DNA from: Asterias rubens
Lineage: Eukaryota
Assembly: GCF_902459465.1 (NCBI RefSeq)
Contig: NC_047076.1
Coordinates: 8,184,001-8,248,000, forward strand
Direction: 5' to 3'
DNA: 64,000 bases
Shown: positions 1 to 64,000 of the stretch, piece after piece
Layout of the letters: every line of letters starts with the position of its first letter
Numbering within the stretch: the first letter of the stretch is position 1
The notes under the pieces: model-generated
The model's database searches: none
Told to the model about the DNA's origin: nothing
The model's input: only the letters and a program-made list of their open reading frames with translations
Program-made: the position numbers and the translations under genes

Positions 1-285
1 ATTTGGCAAAGACCAGTCTTCATCTTAACATATCCACAACAAACCTGTGAAAATTTTAACTCAATTGGTCCTCGAAGGTGCGAGATAATAATGGAAGAAA
101 AACACCCTTGTCACATGAAGTTGTATGCTTTGAGTCCCAAATCTAATTCTGATGTCTCAAAATCAAATTCGTGGAAAATAACTTCTTTCTCGAAAACTAT
201 TCCTTACTTCAGAGGGAGCCGTTTTATACTATCAAAAGCTCCCAATATTACTCCTTCCAAGTAAGGTTTTATGCTAATAGTTATG
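1..285 (-). mobile_element. Family A MITE, degenerate partial copy
   Basis: Internal motifs aaacctgtgaaaatt, aaatcaaattcgtggaaaat, cagagggagccg. Confidence 0.75.
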
Positions 286-1419
286 TTAAGTCACACGTCG
301 ATTTAACTGTGTTATAAAAAGCTTGCGTTTTGAGTGTGAAATTAAATTATTTTTGTTTGATGAAGTAATTCGATTGTTGAAAGGTATTTTAACTGAAATT
401 ATTTTGAAAATTATTGTGTGATTTGGGAGTAACATGGACACTGTGTTTGTATTACCTCCAGGTTTTTATTTTCAAAATTATCAACACTCATTGTCCACAT
501 TCACTTCGTGCATGCACTATTAATTACATACAGTGAAGAATTTGTTCCAGGCATAACTTGTTTTGGGTGAAAGTCAGAGAATTAAATACAGCAGAAATTG
601 GGGAGGACAAAAATCATGCAAACGTCACACAGACGTCACAACGTTTCACAACTTGATAGAATGACCCATAAGTAATACATTTTCTTTGCGTTTTGTTTGT
701 GTGTGCGTTTTTTCAATAAAAAAATAATTAAACAAAGCCAACCGATGATCACAAAGTTATATTTAAAAAAAACTTTATGGTAAACACGCTAAATAAGCTC
801 CCAGGAACCAATAAGAGTAACCAATGCTAAATGCTAATTATTAATAAAAAACTAAAAACTCAGTGAACAAATAAATAAAATGCCTCAGCCTATTGAACAC
901 AAATTAAATCTTTTCATACAAAATACATTTCAGATTTCTTTTAAAATTTTCGGCAGGTCAGCCGTTTGGAATGTTGGCTTATTTCACAGAACCCCTTCAT
1001 AAGAGGCACACCTAAAATTTTCAAGCAAAATTTGAAACAGGACAAACTTTAACGCCTGAAGTTACTGATTAAAATCTTCACAAAATATATATATATTTTG
1101 TTTAACAATAACCAAAAATGGAATGAATACCGATGCAAATTTATTAAATCTTCACAAAAGTTGAAGCACAAGCCCCCTTCGGATATTATAGTTTATGCCA
1201 AAGTTTCCAATCCTGCCACCTTCTTTTCCTTTATAAAATAGTATCTAATTCACCTGAATGAGATACTCTTTGTAAATTTGAGTGAAAATAGTGGCATGCC
1301 AGAATACGGAAAGTAAAAAAAAAAAAGTAAATTGATAGACATTGTGTGTACCTGTTGTAAGTGGGTGCGCCACTTATACACCTTATCGCAAGATTGAAAG
1401 TGAGCCCTCTCTTGGCGAC

Positions 1420-1990
1420 TGTCACGAAACGTCCGTATCGCGCGCGCGTACGGAAACAGTCAAGTACCGACCGCCCGGTGAATTTTTAATCAGCAGTGAT
1501 CCTCATCTTAATGTGTGTTTGACCATAGAGTAAGGACAGAGATGGTTTGACAAACAAGTGTTTATCCGAATCTGGAGCATTGGGCTGACTTGGTCTAGGT
1601 TCATCATTTGTCATAATTTATTTCCCTCGTCATCTTCAGATACATTGCATCCAGGCTTTACCGAACTGAGAGCAAAGGTAAATACAACATCGACGACCGC
1701 AGTGTGCAAAATACTCTGCCAGTTCTGCCTCCTCGACCTCCTCCGAGCGCCGTGATCCTGCGCTTCTAATTAATTCTTCACGGTCGAGTGACACCACCAT
1801 CTCCTCTGCCTGCTCTGCTGCTGACTGCTTTCATCTCCCTGTGGATGTCTCTTTGAGTTGGGTTTGTGCTGCATTTCATACCATCTTGTTGGCAGGAGAT
1901 AGACGCAAGAGACAAATTTAAGGATTTTGCAGTCGGGAAGTTGTCCTTTTGACGTGAAGAGGTCGTCTCGTCGATTCATCATCAATCATC
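1420..1990 (+). promoter_or_regulatory. CpG-enriched promoter/5'UTR region of the SLC38A11-like gene
   Basis: CpG clusters (cgcgcgcgtacg, cgacgaccg) just upstream of the inferred first ATG. Confidence 0.4.
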
Positions 1991-2035
1991 ATGGCGGAAA
2001 GCCCAACCGAGAAGACGCACATAGCCAGCAATGAG
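1991..2035 (+). CDS. SLC38A11: SLC38A11-like exon 1 (MAESPTEKTHIASNE)
   Basis: ATG in a CpG-richer region, GAG|gtaaat donor, phase 0 matches exon 2; no homology support for this short segment. Confidence 0.6.
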
Positions 2036-5000
2036 GTAAATTAAAAAAACAAAAGATGGAAAGAAAAAAGAAACACAATAAACCTCTCTGCAAAATACTA
2101 GCTTTGTATTGTATTGTTGCGTTCTTCGTTTATTTGTATTTACCTGGGGGCCGGGTGTCGACTAGTTTCTTGACTTTCTACATGAAGTAACTTGTCAATG
2201 ACAATGTCATCAGTCAGACATGTAGCGTGATCATCATCATGTTCATTGAAATATTCAATAACTAAATTTGTTTGTTTTTAAATATTATTATTATTATGAT
2301 TGCAATTTTTACAGGTTTTCCTCACTTTTCACTTGCTAAGTTAGTAAGGAAAAATGTTGTATCCTGCCACCACTTTTTCATTCGTTATGAAATTTGTTAT
2401 TATTAAATTAGTTAGTGTCTACTCTAGGCCTAGTATGTAGTACTAGAGTAGCAATATCTAACTCAAATGATATACTCTTTTTTTTTGTTAAAGGTGAGTG
2501 AGAAAGTGGTGGCAGGATATGGATCATTTAAAGAACAAAAAAACAAACAATGATCTATGGTGCCCTGAACAGACATTGCATACTGCTGAAAATTATGTGG
2601 CATTTGTATGCACACAGACATGTGGGATGTCGTGAAACTATAATGTGAGCAGACATTGTTTGTTGTCGTTATATTATTATGCGCATGTATGCAAAGACGC
2701 ATGCAATGTCCTAAAATCAATCGCAAGTGGCAATATTTTTGTGATGTTGTGAATAAGGTTTATTGCGATGCAGAACCGCAATGCGTTATGGGTAGGCAGA
2801 TGGGGCAGTTTGCTATGTGGTCATGTTGTCCTGCACGATTCGCGCACACATCGCCTTTATCTTTGTGTGGGTTCAACACAACCTCTCTTGATATTTTGCT
2901 ATTCGCGATAAACCTTATTGTAAAGTTGCACCTAAAAATGTTGATTATCTAGGAACTTTCTTTCTGCAACAAAATCTTTGGATAAAAGAAGGCCGCTCAT
3001 CCATTGTTATAATCCCATTGGAAAATTAACACAGTTGAATAAACATGCTCAGTTAATTGAGTCAAGCAATCTGGGTGATGAAACATTGAGAAAAAAATAA
3101 GCTCCACTCAGAGTTGAGGCTTCTTCTTGAAAGTTATTTTGTGCACCATGCAAAGTCTAAAAGGCTAAAAACACAGTTGAATTTTCCCTTTACTTCAGGA
3201 TGCTTCAGTAAAGTGTTTCTGCAGCATACTTTTCAGAGGTGGTCGCTTATCCATTGTTAAATCCATTGGAAAATGAACACGGTTGAACGAACATGCTCAA
3301 TTAACTGAAGACATGAAAAGAAGTTTGATCAGCCTGTTAGTGGTTTTCACATACCAGCAGCCAGCCAGACAAACCAAAAAATAATAACAAAACGACACGC
3401 CAAATATAATAAATCAGTAGTTCTATTGATATTGGGTATGTGATGTTTCTGTAATTTCATGCAGCCCAACAATGGAACAATGAGGAGCGCCTAATGGTTC
3501 CCACACTGTTCTTTTCATTTCATAAATGACGTGTATTATTGGTTTGCTGTCACAATTTCATATTATAGACTGGTGTGCCAGCCAGGAGGCATGGGTGTGA
3601 ACCCTGCAACGGTTGTATGGCTTCTGACTGGCACCACAAAATAGGGAGACCCAACCATGCACTACATAGCTCAGTTGGTAGAGCACTGGCACGTTTAATT
3701 CAGAGGTCCATGGTTCAAATCCTGCTCTATAGTAACTTTTTCTTTGTTTCAAAACCCCATAAGAATTTAATCTTGTCAGAATAGGCCTATTGATTGTTTA
3801 TTATTTTGTTCATTTTGAAAAAATTCATTTATATTCATTGAGTACTGTCACAAAAGGTTTATTACAAATAGTTACTTGTACATTAAAAGAGTGGAGGGCT
3901 GCGACCAAGTCCCAAGTTGGTGTAGGATAGATCACGCCCACGCATCGCAATATAAAAACAAAATAAACAGGTGTAAACAAATCTGTGGGAACTTTAAATG
4001 TTTGTCAATTTTTCGTTGCATAAAATCACAAACCTGTGAAAATTTGAGCTCAACTGGTCAGCCAAGTTGCAAACAAATACTGACAGAAAAAAACACCCTT
4101 GTTGCATGGAACTGTGTGTTTTCATACATGTCCTATGTCTGAGAAACGTTGCTGTGAAAAATAACCCCTTGTCACTGAAACTACATACATAAAAGGTTGT
4201 CTTTTCTAGCAATGTTTACAATATCAACAGCTCTTCAGTGCGCTCTTAACCAGGTAGTCCAAAGGTTACTGTAAGAATCGCCCGAAATAACAAAGGTAGC
4301 CTTTTTCTCAAAATAAGAACTTTAAAAAAATTGAATTGTAAATGTCTGGGAGAGTAAAACCGCAAACAAAATGAACAAGGGCGACGCTTGATAATAATAA
4401 ACCGTACTGCCCATACATAAATCCTCTACGGTAAGACTACACAAATCCTCTCATTGTTAAGTGTATTATATATAAGTGGATTCAGTTGCAACTAATTCCC
4501 ACAGCCTGTCGCCCCCGTAGGCTTTCGGCCATCTCTCTGCGCATCTAATTAGAGTGGCTGCAAGTGGTTTACAGCACACTGGGCATCGTTCCTTCCTCCA
4601 TTGTTAATGTTTATTATGTCAGCATGTAAGCATTGCTGCCTGTGTTTGGATGAATGTGCCGCACATTGCAAGGTGGTTGTTGCTTTTTCCAATCAATAGT
4701 ACAAAGAAAAGAATGGCTCAAATAGCTTTGTTAAATTCTAGAATACCTTTGGGTCACACTCCACTTCACAGAATACATGACATGGACATAAGGCCAAGTT
4801 AAAAAAAAAGAAAAACAGTTGATCGTCCGAGTTTTCCAAAAAGAAGAGGATTAGGGCTTTATTAATTTTTATTTCTTTCAAAGATTGCATCCAAGCATTT
4901 CAATTAAAATTGGCCACCAATTCTTCAGTTTAAGGGTCACCACTCTTTTTGGAAAAAAAAAGAGTAGAGCAAAAGTTTTGTTTAAAAGAAAGGTGCAACC

Positions 5001-8000
5001 TTAAAAAAGGATGAGGGAGGGAACGATCAAATGGTTTTTATTTTATTTGGCCTAATGCTGACAAATAAAGCAATTACATGGTTACTGCCCAGGGTTCTGC
5101 CTAGGATTTGTCTAAACCCTGGGGCGTTCTAAACCCAAATTTGTTGACGTTTGGCTGAAGCAAGCTGAATGGGAACAAGGGGCCAATTTCATAGCGCTGC
5201 TAAGCACAAAGCATGAAATTTTGGCCTCGATAAAAACGTTACCAACCAAATTTCCACATGGTTTTGAGGATAAACAAACAACAGTATTAAACAAGCAACA
5301 AGCAATATGCAAAAAAAAAGAAAAATGGTTGGTAATCCTGTTTTTATCTAGGAAGAAATTTCATGCTAAGCAAATTTGTGTGCTTAGCAGCGCTATGAAA
5401 TTGGGCCCAGGTCACAACTATTCAGAATGTTTTCTACTTGGTGTGTATCCTTTATCTTGTCCTATGATGTACTATGCAATCTGGAGCATGGTTTTCTCTT
5501 GATGTGTTTTTTGTGGGGAAAAAAATAGTAGGCCTATCAAGATTTATTTATCTTAATTTGTTTATCGGCTAGCGAAACCCCGTGATATAGGGACACATTC
5601 TGAAAGTATGTCATCGGCCTCCCCTGGGCTGTGTTCCACAGGGATAAGAAATACAAAAGTGAAAAATTTTGCCAAATTTATGAAATTATCATTTTACGCC
5701 AAAATATGTCGATATCCTGACAAAAATGATTTTTTGTATCAAACGTCTGGCACTTGTGTAAATGTCAAGAGTCAAGTAGATGTATGCAAATGGACTCAGT
5801 TGATTAAATTAAGATATTACGATACCTGAGTCCACACTAAAGTATTCTGTGTATCAAAATGGCATCAGGATTCTACGCAAACGCTTTCTAAATTTGTTAG
5901 CGTAGGCGTCTAGCGCATGAATCGAAAGCTGCTTATAAGTAGGGCCATAGTTTGGGTTTTGTCAACATAATGCTTATAGGCAAAATTATAAAGAAAGATA
6001 CGGTAAAGTCGCATGTGAAAAGTTTTGGGTGTATAAAGTGTTAAATTGCTGAGAAAATAGCACAAAAATGTCATCAATTTTCACAATCTAGCGTCTAATA
6101 ATTAATCTTATGGTTTAATTATAGCTCCATAGATTGGTCTAATCTATTTAAGTTTAGCGAGGTAACAGTGGCTACCAATCGCATCTCTGGCCACAGCATT
6201 ATAGGCATTAAAAAAAATGTATTATGTTGGCGTAACAGGCCCAAAAATATAGGGTAGGTAGGTTTTTTCTTTTTTTCCCAGCAACAAAATTGACAGGTTT
6301 TCTAATTGTTTAAGCCGGTAGGTCGGGTTACGCCAACATAACAACAACATTTTCGTCAATTGCAACAAATACTTCTGGTGCAGTAGCCTATAATTTCCAA
6401 GCTATTATGCTTTGAGTTTATTGTAGACTTTCTTGAAATGGTACCTCCTTCTTGTAAAGGGAATAACATTTCTTCCTTTTTAATACAGGGCACATTTAAA
6501 GGCAGTGGACACTATTGGTAATTACTCAAAACATTTATGAGCATAAAACCTTACTTGGTAACGAGTAATGGGGAGGGGTTGATAGTATAAAACATTGTGA
6601 GAAATGGCTCCCTCTGAAGTGGAGTAGTTTTTCGAGAAAGAAGTAATTTTCCATTTCGAGACCTCGGATTTGGAACTTGAGGTTTCGAAATCAAGCATCT
6701 GAGCGCACACGTGTGACAAGGGTGTTTTTTTCTCTCATTATTATCTCGCAACTTCGACGACCGATTGAGTTAAATTTTCACAGGTTTGTAATTTTATGCA
6801 TATGTTGCGATACAGCAAGTGTGAAGACTGGTCTTTGACAATTACCAATAGTGTCCAGTGTCTTTAAAGTATGGGGGAAATTAACATTTCTGCAGGAAAG
6901 GGGCTACGAAGGCAATGACATGTGGGCAGTTGCCTGCGTTGTCTCCATGAGGTATCAGGCCTGGTGATTTGTCGTTTCAGTCAACACGCTGGTGAACATC
7001 TTCATATGTTTCTAGTTACCGGTGCATAATGTAGCATCATCCACCGTCTGATATTCTGTGTGTCTATTTCTTATTATCGTAAAGCTACGTGGGAGGAAAT
7101 TCTCCTGAATAGAGAGTGAAGACGGTCCTTGCATGCCAGCGTTGTCCCCCAGCCGCCCCACCGTCATCAGTCCATGCTGCTTGATCCGCTGCGGAATGAA
7201 AATCAAATTATCATATTGATTGGTGGTGTATTAGACATGTATACACCATATGGGCTGATATTGTGTGACGGGTTTGCGGTCAGATGCTGTCCACAGGATT
7301 TTAATAACTCTCGTCATTGTACAATGGCTAGTTATTTATATAGGGGTGATCCATTAAAATTGAAAAAGGATGGTGAGGTTTGAAGCATCTGCTGGAAGGT
7401 GTTAGAGTGTGGGTTAAAATTACATTTGAAGAAAATTCCGTCAGAAATTTAACCTATTATTTCATAGAGTTCATGTTACTGATTTTCTGTATTTTTTGTA
7501 ATTTTTCACTGTATGTAATGTGTGACAATAAAACAATTGAATTGATTGTTTTCTAAGCTGTAATGTATTTGTATAAACACATTAGAGCCCTTTTATACCT
7601 TTTATACAGTGTGGGTTAGAAAATTTACAAAGGAAATTACAAAGAAAATTCTGTCAGAAATTAAAAACATTATTTCATAGAGTTCACGTTACTGATTATT
7701 TTCCTAAGCTTTAATGGTGTTTATGTATAAATACATTAGAGCCTTTTTTATACCTAGCAGGTGTTAGTTTGTTACAGTGTGGATTAAAATTACAAAGAAA
7801 ATTCCATCTGAAATTTAACCTATTATTAAATAGAGTTCATGTTTACTGACTGTTTTCTTAGCTGCAATGTATTTATTTATAAATACATTATAACCGTTTT
7901 TTATACCTGACAGGTGTTACAGTGTGGGTTAAAATTACAAAGGAAATTACAAAGACAATTCCAGAATAAATTTAACCTATTATTTCATTAAGTTCATGTA

Positions 8001-11000
8001 AGTGATGGTTTCTAAGCTAAATAATGACAGGTTTTAAGTGGAGCACACTGCCAGATTCATGGTTTCTTATAAGGGAAAGCAATTTGTTTCTGTGGCAAAG
8101 GGTGCAGTTCCTACTGGAATGTTGTTTCAAGGGGCACTTATACATTGACTGAACACTTTTCAAACCTGAGTTGTTAAAGGCAGTGGACACTATTGGTAAT
8201 TACTTAAAATAATTATTATCATAAACCTTACTTGGTAATAAGTAATGGGGAGAGGTTGATAGTATAAAACATTGTGAGAAACGGCTCCCTCTGAAGTAAT
8301 GTAGTTTTCGAGAAAGAAGTAATTTTCCACGAATTTGATTTTGAGACCTCAGATTTAGAATTTGGCGTCACGAAATCAAGCATCTGAAAGCACGCAACTT
8401 CGTGTGACAACAAGGGTGTTTTTTCATTCATTTTTATCTCGCAACTTCGATGACAAATTGAGCTCAAATTTTCACAGGTTTGTTATTTTATGCATATGTT
8501 GAGTTACACCAAGTGAGAAGACTGGTCTTTGACAATTACCAATCATGCCAATAGTGTCCACTGTCTTTAACCCTGGCAAACTCCTGGAGAATTGCCAATT
8601 CCTGGGAATAGCCATCCCGGAAACAGCTATTTTCTGGGAAAAGCTACCGGTGCTTGAGAGTAGAGTTACATTGTTAGTTGTTAGTGAGACAACCCTAGGG
8701 GCACATTTCAAGTTAAAATGAATAATTTGCATTTTTTTTTAAATTTATGTAAAACCTATTTTGTTTCCTTTAGATTTCTTTTTGATGTGTCTTTTAAAAT
8801 CTTTGTAAAATTGTTATTCGTAAAAAGTTTATACTATCAACTGCTGCGGTGCTTCTTACCAAATACATTAAGTTTTTTGTGGTTGTTACTTTTTAAAGTA
8901 TTTCCCAATCTATTAGGCCGACTACACACCCCTGTTTGCTTCGTTTTTGAAAGGGCAAGGGCACCAAGGCAAGGCCAGGGTCCAATTTCATAGCGCTGCT
9001 AAGCATACAAATTTGCTTAAGCATGAAATTTCTTCCTTGATAAAAACAGGATTACCAACCATATTTCCATTTTTTGCATATATTGCTTGTTACTTGTATT
9101 CAGCTGTTGTTTGTTTATCCTCAAAACCATGTGGAAATTTGGTTAGTAATTTTGTTTTTATCGAGGCCAAAATTTCATGCTTAGCGCTATGAAATTGGCC
9201 CCTGGGGGCATGGAGGCTATCCCCTTTGTTGGCTCCGTGAAGTATCAGGATTTGTCTACATTCATTGAGGTTTTGTTTTAATTTGATGATTTTCAGATGA
9301 TGCCGATGTCGACTCATGACACAGCACAGCTGGTTGAGAAAGGGGCAGAGGCAGCCCTTGATGATTCTAAGGATCAAGATCGCAGTGGCATTCCAGGAGC
9401 TAGCTTCAATATCGCTAATAGCATTCTTGGATCCGGAATTATAGGTACGTCTGGGTTTGTGGTAAAGGGGAAGGGATGCTTGGGCGTCCTACCTAGCTAG
9501 TAATTTGTTTGTAGCATGCTGGGGTCTGGGATTTAGGTATGTCTGGGTTTGTAGTAAAGGGTGAAGGGATGCTTGGGCGTCCTACCTAGCTAGTGATTTG
9601 TTTGTAGCATGCTGGGGTCTGGGATTATAGGTACGTCTGGGTTTGTGGTAGAGGGGTAGGGATGCTTGGGCGTCCTACCTAGCTAGTAATTTGTTTGTGG
9701 CATGCTGGGGTCTGGGATTATACCTGTACGTCTGGGTTGGTGGTAAAGGGTGAAGGGATGCTTGGGCGTCCTACCTAGCTAGTAATTTGTTTGTGGCATG
9801 CTGGGGTCTAGGATTATAGGTACGTCTGGGTTTGTGGTAGAGGGGTAGGGATGCTTGGGCGTCCTACCTAGCTAGTAATTTGTTTGTAGCATGCTGGGGT
9901 CTGGGATTATAGGTACGTCTGTGTTTGTGGTAAAGGGTGAAGGGATGCTTGGGCGTCCTACCTAGCTAGTAATTTGTTTGTAGCATGCTGGGGTCTGGGA
10001 TTATAGGTACGTCTGTGTTTGTGGTAAAGGGTGAAGGGATGCTTGGGCGTCCTACCTAGCTAGTGATTTGTTTGTAGCATGCTGGGGTCTGGGATTATAG
10101 GTACGTCTGGGTTTGTGGTAGAGGGGTAGGGATGCTTGGGCGTCCTACCTAGCTAGTAATTTGTTTGTGGCATGCTGGGGTCTGGGATTATAGGTGCGTC
10201 TGTGTTTGTGGTAAAGGGGAAGGGATGCTTGGGCGTCCTACCTAGCTAGTAATTTGTTTGTGGCATGCTGGGGTCTGGGATTATAGGTACGTCTGGGTTT
10301 GTGGTAGAGGGGTAGGGATGCTTGGGCGTCCTACCTTGCTAGTAATTTGTTTGTGGCATGCTGGGGTCTGGGATTATAGGTACGTCTGTGTTTGTGGTAA
10401 AGGGTGAAGGGATGCTTGGGCGTCCTACCTAGCTAGTGATTTGTTTGTAGCATGCTGGGGTCTGGGATTATAGGTACGTCCGGGTTTGTGGTAGAGGGGT
10501 AGGGATGCTTGGGCGTCCTACCTAGCTAGTAATTTGTTTGTGGCATGCTGGGGTCTGGGATTATAGGTACGTCTGGGTTTGTGGTAAAGGGTGAAGGGAT
10601 GCTTGGGCGTCCTACCTAGCTAGTAATTTGTTCGCAGCATGCTGGGGTCTGGGATTATAGGTACGTCTGGGTTTGTGGTAGAGGGGTAGGGATGCTTGGG
10701 CATCCTACCTAGCTAGTAATTTGTTTGAAGCATGCTGGGGTCTGGGATTATAGGTACGTCTGGGTTTGTGGTAAAGGGGGAGGGGGCCGCTTTGGAATCA
10801 TTGTACCTGTGCCTTATCGCTTGTGTGATATGCATATGTGTGATAGCGCCCTCGCTAGCCATGACCAATTGCAGCCCCGAGATGTGGAATATGCAGGTCA
10901 CATCGAGATCTGCACTGTAACAAACGAACCTGATACGTAAGAGAAAGGATTCGCTTCTGTGTTTCTTGCGTTATTGGCTGCAGGTTACACTCTGCATCTC

Positions 11001-14000
11001 CTTGTAGACCCTCACAACTTGAATCCCCTACGAGGGGGTATGATAGATGGGTCAGTCTAATGATTCAAGCGTTCTGCATACCTGTTGATTAAATAACGAG
11101 TACTATGAAGTGCCAATGGACTTAGTGCTATATAAAACTCAGATTTGTTATTACAGTAAGTTGAGTCACTTTTGAATTTACGCCTTGAAAACAAAAGGTT
11201 TGGTTTTCAAGTGTTTTCCAAAACAATGCATTTGCGCACAAATGTATAGCTGTTTCATTAAAGGCAGTGGACAGTTAGCATAAAACCTTACTTGGTGACG
11301 AGTTATGGGGAGAGGTTGATAGTATAAAACATTGTGAGAAACGGCACCCTCTGAAGTGACATAGTTTTCGAGAAAGAAGTAATTTTCCACGAATTTGATT
11401 TTGAGACCTCAGATTTAAAACTTGAGGTCTCGAAATCAACCATCTAAACACACACAACTTCGTGTGACAAGGGTGTTTTTTCTGTCATTATTATCTCGCA
11501 AGTTCAATGACCGATTGAGCTCAAATTTTCACAGATTGTATGCATATGTTGAGATACACCAAGTGAGAAGGCTAGTCTTTGACAATTACCAATAGTGTCC
11601 ACTGCCTTTAATAACGTTTTCAGATTACTCCATTGAATTTGAAATTCTTTTTGTATTCCAAGCAGTTATGACCTATCTAGCCTATTAAAAAAAAAAGAAT
11701 TTAGATTATGTGTTTTTTAAAGTTTCTTTTTCTTTTGCATTTTTTGTTCACAAACTTATAATTTATTTTATGATTAGTTTTTGTCACTGGACTATGTGGT
11801 AAGACCTCTGTTATAAATGTTTTCCGTACTATAAACACTTAACATTAATGTTATAATCAAAAGAATGGGGTCCTAAGCCTTGTATGACTGACTTTGGCGA
11901 TGGCATGGTCGTGGGCTGAAGTGGCAGTTGTTGGTAAAACAGGAGCCTTTGACCGTTGACCCGCCATGAACAACTTTGCAAATACTGGGAATTTGTGCAT
12001 TAGCTGGTCAAACCAAGAAAGAGAAAACAAGATGATGTCTGTCTGTAGCCAATATTGCTCATCAGGCCGGTATATATACAGTTTCCTGGGTGTTAGACGA
12101 CTGAGAAAACTTGTATTCCCCTTGACAGGATGCCAGTCTATTCCAGGTTACTTCCCAGCTCTTGCCAGAATACATAATTTGTACGTCTGGTTGGAGAGAA
12201 GCAATTTGGATAAAGTGTCTTGCTCAAGGACACAAGTGTCGCAACTGACCAGGCTGGGACTCGAACCCATACTTTGTAAAATACAGAACTTGAGTTCACC
12301 GCCATAGACCGCTCGGCCACAAAACTCTATGTTTGCTGGTCTAGTTAGTTAGCAACAAAGTTTTGTCTCTTACTACACAAGCGTGCACATTTACGGCTAG
12401 TGTGCCCATCCCCATTTTTTGTGAAGTTGTCTCTCAGTCAAGGCCTATTAGTTCCCACATTCAACCATGGCCCAGGGTGTATTAGACCTGTATATAATAC
12501 GAGGTACCATTTATGTTTTGTTCTCTGTGTCAAATAACAATAAATAAACCCCAATTCTCATAGCATGAATACTATGACCTGACTGTTTAAAAAGACACTA
12601 GACACCTATGGTAATTTTCAAAGACCAGTCTTCTCACTTGGTGTATCTCAAAATATATGCATGAAATAACCAATCTGTGAAAACTTGAACTCTATTGATC
12701 GTCGAACTTGGGAGAGAACAATTGAAGAAAAAACACCGCACAAGTTGTGTGCTTTCAGATGCCTTGAATTCGATACTCAAATTCAATTCAAATATATTAA
12801 TTAGAAGTTACTTCTTTAAAGAAAACTAGTAAACTATGTTACTTCAGATGGAGCCGTTTCTCACAATGTTTGAGACTATCAACAGCTCTCCATCGCTAGT
12901 TATGTTACCATGTAAGTTTTTATGCTAACAATTATTTTAAAGAATTACCAATAGTGTCCAGTGCCTTTAACCTCTCAGCCTCATTTTGATTTATACATTA
13001 GTTTGAGTCTGAAGAGAAAAACAAAACAAACCTGTACCTGGATAAAATGTCAATTTGAGAATTCTACAATAACAATCATGATAACATATTTTTGCTTGTA
13101 CCACAACATTTCTGTAACAAATTTCTGGCTAAGGGGCCACTCAGGTTATAAAGGATGATGTATACATAAGGTTTTCATGAAGGGAGTGGACACTATTGGA
13201 AATTACTCAAAATAATTTTTAGTATAAAACCCCACTTGGTAACGAGTAATGGAGAACTGTTGATAGTCAGGGATGAGATTGTTCAGACTTTTGGCTGAAT
13301 TCAGACTTTTTATGTCGGCCGGGTGAAGAAAATCAGACAATATTTTTTTCCAGAAATAAAGAAATCCTGCTCATCATCCTCATTGAGTATTGACATTGGT
13401 CTAATCTCTCTAGTAGTGCTTTGGAAACTGTTTGTGTTTCCAAAAGCTCCTTGAAGTTGAATTCTATAACACCCATGCAGGGTTTACCAAACAGTAGAAA
13501 TGGCATCATTTCAACAGTACTTTTGAATTTGTGTCCAAGCTTCTGCCTTTTTCGTCAGCCCTGGATAGTATAAAACATTGTGAGAAATACCTCCCTCAAA
13601 AGTGACATAGTTTTCTAGAAAGAATTAATTTTCCACGAATTTGATTTCAAGACCTCAGAATTAATTTTTGAGGTCTCAAAATTAAGCATCTGAAAGCACA
13701 CAACTTTGTGTGACAAGGTTTTTTTTGTTTTTGTTTTTCCCATTCATATCTTGCAACTCCGACGACCGATTGAGCTCAAATTTTCACAGGTTTGTTATTT
13801 TATGCATATGTTGAGATACACCAACTGGGAAGACTGGTCTTTGACCATTTAAATTGTATATCAAAAACATTTGTTTGCAATTTTCTTTTAAATATTTCCC
13901 ATCGTTAAACAACACAGGGTTACTGCTGTTTGTGATAACTAGAGGGAAATGTCGAGATAAGCCTAGCAAACACATAAAAAACACATTAAAATTAAATGCA

Positions 14001-17000
14001 ATTGAAATAAACCTTAATAATACCAGCACAACAAATATTTATATTAAAAGGATACTGGCAGTCCATCTGTTCCTTAGTTAATGATCGTTTATATTCGTTT
14101 TCAGCAAAGTTATGGACAAGTTTTGAATACAATGAAATTTCATTCAGAGTTTGAATTATCTGAGGAACAATTTGCATTTCAAACTCTTGAAACGTAGTTT
14201 TTAATTAATACAAGCTGCTTGTGCCAAAATACCCATAGCGGCCGCAAACATTTGCAAGGTTTGACCTACTTCCATTCACATAAAGAGGTCAAAGTAAAGG
14301 TCATGTCCGGATATAAATTTCCCAATGAATTCGAAAACAATGAAAATACATGTCGTTGGAAGTACTTACATTTTGTAAATTTATACAAAATGTAGTATGT
14401 TAACATAGTATTCCAATTTCTTAACACAAAAACTAATTTTTAAGTTTTTGTGTTTACTGTTTTTGTGTTTTCTGTGAAATTTTTTACTGACAAAACTTGA
14501 TTAAAGAAACAACAAAATATTAGCAAGACAGGATTGTCAGGGTGTTTTGTGATAATTAAACAGAAATGAATGGTTTCTAAATGGTGAAAGATGAGATGCG
14601 AGGCACATTCCTAAAATCAAAATATTATTATGATATACTCTGTTGGGATCGAGGGGGGATCAAGAAATATTTTGACGTTTACACCAAAGTACTAAATTAG
14701 AAAAACGAAACAAGATAATAATTATAATAATAATAATTAAACCTTTAAACCATCTCAACTCCTCGGTGGGGAGTATGCAGCCTGTGCAACACTAACATGC
14801 CCTACTCGGCTAAATCAATCACAAGAACCATCTCTGCTCTCACAGGTACCCATTTAACCCTGGGTGGAGAGAAGCAAATTATAGTTAAGTGTCTTGCTCA
14901 AGATGGTTAATCGACAAATAGAATCATCAGAGTATTGTTATTCTTTGTGCATAATGTGAAGTGATAACTTGTTAATATTGCATGCTCTATACTCCATCAT
15001 ACGTATACTATACACACATACATGTACAGCAATTATCTAACATGGCCATGGTTGTGAATAATGAGAACCAAGCAATAGAATAGAGTCAATCAATACAAAC
15101 TGTGAATCGCATTGATCAACAACAGCGGGAGTCAAGCTGCACAGAAGACGCTTCTGCCTGTGTAAAGATGGACCAAAGTACACAGGCCTGTATGCTTCGT
15201 TTTCTGAAAGGGAGGGCACCAATTATTAATTAATTTATTTGTTTCATCAATATTTATAAAAGACACTGGCGGTCAAAAAACTGAATTGTGGTCTTTAAAA
15301 ATGAACAATTTGGTAGTTAATTTAATAAAAAGGTAGTTAAAACGATAATGAGCACAAATACACCAACGACACAAGACCCGCAAATAACAGGGCAAAAGAC
15401 CCAGAATTGCAAAAAAACACAAAAAAAACACAGAACAGTCCCTAACCAGATCGGGAAAGCATTGCTCATCGAAAACAGCTTTAAAAGAAAACCAAGCAAT
15501 TGATAGGTGGTCTTAACAAGCACAAAACATTAAAATACACAAACGACACAAGACCCCCAAAATAACACGGCAAAAGACCCAGAATTGCACAAAAAACATA
15601 AAAAACACAACAGTCCCTAACCAGATCGCATCAAAAACAGCTTTGAAAAACAACAACAAGCAATTGATTGTTGATAGGATTAGTGCGACATTGTTGATAT
15701 GATGATAGAGAAACATAATGAGAAACAGCTCCCTCTGAAGGAATGTAGTTTTTAAGAAAGAAGTAATTTCTCGCTCAAATATCTGAATCTGATAAGACAC
15801 TTTGCTGCATAGAATTATGTGCTTTGAGATGCCACAGAAAGAAGCCTTTGTCAGACTCACATTTTAGGGGACAAAATATCCTCTTTCTCTAAAACTACAC
15901 CTTCTTCAAAGGAGGTCGTTTCAATGTTTTATAATTTGAGAAAGTCTACCCATATTTGATTTTTGGTCGGAAGTAATTTATTGATGTATTTGTGTAAGCA
16001 TTATGGAAGTTTGCTGTGGGCAAAACACCTGCCTCCACCCACTCTATCAATGCTAAAGATCCCTTGCATTTATTTCAACTGAGGATCTCTTATCTGTCAT
16101 GTCATTGGTTGTTTTAACATTGCTTGTTTTAAAGGTTAAAACCGGTCAGAGATCACTCATTTCTGGATACTAATCACCAAACACACACAGAATGCTAATC
16201 TTGTTATGTTTTTGCATCGTTATTTTCAGGAAAAATGTCAGGAAAGTTAATAGTCCCCTTGCATGACGCGAACCGCCACATTTTCACTCACAAAGAACAG
16301 CTATTGTCCAATCATTTGCCTCCTTTAACCCCAGTGAGGGCGCTTTTTGACCTCAGTGAGGTTGTTTTTTGACCTCAGTGAGGGCGTATTTTGACTCCAG
16401 TGAGGGCATTTGTTTTTACTCCAGTGAGGGCGTTTTTTTGACTCCAGTGAGGGCGTTTTTTGACCTCAGTGAGGGCGTTTTTTTTTACTCCAGTGAGGGC
16501 GTTTGCTTTACTCCAGTGAGGGAATTTTTTTTTTACTCCAGTGAGGGAATTTTTTGACCTCAGTGAGGGCATTTTTTTTTTACTTCAGTGAGGGCATTTT
16601 TTTACTCCAGTGAGGGCATTTTTTTTTTACTCCATTGAAGGCGTTTTTTTACTCCAGTGAGGGCGTTTTTTTTACTCCAGTGAGGGCGTTTTTTTACTCC
16701 AGTGAGGGCGTTTTTTTTTTACCCCAGTGAGAGCGTTTTGGTGCTCCAGTGAGGGCGTTTTTGTTTACCCCAGTGAGGGAGTTTTTTGAGCCTGTGATGT
16801 CACATGCAAGGGGTTTATAAATAAGGAACATGGTGTTTTGTTTAAGTTGTACTTGTAGGTTATATGTTTACAAACTGTACATGTGTAACATAGGTAAATG
16901 TCATTTTGGTCCCATGCCTTTGTTTTGACCCTATTGATTGAGCAATTTGCCAAATATTGTGGCTCGCTCTTGGCATTTGGGTACAAGCTCCTTGCAGCCA

Positions 17001-20000
17001 TTATGTTCTCTTATGGGTCACAATGCTATAAGTTTTGTTGTTGTAATATTAACCCCACCCCTCCCCCCTTCAAAATCCAACTCCATGTCTGTTTGATTAT
17101 GTTGGATTGTATAGAGCTAGGACCTTCCTCTATGGTTAGATTGAGCGCCATGATCTAGATGGAATGGCGCTATATACAAATCTGGTTTTTATTATTAGAT
17201 TCAGGACTATGCTAATGAACATATTATGCTTTAGAAATAGAAAACACCCTCCAGGGAACTTGAGTATTGTGCAGGATTGGTAAGAAGAGAAAAAATAGTC
17301 CCTGAACCTCAACCTTTGATCCGTGTGGAAAGTTTTGATTAAATATATACCATGAATGTAAAAGCCATCAATCCAAATTGCTCACACACATCGGTGTATG
17401 GGTAAAAACCAAAATTAATATTCTTTATCCCCGATGCAAATTTAACATATTATATCGTTGCGGTACCCTCTGCCAAAACATAGGATTCGAACTGCCTCTA
17501 GCTGCCGGGCAATCTCGGTAGTCTAGTTGGTAAGACACTGCTCTAGAATTACAAGGGTCGTGGGTTCGAATCCCACCCGAGTAACTACCTGTGATATTTT
17601 TTCACAGGACTCGGGAAAGTACTGAGTATACAGTGCTAACACACATTGGTGTATGGGTAAAAACCAAAATTAATATTCTTTATCCCCGATGCAAATTTAA
17701 CATATATTAAATCCAAATTGCATTGACTGTTTTATGCTTTTTTGTACATGGTACATATCTATGTTTGCAAGCCTCGTAATGTCATATTTGAGGGGGCAAG
17801 GCCATTTTCATTTTGAAAACGGTACTTCCATTGGAAAACCTTTTAAGTCTATGGGAAGCTTTTGAAGGGACACGGCACCAACGCCAAGACCAGGGCAACA
17901 GGCTCTGTGGCATCCATGAAACTCCATGCTAATGTATCTATTTATTTATCTGACTGGTCTCGTTTGTCAGTCTGTCCTTGCCCAGTCCAAGTCTTGTCTG
18001 TCCAGTCAGGAAAAAACTTTAAAGCACTAATGATGTTTAAATTTGTCTACAAATTGGGTGTAGTTTAATTTTTTTTCTAACTGGTTGTTATAAAGTAACA
18101 AGGTTCTACTTTATTTCTCTTTCTCTCTCTTTTAAGCAAGCCTCGTAATGTCATATTTGAGGGGGCAAGGCTATTTTCATTTTGAAAACGGTACTTCCAT
18201 TGGAAAACCTTTTAAGTTTATGGGAAGCTTTTGAAGGGACACGACACCAACACCAAGACCAGGGCAACAGGCTCTGTGGCGTCCATGAAACTCCATGCTA
18301 ATGTATCGATTTATTTATCTGACTGGTCTCATTTGTCAGTCTGTCCTTGCCCAGTCCAAGTCTTGTCTGTCCAGTCAGGGGAAACTTTAAAGCACCATGC
18401 TGCAGTGAATTAAAATAAAACAGTTAATTTTGCTGTCATTTATTTCTGATATATGTATTGAACATCAATAAAATGTGTTTTTTTTCCTCGACATATCTCA
18501 CTTGCGTAATTAGCGAATAAGTCATGCAACGGCTCGGGTTCCCTACATGATGTCACATTAAGGCTCCCTTTTAGGGGCGGGGTGGGTTCCCCTAATCTCT
18601 TGAAAACCACTTTTAAAATACTTGCGCATTAAATAAAAAAATTTAAAAAATATTTCAGGTTTAAAAAGTCATGTTTAATCGTTTAAATAAAAAAAATAAA
18701 AAACACTGCAGCCACCCTTTAAAGCACTATGCTTCACATTTCCCCTGCATATTGTTAAAAACAGTAACAGAGTATCTTAACCATGTAATAATGATGTTTC
18801 AACTGATGTTGTAGTCTGTTTGTAATGCTTAAAGGCATTGTACACGTTTGGTAATTACTCAAAATATTAATCGGTCAGCATAAAACTTTACTTGGTATTG
18901 AGCAATGGAGAGCTGTTGATAGTATTAAACATTGTGAGAAATGACTCCCTCGGAAGTAACTTAGTTTTTAGAAAGGTCATTTCTCACTAAAATTATAAAA
19001 GACTTCTGGCCAGAAGCCTTTTATTCCTATCTGAAAGCACACTATTTTGTACAACAAGGGTGTTTTTTTCTTTCATAATTTTCCTGCAACTTCAATGAGG
19101 AATTGAGCCCAAATTTTCACAGGTTTGTTATTTTAAATGCATATGTTGGGAAACAACAAGTGAGAATACTGGTCTTTGACAATTACCAAACGCGTTCAGT
19201 GCCTTTAAATTACATTATTTGGATACATTTGTTTGTTGTTGCCAATGTTGGAATAAATGTCTAAACTATACCAGCATGTGTTTGAGAATTCTGCTTCAGG
19301 GTTTAGTTGTTTTATTGATCGCTTCGTATTTAATTATTTGAATCTCAACTATTCATATTTTTTTTGCAGGTTTACCATATGCCATGAAGAAGGCCGGTCT
19401 ACCCCTGGGAATTATACTTATTCTGCTAATAGCTGGTGTCACAGGTAGGACAAATAATGAGCAAGTTATAACAAATTGGAGAAATGTGGGACCTGGCAGA
19501 GTTGAACAGTGCCAAAGTTTAGTCTCAATGGTTTAATTATGCATGGCCAGATTTTTGCCTAACATTTTTTTTAAAAGAATTTGTTCTTAGAGAAAATATT
19601 TTGCAGATGATGTTGTTTCAAAATGAAGAACATACAAAAACTATCGCTTGTATATGCCACGGACAATGCACAAAATTTACATATAGCAGTCACAGATAAT
19701 TGAGTAAATGGGTACCTGCGAGGGTAGAGATTGTTGCTGTGAATGACTAGCAACTGATGATAGTCGGTGCTGCATACTCATAAGGAGTTTGAGTTGGTTC
19801 TAGGGGTATGTTCAGACAGCGTACTAAGTTAGACCCGAACCGGTTTAAATTTTTGAGCAGCAGGGGGTGGTCGAAAAAATAAAATCCCCTTGCGTTCAGA
19901 CAGCACTGAGTTAAACCCGATACGGTTAATGTTTGACTTTAAGAGGTCAAAACAAACGCAACCCCGACACTCTAACATCCTGTTTATTGGCCCGTTCATT

Positions 20001-23000
20001 GGTCACCGTGTGTTTACATAATGATTACGGAGGTCAATGGGTCGTCTGTTGTGAGTTAAACCGGATGTGGTCTTTTTTATTCTGTCCACACACAGTGTTA
20101 AAAGATATACCCAAAGCGGTCTAAAGATAAACCCCCTCCCTGGACGGTTTATCTTTTGTGGGTTTAACTCGATTCGGACTAACTTTAAAACTGTTCAGAC
20201 ACACAGAGTTGAACTCGATCGGGTTGAACCATGAGTTAAACCAACTTTAGTACTGTGTCTGAACGACCTCTAGGAAGGCTTAGTGCCTAATAAACAGGGG
20301 TTAAAATCGTGTGAAGGAACTCTGAGAGGATGGCAGTCACTTTGTAACTCTGCTGCTTCGTACCTTTGAGTCACTTTGTTCCTTGGTGCAAAGTTTGTCA
20401 GTTTGTAATGTCAACCGAGTCACTAAGTGTCATATAAGAAGGTGTGAATTGTCGTGTGTACGAAGTGTCCAAAGTCACTTCGTACCTTGGTAAAATTTGG
20501 CATTCATAAATACCTAAGACAGTTTCGCTTTTCCTATGGGTGGAGAGCGCGTCATTTTGCGGGTGTTTAAACCTTAAATAATGACCAGTATAAAAAGTGT
20601 TGAAACACGGGCGTGACATTCCTATTGGTCGAGAGTAACGGCCGGGACAGTTGTGCCACATCACGCGATACGCGCGTCGCGCACAGCAATCTCCAGCTGC
20701 AGGGGTGTTGTGTTGAAAGAAATAATTGAACGATATAATTTTTGCATTTATTTTCCTATTTTCCCAGATTATTCTCTTCTTCTGTTGATCCGTGGTGGTG
20801 AGCTCTCTGGAACCACCACTTACCAGGATCTCGTCCAGGCCACTCTTGGAATACCTGGTTTCTACTTTCTCTCTTTCATCCAGTTCTGTTATCCGTTTGT
20901 GGGTGAGTAACTTCAGAACTTAACTTCACTCTTTAACAAATAATAATAATAATAATGAACAAATTTTTTTCAAAAGCGCTTTTGAAAAGTGAAAAAAGGC
21001 AACCAGGAATGCAAAAGATTTTTTTTGACGGAAAATACAGAAAGAAATACAAACTGCATACAAAGAAAGATACAAAAAGATGTGTCTTCAAATTAGACTT
21101 GAGCTAGTCTAGAGAGGAGCTAACTTTTATTGAATTCCAGAGTTCAGGAGATGCAACCTGAAAAGCGTTTTGCCTGTAAGCTTATGTGGTTGCTGGAAAA
21201 GGAGTGAGAAGTTGTCAGTTTTTCTTTGTCAAAGAACTTCCTTTGGCTGAGGAAGTTGTAAAGTTGTCCAAGAAGAAAACAAGGCATCAAGGCCAAAAAC
21301 AATGGCAATGTGTAAGTGCCATTAGTTGAGTGGAGGTCTGGTATTTGGTTTATATTTGTATAGAAACTGTGTAATTTAACTTTATTTTTGCCCTGTTGGT
21401 ATAAAATAACAAAGTTCTACTTAATTTCTCTCTCTCTCTTTTAAGCGATGATCGGCTACAATGTGATCATTGGTGACACAATCACGAAGGTGTTCGAGCG
21501 ATTATTGAGCGGTGAGTAACATAACTCATACCTTAGTGATAAATCATTGGACCAAGACAGTACCAAAGTATTCAAGCGAAGCTCAGCATTGGATTGTAGG
21601 TAAACTAATGTTTCAACTGCTTTTACTTTTCAGATGACCATGTTCTTGCGAACCGGTACTTTATCATCAGCATCATCACGGTGCTGATTTCTCTTCCCTT
21701 CTCGCTGTATCGCAATGTCTCCAAACTTGTTAAGGTATGCTTCTTATAAAAATTTAAAATAAATGTCTGCAAAACTTATTTTTTTTAATTAATGTCTTTG
21801 TTCATTTTGAACGAAAACACCAAGTGTAGGATACCATTGGATTGCTCTTGTCTTACTGAATTTAAAAATATCCAACACGCCCAATTTTGTGAAGAAAAAT
21901 TATTTTGCTAATTTATCGAAAGAAATATTAAAATTTATTCCTATATGTCTCTTGCAGGTGGCCATAGTATCTATTGTACTTCTTGTAGTGCTCATCATAA
22001 TAATGTACATCAGGGTCGGAACTCTACACATGTAAGTATGTCAGTTCTGATGGAATCATAAATCTGTATGACCACAAGAGGGTGCCCTACATGTATAGTA
22101 TATACTTTTCAGCGGCAGAACATGAATCGACGTCAAGTAAATTGTAAACATCTTTTACTTTTTGTTTTGCCAGTCCGCCCACGGATGGTGCGTGGAACTT
22201 TGCTAACTTCCAGTTCACTGAGTCTATTGGGATCATTACATTTGGTAAGTATATTTTGTTTGTGAAATTTCCTTCTTAGTGTGGGTGCGGTGAACCGATG
22301 ACCTACAATAATAAAAGGGACAATGGGGTCCCTTGTGTAGTGAAGGTCCTCAGACTTGGAAAGTGTGCACTAAAACAGTGGTAGCTGTTGCTTAAAAGTT
22401 AGTACTAACAAAAAGGGGCCACTAGGACCCAACTGACACAATACAATGTTACAGAATTGGATTAGATGAAAACGTTTTGAATATTTAACATGAGGTGTTC
22501 CTATTTTCATCACGTTGTATTTGGGTATTGTAAAAAAATTAGTATGAAGTTGTGACAACATAGTTATAAAACTTCATCACATGTTGTGACCATTATGTTG
22601 TAAATGTTGTAGGCCTACTTAAGTTTTATAACAGCGTAGTATCTTTTTTTTCCATTACAATTCGGATTATATTACCAAGTATAACGGATTATATTACCAA
22701 GCATATTTGAGTATCGGTAACTTATTCATTTATAGACCATCTTGTTGAATAGTTCAAACAGCTGGTGGGGATGGGTTTACAATCATTATTAGCAAACAAC
22801 TATTGTATTTTTTTTTTTTTTTACGCCGGGTCACTATATGGAACAGGGTTTTCATTCCCGACCTGATTGCAAGGGTTTCCATTGGAATATTTCTCTTAGG
22901 TTTCCCTCCCTCCCTTATCTATAAAACTGAAACTTCCTTCCTTGTCTTCTCTCCATTGGGTTCTGGCTATTGTATACTGATTAAGTTTGCCTTTTTGAGA

Positions 23001-26000
23001 GTCCTTGACTTACATTCAGCATGAATTAAAACAAAGTCACTTGCAATTTAAAGGTTGTGGGTTCGAATCCCCACAGCCAACCTTTGGTTTCCTTATGACT
23101 AGAATAAGTATTGCCGTCTTGTTACTGATTCACAATTTGTTCAATTCATAATCATTTACGTTAAAGGCAGTGACAACTATTGGTAATTACTCAAAATAAT
23201 TATTAGCATAAAACCTTTCTTGGTGATGAGTAATGGGGAGAGGTTGATGGTATAAAACATTGTGAGAAACGGCTCCCTCTGAAGTGCTATAGTTTTCGAG
23301 AAAGAAGTAATTTTCCATGAATTTGATTTCGAGACCTCAAATTTAGAACTTGAAGTCTCGAAATCAACCATCTAAACGCACACAACTTCGTGTGACATGG
23401 GTGTTTTTTTCTTTCATTATTATCTCGCAAGTTCGATGACCGATTGAGCTCAAATTTTCACAGGTTTGTTATTTTATGCATATGTTGAGATACCCCAACT
23501 GTGAAGGCTAGTCTTTGACAATTACCAATAGTGTCCACTGCCTTTAAACCAATAATGGTGTGAGAGAGAGATTGGCTGTTGGCAGCTTTGTGTCTATCGA
23601 TCTTCACGGAAAGATCATCTTAAAAAAATAAAATAAAATGAAATAAGCCTTTTTGAGGTATGACGGACGTGATAGGAGTGTACTGTTTGGTTTTGGGTGT
23701 ATTCAGACAAATTTACGCAAACCATTTGGTGTTGTAGTATTGTGTCCGCCATATCTCAAAAAGGCTTATTGGAGGCACTCGTATTTTGCTTTTTGTCTCA
23801 TCGGAATGATGATTTCAGCTTGACATGACAATTTGATTTATTCTTTATCATCTCTCCACCTCAGCCTATATCTGCCACCATAATTCCTTCTTGGTCTACA
23901 CATCCCTGGAGACACCAGACTCACACAACTGGTCAAAGGTCACACACTCGGCCGTCGTCATGGCAACCTTTCTCTCCATCTTAGTTGGCTTGGGTGGCTT
24001 CATCACCTTCACTGGTTACACCCAAGGTACAATTCCATCAATCGTGATTTTACAAATTCCTAAAAGTTTTATATTATAATAAAGTCCAGAGGCCAGCTAT
24101 GCGTGAGATTTTTCAAAGCTCACCACCGCCCCCCCCCCCCCTGCCTGTTGTGTCTTCGCTAGTGGAGCGCATTTAACAAATTTGCTAAACGAATCGGGAA
24201 AAACTTGTGCGCAATGAGCGTTTTGCGCTCTGCCGAATTTTAGCTGAACCTGCTGGGAGAGCAAAAGCGTGCGCAATCTTCAAATTTGCCCCCTGTTTGT
24301 ACGGCAGCTCAAGTTGATGATTTTGATAAACTGTGTGCAATCTGAAGATTGTGCACACTTTGTAGATTGTGTTTTTGTACACACGAGCGCGATTTGGCAA
24401 TGTATTGTCGTTATTTTTTTTATTTTTCTCGGTCTGGCCCCAATGCGTGAGAAAACGGTTGCTGTGCGTGTGAGCGTGAGACAGAGCCCAAATGTGTGAG
24501 TCTCACGCCTAATGCGTGAGACTTGGTAGGTCTGTAATTCCTTGACACAAACATTGTTTTAATTTTACATACAACCCCATGCTGTGTAGGCGCTCTCAAA
24601 TATTTTTTCAAAGACAATATCAACCTCTACCTTCGCATTTACACATTTATACCCTACATGTTAGTAAAGTAATTTTAGTGAGGTGTCTTGCTCCAGGATA
24701 AAGCCTCATGACCAGGATTTGAACCCAATCCCTAAAGACTAAAGCCCGGGTCATACTTCCTGCCAATGCGATGCGATACAAATGTTGACGTTACAAATTC
24801 ACAACGAAATTCGCACTGAGTTCAGTTGAGCTCAACTCTCTTGCGAATATCTCAGCGAAAGAGGAGTTGTGACGTCAAATTCACATCAAATTCGCTTCGC
24901 ATTCGCATTCGCAAGAAGTATGAACCGGGCTTTAACCACACGAACTTAAATGGTCTAAACCCCTCACCCACTCCACCCCTTGGGGTTTGTTACTTGATGT
25001 TGATATTTTTGGGAAACTTTTTCTTCAAAAGGTGACGTTCTGCAGAATTACTGCCACACTGATGATCTGGCCAATGTCGGACGGGTTGTGTTTGCTGTCA
25101 CCATCGTCTGCACCTACCCATTGGAGTGCTTTGTGTGCAGAGAGGTGAGTTATAAATGGCTTCAACATACGAACCTCTACTCCCTACTAATCCCCTTTAT
25201 AGCCTTCAAGCAAAACATTTTTTTCTGTATAATCTGATTTCTGCCTGTTTTTTCTCCCTTAAAACCTCCTTTAGCCTTTAAAAAAAAAAAAAAAAGTAAA
25301 CCAATCACCAAAGAGAGATAAAAAAACCAATGGTCTCTAAATTAGTAGTTTTATATTTCTGGTGGAGCACAGTGTCTGTAAATTCCTGAAATAGAACACC
25401 TTATTATATATAATGTTATAAGAGGGACCCAGAAGTCATTTTCAGGATTATTCACATTCTTCCATACTCAGCAAATGAGTCATATTTCTATGTAGAAGCC
25501 TATATTTTTTTGTTGAGGCTGTTCCCTTCGCCCAGTTTATCCCATGTTATCCCTACAAAATGCTATCTTTCATAATACCTACATCAATTAGAATCAAACA
25601 GGGCATGCCTAAATAAGGCTGTACTTTACGCCAAATTCATAAATCCTCAGACAGTTTCGCTATTCCTATTGGTGGAGAGCGCGTCACGTGGGTGTGTATA
25701 AACCTTTGTTTATGACATGTAAAAAGTGTTGAAACATGGGCGTGACACGCGAGCTTGCACCTGTTCTGTTAAGACAGTTTCTTTATTCCTATTGGTCGAG
25801 AGCAACGGGTGGAGGGGTGTTGTGTTGAAAGAAATCATTGAACAATTATAATTTTTGCATTTATTTTACATTTTGACCAAAAAGTGTCCGATGTTTTTGA
25901 CCGAAAAGGTATTTATGAATGGGAATCAAAGTGTGTTGAATCGGTTTTCAACTAGAGGTTTAAACCCGCCGAGGCCTGGTTCTTGATAATTTACCTCGAC

Positions 26001-27685
26001 TTCGTCTCGGTAAAATTATCAAGATCCAGGCCTCGTTGGGATTAAACCACTAGTTGAAAATCTCTTCACCGCACAATGATTCCCTTATTTATCAAATTTT
26101 GTCCCTAAAAATGCTATATTTCATAATGCCTACATCAATTACATTTAAACAGGGAGGGCATGCTTCAATGATTCAAATTTCTCTATAGAACCATACAAAT
26201 TTTGCTGAGGTTGTACCTTACGCCCAGTTGATCCCATTTTATCCCTAAAAATGCTCTCATTCATAATGTCTGCATCAATTACATTAACAGAGAGTGCATG
26301 CCTCATTGATTCACATTACGAAAAAAATGAATTTTTCTATTGACGCATACAAATGTTGTCAAGGCTATGGTTAACGCCCAGTTTATCCCATTTCATCCTA
26401 CAGGTCCTTGAGAATTTCATTGTGCATCATGGGTGGGCGACCTCTCCTCAGCCCATTCAACGCCACCTGATCCTCACCCTCGTCCTAGTGGGATTAACCC
26501 TAGGCTTCTCCATGAGCACATCGTGTCTAGGAATCGTCTTATCCATAAACGTAAGAACATAAAGCAGTTTAACAGGTTACGGGAAAGCTCTGTTGAAGAA
26601 AGAGGCTAATTTAGAACATCCTTATCATCTGACAACTTACACCTGTTATCTCCATGCTGTACTGCATACATTGTTTAAAGACAGTGGACACTATTGGCAA
26701 TTGTCAAAGACCAGTCTTCTCACTTGGTGTATCCCAACATATGCATAAAATAACAAACCTGTGAAAATTTGAGCTCAATCGGTCGTCGAAATTGCGAGAT
26801 AAAAATGAAAGAAAACAACACCCTGGTCTCAGGAAGTTGTGTGCGTTTAGATGGTTGATTTCGAGACCTCAAATTCTAAATCTGAGGTCTCGAAATCAAA
26901 TTCGTGGAAAATCACTTCTTTCTCGAAAACTACGTCACTTCAGAGGGAGCCGTTTCTCACAATGTTTTATACTATCAACCTCTCCCCATTACTCGTTACC
27001 AAGTAAGGTTTTATGCTAATAATTATTTTGAGTAATTACCAATAGTGTCCATTCCCTTAAGTTGAAGCGGTCATAAAACTGTCATTTATGCTATTCTCAA
27101 TCCACAGGGGCATATGGCTACTGTTCTGTAATGTTAGTTTTCACTACAATGATTGAGAAGATTTACCATAAGTAGTTTTCAAACATTTTATTTCTTTTGT
27201 TTTTGGTTGTATATTTTTCATTCCATCTACACTTAATAAAACCACCTGATGAAGACAGAGTAAGCTGTTTGAAACATCGAGACCAAACGGGCTCTTTTCA
27301 GAGCCAACACTCAAACTAAAGAGATTTTACAAATGGTTGTACCCGCAAGTCTACTATCCATATTTTTTATTGACAGTCACTCCTAATTAAACCAGTTAAT
27401 CTTTTGTTTTGTGACATCTTGATTCCACAGGGGATAATAGCTGCTGTTCCATTAGTCTTCATGCTCCCCACGCTTTGCTACATCCGTCTGGCCGAGGGTC
27501 ACTGGTACGCGCTTCACAAGGTTCCCTCCCTCATCATCTTCTGCTTCGGGGGTCTGGTCTGCATCTTTGGCCTGGTGACCATTTTCATCGATCCGTCGAG
27601 CTCGCAGTGCAACAGCAAAGATCTGCCGTACTGCATGAGCGATAACAGCACAGCATTACCTACAGCGATGTATACCTCTTCGTGA
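1991..27685 (+). CDS. SLC38A11: Putative sodium-coupled neutral amino acid transporter 11-like (Aa_trans family), 12 coding exons, 463 aa
   Basis: Hand-spliced exons 1991-2035, 9297-9444, 19370-19444, 20768-20902, 21446-21511, 21634-21734, 21958-22031, 22174-22244, 23865-24026, 25032-25144, 26404-26550, 27431-27685 total 1392 nt in one open frame, all introns GT-AG. Motifs ASFNIANSILGSGIIGLPYA, AYICHHNSFLVY, FTGYTQGDVLQNYC and YPLECFVCRE are typical of SLC38A11. Paralogue identity is from recalled motif similarity. Confidence 0.9.
3575..3760 (+). mobile_element. tRNA-derived repeat (A box TAGCTCAGTTGG, B box GGTTCAAATCC); related inverted copy ~50830-51000
   Basis: Degenerate cloverleaf; shared 3' tail tttttctttgtt(t)caa..ccc. 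Confidence 0.6.
4010..4250 (-). mobile_element. Family A MITE, highly degenerate fragment
   Basis: acaaacctgtgaaaatttgagctcaa...aaaaacacccttg. Confidence 0.6.
5180..5407. mobile_element. Family B MITE
   Basis: gggccaatttcatagcgctgctaagcac / gtgcttagcagcgctatgaaattgggcc. Confidence 0.85.
6496..6867 (+). mobile_element. ~380-bp TTAA-flanked MITE (Kolobok/ANGEL-like), family A
   Basis: TTAA|AGGCAGTGGACACTATTGGTAAT ... ATTACCAATAGTGTCCAGTGTCT|TTAA. Confidence 0.9.
7400..8010 (+). repeat. Degenerate tandem repeat, 4 units of ~150-200 bp
   Basis: gtgtgg(g)ttaaaattaca...aaattccgtcagaaatttaacctattatttcatagagttcatgttactga recurs near 7407, 7610, 7776 and 7921. Confidence 0.85.
8174..8570 (+). mobile_element. 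Family A MITE, full length
   Basis: TIRs and TTAA at both ends. Confidence 0.9.
8979..9201. mobile_element. Family B MITE
   Basis: Same TIR. Confidence 0.85.
9297..9444 (+). CDS. SLC38A11: SLC38A11-like exon 2
   Basis: tttcag acceptor, ends NSILGSGII(G), ag|gtacgt donor. Confidence 0.9.
9424..10780 (+). repeat. Tandem array of 14 units of 93-94 bp containing a copy of the exon-2 3' end and splice donor
   Basis: Donor-equivalent positions at 9445 (real), 9537, 9631, 9726 (disrupted), 9820, 9913, 10007, 10101, 10194, 10287, 10380, 10474, 10567, 10661, 10754. Confidence 0.97.
11258..11611 (+). mobile_element. Family A MITE with small 5' internal deletion
   Basis: TIRs and TTAA at both ends. 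Confidence 0.9.
12587..12970 (-). mobile_element. Family A MITE, diverged, reverse orientation
   Basis: TTAA...gacacctatggtaatt / aattaccaatagtgtccagtgcctTTAA. Confidence 0.85.
13180..13850 (+). mobile_element. Family A MITE interrupted by a nested 296-bp element
   Basis: Family A sequence resumes at 13564 after the insertion. Confidence 0.85.
13268..13563. mobile_element. Nested non-autonomous DNA transposon, CAGGG termini, 6-bp TSD (hAT6-like)
   Basis: gatagt|CAGGGATGA ... TCAGCCCTG|gatagt. Confidence 0.8.
15350..15670 (+). repeat. Two-unit tandem duplication (~175 bp)
   Basis: acgacacaagaccc...ggcaaaagacccagaattgca...cagtccctaaccagatcg repeated. Confidence 0.85.
16327..16780 (+). repeat. 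Minisatellite, ~21-24 bp unit (actccagtgagggcgttttttt), about 20 copies
   Basis: Directly visible periodicity. Confidence 0.95.
17382..17709 (+). mobile_element. 328-bp insertion: tRNA-like core between ~68-bp direct repeats, 12-bp TSD
   Basis: aatccaaattgc flanks both sides (17370-17381, 17710-17721); A box TAGTCTAGTTGG, B box GGTTCGAATCCC. Confidence 0.75.
17768..18390 (+). repeat. Direct duplication of ~250 bp (17768-18010 and 18137-18390) with a spacer
   Basis: caagcctcgtaatgtcatatttgagggggcaagg...gtccagtcagg nearly identical twice. Confidence 0.9.
18829..19208 (+). mobile_element. Family A-related MITE (older subfamily)
   Basis: TTAA|AGGCATTGTACACGTTTGGTAATT ... AATTACCAAACGCGTTCAGTGCCT|TTAA. 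Confidence 0.85.
19370..19444 (+). CDS. SLC38A11: SLC38A11-like exon 3
   Basis: GLPYAMKKAGLPLGIILILLIAGVT, canonical sites, phase 1-1. Confidence 0.9.
19803..20270. mobile_element. ~470-bp MITE, imperfect TIR (Harbinger-like)
   Basis: ggggtatgttcagacagcgtactaa / ttagtactgtgtctgaacgacctc. Confidence 0.65.
20768..20902 (+). CDS. SLC38A11: SLC38A11-like exon 4
   Basis: DYSLLLLIRGGELSGTTTYQDLV...QFCYPFV, canonical sites. Confidence 0.9.
21446..21511 (+). CDS. SLC38A11: SLC38A11-like exon 5
   Basis: AMIGYNVIIGDTITKVF, canonical sites. Confidence 0.9.
21634..21734 (+). CDS. SLC38A11: SLC38A11-like exon 6
   Basis: NRYFIISIITVLISLPFSLYRNVSKLVK. Confidence 0.9.
21958..22031 (+). CDS. SLC38A11: SLC38A11-like exon 7
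   Basis: Hydrophobic TM segment, phase 0-2. Confidence 0.85.
22174..22244 (+). CDS. SLC38A11: SLC38A11-like exon 8
   Basis: PPTDGAWNFANFQFTESIGIITF, phase 2-1. Confidence 0.85.
23161..23547 (+). mobile_element. Family A MITE, full length
   Basis: TIRs and TTAA at both ends. Confidence 0.9.
23865..24026 (+). CDS. SLC38A11: SLC38A11-like exon 9
   Basis: AYICHHNSFLVYTSL...FTGYTQ. Confidence 0.9.
24741..24934. mobile_element. AAGCCCGG(G/T)TCATACTTCCTGCG MITE, family C (also ~31128-31317, ~35843-36029, ~56939-57104)
   Basis: ta|AAGCCCGGGTCATACTTCC ... GAAGTATGAACCGGGCTT|ta; four related copies. Confidence 0.8.
25032..25144 (+). CDS. SLC38A11: SLC38A11-like exon 10
   Basis: GDVLQNYCHTDDLANVGR...YPLECFVCRE. 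Confidence 0.9.
25633..26090 (+). mobile_element. Dispersed element with large subterminal palindrome (also partial 20505-20760 and inverted 62880-63410); possibly Crypton-like
   Basis: ataaatcct(c/a)agacagtttcgc..ttcctattgg..; palindrome aactag..gaggcctgg..ttgataattt..aaattatcaag..ccaggcctc..ctagtt. Confidence 0.7.
26404..26550 (+). CDS. SLC38A11: SLC38A11-like exon 11
   Basis: VLENF...CLGIVLSIN, phase 0-0. Confidence 0.85.
26675..27060 (-). mobile_element. Family A MITE, reverse orientation
   Basis: TIRs and TTAA at both ends. Confidence 0.9.
27241..27284 (+). ncRNA. Degenerate minimal hammerhead motif
   Basis: CTGATGA AGACAG agtaag CTGTTT GAAAC ATC GAGAC. Confidence 0.55.
27431..27685 (+). 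CDS. SLC38A11: SLC38A11-like last coding exon
   Basis: GIIAAVPLVFMLPTLCYIRL... to TGA. Confidence 0.9.
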   Translation, partial: GIIAAVPLVFMLPTLCYIRLAEGHWYALHKVPSLIIFCFGGLVCIFGLVTIFIDPSSSQCNSKDLPYCMSDNSTALPTAMYTSS

Positions 27686-27966
27686 TGGAGTTAGCTCGTG
27701 GTGCCCGAACGGGGTATGGTAGTACCCTGATGGGAAGAACAAGTCTCCAATCGAGGTTATGGTATCACCCGAACGGGATAGTATATGTAGGTGATTGTGT
27801 ATTAACATTCCTTGTGCTAACCCCCAACTAAACCCAAACTGTGGTATGGATTCGAAACGGCTCAAACCATCAATGGGTCCAGTTCTGCCAATCTTAATAG
27901 ATGTTTATTTTGGTGTTGTGTATGAAAATCTCACCTGGCCAGTGAAATAATATTCCAAAAGCCTTT

Positions 27967-28330
27967 TTAAAACACCAGGGGTCGATTCTGCAAAGAGTTA
28001 GGACTAGTCCTAAGTCCTAAGTTAGGACTAGTCCTAGGAGATATAAAAAACTGAAGGCTAGTCCTAAGTTAGGCATGTAACTAGTCGTAACTCGATATAA
28101 CACTTGTCTTAACTCTTTGTGAAATCCACCCCAGGGCCCAGTTTCACTGCTCTGCTTACCGGGGGGTTCTTACTGGGGAATTAGTCACTATTTTGCGCTA
28201 GCTGTGCAAGCAACGCTTTGCGTCGTACGCACAACAATTTCTTGCTTACCTATGGGGTTTTAATATCAGAATCTATAAGCATTTTTTTTTGTCCAACGAC
28301 AGTAAGCAGAGTCGTGGAAATAGGGTTGTG
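27967..28330. mobile_element. Two adjacent family-B-related MITEs downstream of the SLC38A11 stop
   Basis: ggggtcgatt..aatccacccc (gttaggactagtcctaag repeats) then gggcccagtttcactgctctgcttac..gtaagcagagtcgtggaaat. Confidence 0.6.
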
Positions 28331-29127
28331 TGAGCTCCTTTGGGACCCCAAAGAAGAGGAAAAACAAACCTGCCTTTCCTTCTGGATAATTTTTTTATTT
28401 TCTTAATTTTTATTTTAGTCGCCCTATTTTTTTAACAACATTTGGATCACAACTTTTTAATTGCGATGTTTCTCGTTGTGTATGTAAATATTCTCGAGTG
28501 GTTCTGAATAGATTTAAATATATACTTTTAGAACAATAGAAATCGCTGTGTCAGTGCAAAAACGTATCTCCCAAGTAGCAATTATGTGAGTTATGCAAGT
28601 TTGAAAGTCTCAAAATATATCTGGAGCCTTTTAGAGCCAGAGAGAACATTTTTGCACTATCAAAACGTTTTTTTGCACTGATGCGACAAAACAAAACATG
28701 AAGAATGCTGGGCTCTTATGTGACTGCTGTGCACGCCCTCTATGTCAGCTATGAACATCAGTACCATGTGACATGCGTGTGGCCAAATGGACCAGATCAA
28801 CCAATGGGAAAGCTGGAATTGGTCAGACAGCTAAAATTGTAGCGCACATGGGTTGCCTCAAAGCAGGATGCACAGCATTTGGATTTTTTTGTGTTTTAAA
28901 TATAATATATTTAAAATATATAGCCTAACTGTGGCATTTATTCAAAAGAATTGTACTAAAAAAAAAAAGTATGTTCTACAATATGTTGTGTTAAGTTGCT
29001 TGTAAATTTGGTCATATTTTAAAACACTTATTTATTATATTGCTATCTGTATGTATATTTGTATGATTTAACCTAAAAAGAAAATGTATGTATAGGTCAA
29101 TGGATATACAAATAACTGCCTTTTAGT

Positions 29128-29138
29128 TTTTGTGGGGT

Positions 29139-29169
<31 letters not shown>

Positions 29170-29172
29170 GGG
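29128..29172. repeat. (GT)n microsatellite followed by poly-G
   Basis: Direct reading. Confidence 0.9.
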
Positions 29173-29445
29173 TCCGTCCTAGAAAATATGCATGTCAGTG
29201 GAGCAGACTAGATCATGTGTGAAGATGGTGCAATAATAAGGGCGGACGTAGAGTTATTTAGGGGCATTTTCAGTATTAAATTTTGTCTTTGTGAACTTTG
29301 GCCCACCACATTGCTTTTAGCATGCAAGAAGAGAAATAGGTCTTGTTACGCAGGCACTGGTCAAGGCTAGGGCATGCCAATAGACCCCTTGCATGTGACG
29401 TCACATACTCAAACAGCGCCCTCACTGGGGTCAAAAGAGGCAAAT

Positions 29446-29670
29446 AATAGACCCTTCCCATGAAACATGCTAATAACATTCATGCATGCGTACAGACCCC
29501 GTTGGTTGGCAAACGCCATAGATTTGTGCACTAACAGACGCGCAATCGCGTCTGCATCACGCGCCCATTAGCCGTGTACAAAACAGCGCGATGTTCCCTC
29601 ATTTTGCCAACCAAAACGTTAGTGCGCACGCGCTACGTGCAATTTACATATTTCATGGGAAGGGTCTATT
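29446..29670. mobile_element. MITE with AATAGACCCTTCCCATGAAA TIR (unclassified)
   Basis: 20-bp perfect TIR. Confidence 0.8.
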
Positions 29671-32143
29671 GGACGATAGTTGTTCTTTGTGCCTAAAAAC
29701 GTGCCTATGAGTTCAGCGTTCGTGTAGCGTTGCGCGTTATGCAAGGGGTAATCAAGTATATTACGGTAAAATAATGTGTAGTTGCCAGAGATATATAACG
29801 CTTTCCACATGTTTCAACAGACCCTATGTGTATAGTTTTGAAAGTCATCGAGCAATATTAATGTATGTAACTAAGAAGACGTGTGTACTGTATTCATTAG
29901 ATAATTTATTAGCTTTAAAAGTCACTGCTGCAGGTGTATATCAGAGAACTTTGCCAGCCATTTTGGCGGCCAACTTGTTTTTCTTCCAATCAAAAGCAAT
30001 GTAACCAAAACGAGACTGGAAGGAATAAACAGTCGGGTCCCTCTGTGGTGTATTGAGAACTAGTATTCAGTAATGCCATTGTACAGAGGGAGCAAGACCA
30101 AGATAAAATTCATATCAGCTGAATATTCACATTATATATAAAACAATACAAAAAATGGACAATTGCCAAAATAAGTTTGTTTCTGACTTGACATTGGTGC
30201 AATAATTGTAAGAATTCATAAAATTGCATGTGCATATATTTACACAGGAGTTACTTGTATTCAGGTGGAACTAGGAGTCTTGAAATGATATGAAACAATA
30301 CCTGAGTTAACAGGACTGAGGATTTATAAGTATTCATCACCTAAGTGGAAGAATCATGAATACTGGTTATCTGAAGGAGAGAAGTATTTAAATCTTAAGG
30401 CCCAGTCACACAGGCCTCGATAAGGACTTTCATCAAGATTACTCGCTAAGCAGGAGCTTAGAAAGTAAACAGGATCATGAATATTCATTTATTCAAAAGA
30501 AATCATGACTTTTCTTAGAGGTATGTGAAATCTGCATGTGCAAAAGGTAGTCTTGAATATTAATAAGCAACAGAAATTCAAGGGTATTTATATATTAAAA
30601 AAGCGTCATCAATATTCATTGATATATTTTGACAAACATCTGTGCTTGGCGAAGTGATGAGGGCTTATAAAATGTTTGGTAACAGTTAACCAAACAAATA
30701 ATAAGTGCATCATAATTGAAGGCAATGTATACTTTTAAGTTTTGGGAACTTAAAAAAAATGTGACTGTATGTAAACAGTTTATGAAATGCACAAACATGT
30801 GGATATTTTATTCCCAATAGGAGTACAGTACACAATTTGAGAAGCATTACATGCGGTAAAACTTCTTGGATTAAAATTTTGGGGCAGTCAAAATTATATA
30901 TTTTTACATTTCAACATTACTAGGAAGGGAAATGTTTCTTAAAATGCTTTTTACTACCGAAAGCTGATGTTGGCCTCGAACCAAAAGTGTTATTGCCATT
31001 AATGTTACCAAATGTATATCTTCCCTTTATGGAGTTATATGAAGTTGGGCCCAAGTGCGATGTGCAAAGATCATCAGTTTTTCCACTAGTGTCTTTGCAT
31101 GTTGTTTTTGGGGGTTTCAAGGTCCTGGTAAAGCCCAGTTCATACTTTCTGCGAATGAGAAGCGAATTTGTTGTGAATTTAAGGTCACAACTCCGTTTTT
31201 GCAGCGAATGTTTCGCAAATGTTGAGCACAGTTGAGAACTGTCGCGAATAAATTGTTGCAAATATGTGCTGTCATACATTGGTATCGCATTCGCAGGAAG
31301 CATGAACCGGGCTATAGAGTCATAAAATGTTGTCCGTGTCGATAAAACATGGTGAATTGGCTGTAGAGTAGTCAGCAATTAAAATAACTGGCATTGCCTT
31401 TAAATATTTTTGTCATATCAGTGTGGTTTAAAAGTTTCGCTAGTACAGATATGATAAACACTTTGTGTCTTCACATGACGCATACAGTAGATTAAAAAGC
31501 GAATATCGTTTTGCAGATTTTAGTATTTGAAGGGGCTCTTTAAAAGTCAAATGTATGGTTCTCGTCAAGATTATTAGAAGTACAATTTATTTTAAATCAA
31601 AATACAAATAAGGGAAACCCAAAAAGTATTGTCAAGTAAAACAGCAGATACTTTTAAAAAGTCTTGATTTAATAGTCGAAAGTATAACCACAATTTCTAT
31701 AAACATTACAAATGCTGTTCCACAATTAAAATAGATAAATACATATGATACATACAATGCATATTCCTTGGTCTAAAGATAACCCAGTACAACATTTTTG
31801 CCTTCATTTTGCATTATTCATAAAAAACACTTTTGGAACTTTCTAAAGGTTCGATGTCAGACAAACAATAATAAAAGCAACATTTTACTTCACCTAAATA
31901 TAATATTTCTTAAACCAGCATCAACCTGTTTGTGCCAGATCAAACCGGTTCCTAGTGCACAAATCTTTAACACCAAAAAGATTGTGGAAATCTTTGTTAT
32001 CTTGTAGTAGTGCACCAATAGTTCCCACAAGCTATTAACAAGTTCTGAGATACAGTGTACTATCAGGGTAATACATCAAGTTACATCAGTGAAGATTAAA
32101 TAAGGTTCTATCAGTTAGAACAATACTGCTATTAACAAGTTCC

Positions 32144-32526
32144 TTAAAGGCAGTGGACACTATTGGTAATTACTCACAATAATTATTAGCAAACCTTTTT
32201 AGTGACGAGTAATGGGGAGAGGTTGATGGTATAAAAAATTGTGAGAAACGGCTCCCTCTGAAGTGCCATAGTTTTCGAGAAAGAAGTAATTTTCCACAAA
32301 TTTGATTTCGAGACCTCAGATTTAGAACTTGAGGTCTCGAAATCAACCATCTAAACGCACACAACTTCGTGTGACAAGGGTGTATTTTTCTTTCATTATT
32401 ATCTCGCAAGTTCGATGACCGATTGAGCTCAAATTTTCACAGGTTTGTTATTGTATGCATATGTTGAGATACACCAACTGTGAAGGCTAGTCTCTGACAA
32501 TTACCAATAGTGTCCACTGCCTTCAA
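32144..32526 (+). mobile_element. Family A MITE, full length, downstream of the RIF1 stop
   Basis: TIRs; right TTAA mutated. Confidence 0.9.
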
Positions 32527-33687
32527 AGAACCCTTGTATTTTTTCTAGGATAGCTGATTTGTTTTGAACCAAACCACTATTGACAAGTTCCTGAAGAACC
32601 TTTTGTGCATTGCATTGTTGTGTTATTTTCATGATAGCCAACTTGCCTAGAAATAAACCGCTATAGACAAGTTCCTGTAGAACCTTTCATGCTCTGCTGG
32701 AACCTTAAAGTAAAAAATTGTGGAACCTAAATGCTATAAACAATTTCCTATTAAAAAAAAAAAAGTTCAGATCATTTACAGGACAGTTCAATTGTTTATA
32801 TATTTATTATCAAGATATCTAAGTAAACATCGCCAGAGAAAAAATCTACACGAGAATGGGTTGGTATTTGTTACTAGGAACAATGCTTTTCAAAGCATAC
32901 AGATTTTATTTCTGTTAAATGTAAAGGAACTTGGGCTTCAGATTTTCTTAACATTGACTGGATTCATGCGCTGAAGCATAATTTTAAAGTTCTGTACATA
33001 ATTTTTGTTTGTAAGTCCTAATTGGCTGCTCTATCATCAAAGTCGTATATGTAGCTGCCAATTTCAATACAGCAAAAGGCTCTATAATGGTTTGGCCGAA
33101 ATAACCTTGTCACAGTGGCACAATGGTTTGGACTGATTTGTGTTCCTGAGTGCATCTATCTTAAAGTTTTGACCATTTTGTTTACTTCCAGCACTATGTT
33201 TTACAAACCCATATTAAACTAAAATAACAAATTCCTAAAAGTTATGAACTTTTAAAGTTAGACAAAATTAAAGATTTTTCTAATGAAAACAAATTGTCAA
33301 GTGTCCGAAAAAACGAAATTACTCAATTGGACAAAAGAAATTAAAAATATAAATTTGAAATATACAACAAAATATTCTGATAGGTGAAAAAGGTACTTTA
33401 AAAATCATGATTTTTTTTCTCAAACAAGATCCGACCAAAACCAATAAACGATAATTTTAATATAAATACAACAAAACTATCTCAAGTTAATTGTTTCTCA
33501 TTTTTCTCTTGCAACTTATTTGAACTTAAATATAAGAAATTTGTTTAAGCCAAGAGGGATATGTAAATAATGTTACCTTTGATCACAGTTTACTGACCTT
33601 CAAATTTGTACAAATGATGCTGTTTGGGATAAACCATTTTAGATAAAAGGGGGGAAGTCCACTACAAGGTGGAATTTCTTATAGCAG

Positions 33688-34022
33688 CTAGCTTTTTAAA
33701 CTTGGAGACTTCACTTTAACCTTCAAGGCTGCCATGATCGAATCCATCATACTGTTGACGTGCTGGTGGGCCTGGAACAGACGATCCGATGGCAACTCCG
33801 CCAACTTCTCCGTCGAGAACTCAGCCAAAAGATCCTCCAGTTTATCCATGAGTTTCGCCTGTTTAGGTTTGCTCGGGCGTTCGTCGTCCGAACCCTCAGG
33901 GGTGTCTAGCTCTTGTCGTTTTCGTTTGGTTCCCTGCTTTGATCTGGACAGATCCTCGGAACTTGGCGGTGTTGCTTCCTTTGGCTGCAATGTCGCATCA
34001 ACTCCTGTTTCACTGTTTGGTG
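33688..34022 (-). CDS. RIF1: RIF1 last coding exon
   Basis: LPSDRLFQAHQHVNSMMDSIMAAL to stop. Confidence 0.85.
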
Positions 34023-37000
34023 CTGAAGAGAGAAAGTTTGAAATTGAATGAGTTTGAAAAGTTCTGACCAAAACCAATCATGTTTTTTGAGTTTTGCCTT
34101 GGTGAAGAAAGGAAATGTATTAAAATCATTGAGAAGCAATTGCAACATGAAAACATCCTTGCCCTCTCATGACCAAATGCCAAGCCCATCTGTTGGCTAA
34201 AATCAGACACACCTACTTGTTTTGTTCAAAGTCTACTTCAGTATCACAAATCCCCCGAAGTTGGTTTAAATTTCCCAATAAATGCCCCTAACGGCTTCTT
34301 GGTTGCAAAATTCACGGCTGAAGAGGAAAGTTGTTCCCTGCAGAACTGAACACACCAGGCATGATTTGGTCCTCGGGAAGAAAGTTGAAAGATTTTAATG
34401 GGTACAAGGGCTGACCTACATTATTCAAATGGTGTATGCTCTTCAAAGGCTTTTTAGGCTATTTCATCACAATTATTCTGATTCTTTCCACAGGCAAAAT
34501 AAATAGGAACTCAGACTTTAAGTAGAAATAGACTCTAAGTATACTTTTCAGGCTATTTCCTCTCAATTGTTCTGATTTTTCCCCCAAGGGCAAACAGAAA
34601 TCGAAAATCAGACTTAAGTAGGAAGAATATCACGCCTGACCCACCTATTTTATTTTTGTTTTCATCCTCCTGAACATTCTTGACAGCTTCTGCTGTCCTT
34701 GTCTCTCCGACGCTGCTCTCCGATGTGACGCTGGCTTCTTCGTCTCTCTTGGCTTCTTCATCTCTCTTGGCTTCTTCGTCTCTCTTGACTTCCTCCTCTT
34801 TCTTCTTACTCATCAACGGAGTCCCCTCTTTAGCCATTTGCTGTTTGTGGAAGTTGGTCATGACCTTCCGTAGATTGCTGATCTTCGGGGAGCGGATCGG
34901 TAATGATCGGATCTCCGTCGGGGAGAGGGAGCAAAGATTGCCGACTGTGAGGATATTGCGGGCTCGCACCAACTGGCCAAGACCTCGCGACCTAGAAATG
35001 AAGGAAGTGAACCTTAATAAAGATGGTGCCATGGAGTTTTTAAAATCACCCCTTCTGAAATTTTGCAGGAATTGTTTCTTTTTCTTGTTAAGACCACAAT
35101 TAAAGAAAAAGACACTTTAACTAAAATACATTAAAAGTGAATAACACGATGAACTCATAAGGGCATAAGACCCAGTCGCATGCTCGGGCATGAGCTTACT
35201 GCCAAACTGCAAAGTTTGTCCCAACAATTCTGCTAAGGAGAAGCGGGTTACCAGCCAAATTATACTGTAATTTGTATCCTATGTAACTGGTTTGCTTAGC
35301 AAACAAACTTGGCTTAACAAACAACGTTTCTGTGTAATATTTTCTTACAACCAGCTCTGTGAAATTAGACCCTACAGTTTAGTGAGGTGTTCAGCCCAGT
35401 GCTTAGCATAAACAAAGTGATAAGCAAGTTCCTAGCTGAAATGCCAAGCAATGAACATTGTCTGAGAACGTAGCCCTCGGCCATTTCACTATAAGCCCCT
35501 ACAATTTTCTAAGCATAGTTCATAGTTTTATGCTTAACTTACCACATTGAGGATGTCAGCTGCGGTAGGATTCTCTCCACGGGGGTGCCACACTCAGCAA
35601 GATCTGGGAACACACTCTCTTGATTGTCATAGTCGCTGTCTATGCTGTTATCAAGGCTGTTTTGCTGGGTGTTTTGTGAGGGTACTACCCCCTGAGAAGT
35701 TTGCGAGCTTGGTCTTATTGTTCTTAACTGCTGAAGAAGAAAAATGAGGGGGGAAAAAAAGGAAAAAAAAGTAATAAATAAATAAATTAAACTTATCTGA
35801 TACAAACTTGATTTGCGCACTTGAAGTTACTCAACATTGTAAAGCCCACTTCATACTTCCTGCGAATGCGAAGAAAATTTGACGTGAATTTGATGTCACA
35901 ACCCTCCTTTCACACCAATATTCGCTAGTGAGTTGAGCAAAGTTGAACTGCTGGGAATTATTCGTTCGAATTTGTGTCGTCAACATTCGTATCGCATTCG
36001 CATTCGCAGGAAGTATGAACCGGGCTTTAGTGTTAGTGATACAGCAGACATGCCTATTTTAAAACATGTAAAAAAATGTTACGACCGAGTTGTTTGAAGC
36101 ATCAGGTTCAAGCTCTGGTTGTAAAGCATCGGTGTGTGGGTTCGGGTATAAATGGGTACCTGCGAGGGAAGAGGTTGGTATTGTGCTTGAAAAAGCCTTT
36201 GGAGCGCCATGAAAGCCCGGAGCTGTATACTCCACAGGGAGCTGAGAAAGATTAAGGGAATGTTAAAGACCCAATGACCACGGCACTCATGTAAAGCAAA
36301 TTGATATGCGCTATATAAGAACTAGTTATTATTATTTGTATGCATTTACCTTCCTGCCCGATGATGGAGTGATAAATGTCCTCGAGGTCCTCCTACGTAC
36401 TGACCCGGGGCTGATGCGTCGGCCACTCGGACTGACTCGACTCTTGGAGGAACTCGAACCACTGCTGGATGAACGTCTTGATGGAGTTGTGATGAACTGA
36501 ACACAAGAAAAACACATCATAAACCTTGGATTAAAGGCACTGGACACTATTGGTAATTACTCAAAATAATTGTAAGCATAAAACCAGCAGTGGAGAGCTG
36601 TTGATAGTATAAAACATTGTGAGAAACGGCTCCCTCTAAAGTAACATAGATTTTGAAAGACGCATGAAACATTTAATTAGGCATCTCAAAGCACACAAAT
36701 TTGTGCAAAAATTGTGTTTTTTCTTTCCCTATGTCTTTAAAAATCAAGACTTGTCAAATATCATGCACTCGATCAATTTGATTTACCTTAGAATGTACAG
36801 TAACCACCTTTGAGGGCGTGGTCGTAACAAGGGGAGAAGGCGGATGCGTCACCCGTTGGAGCTTACTGGATTGGTCCGTTTCCGTGGCAATCATCTCCAT
36901 GGCAAATTGCTTCACTGGAGAGTGCTCCGAGATCGGCTCGGCAAAACTCACTCGTCGAGACTGAGGAAAGACAAAGAAATAAAGCAACATGTTAACTTGA

Positions 37001-40000
37001 AAAAGTTAAAATGTATCACCTTTTAAATGATTCTTTTGAAGTTTGTTTTTTGCCAAACTTTAAAGTTAAAAACAAAAACACCTTGTCACACAAAGTTTCA
37101 GATGCTTGGTTTAGGGACTTCAGAGAGAACCGTTTCTCACAATGTTTTGTACTATCAACAGCTTCATTGCTTGTTACCAAGTAAGCTTTGATGCTAACAA
37201 TTATTTTGAGTAATTACCAATAGTGTCCACTGCCTTTAAGTAGTCCATCTAGATACTCGAATACAAGGCAATAAAACTAAGTCTCCTGATGATGACTAGA
37301 GCAAGCTAGTCGAAACAATGGGTACTGAACATAATAACGATCCACTATAAGCTAAAGTAGTAGTCTTAGCCAATTGTCTACCTCCTGCCCAGGTAGTAGT
37401 CACAAAGCAGAACCGAGAAGTCCCCCAAATTCTGAAATCTACTCAGCGATTGTAGAATAAATAGCAAGACAAAATCTACCTGGCAAGTAGAAACAAGCAT
37501 GGTGTTAATACTGCAAACCAAATATATAATAAAACTCACCTTATTGCTTGGAGACGGAGACGAAGCGTCCCTCCTCTTTAGAATCCCACTGCTCGGCGAC
37601 CCAGAAGGAGAATACATGGAAGGTATGGACCCCGATGGTGAATCCTGGTTGGTCAAAAGCGGCTTTGCTGCTCGGTGCGCATTTGGTGAGCTGTGACTAC
37701 AAGGTGCAAACTTCACAGAGATAACTGGAGACTCAAGTAGCGAAGGCATGCTTACCGGCAAGGACAACTCTTTAAGAGGTTCTAAGGAATCGGTCGTCTT
37801 GACATCCATCGTCTCGGGTACCAGACGTGGAGGTGAATAGCAGGAGGAGGAATCCAAAGGACACTCCATACCATTTTTTGTTGGCTCTTCGACAGTTTCA
37901 GAACCCAATAAGCTGCTGCTTAAAATCTCTTCATTTTCTGCGTCTAAAATGTAATCTTCAACTAGTGATGCCTGATCTGTGTTGATCTCCTTTTCGGTGG
38001 CAGAAGGTGGGATTTCACTTTTCTGTTCGACCTCGGAAGTTGCTTCATCTTTTATGGGAGTTACTTCCTTTTGTAATTTGACAGGACTTGATGACAACAG
38101 CTCACCTCTACTTTCTGGAAGAGGCAAGCTCATGGACAGACTTGCAACAGGGGATAAATTCTCTAGTAGATTATTGATTTTTTCTGGTAGGGCATCATCT
38201 AGAACTTCCTCAAGTCCAGCCATGTCCAACTTCTCCTGAAATTTAGACTTCTTGGCTGGCTTCCCAATAATCGTTTCCGATTCTCCTTTTGAAGACCTTC
38301 TTGGTTTCCTGCTGGGTTTGCTGGGCACACTGGCGCTGAGACTCTTGCTTGCCCGTAGCCTAGTTGCCATGGGTGATACCTTAGAAGCACTCCTAATAAC
38401 TGGATTCCCAGGAGAAAACTTGTTGCGATGCGATGGGGACCTTCTAGCCCGCTTTAGTGCCTTCTTGGCAAAAGCTGTATTTGGACTTGTCTTGGGACTC
38501 AACTTCTGAGAAACCGCACTGCGTTTCTTCCCCCTCCTTTTAGTTTTTAAATTTGTCAATGGTTCTGATTTCTCAAGGTCCTTGCTCTCACAATCTTCAT
38601 TCCCAACGGCCTTTGAACTCTCCTCCACCTGACTGGCTTCAAGATCTTTCTTTGGGAAATCCACTTCCGAGTCGGACGTCTGGCTGTCGATGTCTAAATA
38701 GCAATGCTTGATCTGTGCTAATGGAATGTTATCCTCATCATCATCAGCACTGTCATCCTCGCAATCTACACATGGATGCTTCCGTTTCCCTGAACTTATT
38801 CTTTTTTGGCTGAGGCGTACACTCCTTTTGACTGATTCATCCTTGCTCTTTGACTCACTTTGTGAATTCTTGGCCCTTTGTTCTTCAGGGAGGTCTTTGG
38901 TTAAGCCGGGGCTTTCAAAGAGGTCATCACAACTGTTCAGGTTTTTGTCGTCATCTTGAGATTTAGAGGATTCTTCTTGCTTCTCATCAGAGCTCTCATT
39001 AGGAGATGCTTTCTTAAGACTTTCCTGCTCTTCGACAGGCTCTATGCAGGGAAAAGAATCTTTAGGCTCTGAAGCTGTGGATTCTTGCTGCTTTTTCTGT
39101 GGGCTGGATGCCCCCGCTGAAGATTTTTCTTCCAAGTCGGACTCTTGTTGACTTTCCTTCCTTTCACTGTCATCAACCGTCTTCTCTATAGCAGCCTTGG
39201 ACTGAGAATTTGAAGCTTTCTCAGCAGAAGGTAGATGGACTGTCTTGTCTTTCTTTGGGCGACCACGCTTCTTAAGTACTGTAGGAGCTCTTGTAGGAAT
39301 GAACGACTCCTGAGAATCTTTTCTGTTGACAGTGTCATCCAGCGTAGACTCATCAGCATTGTAGCAGTCTTCACTGCAAATGTTATCAACATCATCCGAT
39401 ATTTGGGAAACTGGCTTCTTTTCTATAACGCCCACATGAATTTTTCTCTTTCCTCTGACCTTTCGTTGACCTTTCGGTCTTGTTTTATTATGTTCATCTT
39501 CCTGAGGTTTTTGGCTATCATTGCTTGATGCTTCATTTGATTGGCTCTCATTGGTCATCGTATCCATTGACTGGTCCATGTCAGTCTCATCATCAAGTGG
39601 CTGGATTCCATCCAACTCAAATCTCTCCGCTAGCTCAGCCAAATCAGCCTGAGAGCTTTGCAGACTTTTGTTGACACCCTTCTTCCTCCTTCCTTGTTGA
39701 ACCTTCTTAGCTTTTGAGGTAGAGGCTCTTTTCAAGCTCTTAGTACTTCTTGGAGACTCATCAGTTTGGAGCCGATGTAATCGAGAAATAAAGCGCTTTG
39801 GAGTTGGCTCTTCCTCACTACTTGTAAAGATCTTTGGACTACTGTTAATATCAAGCTTGGAGAATGTGCACTTGGATGGGTCTGGGCTCAGACGCAAAAG
39901 ATCAGCGTCATTCAACTTTTGGAGTTTGACTATTGGTGTCAGGCTTAATTTCATCTCCGACGGCTCTGAACCGCTTATAGGCTTTGTGGGAGAGATGAAA

Positions 40001-43000
40001 ACATTGTCATCTACTTTGTCACTTGCATCTTGCGATTGCTGGGTCTCAGGGATGATGCAATCATCATCTTCTGATTTATCGATGGTGTCGAGCCTCTTCG
40101 TCTGTACTTCCTCATCATCTGTTGAGTCTTTTGCCAGGACTTGTTGCTGTTCCTCCTTTGGACTATAATGGACTTCCATCTCTTCTCTTTCTCCAATAAC
40201 ACCTGCATCTGACTCAGACTTCGTTGGCAAACCTTCAACCATTTCACAGGAATCTATTTCCATCTCTTCAACAGAATTTTCCACATTATCCAAACCTGCT
40301 GAAAGGAAAACCTCCTGATTTTCACGAGGAGACCCACTCTCAGCCGCTTCAGTAGTGAGACTTTCCTTTGTACACACTGTGAAGCTCTTGGCTTCCACAG
40401 CTGTGCTTTCTTCCTTTGCGTTGTTCGTTGCAACAGGTGTATCTGTCAGCACAGGTGCCGACTCCTGAGATTTCTCTTTGAGTTTGCTCAAGAAGTTGGC
40501 GAAACTTATCGTAGAGGGCTCAGGAGCGTTGCTAATTTCAGCGTCCCCGTTAACTTCCTTCTCCGTCACCGTTTTAGATTGTCGAGCCTCGTCAGTGCCA
40601 CATTCTTCATTGCTATCTGTCAAGTTTGGTGTGTCTTTGTGAGTCTCAGAGACTTCATCAACACTTTCCTGGTTCCCTGGAGCTTCCTTGGTGGTGGTTG
40701 CTTGCTGATTTTTAACCTTAAGTAATGAAGGACTGGCCCCAGTTGAGGTTTCAGTCTGGCCTACAAAGGGAGATCTGCAAGGAACAAACAACAAACAAGT
40801 TTTTGATTAGAAATGTCTATCACACATTGGCGTTGGGGTAAAACCAGTAGTTTTTTTTTTCCAGCCTTTCACCTGTGTGGACCTCGGTTCAAATCTCACC
40901 TTGGACAGGAGCCTTGCATGTGGATAGGGTTTAATGCCGTACTTAAATGTGTGGAGTTTCACCATTTGGGGTTTTCCTTCCAAATCTAAAACTGAACATT
41001 TCTTCTCGTTTCCTAACCACAATCCCGTCAGTCACACTGTTGGACGAGTAATAATAAACAACAAATCTTGTCTCAATGAAAATACTCACTCCTGAGTTGC
41101 CTCGTTCTGACTCAATGTCTCAGAGAACATCTGGGTGTCTTGAGACTGCTCCAGGTCGTTGTAGAGGGCCGGGATGACTCGTCGAGTCCTTAACATCTCC
41201 TTCTGATGATCGGTCAAGACTTGGGTCTTCTTGGGAGATGGAGCAATGAAAACAAACTCCTGGGAGAAGGTATCAAAAAGATAAAACAATTTCAGGTTTT
41301 GAATTTCGCCCTTGAGGGAACGCAGCAATTTTCCTCTGGTAAGGGGCACTTCTACGAGGCAAATGAAAATCTGTACTGGAAGTTTTCAAAGGGCACCAAA
41401 GCAAAAGGCACCACGGCAATTGCTGTGGGTGTCGTGGGTTATTTTGATGCCTGCAGTTTCTCTGTGCATATCTGCTAAGACGCAACTGGTGCTTGCCCCC
41501 TTACAAATATTAGCTTTCCCATTGGTTAATCAGGTATCTTTTATCATACAGCCATGTCACATGGGCCCAATTTTTATACAGCCTGTAAGCATAAAGACAT
41601 GCTAAGCACAGTTATATTTTGCTAATCAGAAACAGGTTACCCTGCCAACAATCTATAAAGTTGACATCGTTGCGATTTTTTGCTAAGCAGTAGTTTCTGC
41701 TAAACAGTAGTTTCTGCTAAACAGCTTGCTGAAATCGGACCCTGGTATTGATAATCTATGTCCATGGCTGCAGACATGCAAAGAACTAACAACCACTCAT
41801 TGTCATAAAAAGTGATTTACGCAAAACAACCAAAAGTGGTCTGATGACCTTGTTGCACTGATGTGAAAAATGAAGCTTTGTGTTTTTCATAGAACTAAAA
41901 AATAAATACACTCTTCCAAGAGTAAACCAATGATGTATTATACGTTAAAGTGTGTTTGAACATTTCTTACCCCCATACTCTCCTCATCAACATGTAACTT
42001 CCTCCTCACAGCACCTCCACTTGCTCCCGGAGATGCATCCCGCTTCCCTAAAGCCCCAAAGGGAGATGCCACGTTCCTCAGGGCACCCTTCCCAGGCGAG
42101 GTACCCCTTCTGGTAATCTTCCCAAAAGGGGAAGGGTGTTTCTTGGGGGAGGATGACTCGACGAGACGTTCGGCTTGAGCGGTGCGCCTCAAGAAGCTAC
42201 CATGCAACTTCTGTGGGGAGGGGGCGCCAAAGTTTGGGACTGTCTGGGCGACGGGCGGAGGAATGAGACTCTGGGATTGATCGCTCTGATGAGAAAAACA
42301 AAGATGAGGGAAACATTAGTCATCAAACATCTGCTCCTCAAGATTCCAAGTTCCCGGCACTCCTCGAGTGATCCGTAGTTTTTCACATGCCAGGCCATTT
42401 CTTTGGAACAGCGTCCAACTTCAACTCAGACAAGTAGATACTTGTTTGCAATTTAAAACACATCGCAAACCATATCTATTTTGGTCTTTGTGTATAGCAG
42501 AGTTCTCTTTTTTTTGCGCCAGGAGTGGCATCATTGAAAGACATGGCACACTAGAAATTTTCAGGTTCAGTGTGGGAAGATTGTCATAATTACTGACTCT
42601 ACTAAAAAGTTGTTTGTTTAAAAAACAATTTTGTAACAACCTATTTTTTATATTATTTTAAACACTGACTATTCTAGATGGCCACTTACAAAGGGTTTAT
42701 TCTGAAATAACCAAATCCAAATAAAACAAAAACAATATTTCCTGCAAAAAAGAAAGGTCTTTAAGAGAAATTTTTACCTCTGGGATTTGACTGACTGGCG
42801 TCTCGTCGACCATCTGAAACTGCGTGTCTGTCCAGCCTGGAAGGACCAGCGGAGTTTTCTCCTTCAGTTTGGCCAAACACACCCTACAATAAAATAACAG
42901 ACGATACTTACAGAGATAAAATAATACCGAAGTCTTATATAGCGCACGTATCCACCAAACAAGGTGCTCAAGGCGCTGAGTATATACAAACTTTCAGGAA

Positions 43001-46000
43001 GATGGGTTATTGCAGTGATGAATTCCGAGACCCAATTATTTAGCACCTTATAAGGGTTTACAAGGGTTTACAAGGGGCTACGGCACATTAAGCAGCCACA
43101 ACCAGGAACACCAGGGCGAACCCCTTCTCTTTTCGATAAGTGCACTGGGTTCTTTTACATGCGTTACACAACACATGGGACCAACGGCTTTACGTCCCAT
43201 CCGAAGGACGAAGCAATGGTTAAGTGTCTTGCTCAAGGACACAGTGTCACGGCTGGGGATTCGAACCCCCCACTCAGCTGATCAGAAACTCCAGAGTTTG
43301 ATTGATGCTGAAGAAATTGTCTTTAGTACATTCATTTCGGTCCTAACTGTTTAATAAAAGTGATCTATAAGGCGCTCTTAAACTTTGTGTCAAAGCACCT
43401 TTACACTCTTACTACTACTAAGAATAACAGTAACACTTAACCAACATTTATAAAGCGCACAAAGCAACGACGTCAAAGTGCTGTTAACAGATATTAAAAA
43501 TCTTAAGCAATACTAGACAATTTAAAAATATTATAAGCTACACACAATAAAATGTAAAACAACAGTGGATGAACAATAAATATTATTAAGTACCAAAATG
43601 ATGATTGACAATACACCATCAAGTCGTTCATTTGCCCCTTCAGCACTCCTGAAACCATATCAACTCCTTTAAAGTATGCAGCACCAGCAGCCAAATTTGC
43701 GCACAGCTTGCTAATTATTCACATCAACAATTTCTATCCTCAAAGATGATGAGAAGCAATGATAATAAAGAGTTTTTTACCCCCACCCCCCCCCCCAAAA
43801 AAGTAAGTGTCACAGCCAGGATTTAAATTCCACACTCTGATGACTGGGCTGTTAGAACTTGAGTCAGACTCTAAACACCTCAGCCATGACAAGCTACAAA
43901 TTGTTTTGGGCCTTCAACCCCAGTACCAAAGATAAACATTTGGTAAGCACTGACAAATCTTGCTTAACAGAAAAGGGTTTCCAGCCAAAATGCTGCTTGA
44001 TTTAAACTGTTGTGACTAGCCCCCACCAACTCAGCGAAGAGATTTTTCAGCAGATACTTTCTGCTTTAAGAGTTTTTTTTAAAGTTGGGCCTAGCTTGTG
44101 AATTGTTCCTGCTAACCAAGCTTTTTCCCAGTGCTTAGCGTGTTTCTGCTCTGAACTTACTTCAAGCTCTCAGGGTAGTCCAGCGTGTCTGTGGTTGCAA
44201 AGGTAGCGTTCCAGAACACCAGAGTGTGGTTCTTAACGGCACGCTTTGAATGCATCAAGCCAACCTCTAGCAGGGAGGAAACGACGGTGAGAAACGCAGA
44301 GTCGTAAAGCCCATTGTAACGAGTCTGGATTGAGGTCAAGAGGTCAATCCAAAGCTTTTCTAACTTCTGCCACGTCGACGTCGGGTAGGAAGTTGATTTT
44401 AGAGGTCTGAAAAACAAAATTATCAATTGTGTAAATCCTTGTCATCATCAACTGATTACTAATGAAACTAAATCCTTTAATAAAAATAATTTTGGCACAC
44501 TATCATTGAGCTGATGGACGGCAAATTTTGAATGACTTTGATAATTTATTTGCGAAGAAAAATCAGAAGGGCACCAGTGACAATTACTTCAGATGCATAG
44601 CCTTTTGGCTGGCAACCCATTTTAACTAACCAAGCCCAGGTCGAAATTCCAGTTGAACCTAGTTAAACTGGGTTTAACTGGAACTAGTTGAAACCAGTTG
44701 ATAAACTAGTTAAACACAGTTAAAACCAGTTGGTTTAATATGGAAAATGGACAGAGACCAACTGGTTTATAATTTCAACCTAGTTGAACACAGTTAAACC
44801 TAGTCCAAACCAGTTGGTTAATATGGAAAATGTACGAGTTTGATCACTATCCAGTTGAACCAGTTGACCCCAGTTAACTAGGTTCAACTGGAATTTTGAC
44901 CTGGGAGTGTTTTCTTCTCCAAGAACAATATAGTTTCGTTTCGTTACAATGCAAGAAATGTATATTCAGGGGACCAGTTATAGCTGGTCCCATACCTACA
45001 ACTGTACATGTTGCATACCAACGCAGGAAACTCCTGCTCAAGGAACCAGTGATTGTTTTCACTGGTTCCCGATTCAGTGTGCAGATTACTGTAGCATGCA
45101 TTTTCCCACCTAAGTGGCACAAGATTAAAGCCACTTAGAGTCTACTAAGCATGCGGAATATATATCAGTAAATTTTACTCAAAACGAAAATAAACCATTT
45201 TAGCTAAGCAAGTTTTTTTGTTGAAACAAAAGTTGAAACAAAGGATTCTTTTCAAAACCACCCCAACTCATTTTTAGAGATAGTCATTACATGGTGTTAC
45301 TTCAAACCTTTCCATATTGTACTTCCACCATGCAAAGTTTCAAATCCTATTTACCAAACAACTTGATGAAGTTGTGCATCAATGTTTACAAAACAAACAA
45401 ATATTCGACTTACCCTGTGCTGTTGTAGAAACCAGAGATATGCGTAGCGAGTTTGTCCAGCAGAACGGCCATGATGGAGGGCTGGGATACATTGGTGAAG
45501 AGTGTGCTGAAAATGCTTGCCATTGTGCCAACTGTTGTGAAGGACTCCTGGGACGTGGAGGACTGCAAAGGTGGAAGTTGATTGATGGATGGAATTTATT
45601 TGGGATGAAAATACAGCAAGAAAATTAACAGTAACATTTATTTCAATGCTGTTATACAACACATAAATACAATAATGTAAATTTATGTCGAAATTAAGCT
45701 TGGGCGATATCACGATATTATCGACCATCGCGATACTAACTTGGAAACGATTTTGATATCGGATCGATTTGGTTTTTATCAGAATATCGATATATCGTGA
45801 TATATTGATTAAATATCGCAATATCGGCAATATATCGTGAATAAAATAAATCGATATCGCCCAAGCTTAGTCGAAATGGTAAAAACTTAGATGAAATGCT
45901 TATTGAGAGTAAATAAAAGTAAGTATACAAATTCACTTCTCAGACAACAACTAGTTTTGGCTCGTTACAATGGAAGAACCTTATGTTCAGGGCACCTGTC

Positions 46001-49000
46001 TTAACCGGTCCCATATCTACGATTGTAGCATACCAATGCAGGAAAACCTTGGTCAAGGAAACAGCAGATCTTTTCACTGGTTCCAGTTCAGTATGCTGTT
46101 TACTGTAGCATGAATTTTCCCACCTAAGTGGCACAAGATTGAAGCCACTTAGGGTCTATTAGCATGCAAAAATAAATATTTGTGAATGTTCTCAAAATGA
46201 AAATAACCTGATTAACCGAAACAACACGGGACACTACATGAAGTTTACTTGGACTAAGTACAAGCAAAAAGGAAAGAACCATCCAAAAAACATGCCCCTA
46301 CAAACAGATATGTCAAATTTAAGATTAAGAAGGCGGAAAAGGGAAGGAGAAGGGGGGTACGAAAAGACCGAGGTTTAGAAAATAAGCACTGGGTCAAAAA
46401 CAGGGATTCAAAACAAACAAATATCACATTAAACAAAAACTAAAACCATAACAAAACGAGCAGTCGAAACAGCAACTGGTTGACAAATTAAAACATATAA
46501 AAGAATTCTTTTCAAAAGGAAAGAATTTGGACAAGTTGAATTAAAATTGAATCAAGATTTGTTTGATTTATTTTCATGTTAAAGATTGACAGAGTAATCA
46601 GACAAAAGAACTTACTTGTAAAAGTCCAGCGAACTTTGATAGCTCCGCCTTCAGCTGGCGCTGGTTCTCTTCAGTTACCTTGGCAACCAGCTTGATTATT
46701 GCCGTAAGGTTACCAAGGGGTCGAACCCGTCCACGGCCACCTCCAGGGGTGTGGGCGTTTGGGAAGGTCGTGTTGCCAGTAAAAGAAGAGAAGTCAAAGT
46801 TGTTGAAGATTACTTGAAGGAGTTGAGCGAGACAGTCAACACACAACGGCGAGTTCTGAAAGATCGAAAGAAAAAGCTATAAAACTCCTGAAACTGTTCA
46901 CTTCAGGCATGCAACTGCCCGATGAAAAAAAAAGAGGAAACTTTTCGAGACCCACAATGGTACCCTAAAAAGTGTTGAGGTTTTTTATGCTCTTAGGATC
47001 AGTCTTAGCATGTATGACAAAGACAAAGTGAAGTGTTTTATACAACTAAAATAACATGGAAAAACACCTTGCCTATGTATGCACCGTAATTCTAAGGTGG
47101 CAAAGCATCGGGAGTTGATTAAGTTGAGGAAAACTAACTATTGTTTCCCAGGTAATTATGAAATTTGCATAAAATTATTATTCCCCCCCCCCCAAAAAAA
47201 GAAAAAAATCAGATTTTTTTTTTTTTTTTTTGGGGGGGGGGAATAATAATTTTATGCAAATTTCATAACTACCTGGGAAACAATAGTTAGTTTTCCTCAA
47301 CTTAATCAACTGCCGATGCTTTGCCGCCTTACAATGTTCGGTGAGAGCCACTTGTTCCCGCTTGCCGTCTTGCACATCACACAATATGCCATTCCTGGCT
47401 TGTCCACTTTCCGGACGGTTTCGGCGAGCAGTTTACCGTCGACATCTTTTTTTTCCAACCAGAACCACTTCCAGGTATTTTTTACTCCTTTATCAATGGC
47501 TTTAATTTGGCCAGGTACCACTCGGTCCCGCTCTAAAATATCATTTCTTTTGGATGTCATTTTGACGGACGTTTGAAGATACGACTGTTCACAACTAGCA
47601 CACAGTATACATGTACATTTAGCAACTAACTCACACACACACATACACATGTACATGTACAACACGTGTATACTATACTATTGCAAAACAGCGGGACCAG
47701 ACGAAGACACGACCTTAGACTCATTTCAAGGCTGTTTAGCACACAACTCGCCTGCGCCACGGGTGCGTTCCACTGTTCCAGATTTTTCGACCGTACACAC
47801 GGCTATTAGTGACCACACGCAGTGTGTAAACGTACGCTTTGCTTGCTGTGGGCTTTAGATTGACCCTGCAGTAGAATGGATTGCGTGCCGCGGCAGAGGC
47901 CAGACCATGCGTTACAATGTATTGTTGAATTTATCTTTAGATCGCGCTAACCGCGGAATGTATTTTGGATATTTTTTTAGCGCTAATCATTTGTCTTATT
48001 ATCGCGCTAACCGCGGAATGTATTTTTTTGCGCTAATAATTTTTTTAAAAACGCGTTTCCGCGGAAGAGTTGCATGCCTGTCACTTGCTTGCTCAAGTAT
48101 TGTGTTAAATCAAAAAAGATAACTGGTCCAAAAACAAATAATGGTGATTAAAGGCAGTGGACACTATTGGTAATTGTCAAAGACTAGCCTTCACAGTTGG
48201 TGTATCTCAACATATGCATAAAATAACAAACCTGTGAAAAATTGAGCTCAATCGGTCATCGAAGTTGCGAGATAAAATGAAAGAAAAATAACCCTTGTCA
48301 AATAAAGTTGTGTGCGTTTAGATGGTTGATTTCGAGACCTCAAGTTCTAAATCTGAGGTCTTGAAATCAAATTCGTGGAAAATTACTTCTTTCTCGAAAA
48401 ATATGGCACTTCAGAGGGAGCCGTTTCTCACAATGTTTTATACCATCAACCTCTCCCCATTACTCGTCACCAAGAAAAGTTTTATGCAAATAATTATTTT
48501 GAGTAATTACCTATAATGTCCACTGCCTTGAAGTCATGAAACGTTAATCAATTTGTTGAAGACTCGGACACAAATTCCACAAATAACATTAAATTTAACT
48601 TGTCATTTTTATTTTGTGACATGCATTCAGAGAGTACCAGTGACTGTCAAACACTGGTCCCATGTTCTGCATATATGTATATGTTAATGTAGCATACATT
48701 TTCCCACCTAAGTGACACAAAATGGCTGCCACTTAAGGTCTACAAGTATGCCGATCTTTACATTTTGCCCCAAAACTCTAAACTCTCTAAACATGCCACA
48801 CCATTTGGTGGTGGTTGGTTGCAAAATTTGTACATGATGTCCAAAACCAATTAATTATGTTGTCTATAGCCCCTGTTATACACTAGAAGAATTGTATGGA
48901 CAAATATTGGGTGACTTCATCACTTTGGTGGCAGCAGTGGGATTGTGCTTGAAAATCTCCCTATGACCCAAAAGTAACTCTAGAAATAACACATACCAGT

Positions 49001-52000
49001 GGTGTACTTTCTAAACATGATACAATCTTTGTGCAAAGCTCTTCACAACCAAGGTTTGAGTCAGCAGTGGTTACCACTGCGGCACAGCGGGCAAAGGCCT
49101 GGTATAATTCCGCCCAGGTTTTCAGAAGCGTTTTGGTCGTCATCTGAAATGAAATAAGAACAAAAGTGTTATACAAAATTTCTGAAACAATAAAATACAA
49201 AGGGAACTCGGAAAGAAGAACATCACTTTTTGTGTTTGGTTTACCTGTGGCAGGGTACCAGTTTCACTGAGTAACAGGCGTTGAATTGGGAGCATAAGAC
49301 TGGCATACATCGTGCTGAAGTCATGGTCCAACGAATCACCCTGGTTCACTTCATTGGTCTGTCAATACAATCAGAGATGGTAACCGGTGAACAAATAGAA
49401 GAAACAAATTTGGCGCAACTCTTTTAAGCGGAGAATTGTGACTGTACGATGTGCCCAGCCTTCAAACGTGCTCTCAAAACCCACCCTTTTCCCTCTTCGT
49501 AGCTGGTCGTCTTTATCTTTGTTCTGTCTTCCCCCCTTCTTTCTCAGCGCCTTGTATCCTTTGGCAATTTGGCGCTATATAAATACTGTTATTATTATTA
49601 TTAAGGTAAGCAAAACCATGAAATTTCGCCTTGCAAATATAAAATTAAACATCATTGCAGAGTGGTTAGGAGCAGCGAATTCAAGTCATCAGAGTGTGGG
49701 TTTGAATCCCCGTCATGACACTTGTGTCCTAGAGCAAGATGCACTACTATAATTCCCTTTCTTCACCCAGGGGGATAAATGTGAACCAACAAGGGTAGAG
49801 GTTGATATTGTGTATAAAAAGCCTTTGAAGCGCTAGCTACGGTTGCTTAGGTTGTATCTCCAGGGAGCTGAGAAAGATAAAAGGAATGTTGTTGGCATTG
49901 AGACGGTTATTGTGAAATTCACTATATAAGAACTTCTTATTATTACCTCAATAATATGGCCGAGTAGTGGATACACAATACAACTCCAGATTCTCCAGAG
50001 CAGCTCTTTATTGCCGAGGTCAGACGCCGCCTTGTCGACGAGATTAAAGACGGAGCCCGCAAACCCAAGAACGGTTCCCGGCACGGTCAATCCACAGTCG
50101 ATTAATGTCTCAAGCACGCAGAAAAACCTTAAGGATAACAAAAACAAACCAACGGTTTTTAAACTATTGAAAGAGGTAGACCAAGTAGACACAGTGCTGC
50201 TAAAAATTGTACTCTTGGAACAACAACAATTCTTGTCAAGAAAAATGTTGTGCGACTCGCACCAAAATTGATAGAAATCTTTTGAGGGGGCGACCAAAGA
50301 TTTGTTGTCCTGGAACAAGCCATTTTAGCGGTGCTGTTCATTAAAACAAACACAAAATAAAACATTACAAATTTCTCACTTACTATAGATTAGCACTCAG
50401 CACTAATACTAAAAATAGAGGCCAAGTACCCGAATAAACGATAGCTGGTCCAAATATCGCAAATAAGTGACTAACAATTGGGCTGAATATACAGACAGAA
50501 ATTGAACAATTACAATTAAATTTAACTTGCCATTATTATTTTGTGACATGCTTTCAGAGAGTACCAGTGACTGCCAACACTGGTCCCATGTTCTGCATGC
50601 ATGTATAAGTTATTGTAGCATACATTTTCCCACCTAAGTGACACAAAATGGCTGCCACTTAAGGTCTACAAGTATGCCGATCTTTACATTTTCCCTCAAA
50701 ACAACTGTTTTTCGGAGGAGCTGGGTTACCTTTCGTCAGTCGCTCTGACTAACATGCCTGGACTAAGCAGCAGTTCGATGAGAAATAACGCTGGTGTTCC
50801 CTGAAAGTAACAATTTGTTCACATTTATTTCAGTTGGGGGTTGAACAAAGAAAAACTTACTGCATAGGGTGTAAAACCTGTGACCTACTACTAACGAACT
50901 GGTGCCTTACCAACCAACTAACCCAGTCAGAAGACGATCAACCTGTTACTGCTGTATAGCCAAGGATCACACCCATGTTTACGACACAATTACTAGGGAC
51001 GCAGTAGGAGAGGGAACACCCCCTCCCCCTAAGGTGTTCCCTGTGACTTCAGGTATTTAGTAATAAACCTCAAGGGAAAGTGACTGGGTAGAATTTAGTT
51101 TAACTTGTGTAAACACGCCACATCATTTGGTGGTTGGTTGCAAAAATGTCTGTGAAGTCAAAACCAAATAACTATGCTGTATATAATAGCCCCTTTTAAC
51201 ACTAGCCATTTGCCTGGGAAATATTTTGCAAATCCATCACTTCGGTGGCAGAGTTAAATTTCTTGTCCTAAATTCATGTAAAGGGAGCTTTCTTTTCCCC
51301 AAAAAAGAATGTGGGAGAGCACTGAGTACAAAATAAACCGAGTATAAAACATTACAAAATATTATCACAAGATTTGAACTTACGTGGAGCAGTCCAGCAT
51401 TTCCAGTGTGATACGACGACGAACCTAATACATTCTTTGGCAGATTGCTGACGGCCTCCAGAAATTTCTGCGTTAAAAAAAAACACACCAAAAGAACGTC
51501 AGGATATATTTTACGTTCAAATACATCACTGGTGACTAAATGATTTCAAAAATGCTTCAACAAAATTTGCTTTGCTAAAAAAACCATCAGATACAAATAG
51601 CTTCTGGTTGGTTCCTGCTCTTTCCAAAAAAAAAAAACCAATTGAATATTTGTCTTTGGGACTTAAAGGAACACGTTGCCTTGGATCGGACGAGTTGGTC
51701 TTTTAAAAGCGTTTGAAACCGTTTGTTATGAAATGCATATGGTTAGAAAGATGTTTTAAAAGTAGAATACAATGATCCACACAAATAGGCCTCGAAATTG
51801 CGTGGTTTTCCTTTTACGTCGCGAACTATCACGGTCGGCCATTTATGGGAGTCAAAATTTCGACTCCCATAAATGGCCGACCGTGTTAGTCGACAGGGTA
51901 AAAAGAAAACCACGCAATTTCGAGGCATATTTGTGTAGATCATTGTATTCTACTTTTACAATATATTTCTAACCATTTTACAATAAACGGTTACAGAACG

Positions 52001-55000
52001 CTTTTCAAAGACCAACTCGACCGATCCAAGGCAACGTGTTCCTTTAAAGCATCTCATGGTGGGGTATCAATGTATTTTTGGTTTGAAGTAACATCATGTG
52101 TATATCTAGTTGACAGGTAGAGTTCTGTAGAGAGCTTCATATTCTACTCACGCGGAGATGATTTGTTCGGGAAACTTCTCAGTTCTGAAAAGAACTGTCC
52201 TGGGCCCAATTTCATAGTGCTGCTTAACGGTAGGCAAGTGTTCGTGCTTTACTGAAACAGGAAGATTTGCCAAGGTGAATGCGTATTTCACAGGTTAGCA
52301 GAAAAATTGGGCGGCCATATTGTGCATTTATCATGGATTTTCATTGTGACGTCATTTACTTTCGTGCGGTAAGCACCGGAAGGTTAGCATGCCTTTTAGT
52401 TTGCTTACCGTTAGCAGCGCTATGAAATTGGGCCCTATCAACTGCTACCTGGGCGTAAGGTAGGAAATCGGTTTTGACTACTACTATAGCTTAGAGGAAC
52501 AAGTCAAGCAAAATTTGTCAAGCAATATAAACTTTTCTCACCAGTAACGTTTGCGGAGGCAGAGCACTTGATCCCACAATGCATTGCAGGCTCGACAGGA
52601 ACTGTGTCAGCACCTCTACACTATCCTTCTTGGTTGCCGTGGTGACCATGTCGCTGACATGTATCACGAGGGAGTACCAAAGCTGGAAAAGCAGGCCCTC
52701 TGTTGACAAATTGAAAGTTGATTAATTACACGACTTCAAATTTGTCCGACGCGGACAATTATTTTCAAAATATTTTCTCCATGTTGTGACGAGAGAAGAG
52801 TCATTGCTGACAAAAAAGTCTAATACTGGGATCCATATCTTAGAAGGTACTTTGAAATGGGGTCTTCCCGCATTTTGGTAACCAATAGAGTTATAGATTC
52901 CAAAGAGCTTATTTAACTCGGAGAAAAAGACAGCGTTTTTGTGGTTGACCAGGCAGACTTTAAAAAGTCTGAGTTCAGACACAAAACTGAAATATGTCAA
53001 CCCTGTACAGTGGTACATAGACTGCGACAACATTCTTATATAAATCTAACCTGGAATATGAAATAACATTCCAAAAGCCTTTTTAAAACACCAGAACCAA
53101 ATTTGATGACCAGGCAGACATTAAAAAAGTCTGAATTCAGATAAACGTCCGAAATTTCTCAACCCTGGTTGTGTTGCATTATTTCAGACTCACCTTCGAG
53201 TTGGTCGCCCAGATTACATACGACATCTCCCACCAATGGGATTAACGTGGTGGACAATTTGATAAAAGTTGTGGATGACGTGATCACTGGATGGCTCAGT
53301 GAATCTAAGGATTGAAAAGTTAGGAACAAAACTCAAAATTGGTAAAGAAGAAAAAGGAAGAAATAGAGAGCAAAAAGGAAGCTTTTTTAAAAGAACTTGA
53401 AAAGATATAAAAAATTCAACAGCCGAATAATTTCAAACACTTATTTTTGTAAATGCAAGAGGGCAAGAACTTGGTTAGCATAGAAAGAGTCGCTTCATAG
53501 CAAATGGTTACCAGCCAAATGGAAATAATCTTAAAATCGTTGTCATTGGTACTCAGTACAATGTAACTGGGCTGAGCAAAAATTCCTGCTTAGCAGCTTT
53601 TTGAAATTGTGCCCCCGAATCGAATACAATTTAAGTTCAAGCTTACTTATTGTGAAGTTGTAATTTGGCGCCGTGCCGACAGCCTCACTGGGCATGCCCA
53701 GAATACGTGCCAGCATCTCCACCCCCTGAAGTTGGACCGACTTGAACACTGGGGGCGTTGCGCTGCCAGGTGTACCGGGTGGTAGGCTAAGACGTGGGGT
53801 TTTCGGGCTGGCAATAGAAAACAGCGGTCCTTGATAATAAAAAAAAAAGGATAGGATGTTTATATTTGTATTATTTTTTACTATAAATTTATTCGAGTTA
53901 GTATCCAAGAGAAACCATTGTTTCTCATCCATTTAAATCATTGTATCCAAATTGAGGCTCAAATGGATACACACCCCCGTTTCTCTCATTTGGTACATAC
54001 CTGCTCTGTGAAGTGGTGTAGTAAAACCTTGTCTTAGGCCTGCACCATTTGAAACCAGAGGGGTGCTTGGACATTTTGCTCCACTTATGCTGGTATTGAG
54101 GGCAAGCGCAAACTGTATAAGAGGAGCGCAAACCTTCAAGAAAGCAAAAAACAGACGATCACATTAATGTCAGGGAGGAATTTAAAATGTAATTGTTTAT
54201 TTTTGTTTAAGATTATTATTTTATCTCTCGTCTTATTGTAAAAACATATTTTGTTGCAAACAAAAGCTTAGACAAACAATCTTTGAAAGTTAGTCCAACT
54301 GAATTTTGTTTTAGTATATCCAAAATTAACAAAGAGTTGTTCGAGTCCCTGTATTGAGAATGGTTGAACCCACCTGGTCAAAGTTCATAGCGGCTTTGGG
54401 TCCTAGCCTGGAAACCAGATACCACCATGTGTCCAGCTTAGCCTGGGCTACAACCTCTTGCTTAGTGTGGGTCGCTCTCAGGGGTTGCAATATGAGTTTC
54501 AATCTCTTTGCATTGTATAGGACATCTAGGAGAGGAAAAGAGGTTGAGAATACAAGGTTAGTTTTCAAAGATACAGAAAAGAACATTGTTTTGATTGTGC
54601 GTCACGTGCACTTTGTCAAAAATAATTGAAAGGGATTCTATCAAACTCAAAGCTAACAGACAAACACGAGTGAGGTATTTAAGAACACCACAAATTTGTT
54701 CTCATCATGAGTTTACTGGTCCCGACACTAACATTACTGGCCTCGGACGGAACTGTCGTCCATTGTAAAATTTAAGCACTGAGAACGCTGTGAAGCATCT
54801 TGACGAACCTGTTTCGATGGCGAAGTTGTCAATGAGGACCTTCCAAGAATCAAAGGAGGCTTTCTTGATGTCAGACGAGACACTTTTGAACCCTTGCTCT
54901 ACTACTCCGAGAAGACAGTTGATCAAACCTCCTCCCTTATGCAGTGTCTTCAAAATAACAACGAAGGAGTATTTATTAGATAATATTAATAATACCAATT

Positions 55001-58000
55001 GTGGTTTCTTATATAGCTCTCATATTCGTCACTCAGTGACGCTCAAGACGTTTCAACATTTAGTATTTTCCTGCAAGATATTGTTGAGATACATTTTGAA
55101 GTGTAAGACACCATTTCATGGTTAACGAGGTGCTGTGACGCACTATGCAGCCAATCAAACCAGGAACACATGGGTGAACCCCTTCACTTTAAAGTAAAGT
55201 AAACTGGGTTGCCGATGCACTGATCCCGTAAGAGGTAGAAAGTTTGTCTGACATCCGGATATTTTGAACGAAAGTGTATTCTGAGAACGGAATGATATTG
55301 GACAGGGAAGGGCATTCAAACTTAAAGAAAATATCAGGCTTTGAACTAAACCCCAGCAATTGCTGTGGTGCACTGTGCTTTTGCAGTGATACCCTTTGCA
55401 AACTTCAAATAAAAAATTGAATTTTCCTCGCACAAGTGCTCCTTACCAGAGGAAAAATGCTTTGCCTCTTCAAGAACGAAATTCAAAGCCTGAAATATCA
55501 CAAACTTGATCCACGCTTTACCTTTCCAAGGAGAGTCACAAAGATTCTCCACATCTTCAAGACGTGAATCTCGCATTTATTCCCAAACAGCTTCAGCATC
55601 TCCGGCACCAGGTTCGTCTTCAGGTCTACCACCAACCCGGGCAGGATCTCTGCCTGGTGCTTCATCAACGCTGGTAGACCGAGCTCCATCGCGTAGGCCG
55701 CACGCTCACGGATCTTGTGGGCAGAGTGGACGACCAGAGGGAAGAGGAGTTTACCCCAACGAGCTGCGTGGGTCGGAATCTCATCTGGGAGTCCCTCTAG
55801 AAGTCTGGTAGGAATGAAGATGTAAGTAAGCAGCTGTTCAGAGTATTCGATATTATTAAAAAAAAAATTGTTTGGGGGGGGGGGATTTGTTTTGAGCCAG
55901 CTACTTAACCTAAAGTGGTGAGTTGAAGATTGTGTATGGGTTTGATAATTTCTTTTTATATAGTTTGGAACTCCTGGTTAATTGGGGTTTACTGATCAAA
56001 AGCAGTCTTTTAAGTAACTGTTTGGCAAAAATAAATGTTCATTTGTTGACTTTTTATTTTATTTTTCAAACTTATGTACACATTTTTTATTTAATGACCT
56101 TTTGATCATTACCAATTTTAAATTGCCATTAGTGACCTTATAGTTCTGAGCAGACGATTAATATACACTATGCACAACATAATATCTCAAACGAACCTGC
56201 AGCTGATTTCACGCAACGCTAAGATTAATCCTAACTGAGGATGGGTTCAATGCGTCCTACGTATTTGGATACGGAACTGAACCTGTCCTAAGTCCTAAGA
56301 TTAATTTTAAGTTAGGTAGAGTTTGGTGAAATCGACGGCTGGTATTTTAGATCAATGCTCTCCAGGTTAAGGAGTTGTCAATGGCTTTTCCTCACTTCCA
56401 ACTTGGTAGTTGAGGAAATATGTGCCATCTCACATCAGGCATAAAGATCAGCTATTGGAATGGGAGAGGGTAGAAAGATAGGGGTAGGGACACAACAGCG
56501 GCTGGAGGGGTAGAAACTTACCTTATAATAACATTAGCTGCCTCATACTCGACAGTCATTGACTGGAATTCACCCTGCACCAAAGAATGCTCCAACGCAC
56601 ACAGTATCGAGTAAATCTACATTGAGTCAGAAAAATAATTAACATAACAAATGTCAAGATTTCAGCAACCATTATAGGATTTGCCCTTCAGCTTTTTCAG
56701 TGATTCGCCAGCAGGCCCAGTTAGCTTGTCATTTTACTAGTCTGCACATGTTCACTAGTCCATAATCAATCTATTTATAGGGATGTTTTTCAACACTGAA
56801 CTAGCCAGCTGGACCACTTGGTGAGAATTGTGACTGGTCCTCGCTTGCTTTAACTAGCATTTTGGCCAGCAGACCACAGTGAAGAGAGAACACTGCATTA
56901 TAACCATGTTTGGCTCAAGTGACTTTTCAGCTACAGCTAAAGCCGGGTTCATACTTCCTGCGAATGCGATACGAATGTGGACGTCACAAATCCGCATAAG
57001 TCACAGGGGTTGAGCTGTGCTCAACTCTTCTGCGAATATCGCAGCAAAAACAGAGTTGTGACGTCCAATTCGCATCACATTCGCAGGAAGTATGAACCGA
57101 GCTTGAGGCGGTTTCAGAAATGTATGGTTGCATAGGAATCGCTGGAAAATGTAAATTCTGGACCTGACCTTTCAGGCCATATCACACAGTCAAATATTTA
57201 CAGGCAACTAGGAGACACTTAAACTACAGGCCTCGGGCCTGTAGTTTATTGTGACTAAGCTTTAGGCATCGTCACACTGCGATAACGAAAAAGATCACGA
57301 TCACGACACAAAGAGATTGCATTCTTATGGTTGAATGAGCGTGTGCGATTTCTGCGTGGAACAATTCAACCAATAGAGCAATGTTCTCTTTGCGTCGTGA
57401 TTGTATCGTTATCGCTGCAGTGGGACCGGGCCTTTAGCATTGCATTATGAAGTCTGGTTTTATTTTCTGACTTTGTGAACAAGGTATTTCCTCTTCCCCC
57501 CCAATTATTTTTCAAGTCTTGTCCCCGACTCATTTTTGTCCATACCTCACTTCGGATGATCTGTTGTGGGAAGTTCTGCTTGGACAGGCACCAGAGGGCA
57601 CGAGTGCATGTGCTCTTGTCTTTGGTTTTCAGCAAAGAATTGCAAAGCGCTACAAGGATAAACAAAGAAACAATCACAAACTATAAATGAATAGTTAACC
57701 CTCCTACTGTCTGACCATTCAACATCATGAACTTTGGTTTTGAATAAAAGATATACTCTGCAGCCTGCAATAATATGTGGTGATTGCATCTACAGCCTTT
57801 TCATTAAAACTATTTTCCCAGGCCAGTTCTCTCACACTTGGGCTGCTTAACCCCTGATCAACCCCTGCAAGGACTAGGGCTAAGCGGTAAAAAACCATAG
57901 GGTATTCTTTAAACATGCAATAAGAACCCTGTGGAATAGGGATATGGAAAGGGGACAGTGTGAAAGTGGGCCGGTGTAACCATGGGGTAAAACAAAACTC

Positions 58001-59866
58001 TTGGGGGCCTGTAGTCTACTGGCCAAAGATAGTGTGAAAAGGGCTTACATAGTACACAGTCAACCCTTTTACAAATAGAAGTATTTGTGAGGTATCCTTT
58101 TTGTTTTCCGCTGAACATTAACTTACCCTTCATAATGGTGCTGGCATCTTCTGGGGTGAAAGCTCTGTGGTTGAAGATCAAATAAAAAGCACACAATAGT
58201 AAGCATTTTTACCTTCAACTTTAATTTTGTTTGTAGTCGCTGGTGGACCATTTTTAAAACCCAGTACAGGGCAGTGTTAAGAGTTATTCCTGATTATTAG
58301 GTCAAAAACTAAAATCAAGTTTAGGAGGTTTGTTGAAATGATGGCATTTTGACCCTTTTGCTCTCCTATGGAGCTTTAGGGAACAGTATCCTTTGCACTA
58401 GAGAAGTAGATCAAAGAGCAGGATCCATATTTAGCTTTGTAGAAAATGACAGCAATAATTGTCATGTTTCCATGGTTTAACGTCAGCAACACAATGTACT
58501 TTGTATTTGGGTGCATTGGTTCTACACCTGTTGACCACCTGCCAATCACTGCCATAAGTCCCTAACCATCTGGGCCCAATTTCATAGAGCTGCTAAGCAC
58601 AAAAATTTGCTAAGCATGAAATTTTTGCCTTCATAAAAACAGGTTTTCCAACCAAATTTTTATGTGATTTTCAGGATAAACCAACAACAGCTGAATACCA
58701 GTAACAGGCAATATCCATCAAATGGAAATTTTGTTGGCAATCCTGTTTTTATCAAGGAAGAAATTTCATGCTAAGCAAATTTTAGTGCTTAGCAGCTCTA
58801 TGAAATTGGGCCCTGATGAAAAAAACTGATGCCACCAACTTGCACGAACAGCAAAAAAAAATGGGAACCATTTACTCCACCATCTACCCACGACAAAATC
58901 CAGGACACAAGACTCAAGTCTAGAAAGCAGCTTGCAAACCATCTGCAAAACACCCTTTCAATTGCCGACGGTTATTGAAGCTAAAGGTTTGCAATATAGA
59001 TGGAAGCTAGCCCCTGACCTGATCTAGAATCAGAAGCCCCCAGCCACTATCTAGAATCGGAAGTCCTCGACCTTACCTGGATATGTCTGGGAGATGAAGA
59101 CAGAATCCAAGAGCTTGCAATGCAGCCTGGGTAAGCTCGTTATCATCATTCATGATGTCAACGCTAACGATGCAAGTCAACTGTGCTGTGTGCTGGCAGA
59201 CCTCACGGGACACTGTGGCATCTTTGTCACTTTTTAGACGTCTGTGAAATACAACATGGAAAACAATTGAGGTTAAGTAAAATTAATAACTAAAATAAGT
59301 GTGATGCTACATGTATTTGCTATTTCAAAGCGAATGTATACCTTTTGTGAACCATTTGATTGTTTAAATTCTATATAAATGAAGATATATAACACAATAA
59401 AACTAACTTTGGGAAATTTCATTTCAAAAAGGTGTTTGTTTTTTTAAAGCGCTGACAATCCTGAGCAGTTTTGGCCATGCATGAAGAATAATTCATCATT
59501 GAAATACATCAACAGAAATGTTTCCAAGATTCAAATGTTTTGGGGATCAATTTTTTCTCTCCAGTTTTCACATTACTTCGAGGTGAAATATTTCTCTAAA
59601 TTCAGCTTTTGAGCTGCGAGTAAGGGTGATTAGCCTTCCAAATTGTTATACCCACTCGGGAACGTGTTAAATGTTGAAGAAGAACAATCCAACAAAATTT
59701 CAACCGGACGTTACAATACTTACTCTGACAGGGTGAGGTAGGCACCCACTTTCTCCTTCAATGGTCCCCCCTTCCCCTCTAATGTACTAAGGAGGGGGCT
59801 GAGAATGGGTGCCTTGTTGGTACGGAAAGCATCCTGGTCATCATTGCAAGATGCTGTGACCATCAT
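33688..59866 (-). CDS. RIF1: Telomere-associated / replication-timing regulatory protein RIF1, 29 coding exons, ~2650 aa
   Basis: Hand-spliced exons total 7953 nt in one frame, all GT-AG. Peptides match recalled vertebrate RIF1: LSPLLSTLE..AYLTL, QAALQALGFCL, TRALWCLSKQNFP, AKRLKLILQPL..KLDTWWYL, EVNQGDSLDHDF, FWNATFA..LDYPESLK, LTDHQKEML..IPALYNDL, GILK..RRVSF, LPQLTSSMWSRGLGQLVRARNILTVG..LPIRSPK. Confidence 0.95.
34645..34991 (-). CDS. RIF1: RIF1 coding exon 28
   Basis: SRGLGQLVRARNILTVGNLCSLSPTEIRSLPIRSPK; 3' boundary inferred from ag|gtggg donor. Confidence 0.8.
35543..35730 (-). CDS. RIF1: RIF1 coding exon 27
   Basis: ESVFPDLAECGTPVERILPQLTSSMW; CAGCAG (NAGNAG) acceptor. Confidence 0.9.
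36350..36496 (-). CDS. RIF1: RIF1 coding exon 26 (S/R-rich, phase 0-0)
   Basis: FITTPSRRSSSS...ISPGS. Confidence 0.8.
36531..36740 (+). mobile_element. Family A MITE, deleted copy
   Basis: TTAA|AGGCACTGGACACTATTGGTAATT start, then degenerate. Confidence 0.7.
36787..36960 (-). CDS. RIF1: RIF1 coding exon 25 (RVSF PP1-docking motif)
   Basis: SRRVSFAEP. Confidence 0.9.
37060..37240 (-). mobile_element. Family A MITE, one-ended fragment
   Basis: aattaccaatagtgtccactgcctTTAA end. Confidence 0.7.
37281..37325 (+). ncRNA. Degenerate minimal type-I hammerhead ribozyme motif (Penelope-type repeat)
   Basis: GTCTC CTGATGA T GACTAG agcaag CTAGTC GAAAC; 3' GTC-GAGAC arm degenerate. Confidence 0.6.
37540..40774 (-). 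CDS. RIF1: RIF1 coding exon 24 (3235-nt acidic, Ser-rich disordered region ending with SILK-type GILK motif)
   Basis: 1138-aa ORF in track; ttgcag acceptor and gtgagt donor in correct phase. Confidence 0.92.
41090..41259 (-). CDS. RIF1: RIF1 coding exon 23
   Basis: EFVFI..LTDHQKEML..IPALYNDLEQSQDT. Confidence 0.9.
41564..41741. mobile_element. Family B MITE, degenerate
   Basis: gggcccaattt...gaaatcggacc. Confidence 0.6.
41971..42285 (-). CDS. RIF1: RIF1 coding exon 22
   Basis: KLHGSFL...VRRKL, phase 0-0. Confidence 0.8.
42778..42883 (-). CDS. RIF1: RIF1 coding exon 21
   Basis: LKEKTPLVLPGW. Confidence 0.85.
42940..43300 (-). mobile_element. tRNA-headed SINE with GTCCTTGAGCAAGACACTT core and GCGCTATATAAG tail
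   Basis: B box GGTTCGAATCCC, core and tail motifs; related copies or fragments at ~12130-12320 (-), 14750-14905 (-), 19700-19800 (+), 24650-24730 (-), 36085-36320 (+), 43790-43895 (-), 49655-49890 (+), 55130-55330 (-). Confidence 0.75.
44161..44406 (-). CDS. RIF1: RIF1 coding exon 20
   Basis: KLEKLW...FWNATFATTDTLDYPESLK. Confidence 0.9.
44635..44905. mobile_element. 271-bp MITE with CCCAGG termini (CMC/EnSpm-like, possible 2-bp AG TSD)
   Basis: ~32-bp TIR cccaggtcgaaattccagttgaacctagttaa; internal aaccagtt/aactagtt repeats. Confidence 0.8.
45006..45155 (-). ncRNA. Intronic box H/ACA snoRNA-like RNA, extended form (copy A; conserved extension to ~44935)
   Basis: GCATGC/GCATGC lower stem, TAAGTGGC/GCCACTTA upper stem, H box ACAGTA, GGAACCAGTGA/TCACTGGTTCC hairpin, ACA. 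Confidence 0.6.
45414..45562 (-). CDS. RIF1: RIF1 coding exon 19
   Basis: FTTVGTMASIFSTLFTNVSQPSI. Confidence 0.8.
45695..45869. mobile_element. 175-bp hAT-type MITE with 8-bp TSD
   Basis: gtcgaaat|TAAGCTTGGGCGATAT ... ATATCGCCCAAGCTTA|gtcgaaat. Confidence 0.92.
46021..46168 (-). ncRNA. Intronic box H/ACA snoRNA-like RNA, extended form (copy B; conserved extension to ~45960)
   Basis: Homologous 5' hairpin, H box ACAGTA, GCATAC/GTATGC second hairpin followed by ACA. Confidence 0.6.
46616..46855 (-). CDS. RIF1: RIF1 coding exon 18
   Basis: RPLGNLTAIIKLV, phase 0-0. Confidence 0.85.
46904..48080 (-). mobile_element. 1177-bp internally deleted DNA transposon with 13-bp TIR, 6-bp TSD and transposase remnant (hAT6-like)
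   Basis: tcactt|CAGGCATGCAACT ... AGTTGCATGCCTG|tcactt. Confidence 0.85.
47270..47560 (-). pseudogene. Frameshifted N-terminal transposase fragment with BED-like zinc finger
   Basis: MTSKRN..IDKGVKNTWKWFWLE..AYCVMCK, then in a second frame ALTEHCKAAKHRQL..NYCFPG (CxxC..Hx5H). Confidence 0.6.
48148..48531 (-). mobile_element. Family A MITE, reverse orientation
   Basis: TIRs and internal identity to other copies. Confidence 0.9.
48612..48752 (-). ncRNA. Intronic box H/ACA snoRNA-like RNA, short form (copy C)
   Basis: Same architecture as copy D, H box ACATTA, terminal ACAaaa; 141 nt. Confidence 0.75.
48997..49143 (-). CDS. RIF1: RIF1 coding exon 17
   Basis: TLLKTWAELYQAFARCAA. Confidence 0.9.
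49245..49358 (-). CDS. RIF1: RIF1 coding exon 16
   Basis: TNEVNQGDSLDHDFS. Confidence 0.9.
49947..50127 (-). CDS. RIF1: RIF1 coding exon 15
   Basis: NKELLWRIWSCIVYPL. Confidence 0.9.
50539..50678 (-). ncRNA. Intronic box H/ACA snoRNA-like RNA, short form (copy D)
   Basis: GCATAC/GTATGC lower stem, TAAGTGGC/GTCACTTA upper stem, H box ACAATA, second hairpin GACCAGTG/CACTGGT, ACA 3 nt from inferred end; 140 nt; sense in RIF1 intron. Confidence 0.75.
50730..50800 (-). CDS. RIF1: RIF1 coding exon 14
   Basis: GTPALFLIELL. Confidence 0.85.
51384..51467 (-). CDS. RIF1: RIF1 coding exon 13
   Basis: LPKNVLGSSSYH. Confidence 0.85.
51663..52047. mobile_element. Almost fully palindromic TTAA-flanked MITE (foldback)
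   Basis: TTAA|AGGAACACGTTGCCTTGGATCGG ... CCGATCCAAGGCAACGTGTTCCT|TTAA; arms pair to the centre GGGAGTC-aaaatttc-GACTCCC. Confidence 0.92.
52203..52434. mobile_element. Family B-type MITE inserted in a hammerhead-family repeat
   Basis: GGCCCAATTTCATAG TIR. Confidence 0.8.
52542..52699 (-). CDS. RIF1: RIF1 coding exon 12
   Basis: EVLTQFLSSLQCIVGS. Confidence 0.85.
53194..53304 (-). CDS. RIF1: RIF1 coding exon 11
   Basis: LSHPVITSSTTF. Confidence 0.85.
53647..53829 (-). CDS. RIF1: RIF1 coding exon 10
   Basis: SVQLQGVEMLARIL. Confidence 0.85.
   Translation of the reverse strand, partial: DRCFLLPARKPHVLAYHPVHLAAQRPQCSSRSNFRGWRCWHVFWACPVRLSARRQITTSQ
54001..54133 (-). CDS. RIF1: RIF1 coding exon 9
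   Basis: VCAPLIQ...TPLHRA, gtatgt donor. Confidence 0.85.
54374..54525 (-). CDS. RIF1: RIF1 coding exon 8
   Basis: AKRLKLILQPL...WWYLVSRLG. Confidence 0.9.
54809..54947 (-). CDS. RIF1: RIF1 coding exon 7
   Basis: TLHKGGGLIN...WKVLIDNFA. Confidence 0.9.
55522..55804 (-). CDS. RIF1: RIF1 coding exon 6
   Basis: RWGKLLFPLVVHSAHK...WRIFVTLLGK. Confidence 0.9.
56522..56616 (-). CDS. RIF1: RIF1 coding exon 5
   Basis: VEYEAANVIIR. Confidence 0.85.
57258..57433. mobile_element. Harbinger-like MITE
   Basis: ggcatcgtcacactgcgataacga / tcgttatcgctgcagtgggaccgggcc. Confidence 0.55.
57546..57649 (-). CDS. RIF1: RIF1 coding exon 4
   Basis: CTRALWCLSKQNFP. Confidence 0.9.
58127..58164 (-). CDS. RIF1: RIF1 coding exon 3 (38-nt small exon)
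   Basis: RAFTPEDASTIMK; needed to reconcile phase 2 to phase 1; cacag / gtaagt sites. Confidence 0.75.
58573..58812. mobile_element. GGCCCAATTTC MITE with 3-bp CWG TSD (Harbinger-like), family B
   Basis: ctg|GGCCCAATTTCATAGAGCTGCTAAGC ... GCTTAGCAGCTCTATGAAATTGGGCC|ctg. Confidence 0.88.
59077..59241 (-). CDS. RIF1: RIF1 coding exon 2
   Basis: ELTQAALQALGFCLHLP. Confidence 0.9.
59724..59866 (-). CDS. RIF1: RIF1 coding exon 1 (exon probably starts at 59893 with 5'UTR)
   Basis: gccATGATG start, APILSPLLSTLE...AYLTLS, gtaagt donor. Confidence 0.8.
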
Positions 59867-60509
59867 GGCTCCGTGGCTAGGTCGCAAGAAAGGCTGATGA
59901 TGAAAAACTTTCCTCAATGGTTTGGTAGAATCCTAGGACCTAGTTAATGTAATCGGAGGAGAAATAATCATTTGTTAGTTTGTCGAATTCAGAACTGGGT
60001 AATATGTCTGTTTCCGACTGCCACTTTTTCACTCATTGTGAAATAAAATATAATCTCTTTAAAAAAATGAGAAGTTGCTTATTGGGGGGTTAAATTAAAC
60101 AAAAAGATGAAAAAAGGCAGTCGATTACAATGTTTTTCTCAGAAAAGATGAATAAGATAAAAGATACAGGCATGATTGATGTTTGGTCCTTTGAAAAAAA
60201 GGTAGGAATATTCTACAAGGGCTGACCTAAATCAAAGGATTTAAGTTTAATAAAAAGAATAGAACATTTTAAATTAGACTGTTTAAAACTTTAATCACAA
60301 TTTTATTGAAAGAAAGAAGAAAAAAGGTCAGACTAAACTAAAACTTATGAAGAGAATATACAACAAAGGCCCTAGTTTAACATTAATTGTTTAACGCTAG
60401 AACTAAAATGTAAACAATTTCCAAAAATGAGATGAAATTGTTTTCAAACTGTTGTCCATATGGATAGAACCCACAGCACTGCCTAGTGTCAGCTTGGTCA
60501 GCACATCTG

Positions 60510-60758
60510 GGCCCAATTTCATAGAGCTGCTTAGCACAACAATTTGCTTAGCATGAAATTTCTTTCTTGATAAAAAAAGGATTTATATTTATAACAACAA
60601 AATTTCCGTTTTTTGTACATTGCTTGTTACTGTATTCAGCTGTTGTTTGCTTTCTTCTTGAAATCACGTGAAAATTTGGTAGGTAATCCTGTTTGTATAA
60701 AGGAAGAAATTTCATGCTAAGCAAACTTGTGTGCTTAGCAGCTCTATGAAATTGGGCA
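60510..60758. mobile_element. Family B MITE
   Basis: Same TIR, CTG TSD. Confidence 0.85.
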
Positions 60759-61119
60759 CTGTACGTGATGTTCATGTGACTGCTGCATGCATGCTGCATG
60801 TTTTGTAGAACTTCAATTCAACTTGTGCAGTTGTGGATGCACGTCTTAAATTTAAAATGAGGAAATATTTTTGGCTGCAACCACAACTCCCAATGTTAAT
60901 TTCTATACATCATACAGTGTGTGCCTTGGACCTGTGCCTTGTTAAAAAACGAAGTGTTGAAACAAATCGGCAAAGAAAAATGCCGAAAATAAGATTTCTT
61001 TTAGCAACCCTGTTGACGAAACAACCAGATGTGTCCGGAAATTAGACGACCACATAAAATAAACTCGGCAACTTTTGCAAAGTCTCATGCATGAACCGAG
61101 AAATAAAATAACGACGTAC

Positions 61120-61960
61120 TACCTCCTGCTCGTCTGCTTAAACCGCTCCCACGATCGAGAGCAAATGTGAGATTTTATTACTTTTACATCAATGAAAATC
61201 TTACATTCTTAAAAACTGGCACACGAGTTGATGAGAGAGATGTCCGCTGTCCGCCTACGTGTGTGTGTGTAGGATTTTCCCGCGAACTTGCTGCCCGGGC
61301 ATGATTTCCAAGGCGCGCCAAATCAAATACTCGGGAATATTAACGAGTAGTTCGTGTCAGTATTAAATGCACAATAATAAATTACGAACTACTTGTTGTG
61401 AATACAAGTTGTTGTTATTCTTTGTTTCCCCCCGTATAATCAAGGTATTTTTGAGGAAAATAAGTGTGTTTAAGTCAACATAAACATGTTTTCACCTTAT
61501 TCGAGTACAATTGGCAAAACATTTAGCCATAACTCTATAAATTATAGTGTAAATGTTAAGTCAACTCTTTCTTTATAGGACATTGCTACCTCTGAACGAT
61601 AGAGGGCGGTATACAAGCAGACCGTTAAAAAACACTTCACCTAAAGTTTCCCAGGGCACTTGGTCTCAAATCCTACATTGGTCTCTTCATTGAAAGAAAT
61701 TCTTTCACATTTGTTCCGTCAATAATAACTCCCTGATAAACTGCACAACTGTTATTGTTCAACTGTTGCGCCAAGCAAACTTTCCACCTCCGGAATTTTC
61801 CACAAAAAATAGTGACTCACTTTACCCAAAATTTTCCCAACAACCAACTACCGTTAATTAGATATAGCGCCCTCATTGGGGCCATACGAATTCGGTCATA
61901 ATAATAAAACGTACGCGCACGGACGGACGGACGGCCGGGATCGATCATCGAAGGTAAATT
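61120..61960. promoter_or_regulatory. CpG-enriched region: probable RIF1 promoter / non-coding first exon (-, donor near 61122) and possible divergent first exon (+, donor at 61954)
   Basis: Local CpG enrichment upstream of the RIF1 ATG exon; gag|gtagt on - strand and aag|gtaaat on + strand. Confidence 0.4.
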
Positions 61961-63856
61961 AAATGTCAATTTGGTGCATGGAAACGAGAGACGCTCTTTT
62001 GCCCAGTTGGACAAATTTGTAAGAATTCTCTGTTTTATCGAAGGTGAAATTTATGTGACAGGAGGTGATAAGTGTAACCGGCTAGAAAGGTATGTGTAGG
62101 AAATGTTTAGTGTTGTTTTGGACACAGGGCAAGGGTATACAAACTTAAAAGAACCTACCAAGTGACGGTTTGTCACAGAATAAAATAATGACTTACAATA
62201 AAAAAAGAAAAAGAAAAAAAAAGAAACAGTAAAAAAAAAAAAATATACGGAGTGGATTGGACCGATTTATGGGGCTAGAACCAACCTAGTTTAATAATTT
62301 TTAATAATAACATTTCGAATAATTCCACGACCTGAGGGTTTCTTAGTAATTCAGCTTTTGAAAATTTGTCATTTTTTTGCTTTGGAATTGGAGTAGTGCC
62401 TCATGAAAGCGGGCAGCAAAGCGATGTGGGAATTTTTTTTTCTTTTTTCCTTTTTTACCTTAGTCGGGTAATACCCCAAATTTCCAAACAGCTGACCTTC
62501 CAAAAATTTTAATTTAGGAATTCAACAGGCTTAAAAATGATTTTAAAATGTTTTTTTTTGAAGCATTTTTGATTATTTACTTAGCATTGTATTAGTTGCT
62601 ATGAGAGTTTTATTTAGTGTGGTGCGCATGACTGGGGATTATGCACAGGGGCCAGCAATTTAAATAAAATGAACAAGTGTCACACTGAAACTATGCTTGT
62701 GGATTCTAGTGAGTTTAAAAATAAAGCTCTAAATAAAAGCACAGCGCACAAGTTGTGAATATTGTGGTCAATATTGACACAACAAAATGCCGCACAGAGT
62801 AATATAATTTGTCATGAATATATTGGCGTCAACACATACACATACATGTCTGGGCCAACATGTACATTAGAAGGCCTCAATGTGTGGTGAAGAGGTTGTC
62901 AACTAGTGGTTTAATCCCAACGAGGCCTGGTTCTTGATAATTTTACCGAGACAAAGTCGAGGTAAATTATAAAGAACCAGGCCTCGGCGGGTTTAAACCA
63001 CTAGTTGAAAACCGATTCAACACACTTTGATTCCCATTCATAAATACCTTTTCGGTAAAAAACATCATCACTTTTTGGTCAAAAAGTAAAATAAGTGCAA
63101 AAATTATAATTGTTCAACACAACACCCCTCCAGCTATGAAATGGTAAAGCCCTCCGCCGCCCTCTGGTAAACAACTCCTTATAAGGGAATGCTGTGCGCG
63201 TCGCGCGTATCGCGTGATGTGGCACAACTGTTTCAGCCGTTGCTCTTGACCAATAGGAATGAAGGAACTGTCTTATAAGAACAGGTGCAATATCGCGTGT
63301 CACGCCCATGAATTAACACTTTTTACCGGTCATAAACAATGGTTTATACACACCCATGTGATGCGCTCTCCACCAATAGAAATAGCGAAACTGTCTGAGG
63401 TATTTATGAATACAGTTTGACATCTTCATGAGCTTCTCATTATAATAATCATCAGATTCTACCTTTACCATTCGTGCTGTGACTTAAAACATAGGTACAC
63501 CCTACTCTGTTTTTAAATAGAAACTTGTCTACTCAAATAGGAGTGATTCAACAGTGTGGTATACATATATAGGATTTGAGGCATTGCATGGTGAGGTATC
63601 AATGTGTATTTGGTTTTGGGTAACACCATGTGTGTATCTACTTGCCAGGTAGAGTTTGTTCGTAGAGAACTGTTTTGCTTTATTCTACTACCGCGGAGTA
63701 GATGTTTGGGGGTTCGGGAGACTTCTCAGTTTTGAAAAGAACTGTCCTGCTTTTTAACTATTACCCGGGCGGATGGTATAGAAAATAGGCTGGGACTAGT
63801 ACTTTAGCTTATAGGATCGTGATTAACTGTACTACCGTGGAGTCAGTTCTTAAATT

Positions 63857-63895
63857 GGTCTCAATGTTTCGGTTGCTCTAGTCATCGTCAGGAGA
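63857..63895 (-). ncRNA. Degenerate minimal hammerhead motif in a 63570-63900 repeat
   Basis: TCTC CTGACGA TGACTAGAGCAAC C GAAAC ATT GAGAC (stem II half deleted). Confidence 0.45.
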
Positions 63896-64000
63896 ATGTC
63901 TCAACCCAGATATATGGTATGTACAACGCTTAATTGAAGCAAGGATTTCTCTTAGTTGGTTGAAAGGCTTTTTTTTAAAGAAAAGGAGGCTGCCCCTATT

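What the first reader, a model, noticed from the sequence alone, without database searches (positions are those of the whole stretch)
44935..50678. Family of four H/ACA snoRNA-like RNAs hosted in four RIF1 introns, with compensatory base changes
Seen in sequence: four sense-oriented segments (45006-45155, 46021-46168, 48612-48752, 50539-50678) share a 5' hairpin. Its lower stem changes compensatorily (GCATGC/GCATGC in copy A, GCATAC/GTATGC in C and D). Its upper stem varies by a G-C to G-U wobble (TAAGTGGC/GCCACTTA vs /GTCACTTA). The internal-loop strands TAGAC and GGTGGGAAAAT are invariant. Each hairpin is followed by an ANANNA H box whose N positions vary (ACAGTA, ACAGTA, ACATTA, ACAATA), then a second hairpin and ACA. 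Established knowledge: this hairpin-hinge-hairpin-ACA layout at ~140 nt in host introns defines H/ACA pseudouridylation guides. Inference: RIF1 is a snoRNA host here and the family expanded by intron-to-intron duplication. I could not assign a known family or target by eye, so it may be unannotated.
Basis: partly seen in the sequence, partly recalled or inferred. Interest (0 to 1): 0.85.

Follow-up and report, generated by a model that had tools for sequence, protein, structure and literature searches.

The report
Starfish SNORA58-like snoRNAs in RIF1 introns
Four introns of a starfish RIF1 gene each carry a real, conserved H/ACA guide RNA, a distant and unannotated relative of vertebrate SNORA58, which most likely directs one well-known pseudouridine in large-subunit rRNA; this is solid but ordinary biology.

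Summary
There are exactly four sense-strand units of about 145 nt, each in a different intron of a minus-strand RIF1 orthologue: 45006-45156, 46021-46169, 48612-48753 and 50539-50679. Each has a hairpin, an ANANNA box, a second hairpin and an ACA.

Rfam's SNORA58 model (RF00418) matches all four over its full length at 35-45 bits. That is below the curated cut-off of 75, but about 20 bits above any other H/ACA family.

The 5' pocket (GUAGA and GGGA) pairs best with the LSU rRNA site UCCC-U-A-UCUAC. The vertebrate SNORA58 pocket picks this same site, and only this one (human 28S-Psi3823).

The orthologous RIF1 genes of Acanthaster planci (one copy) and Patiria miniata (two copies) carry the same element on the sense strand, while the surrounding intron sequence no longer aligns. 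The basal stem of the 3' hairpin has compensatory changes at 4 of 10 pairs. RIF1 of a sea cucumber and of an acorn worm carries none.

The extra third hairpin after copies A and B is a decayed tandem duplicate.

Verdict: genuine SNORA58-like pseudouridylation guides in a different host gene from vertebrates (UBAP2L), with copy number and intron position changing among starfish. This is a new member of a known kind. Other first-reader notes report similar per-intron snoRNA arrays elsewhere in this genome.

The parts
45006..45156 (-). Copy A, an H/ACA unit in the intron between exons 45568-45413 and 44399-44160. Lower stem 45154-45149 / 45099-45094, H box ACAGUA 45092-45087, ACA 45011-45009. The guide pairs 7+4 bp with the LSU site.
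   Evidence: SNORA58 37.5 bits; MFE -59.8, z -5.5; 11 bp, no G.U
46021..46169 (-). Copy B, in the intron between exons 46840-46610 and 45568-45413. This is the same intron position as the single A. planci copy. H box 46106-46101, ACA 46026-46024. It is the most eroded copy: C.U in the lower stem, GUAGA changed to AUAGA (4+4 bp only), and a mismatch in the 3' upper stem.
   Evidence: (34.9 bits)
48612..48753 (-). Copy C, in the intron between exons 49146-48997 and 46840-46610. H box ACAUUA 48690-48685, ACA 48617-48615. It has the short form of the 3' hairpin. The guide pairs 5+4 bp.
   Evidence: (43.3 bits)
50539..50679 (-). Copy D, in the intron between exons 50806-50729 and 50129-49944. It starts about 50 nt after the splice donor. 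H box ACAAUA 50616-50611, ACA 50544-50542. It is 95% identical to C.
   Evidence: (45.3 bits)
44925..45005 (-). Third-hairpin segment downstream of copy A. It is a tandem partial duplicate of the 3' hairpin plus tail, and probably not part of the mature RNA.
   Evidence: The counterpart after B (45945-46020) has a broken stem and no ACA, and A. planci lacks the hairpin.
44160..50806 (-). Part of the host gene, a RIF1 orthologue. Exons mapped at 50806-50729, 50129-49944, 49361-49242, 49146-48997, 46840-46610, 45568-45413 and 44399-44160.
   Evidence: tblastn with A. planci RIF1-like; GT/AG junctions; Rif1_N

Best explanation
The four units are intron-encoded box H/ACA snoRNA genes, paralogues of one family. 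I infer that they are released from spliced RIF1 introns by exonucleolytic trimming and assembled with dyskerin, NHP2, NOP10 and GAR1.

The pocket of the 5' hairpin has GUAGA on its 5' strand and GGGA on its 3' strand. It sits 15-16 nt upstream of the H box. It pairs with the universally conserved LSU rRNA sequence UCCC-U-A-UCUAC and so places that U for conversion to pseudouridine. This is the site guided by vertebrate SNORA58/ACA58 (human 28S-Psi3823). I infer that it is also the site guided by yeast snR9 (25S-Psi2340).

The 3' hairpin has no recognisable rRNA target. It probably serves only as the second structural and protein-binding module that carries the ACA box.

The family is a distant homologue of SNORA58. 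In starfish it lives in RIF1 rather than UBAP2L, and it has multiplied and moved between RIF1 introns by DNA-level duplication. Copies A, C and D look intact. Copy B looks partly decayed.
For: - **Class features:** Hairpin-hinge-hairpin-tail folds. The H box keeps A at positions 1, 3 and 6 in all 7 copies from 3 species while the N positions vary. An ACA follows the 3' basal stem directly in all copies.
- **Family:** RF00418 SNORA58 is the top Rfam hit for every copy, over the full model length (1-136).
  - Window copies score 35-45 bits, with E 9e-7 to 1.6e-4.
  - A. planci scores 42.8 bits. Patiria scores 50.5 and 54 bits.
  - The next H/ACA families score 18-21 bits.
  - The lower stem GCAUAC/GUAUGC is identical to the vertebrate consensus. 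The CCAG...CUGG of the 3' upper stem is also shared.
- **Target:** I tested 354 conserved U contexts in 20 complete eukaryotic rDNA units.
  - The best site for copy A is CCACUGUCCC-UA-UCUACUAU (7+4 bp, no G.U). C/D reach 5+4 and B 4+4, each tied with other sites.
  - For the A. planci and Patiria pockets this is the only site found (5+6 bp). The same holds for the Rfam vertebrate consensus pocket (5+8 bp).
  - The site lies inside LSU_rRNA_eukarya.
  - The literature gives ACA58/SNORA58B as 28S-Psi3823, 5+9 nt, 5' hairpin, host UBAP2L (PMC1636440). At least 8 bp suffice for guiding (PMC6049503).
- **Selection:**
  - Over 7 kb compared with A. planci, only the exons and the snoRNA units still align.
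  - The 5' hairpin is 96% paired in 7 sequences, against 20-45% in slid controls.
  - The 3' basal stem is 92% paired, with 4 of 10 pairs changed on both sides.
Against: - **No RNA-level evidence:** There is none for expression, RNA ends, dyskerin binding or the pseudouridine itself.
- **Threshold not met:** The Rfam score is well below the gathering threshold. Extrapolated to a whole genome, the E-values would not be significant.
- **Weak 3' guide strand:** In the window species it pairs only 4 bp (GGGA) before an A.G mismatch. The invariant AAAAU is therefore unexplained.
- **Chance matches:** A shuffled guide reaches 11 bp somewhere in conserved rRNA in 3 of 60 trials, and 9 bp in about a third.
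- **Borrowed rRNA:** The species' own 28S was not available. 11 of 124 motif occurrences in the environmental rDNA loci have C instead of U at the position that pairs with the last A of GUAGA.
- **Few sequences:** Covariation counts rest on 5-7 related sequences.
Confidence: 0.75

Rival explanations
1. The units are genuine H/ACA snoRNAs but not homologues of SNORA58. Under this reading the resemblance is convergence imposed by guiding the same rRNA site, or they now guide another target, as the Xenopus SNORA58-like RNA switched to 18S-324.
For: - Scores of 35-54 bits are below the gathering score of 75.
- Much of the matched sequence is the guide itself.
- Target switching by point mutation is documented in this very family (PMC6984369).
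- The window lineage changed two positions of the 3' guide strand relative to Valvatida starfish.
- C/D tie with a second site, UUUCCC-UC-AGG, at 6+3 bp.
Against: - Non-guide parts also match the vertebrate consensus: the lower stem is identical, and the 3' upper stem and loop share motifs.
- The match covers the model end to end in all 7 copies.
- The Psi3823-type site is the best or the only conserved site for every pocket.
Confidence: 0.15
2. The units are decaying relics, that is, snoRNA pseudogenes or retrocopies that are no longer processed or functional.
For: Copy B has a lower-stem mismatch, a guide mutation and a non-canonical MFE fold. The segments after A and B are clearly decayed duplicates. 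Patiria copies have weak 3' upper stems, with z-scores of -1.6 and -2.3.
Against: - Boxes, pocket and basal stems are kept across three species while the surrounding intron sequence has diverged beyond alignment.
- The 3' basal stem shows compensatory changes.
- There are no poly(A) tails or target-site duplications, and the duplicated blocks include upstream flank.
Confidence: 0.07
3. The units are copies of a mobile element (MITE or SINE) that happens to fold like an H/ACA RNA.
For: The copies are multiple and dispersed, with short shared flanks. These introns do contain real MITE-like insertions (45690-45870, 47106-47319, 48140-48530).
Against: - There are only four copies in 64 kb, all sense to the host.
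- No terminal inverted repeats or target-site duplications were found.
- In two other starfish the element is again found only in sense inside RIF1.
- Genome-wide copy number could not be measured here.
Confidence: 0.03

Closest known systems
Vertebrate SNORA58 / ACA58 (Rfam RF00418), guide for human 28S-Psi3823
   Same: - About 136-150 nt with two hairpins.
- Identical 5' lower stem GCAUAC/GUAUGC.
- The pocket strands carry GUAGA and GGGA.
- Same predicted LSU target, guided from the 5' hairpin.
- The pocket is 15-16 nt from the H box.
- The 3' hairpin has no known rRNA target.
- Intronic and sense to the host gene.
   Different: - Scores 35-54 bits against a gathering score of 75.
- The 3' guide strand is shortened from 8-9 bp to 4-6 bp.
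- The host gene is RIF1, not UBAP2L (PMC3511168, PMC6984369, PMC1636440).
- There are 1-4 copies per host gene, in changing introns.
- The 3' hairpin of A, B and the Valvatida copies carries an extra small stem on its 3' side.
Yeast snR9, guide for 25S-Psi2340
   Same: By my own offset calculation from memory, not tested here, it guides the equivalent LSU position. snR9 to Psi2340 itself is documented (PMC5699541).
   Different: It is an independently transcribed yeast gene. No sequence comparison was made here.
Multi-copy intronic snoRNA arrays (my recollection, not checked here: Xenopus U17 in the introns of a ribosomal protein gene; U14 in hsc70 introns)
   Same: The same snoRNA family is repeated, one copy per intron, in one host gene. 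Other first-reader notes report the same pattern in this genome (SF3B3, ATP5F1B, RPS8, LARP1, unchecked).
   Different: Here the host is RIF1, a gene with no link to translation or ribosome biogenesis. The occupied introns differ between related species.

Membership tests
box H/ACA snoRNA (class) | Hairpin-hinge-hairpin-tail secondary structure | tested here: met
   MFE folds. Paired cells 96% (5' hairpin) and 92% (3' basal stem), against 20-47% in slid controls.
box H/ACA snoRNA (class) | H box ANANNA in the hinge | tested here: met
   ACAGUA, ACAGUA, ACAUUA, ACAAUA, ACAUGA, AAAAUA and AAAGUA. A1, A3 and A6 are invariant while the N positions vary.
box H/ACA snoRNA (class) | ACA box 3 nt from the mature 3' end | tested here: inconclusive
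   An ACA directly follows the 3' basal stem in all 7 copies. The mature 3' end cannot be known without RNA data.
box H/ACA snoRNA (class) | Pseudouridylation pocket about 14-16 nt upstream of the H or ACA box | tested here: met
   In the 5' hairpin there are 15-16 nt between the base of the upper stem and the H box (counted). The pocket of the 3' hairpin is poorly defined in A and B, with about 30 nt to the ACA.
box H/ACA snoRNA (class) | Stable expressed RNA bound by dyskerin/NHP2/NOP10/GAR1 | not testable with these tools
   No expression or immunoprecipitation data are available.
SNORA58 (Rfam RF00418) | Covariance-model score at or above the curated gathering score (75 bits) | tested here: not met
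   34.9-45.3 bits in the window, 42.8 in A. planci, and 50.5 and 54 in Patiria. All are full-length, top-ranked hits.
SNORA58 (Rfam RF00418) | 5' hairpin pocket complementary to the LSU site of human 28S-Psi3823 | tested here: met
   The best conserved site for every pocket is CCACUGUCCC-UA-UCUACUAU: A 7+4, C/D 5+4, B 4+4, A. planci and Patiria 5+6 bp. It is the same single site as for the vertebrate consensus pocket. The target assignment is from PMC1636440. At least 8 bp are needed (PMC6049503).
SNORA58 (Rfam RF00418) | Host gene UBAP2L (conserved in vertebrates; not a defining feature of the RNA) | tested here: not met
   The host is RIF1 in three starfish.

The most novel reading that the evidence does not exclude
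Inside one host gene the snoRNA is unusually mobile. Three starfish use five different RIF1 introns: four in the window species, one shared with A. planci, and one shared plus one new in Patiria. Each lineage also has its own duplications. The window lineage has weakened one guide strand and, in copy A, lengthened the other. This could reflect an active local intron-to-intron copying mechanism, together with the start of guide diversification or target switching, as seen for the Xenopus SNORA58-like RNA. The alternative is simple birth and death of redundant copies. If the per-intron snoRNA arrays noted elsewhere in this genome are real, the mechanism may be genome-wide in starfish.
Probability: 0.15. 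Interest if true: 0.55.

Novelty: new member of a known kind. Interest (0 to 1): 0.3.

Why it matters
- **Annotation:** It supplies a missing annotation. The guide for a pseudouridine site that the literature places in humans (28S-Psi3823) and, by my unverified offset, in yeast (25S-Psi2340) was not recognisable in echinoderms at Rfam's thresholds. Genome annotation that applies Rfam's gathering score would miss it.
- **Age of the family:** If the homology holds, SNORA58 dates back to at least the deuterostome ancestor. Earlier comparative work traced it only to amniotes, and later to frog and fish (PMC3511168, PMC6984369).
- **Host-gene turnover:** It is a clean example of a change of host gene (UBAP2L versus RIF1) and of snoRNA copies moving between introns of a single gene.
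- **Reusable model:** The covariance model built here could serve to annotate other asteroid genomes.
- **Limit:** None of this changes current understanding of how H/ACA guides work.

Tried and rejected
- **Rfam at gathering thresholds** finds nothing in the region. The family appears only in E-value mode.
The LSU does contain AUUCCCAC just upstream, which pairs 6 bp with UGGGAA. That register leaves 9 unpaired nucleotides before UCUAC, so I rejected it as non-canonical (my reasoning on the sequence).
- **First raw target scan** was swamped by spacer and A/U-rich matches. I then restricted the scan to sites shared by at least 6 of 20 rDNA units.
- **3' hairpin targets.** No conserved rRNA site scores 7 or more for C/D. 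A, B and the third hairpin give only weak, G.U-rich sites.
Rejected as a functional part.
- **Plant miRNA hits** (MIR841 and others at 47106-47319). These are artefacts of a long perfect inverted repeat.
- **Searches that found nothing:** Viral contigs held no rRNA. A look-up of A. planci isoform X2 failed, but isoform X1 worked. No paper links SNORA58 with RIF1, and none describes echinoderm H/ACA snoRNAs of this kind.
- **Duplication order.** The tree of the 7 copies is an unresolved three-way split of (A,B), (C,D) and (A. planci, Patiria). The order of duplication relative to speciation could not be settled.
Full report
**Observation**

- The 5' hairpin has lower stem GCAUGC/GCAUGC in copy A and GCAUAC/GUAUGC in C and D. 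That is one genuine G-C to A-U double change. B has a C.U mismatch.
- The upper stem UAAGUGGC pairs with GCCACUUA in A and B, and with GUCACUUA in C and D.
- UAGAC and GGUGGGAAAAU are invariant.
- The H boxes are ACAGUA, ACAGUA, ACAUUA and ACAAUA.
- A second hairpin and an ACA follow.

The diagnostic 17-mer occurs four times in the window even with three mismatches allowed, against 0.21 expected. A covariance model of the 5' hairpin, run without filters over all 64 kb, finds only these four. Single-sequence folds give hairpin-hinge-hairpin-tail for A, C and D with z-scores of -3.0 to -5.5. B's minimum-free-energy fold is non-canonical (z -4.1). Within the window the covariation is too thin to be significant by itself.

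**Host gene**

The large minus-strand exon finds Acanthaster planci RIF1-like protein, and one exon hits Pfam Rif1_N. tblastn with the A. planci protein lays out a colinear series of minus-strand exons at roughly 55-85% identity. GT/AG junctions are visible at most of them.

The copies lie in four different introns, all in sense:
- D lies between exons 50806-50729 and 50129-49944.
- C lies between 49146-48997 and 46840-46610.
- B lies between 46840-46610 and 45568-45413.
- A lies between 45568-45413 and 44399-44160.

Two introns between D and C carry no copy. The organism is a starfish other than A. planci or Patiria.

**Family**

At gathering thresholds Rfam reports nothing here. In E-value mode all four units match RF00418 SNORA58 over the whole model (1-136), at 34.9-45.3 bits with E-values of 9e-7 to 1.6e-4 in the local searches. 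The next H/ACA families reach only 18-21 bits.

The alignments show that the lower stem GCAUAC/GUAUGC is identical to the vertebrate consensus. The pocket letters GUAGA and GGGA are conserved. The 3' upper stem and loop share CCAG...CAGU...CUGG. The score is far below the curated 75 bits. By Rfam's operational rule these are therefore not members, and they would not stand out in a whole-genome scan. This explains why they are probably unannotated.

**Target**

According to snoSeeker (PMC1636440), ACA58/SNORA58B guides 28S-Psi3823 from its 5' hairpin with 5+9 bp, and its host is UBAP2L.

I fetched 120 environmental eukaryotic rDNA loci containing the conserved LSU motif. One of them was confirmed as a complete SSU-5.8S-LSU unit with the motif inside the LSU. 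I wrote a simple H/ACA target scanner. A first raw pass was dominated by spacer noise. Restricted to the 354 U contexts shared by at least 6 of 20 complete units, the results were as follows:
- The best site for copy A is CCACUGUCCC-UA-UCUACUAU, with 7+4 bp and no wobble.
- The same site scores 5+4 for C/D and 4+4 for B. Both are ties with weaker-looking alternatives.
- For the pockets of the A. planci and Patiria copies it is the only site found (5+6 bp).
- For the vertebrate Rfam consensus pocket it is also the only site found (5+8 bp).

Eight base pairs are the experimentally determined minimum (PMC6049503). The pocket lies 15-16 nt from the H box, as in the vertebrate consensus.

There are weaknesses:
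- A shuffled copy-A guide reaches 11 bp somewhere in 3 of 60 trials. The strength of the argument is therefore the coincidence with the SNORA58 site, not the raw score.
- In the window species the 3' strand pairs only through GGGA.
- The species' own 28S was not available.
- 11 of 124 motif occurrences in the environmental rDNA loci have C rather than U opposite the last A of GUAGA.

No conserved rRNA target was found for the 3' hairpins. This fits the single-pocket use described for SNORA58. Yeast 25S-Psi2340 is guided by snR9 (PMC5699541). Its equivalence to human 3823 is my own inference from numbering offsets.

**Conservation in orthologous genes**

- **A. planci:** The RIF1 locus (L121) contains one copy at 13121-13271 on the sense strand (model R1 64 bits; SNORA58 42.8 bits). 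It sits in the intron after residue about 846, which is the intron that holds window copy B.
- **Patiria miniata:** The RIF1 locus (L122) contains two copies, at 22191-22337 and 23331-23480 (R1 70 and 72 bits; SNORA58 50.5 and 54 bits). One is in the intron that corresponds to window copy A. The other is in a later intron that is empty in the window.
- **Outgroups:** RIF1 of the sea cucumber Holothuria leucospilota (L123) and of the acorn worm Glandiceps (L124) has no such element.

A sensitive blastn of window 44000-51000 against the A. planci locus aligns only the exons and the snoRNA units. The snoRNA units align at 72-79% identity, about the same as the exons. The rest of the introns has diverged beyond recognition.

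Across the seven copies:
- The 5' hairpin is 96% paired, against 20-45% in slid controls.
- The H box keeps its three A's while the N positions vary.
- In the five copies with the long 3' domain, the basal stem next to the ACA is 92% paired. 4 of its 10 pairs changed on both sides, including a C-G, U.G, U-A series.
- The 3' upper stem is less well kept, at 78% paired.

**History**

The duplicated blocks are about 280 nt for A/B (79% identity) and about 210 nt for C/D (92%). They include 23-37 nt upstream of the RNA and 45-90 nt downstream. They have no poly(A) tail and no target-site duplication. This points to DNA-level duplication rather than retroposition of the mature RNA.

A maximum-likelihood tree gives three well-supported groups, (A,B), (C,D) and (A. 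planci,(Patiria 1, Patiria 2)), joined in an unresolved three-way split. The C/D and Patiria duplications are therefore lineage-specific. The A/B versus C/D split may be as old as the divergence of the starfish orders. Copy number and intron position have turned over.

The extra hairpin after A, which another first-reader note called a three-hairpin variant, aligns with the 3' hairpin plus tail as a tandem partial duplicate. It is disrupted and lacks an ACA after B, and the hairpin is absent in A. planci. I regard it as a relic.

**Verdict**

These are real, conserved, intron-encoded H/ACA snoRNAs. They most likely guide the Psi3823-type pseudouridine of LSU rRNA, and they are probably distant homologues of SNORA58 living in a different host gene.
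- **Shown here:** the sequence features, the host gene and introns, the sub-threshold family match, the pocket-target complementarity, the cross-species conservation and the compensatory changes.
- **Inferred:** expression, processing, dyskerin binding, the modification itself and true homology as opposed to convergence.

This is a new member of a known kind. It is useful for annotation and for snoRNA evolution, but not surprising. Other unchecked notes of this scan report similar per-intron snoRNA arrays in SF3B3, LARP1, LONP1, ATP5F1B, TADA2A and RPS8 of the same genome. The pattern therefore seems common in this species.

Noticed in passing
window 47106-47319: A long, nearly perfect inverted repeat with a C-run/A-run and T-run/G-run centre, inside the intron that holds copy C. 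It produces spurious sub-threshold Rfam hits to plant miRNA families (MIR841, MIR9563 and others) on both strands. It looks like a MITE or foldback element.
   Followed up: partly
window 45690-45870: A short element with terminal inverted repeats AAGCTTGGGCGATATC ... GATATCGCCCAAGCTT. It is flanked on both sides by GTCGAAAT, a possible 8-bp target-site duplication. It looks like a MITE insertion in the intron that holds copy B.
   Followed up: no
window 48140-48530: An element that begins AAAGGCAGTGGACACTATTGG and ends with the inverted CCTATAATGTCCACTGCCTT, in the intron of copy C. It looks like another MITE-like repeat.
   Followed up: no
window 17512-17584 (+): The only Rfam hit at gathering threshold in the window is a tRNA (40.9 bits) with mismatches in the acceptor and anticodon stems. 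It is possibly a tRNA-derived repeat or pseudogene. A weak tRNA-like hit (26.6 bits) also lies in an early intron of A. planci RIF1 (L121:2862-2934).
   Followed up: no
window 49640-49790: An intronic stretch with a tRNA B-box-like motif (GGGTTTGAATCCCC). It is probably a tRNA-derived SINE, in the intron between exons 50129-49944 and 49361-49242.
   Followed up: no
window 44930-44960 and 45950-45975; L121 about 13280-13300: A short motif, (C)TTCCATTGTAA or TTGCATTGTAA, is kept downstream of copies A and B and of the A. planci copy, outside the predicted RNA. It resembles the 3' strand of the basal stem and may be what remains of the tandem duplicate. Its function, if any, is unknown.
   Followed up: partly
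L124:14022-14254 (-): A weak antisense SCARNA7-like Rfam hit (25.6 bits against a gathering score of 65, E 0.019) in the RIF1 locus of the acorn worm Glandiceps. It is probably chance.
   Followed up: no
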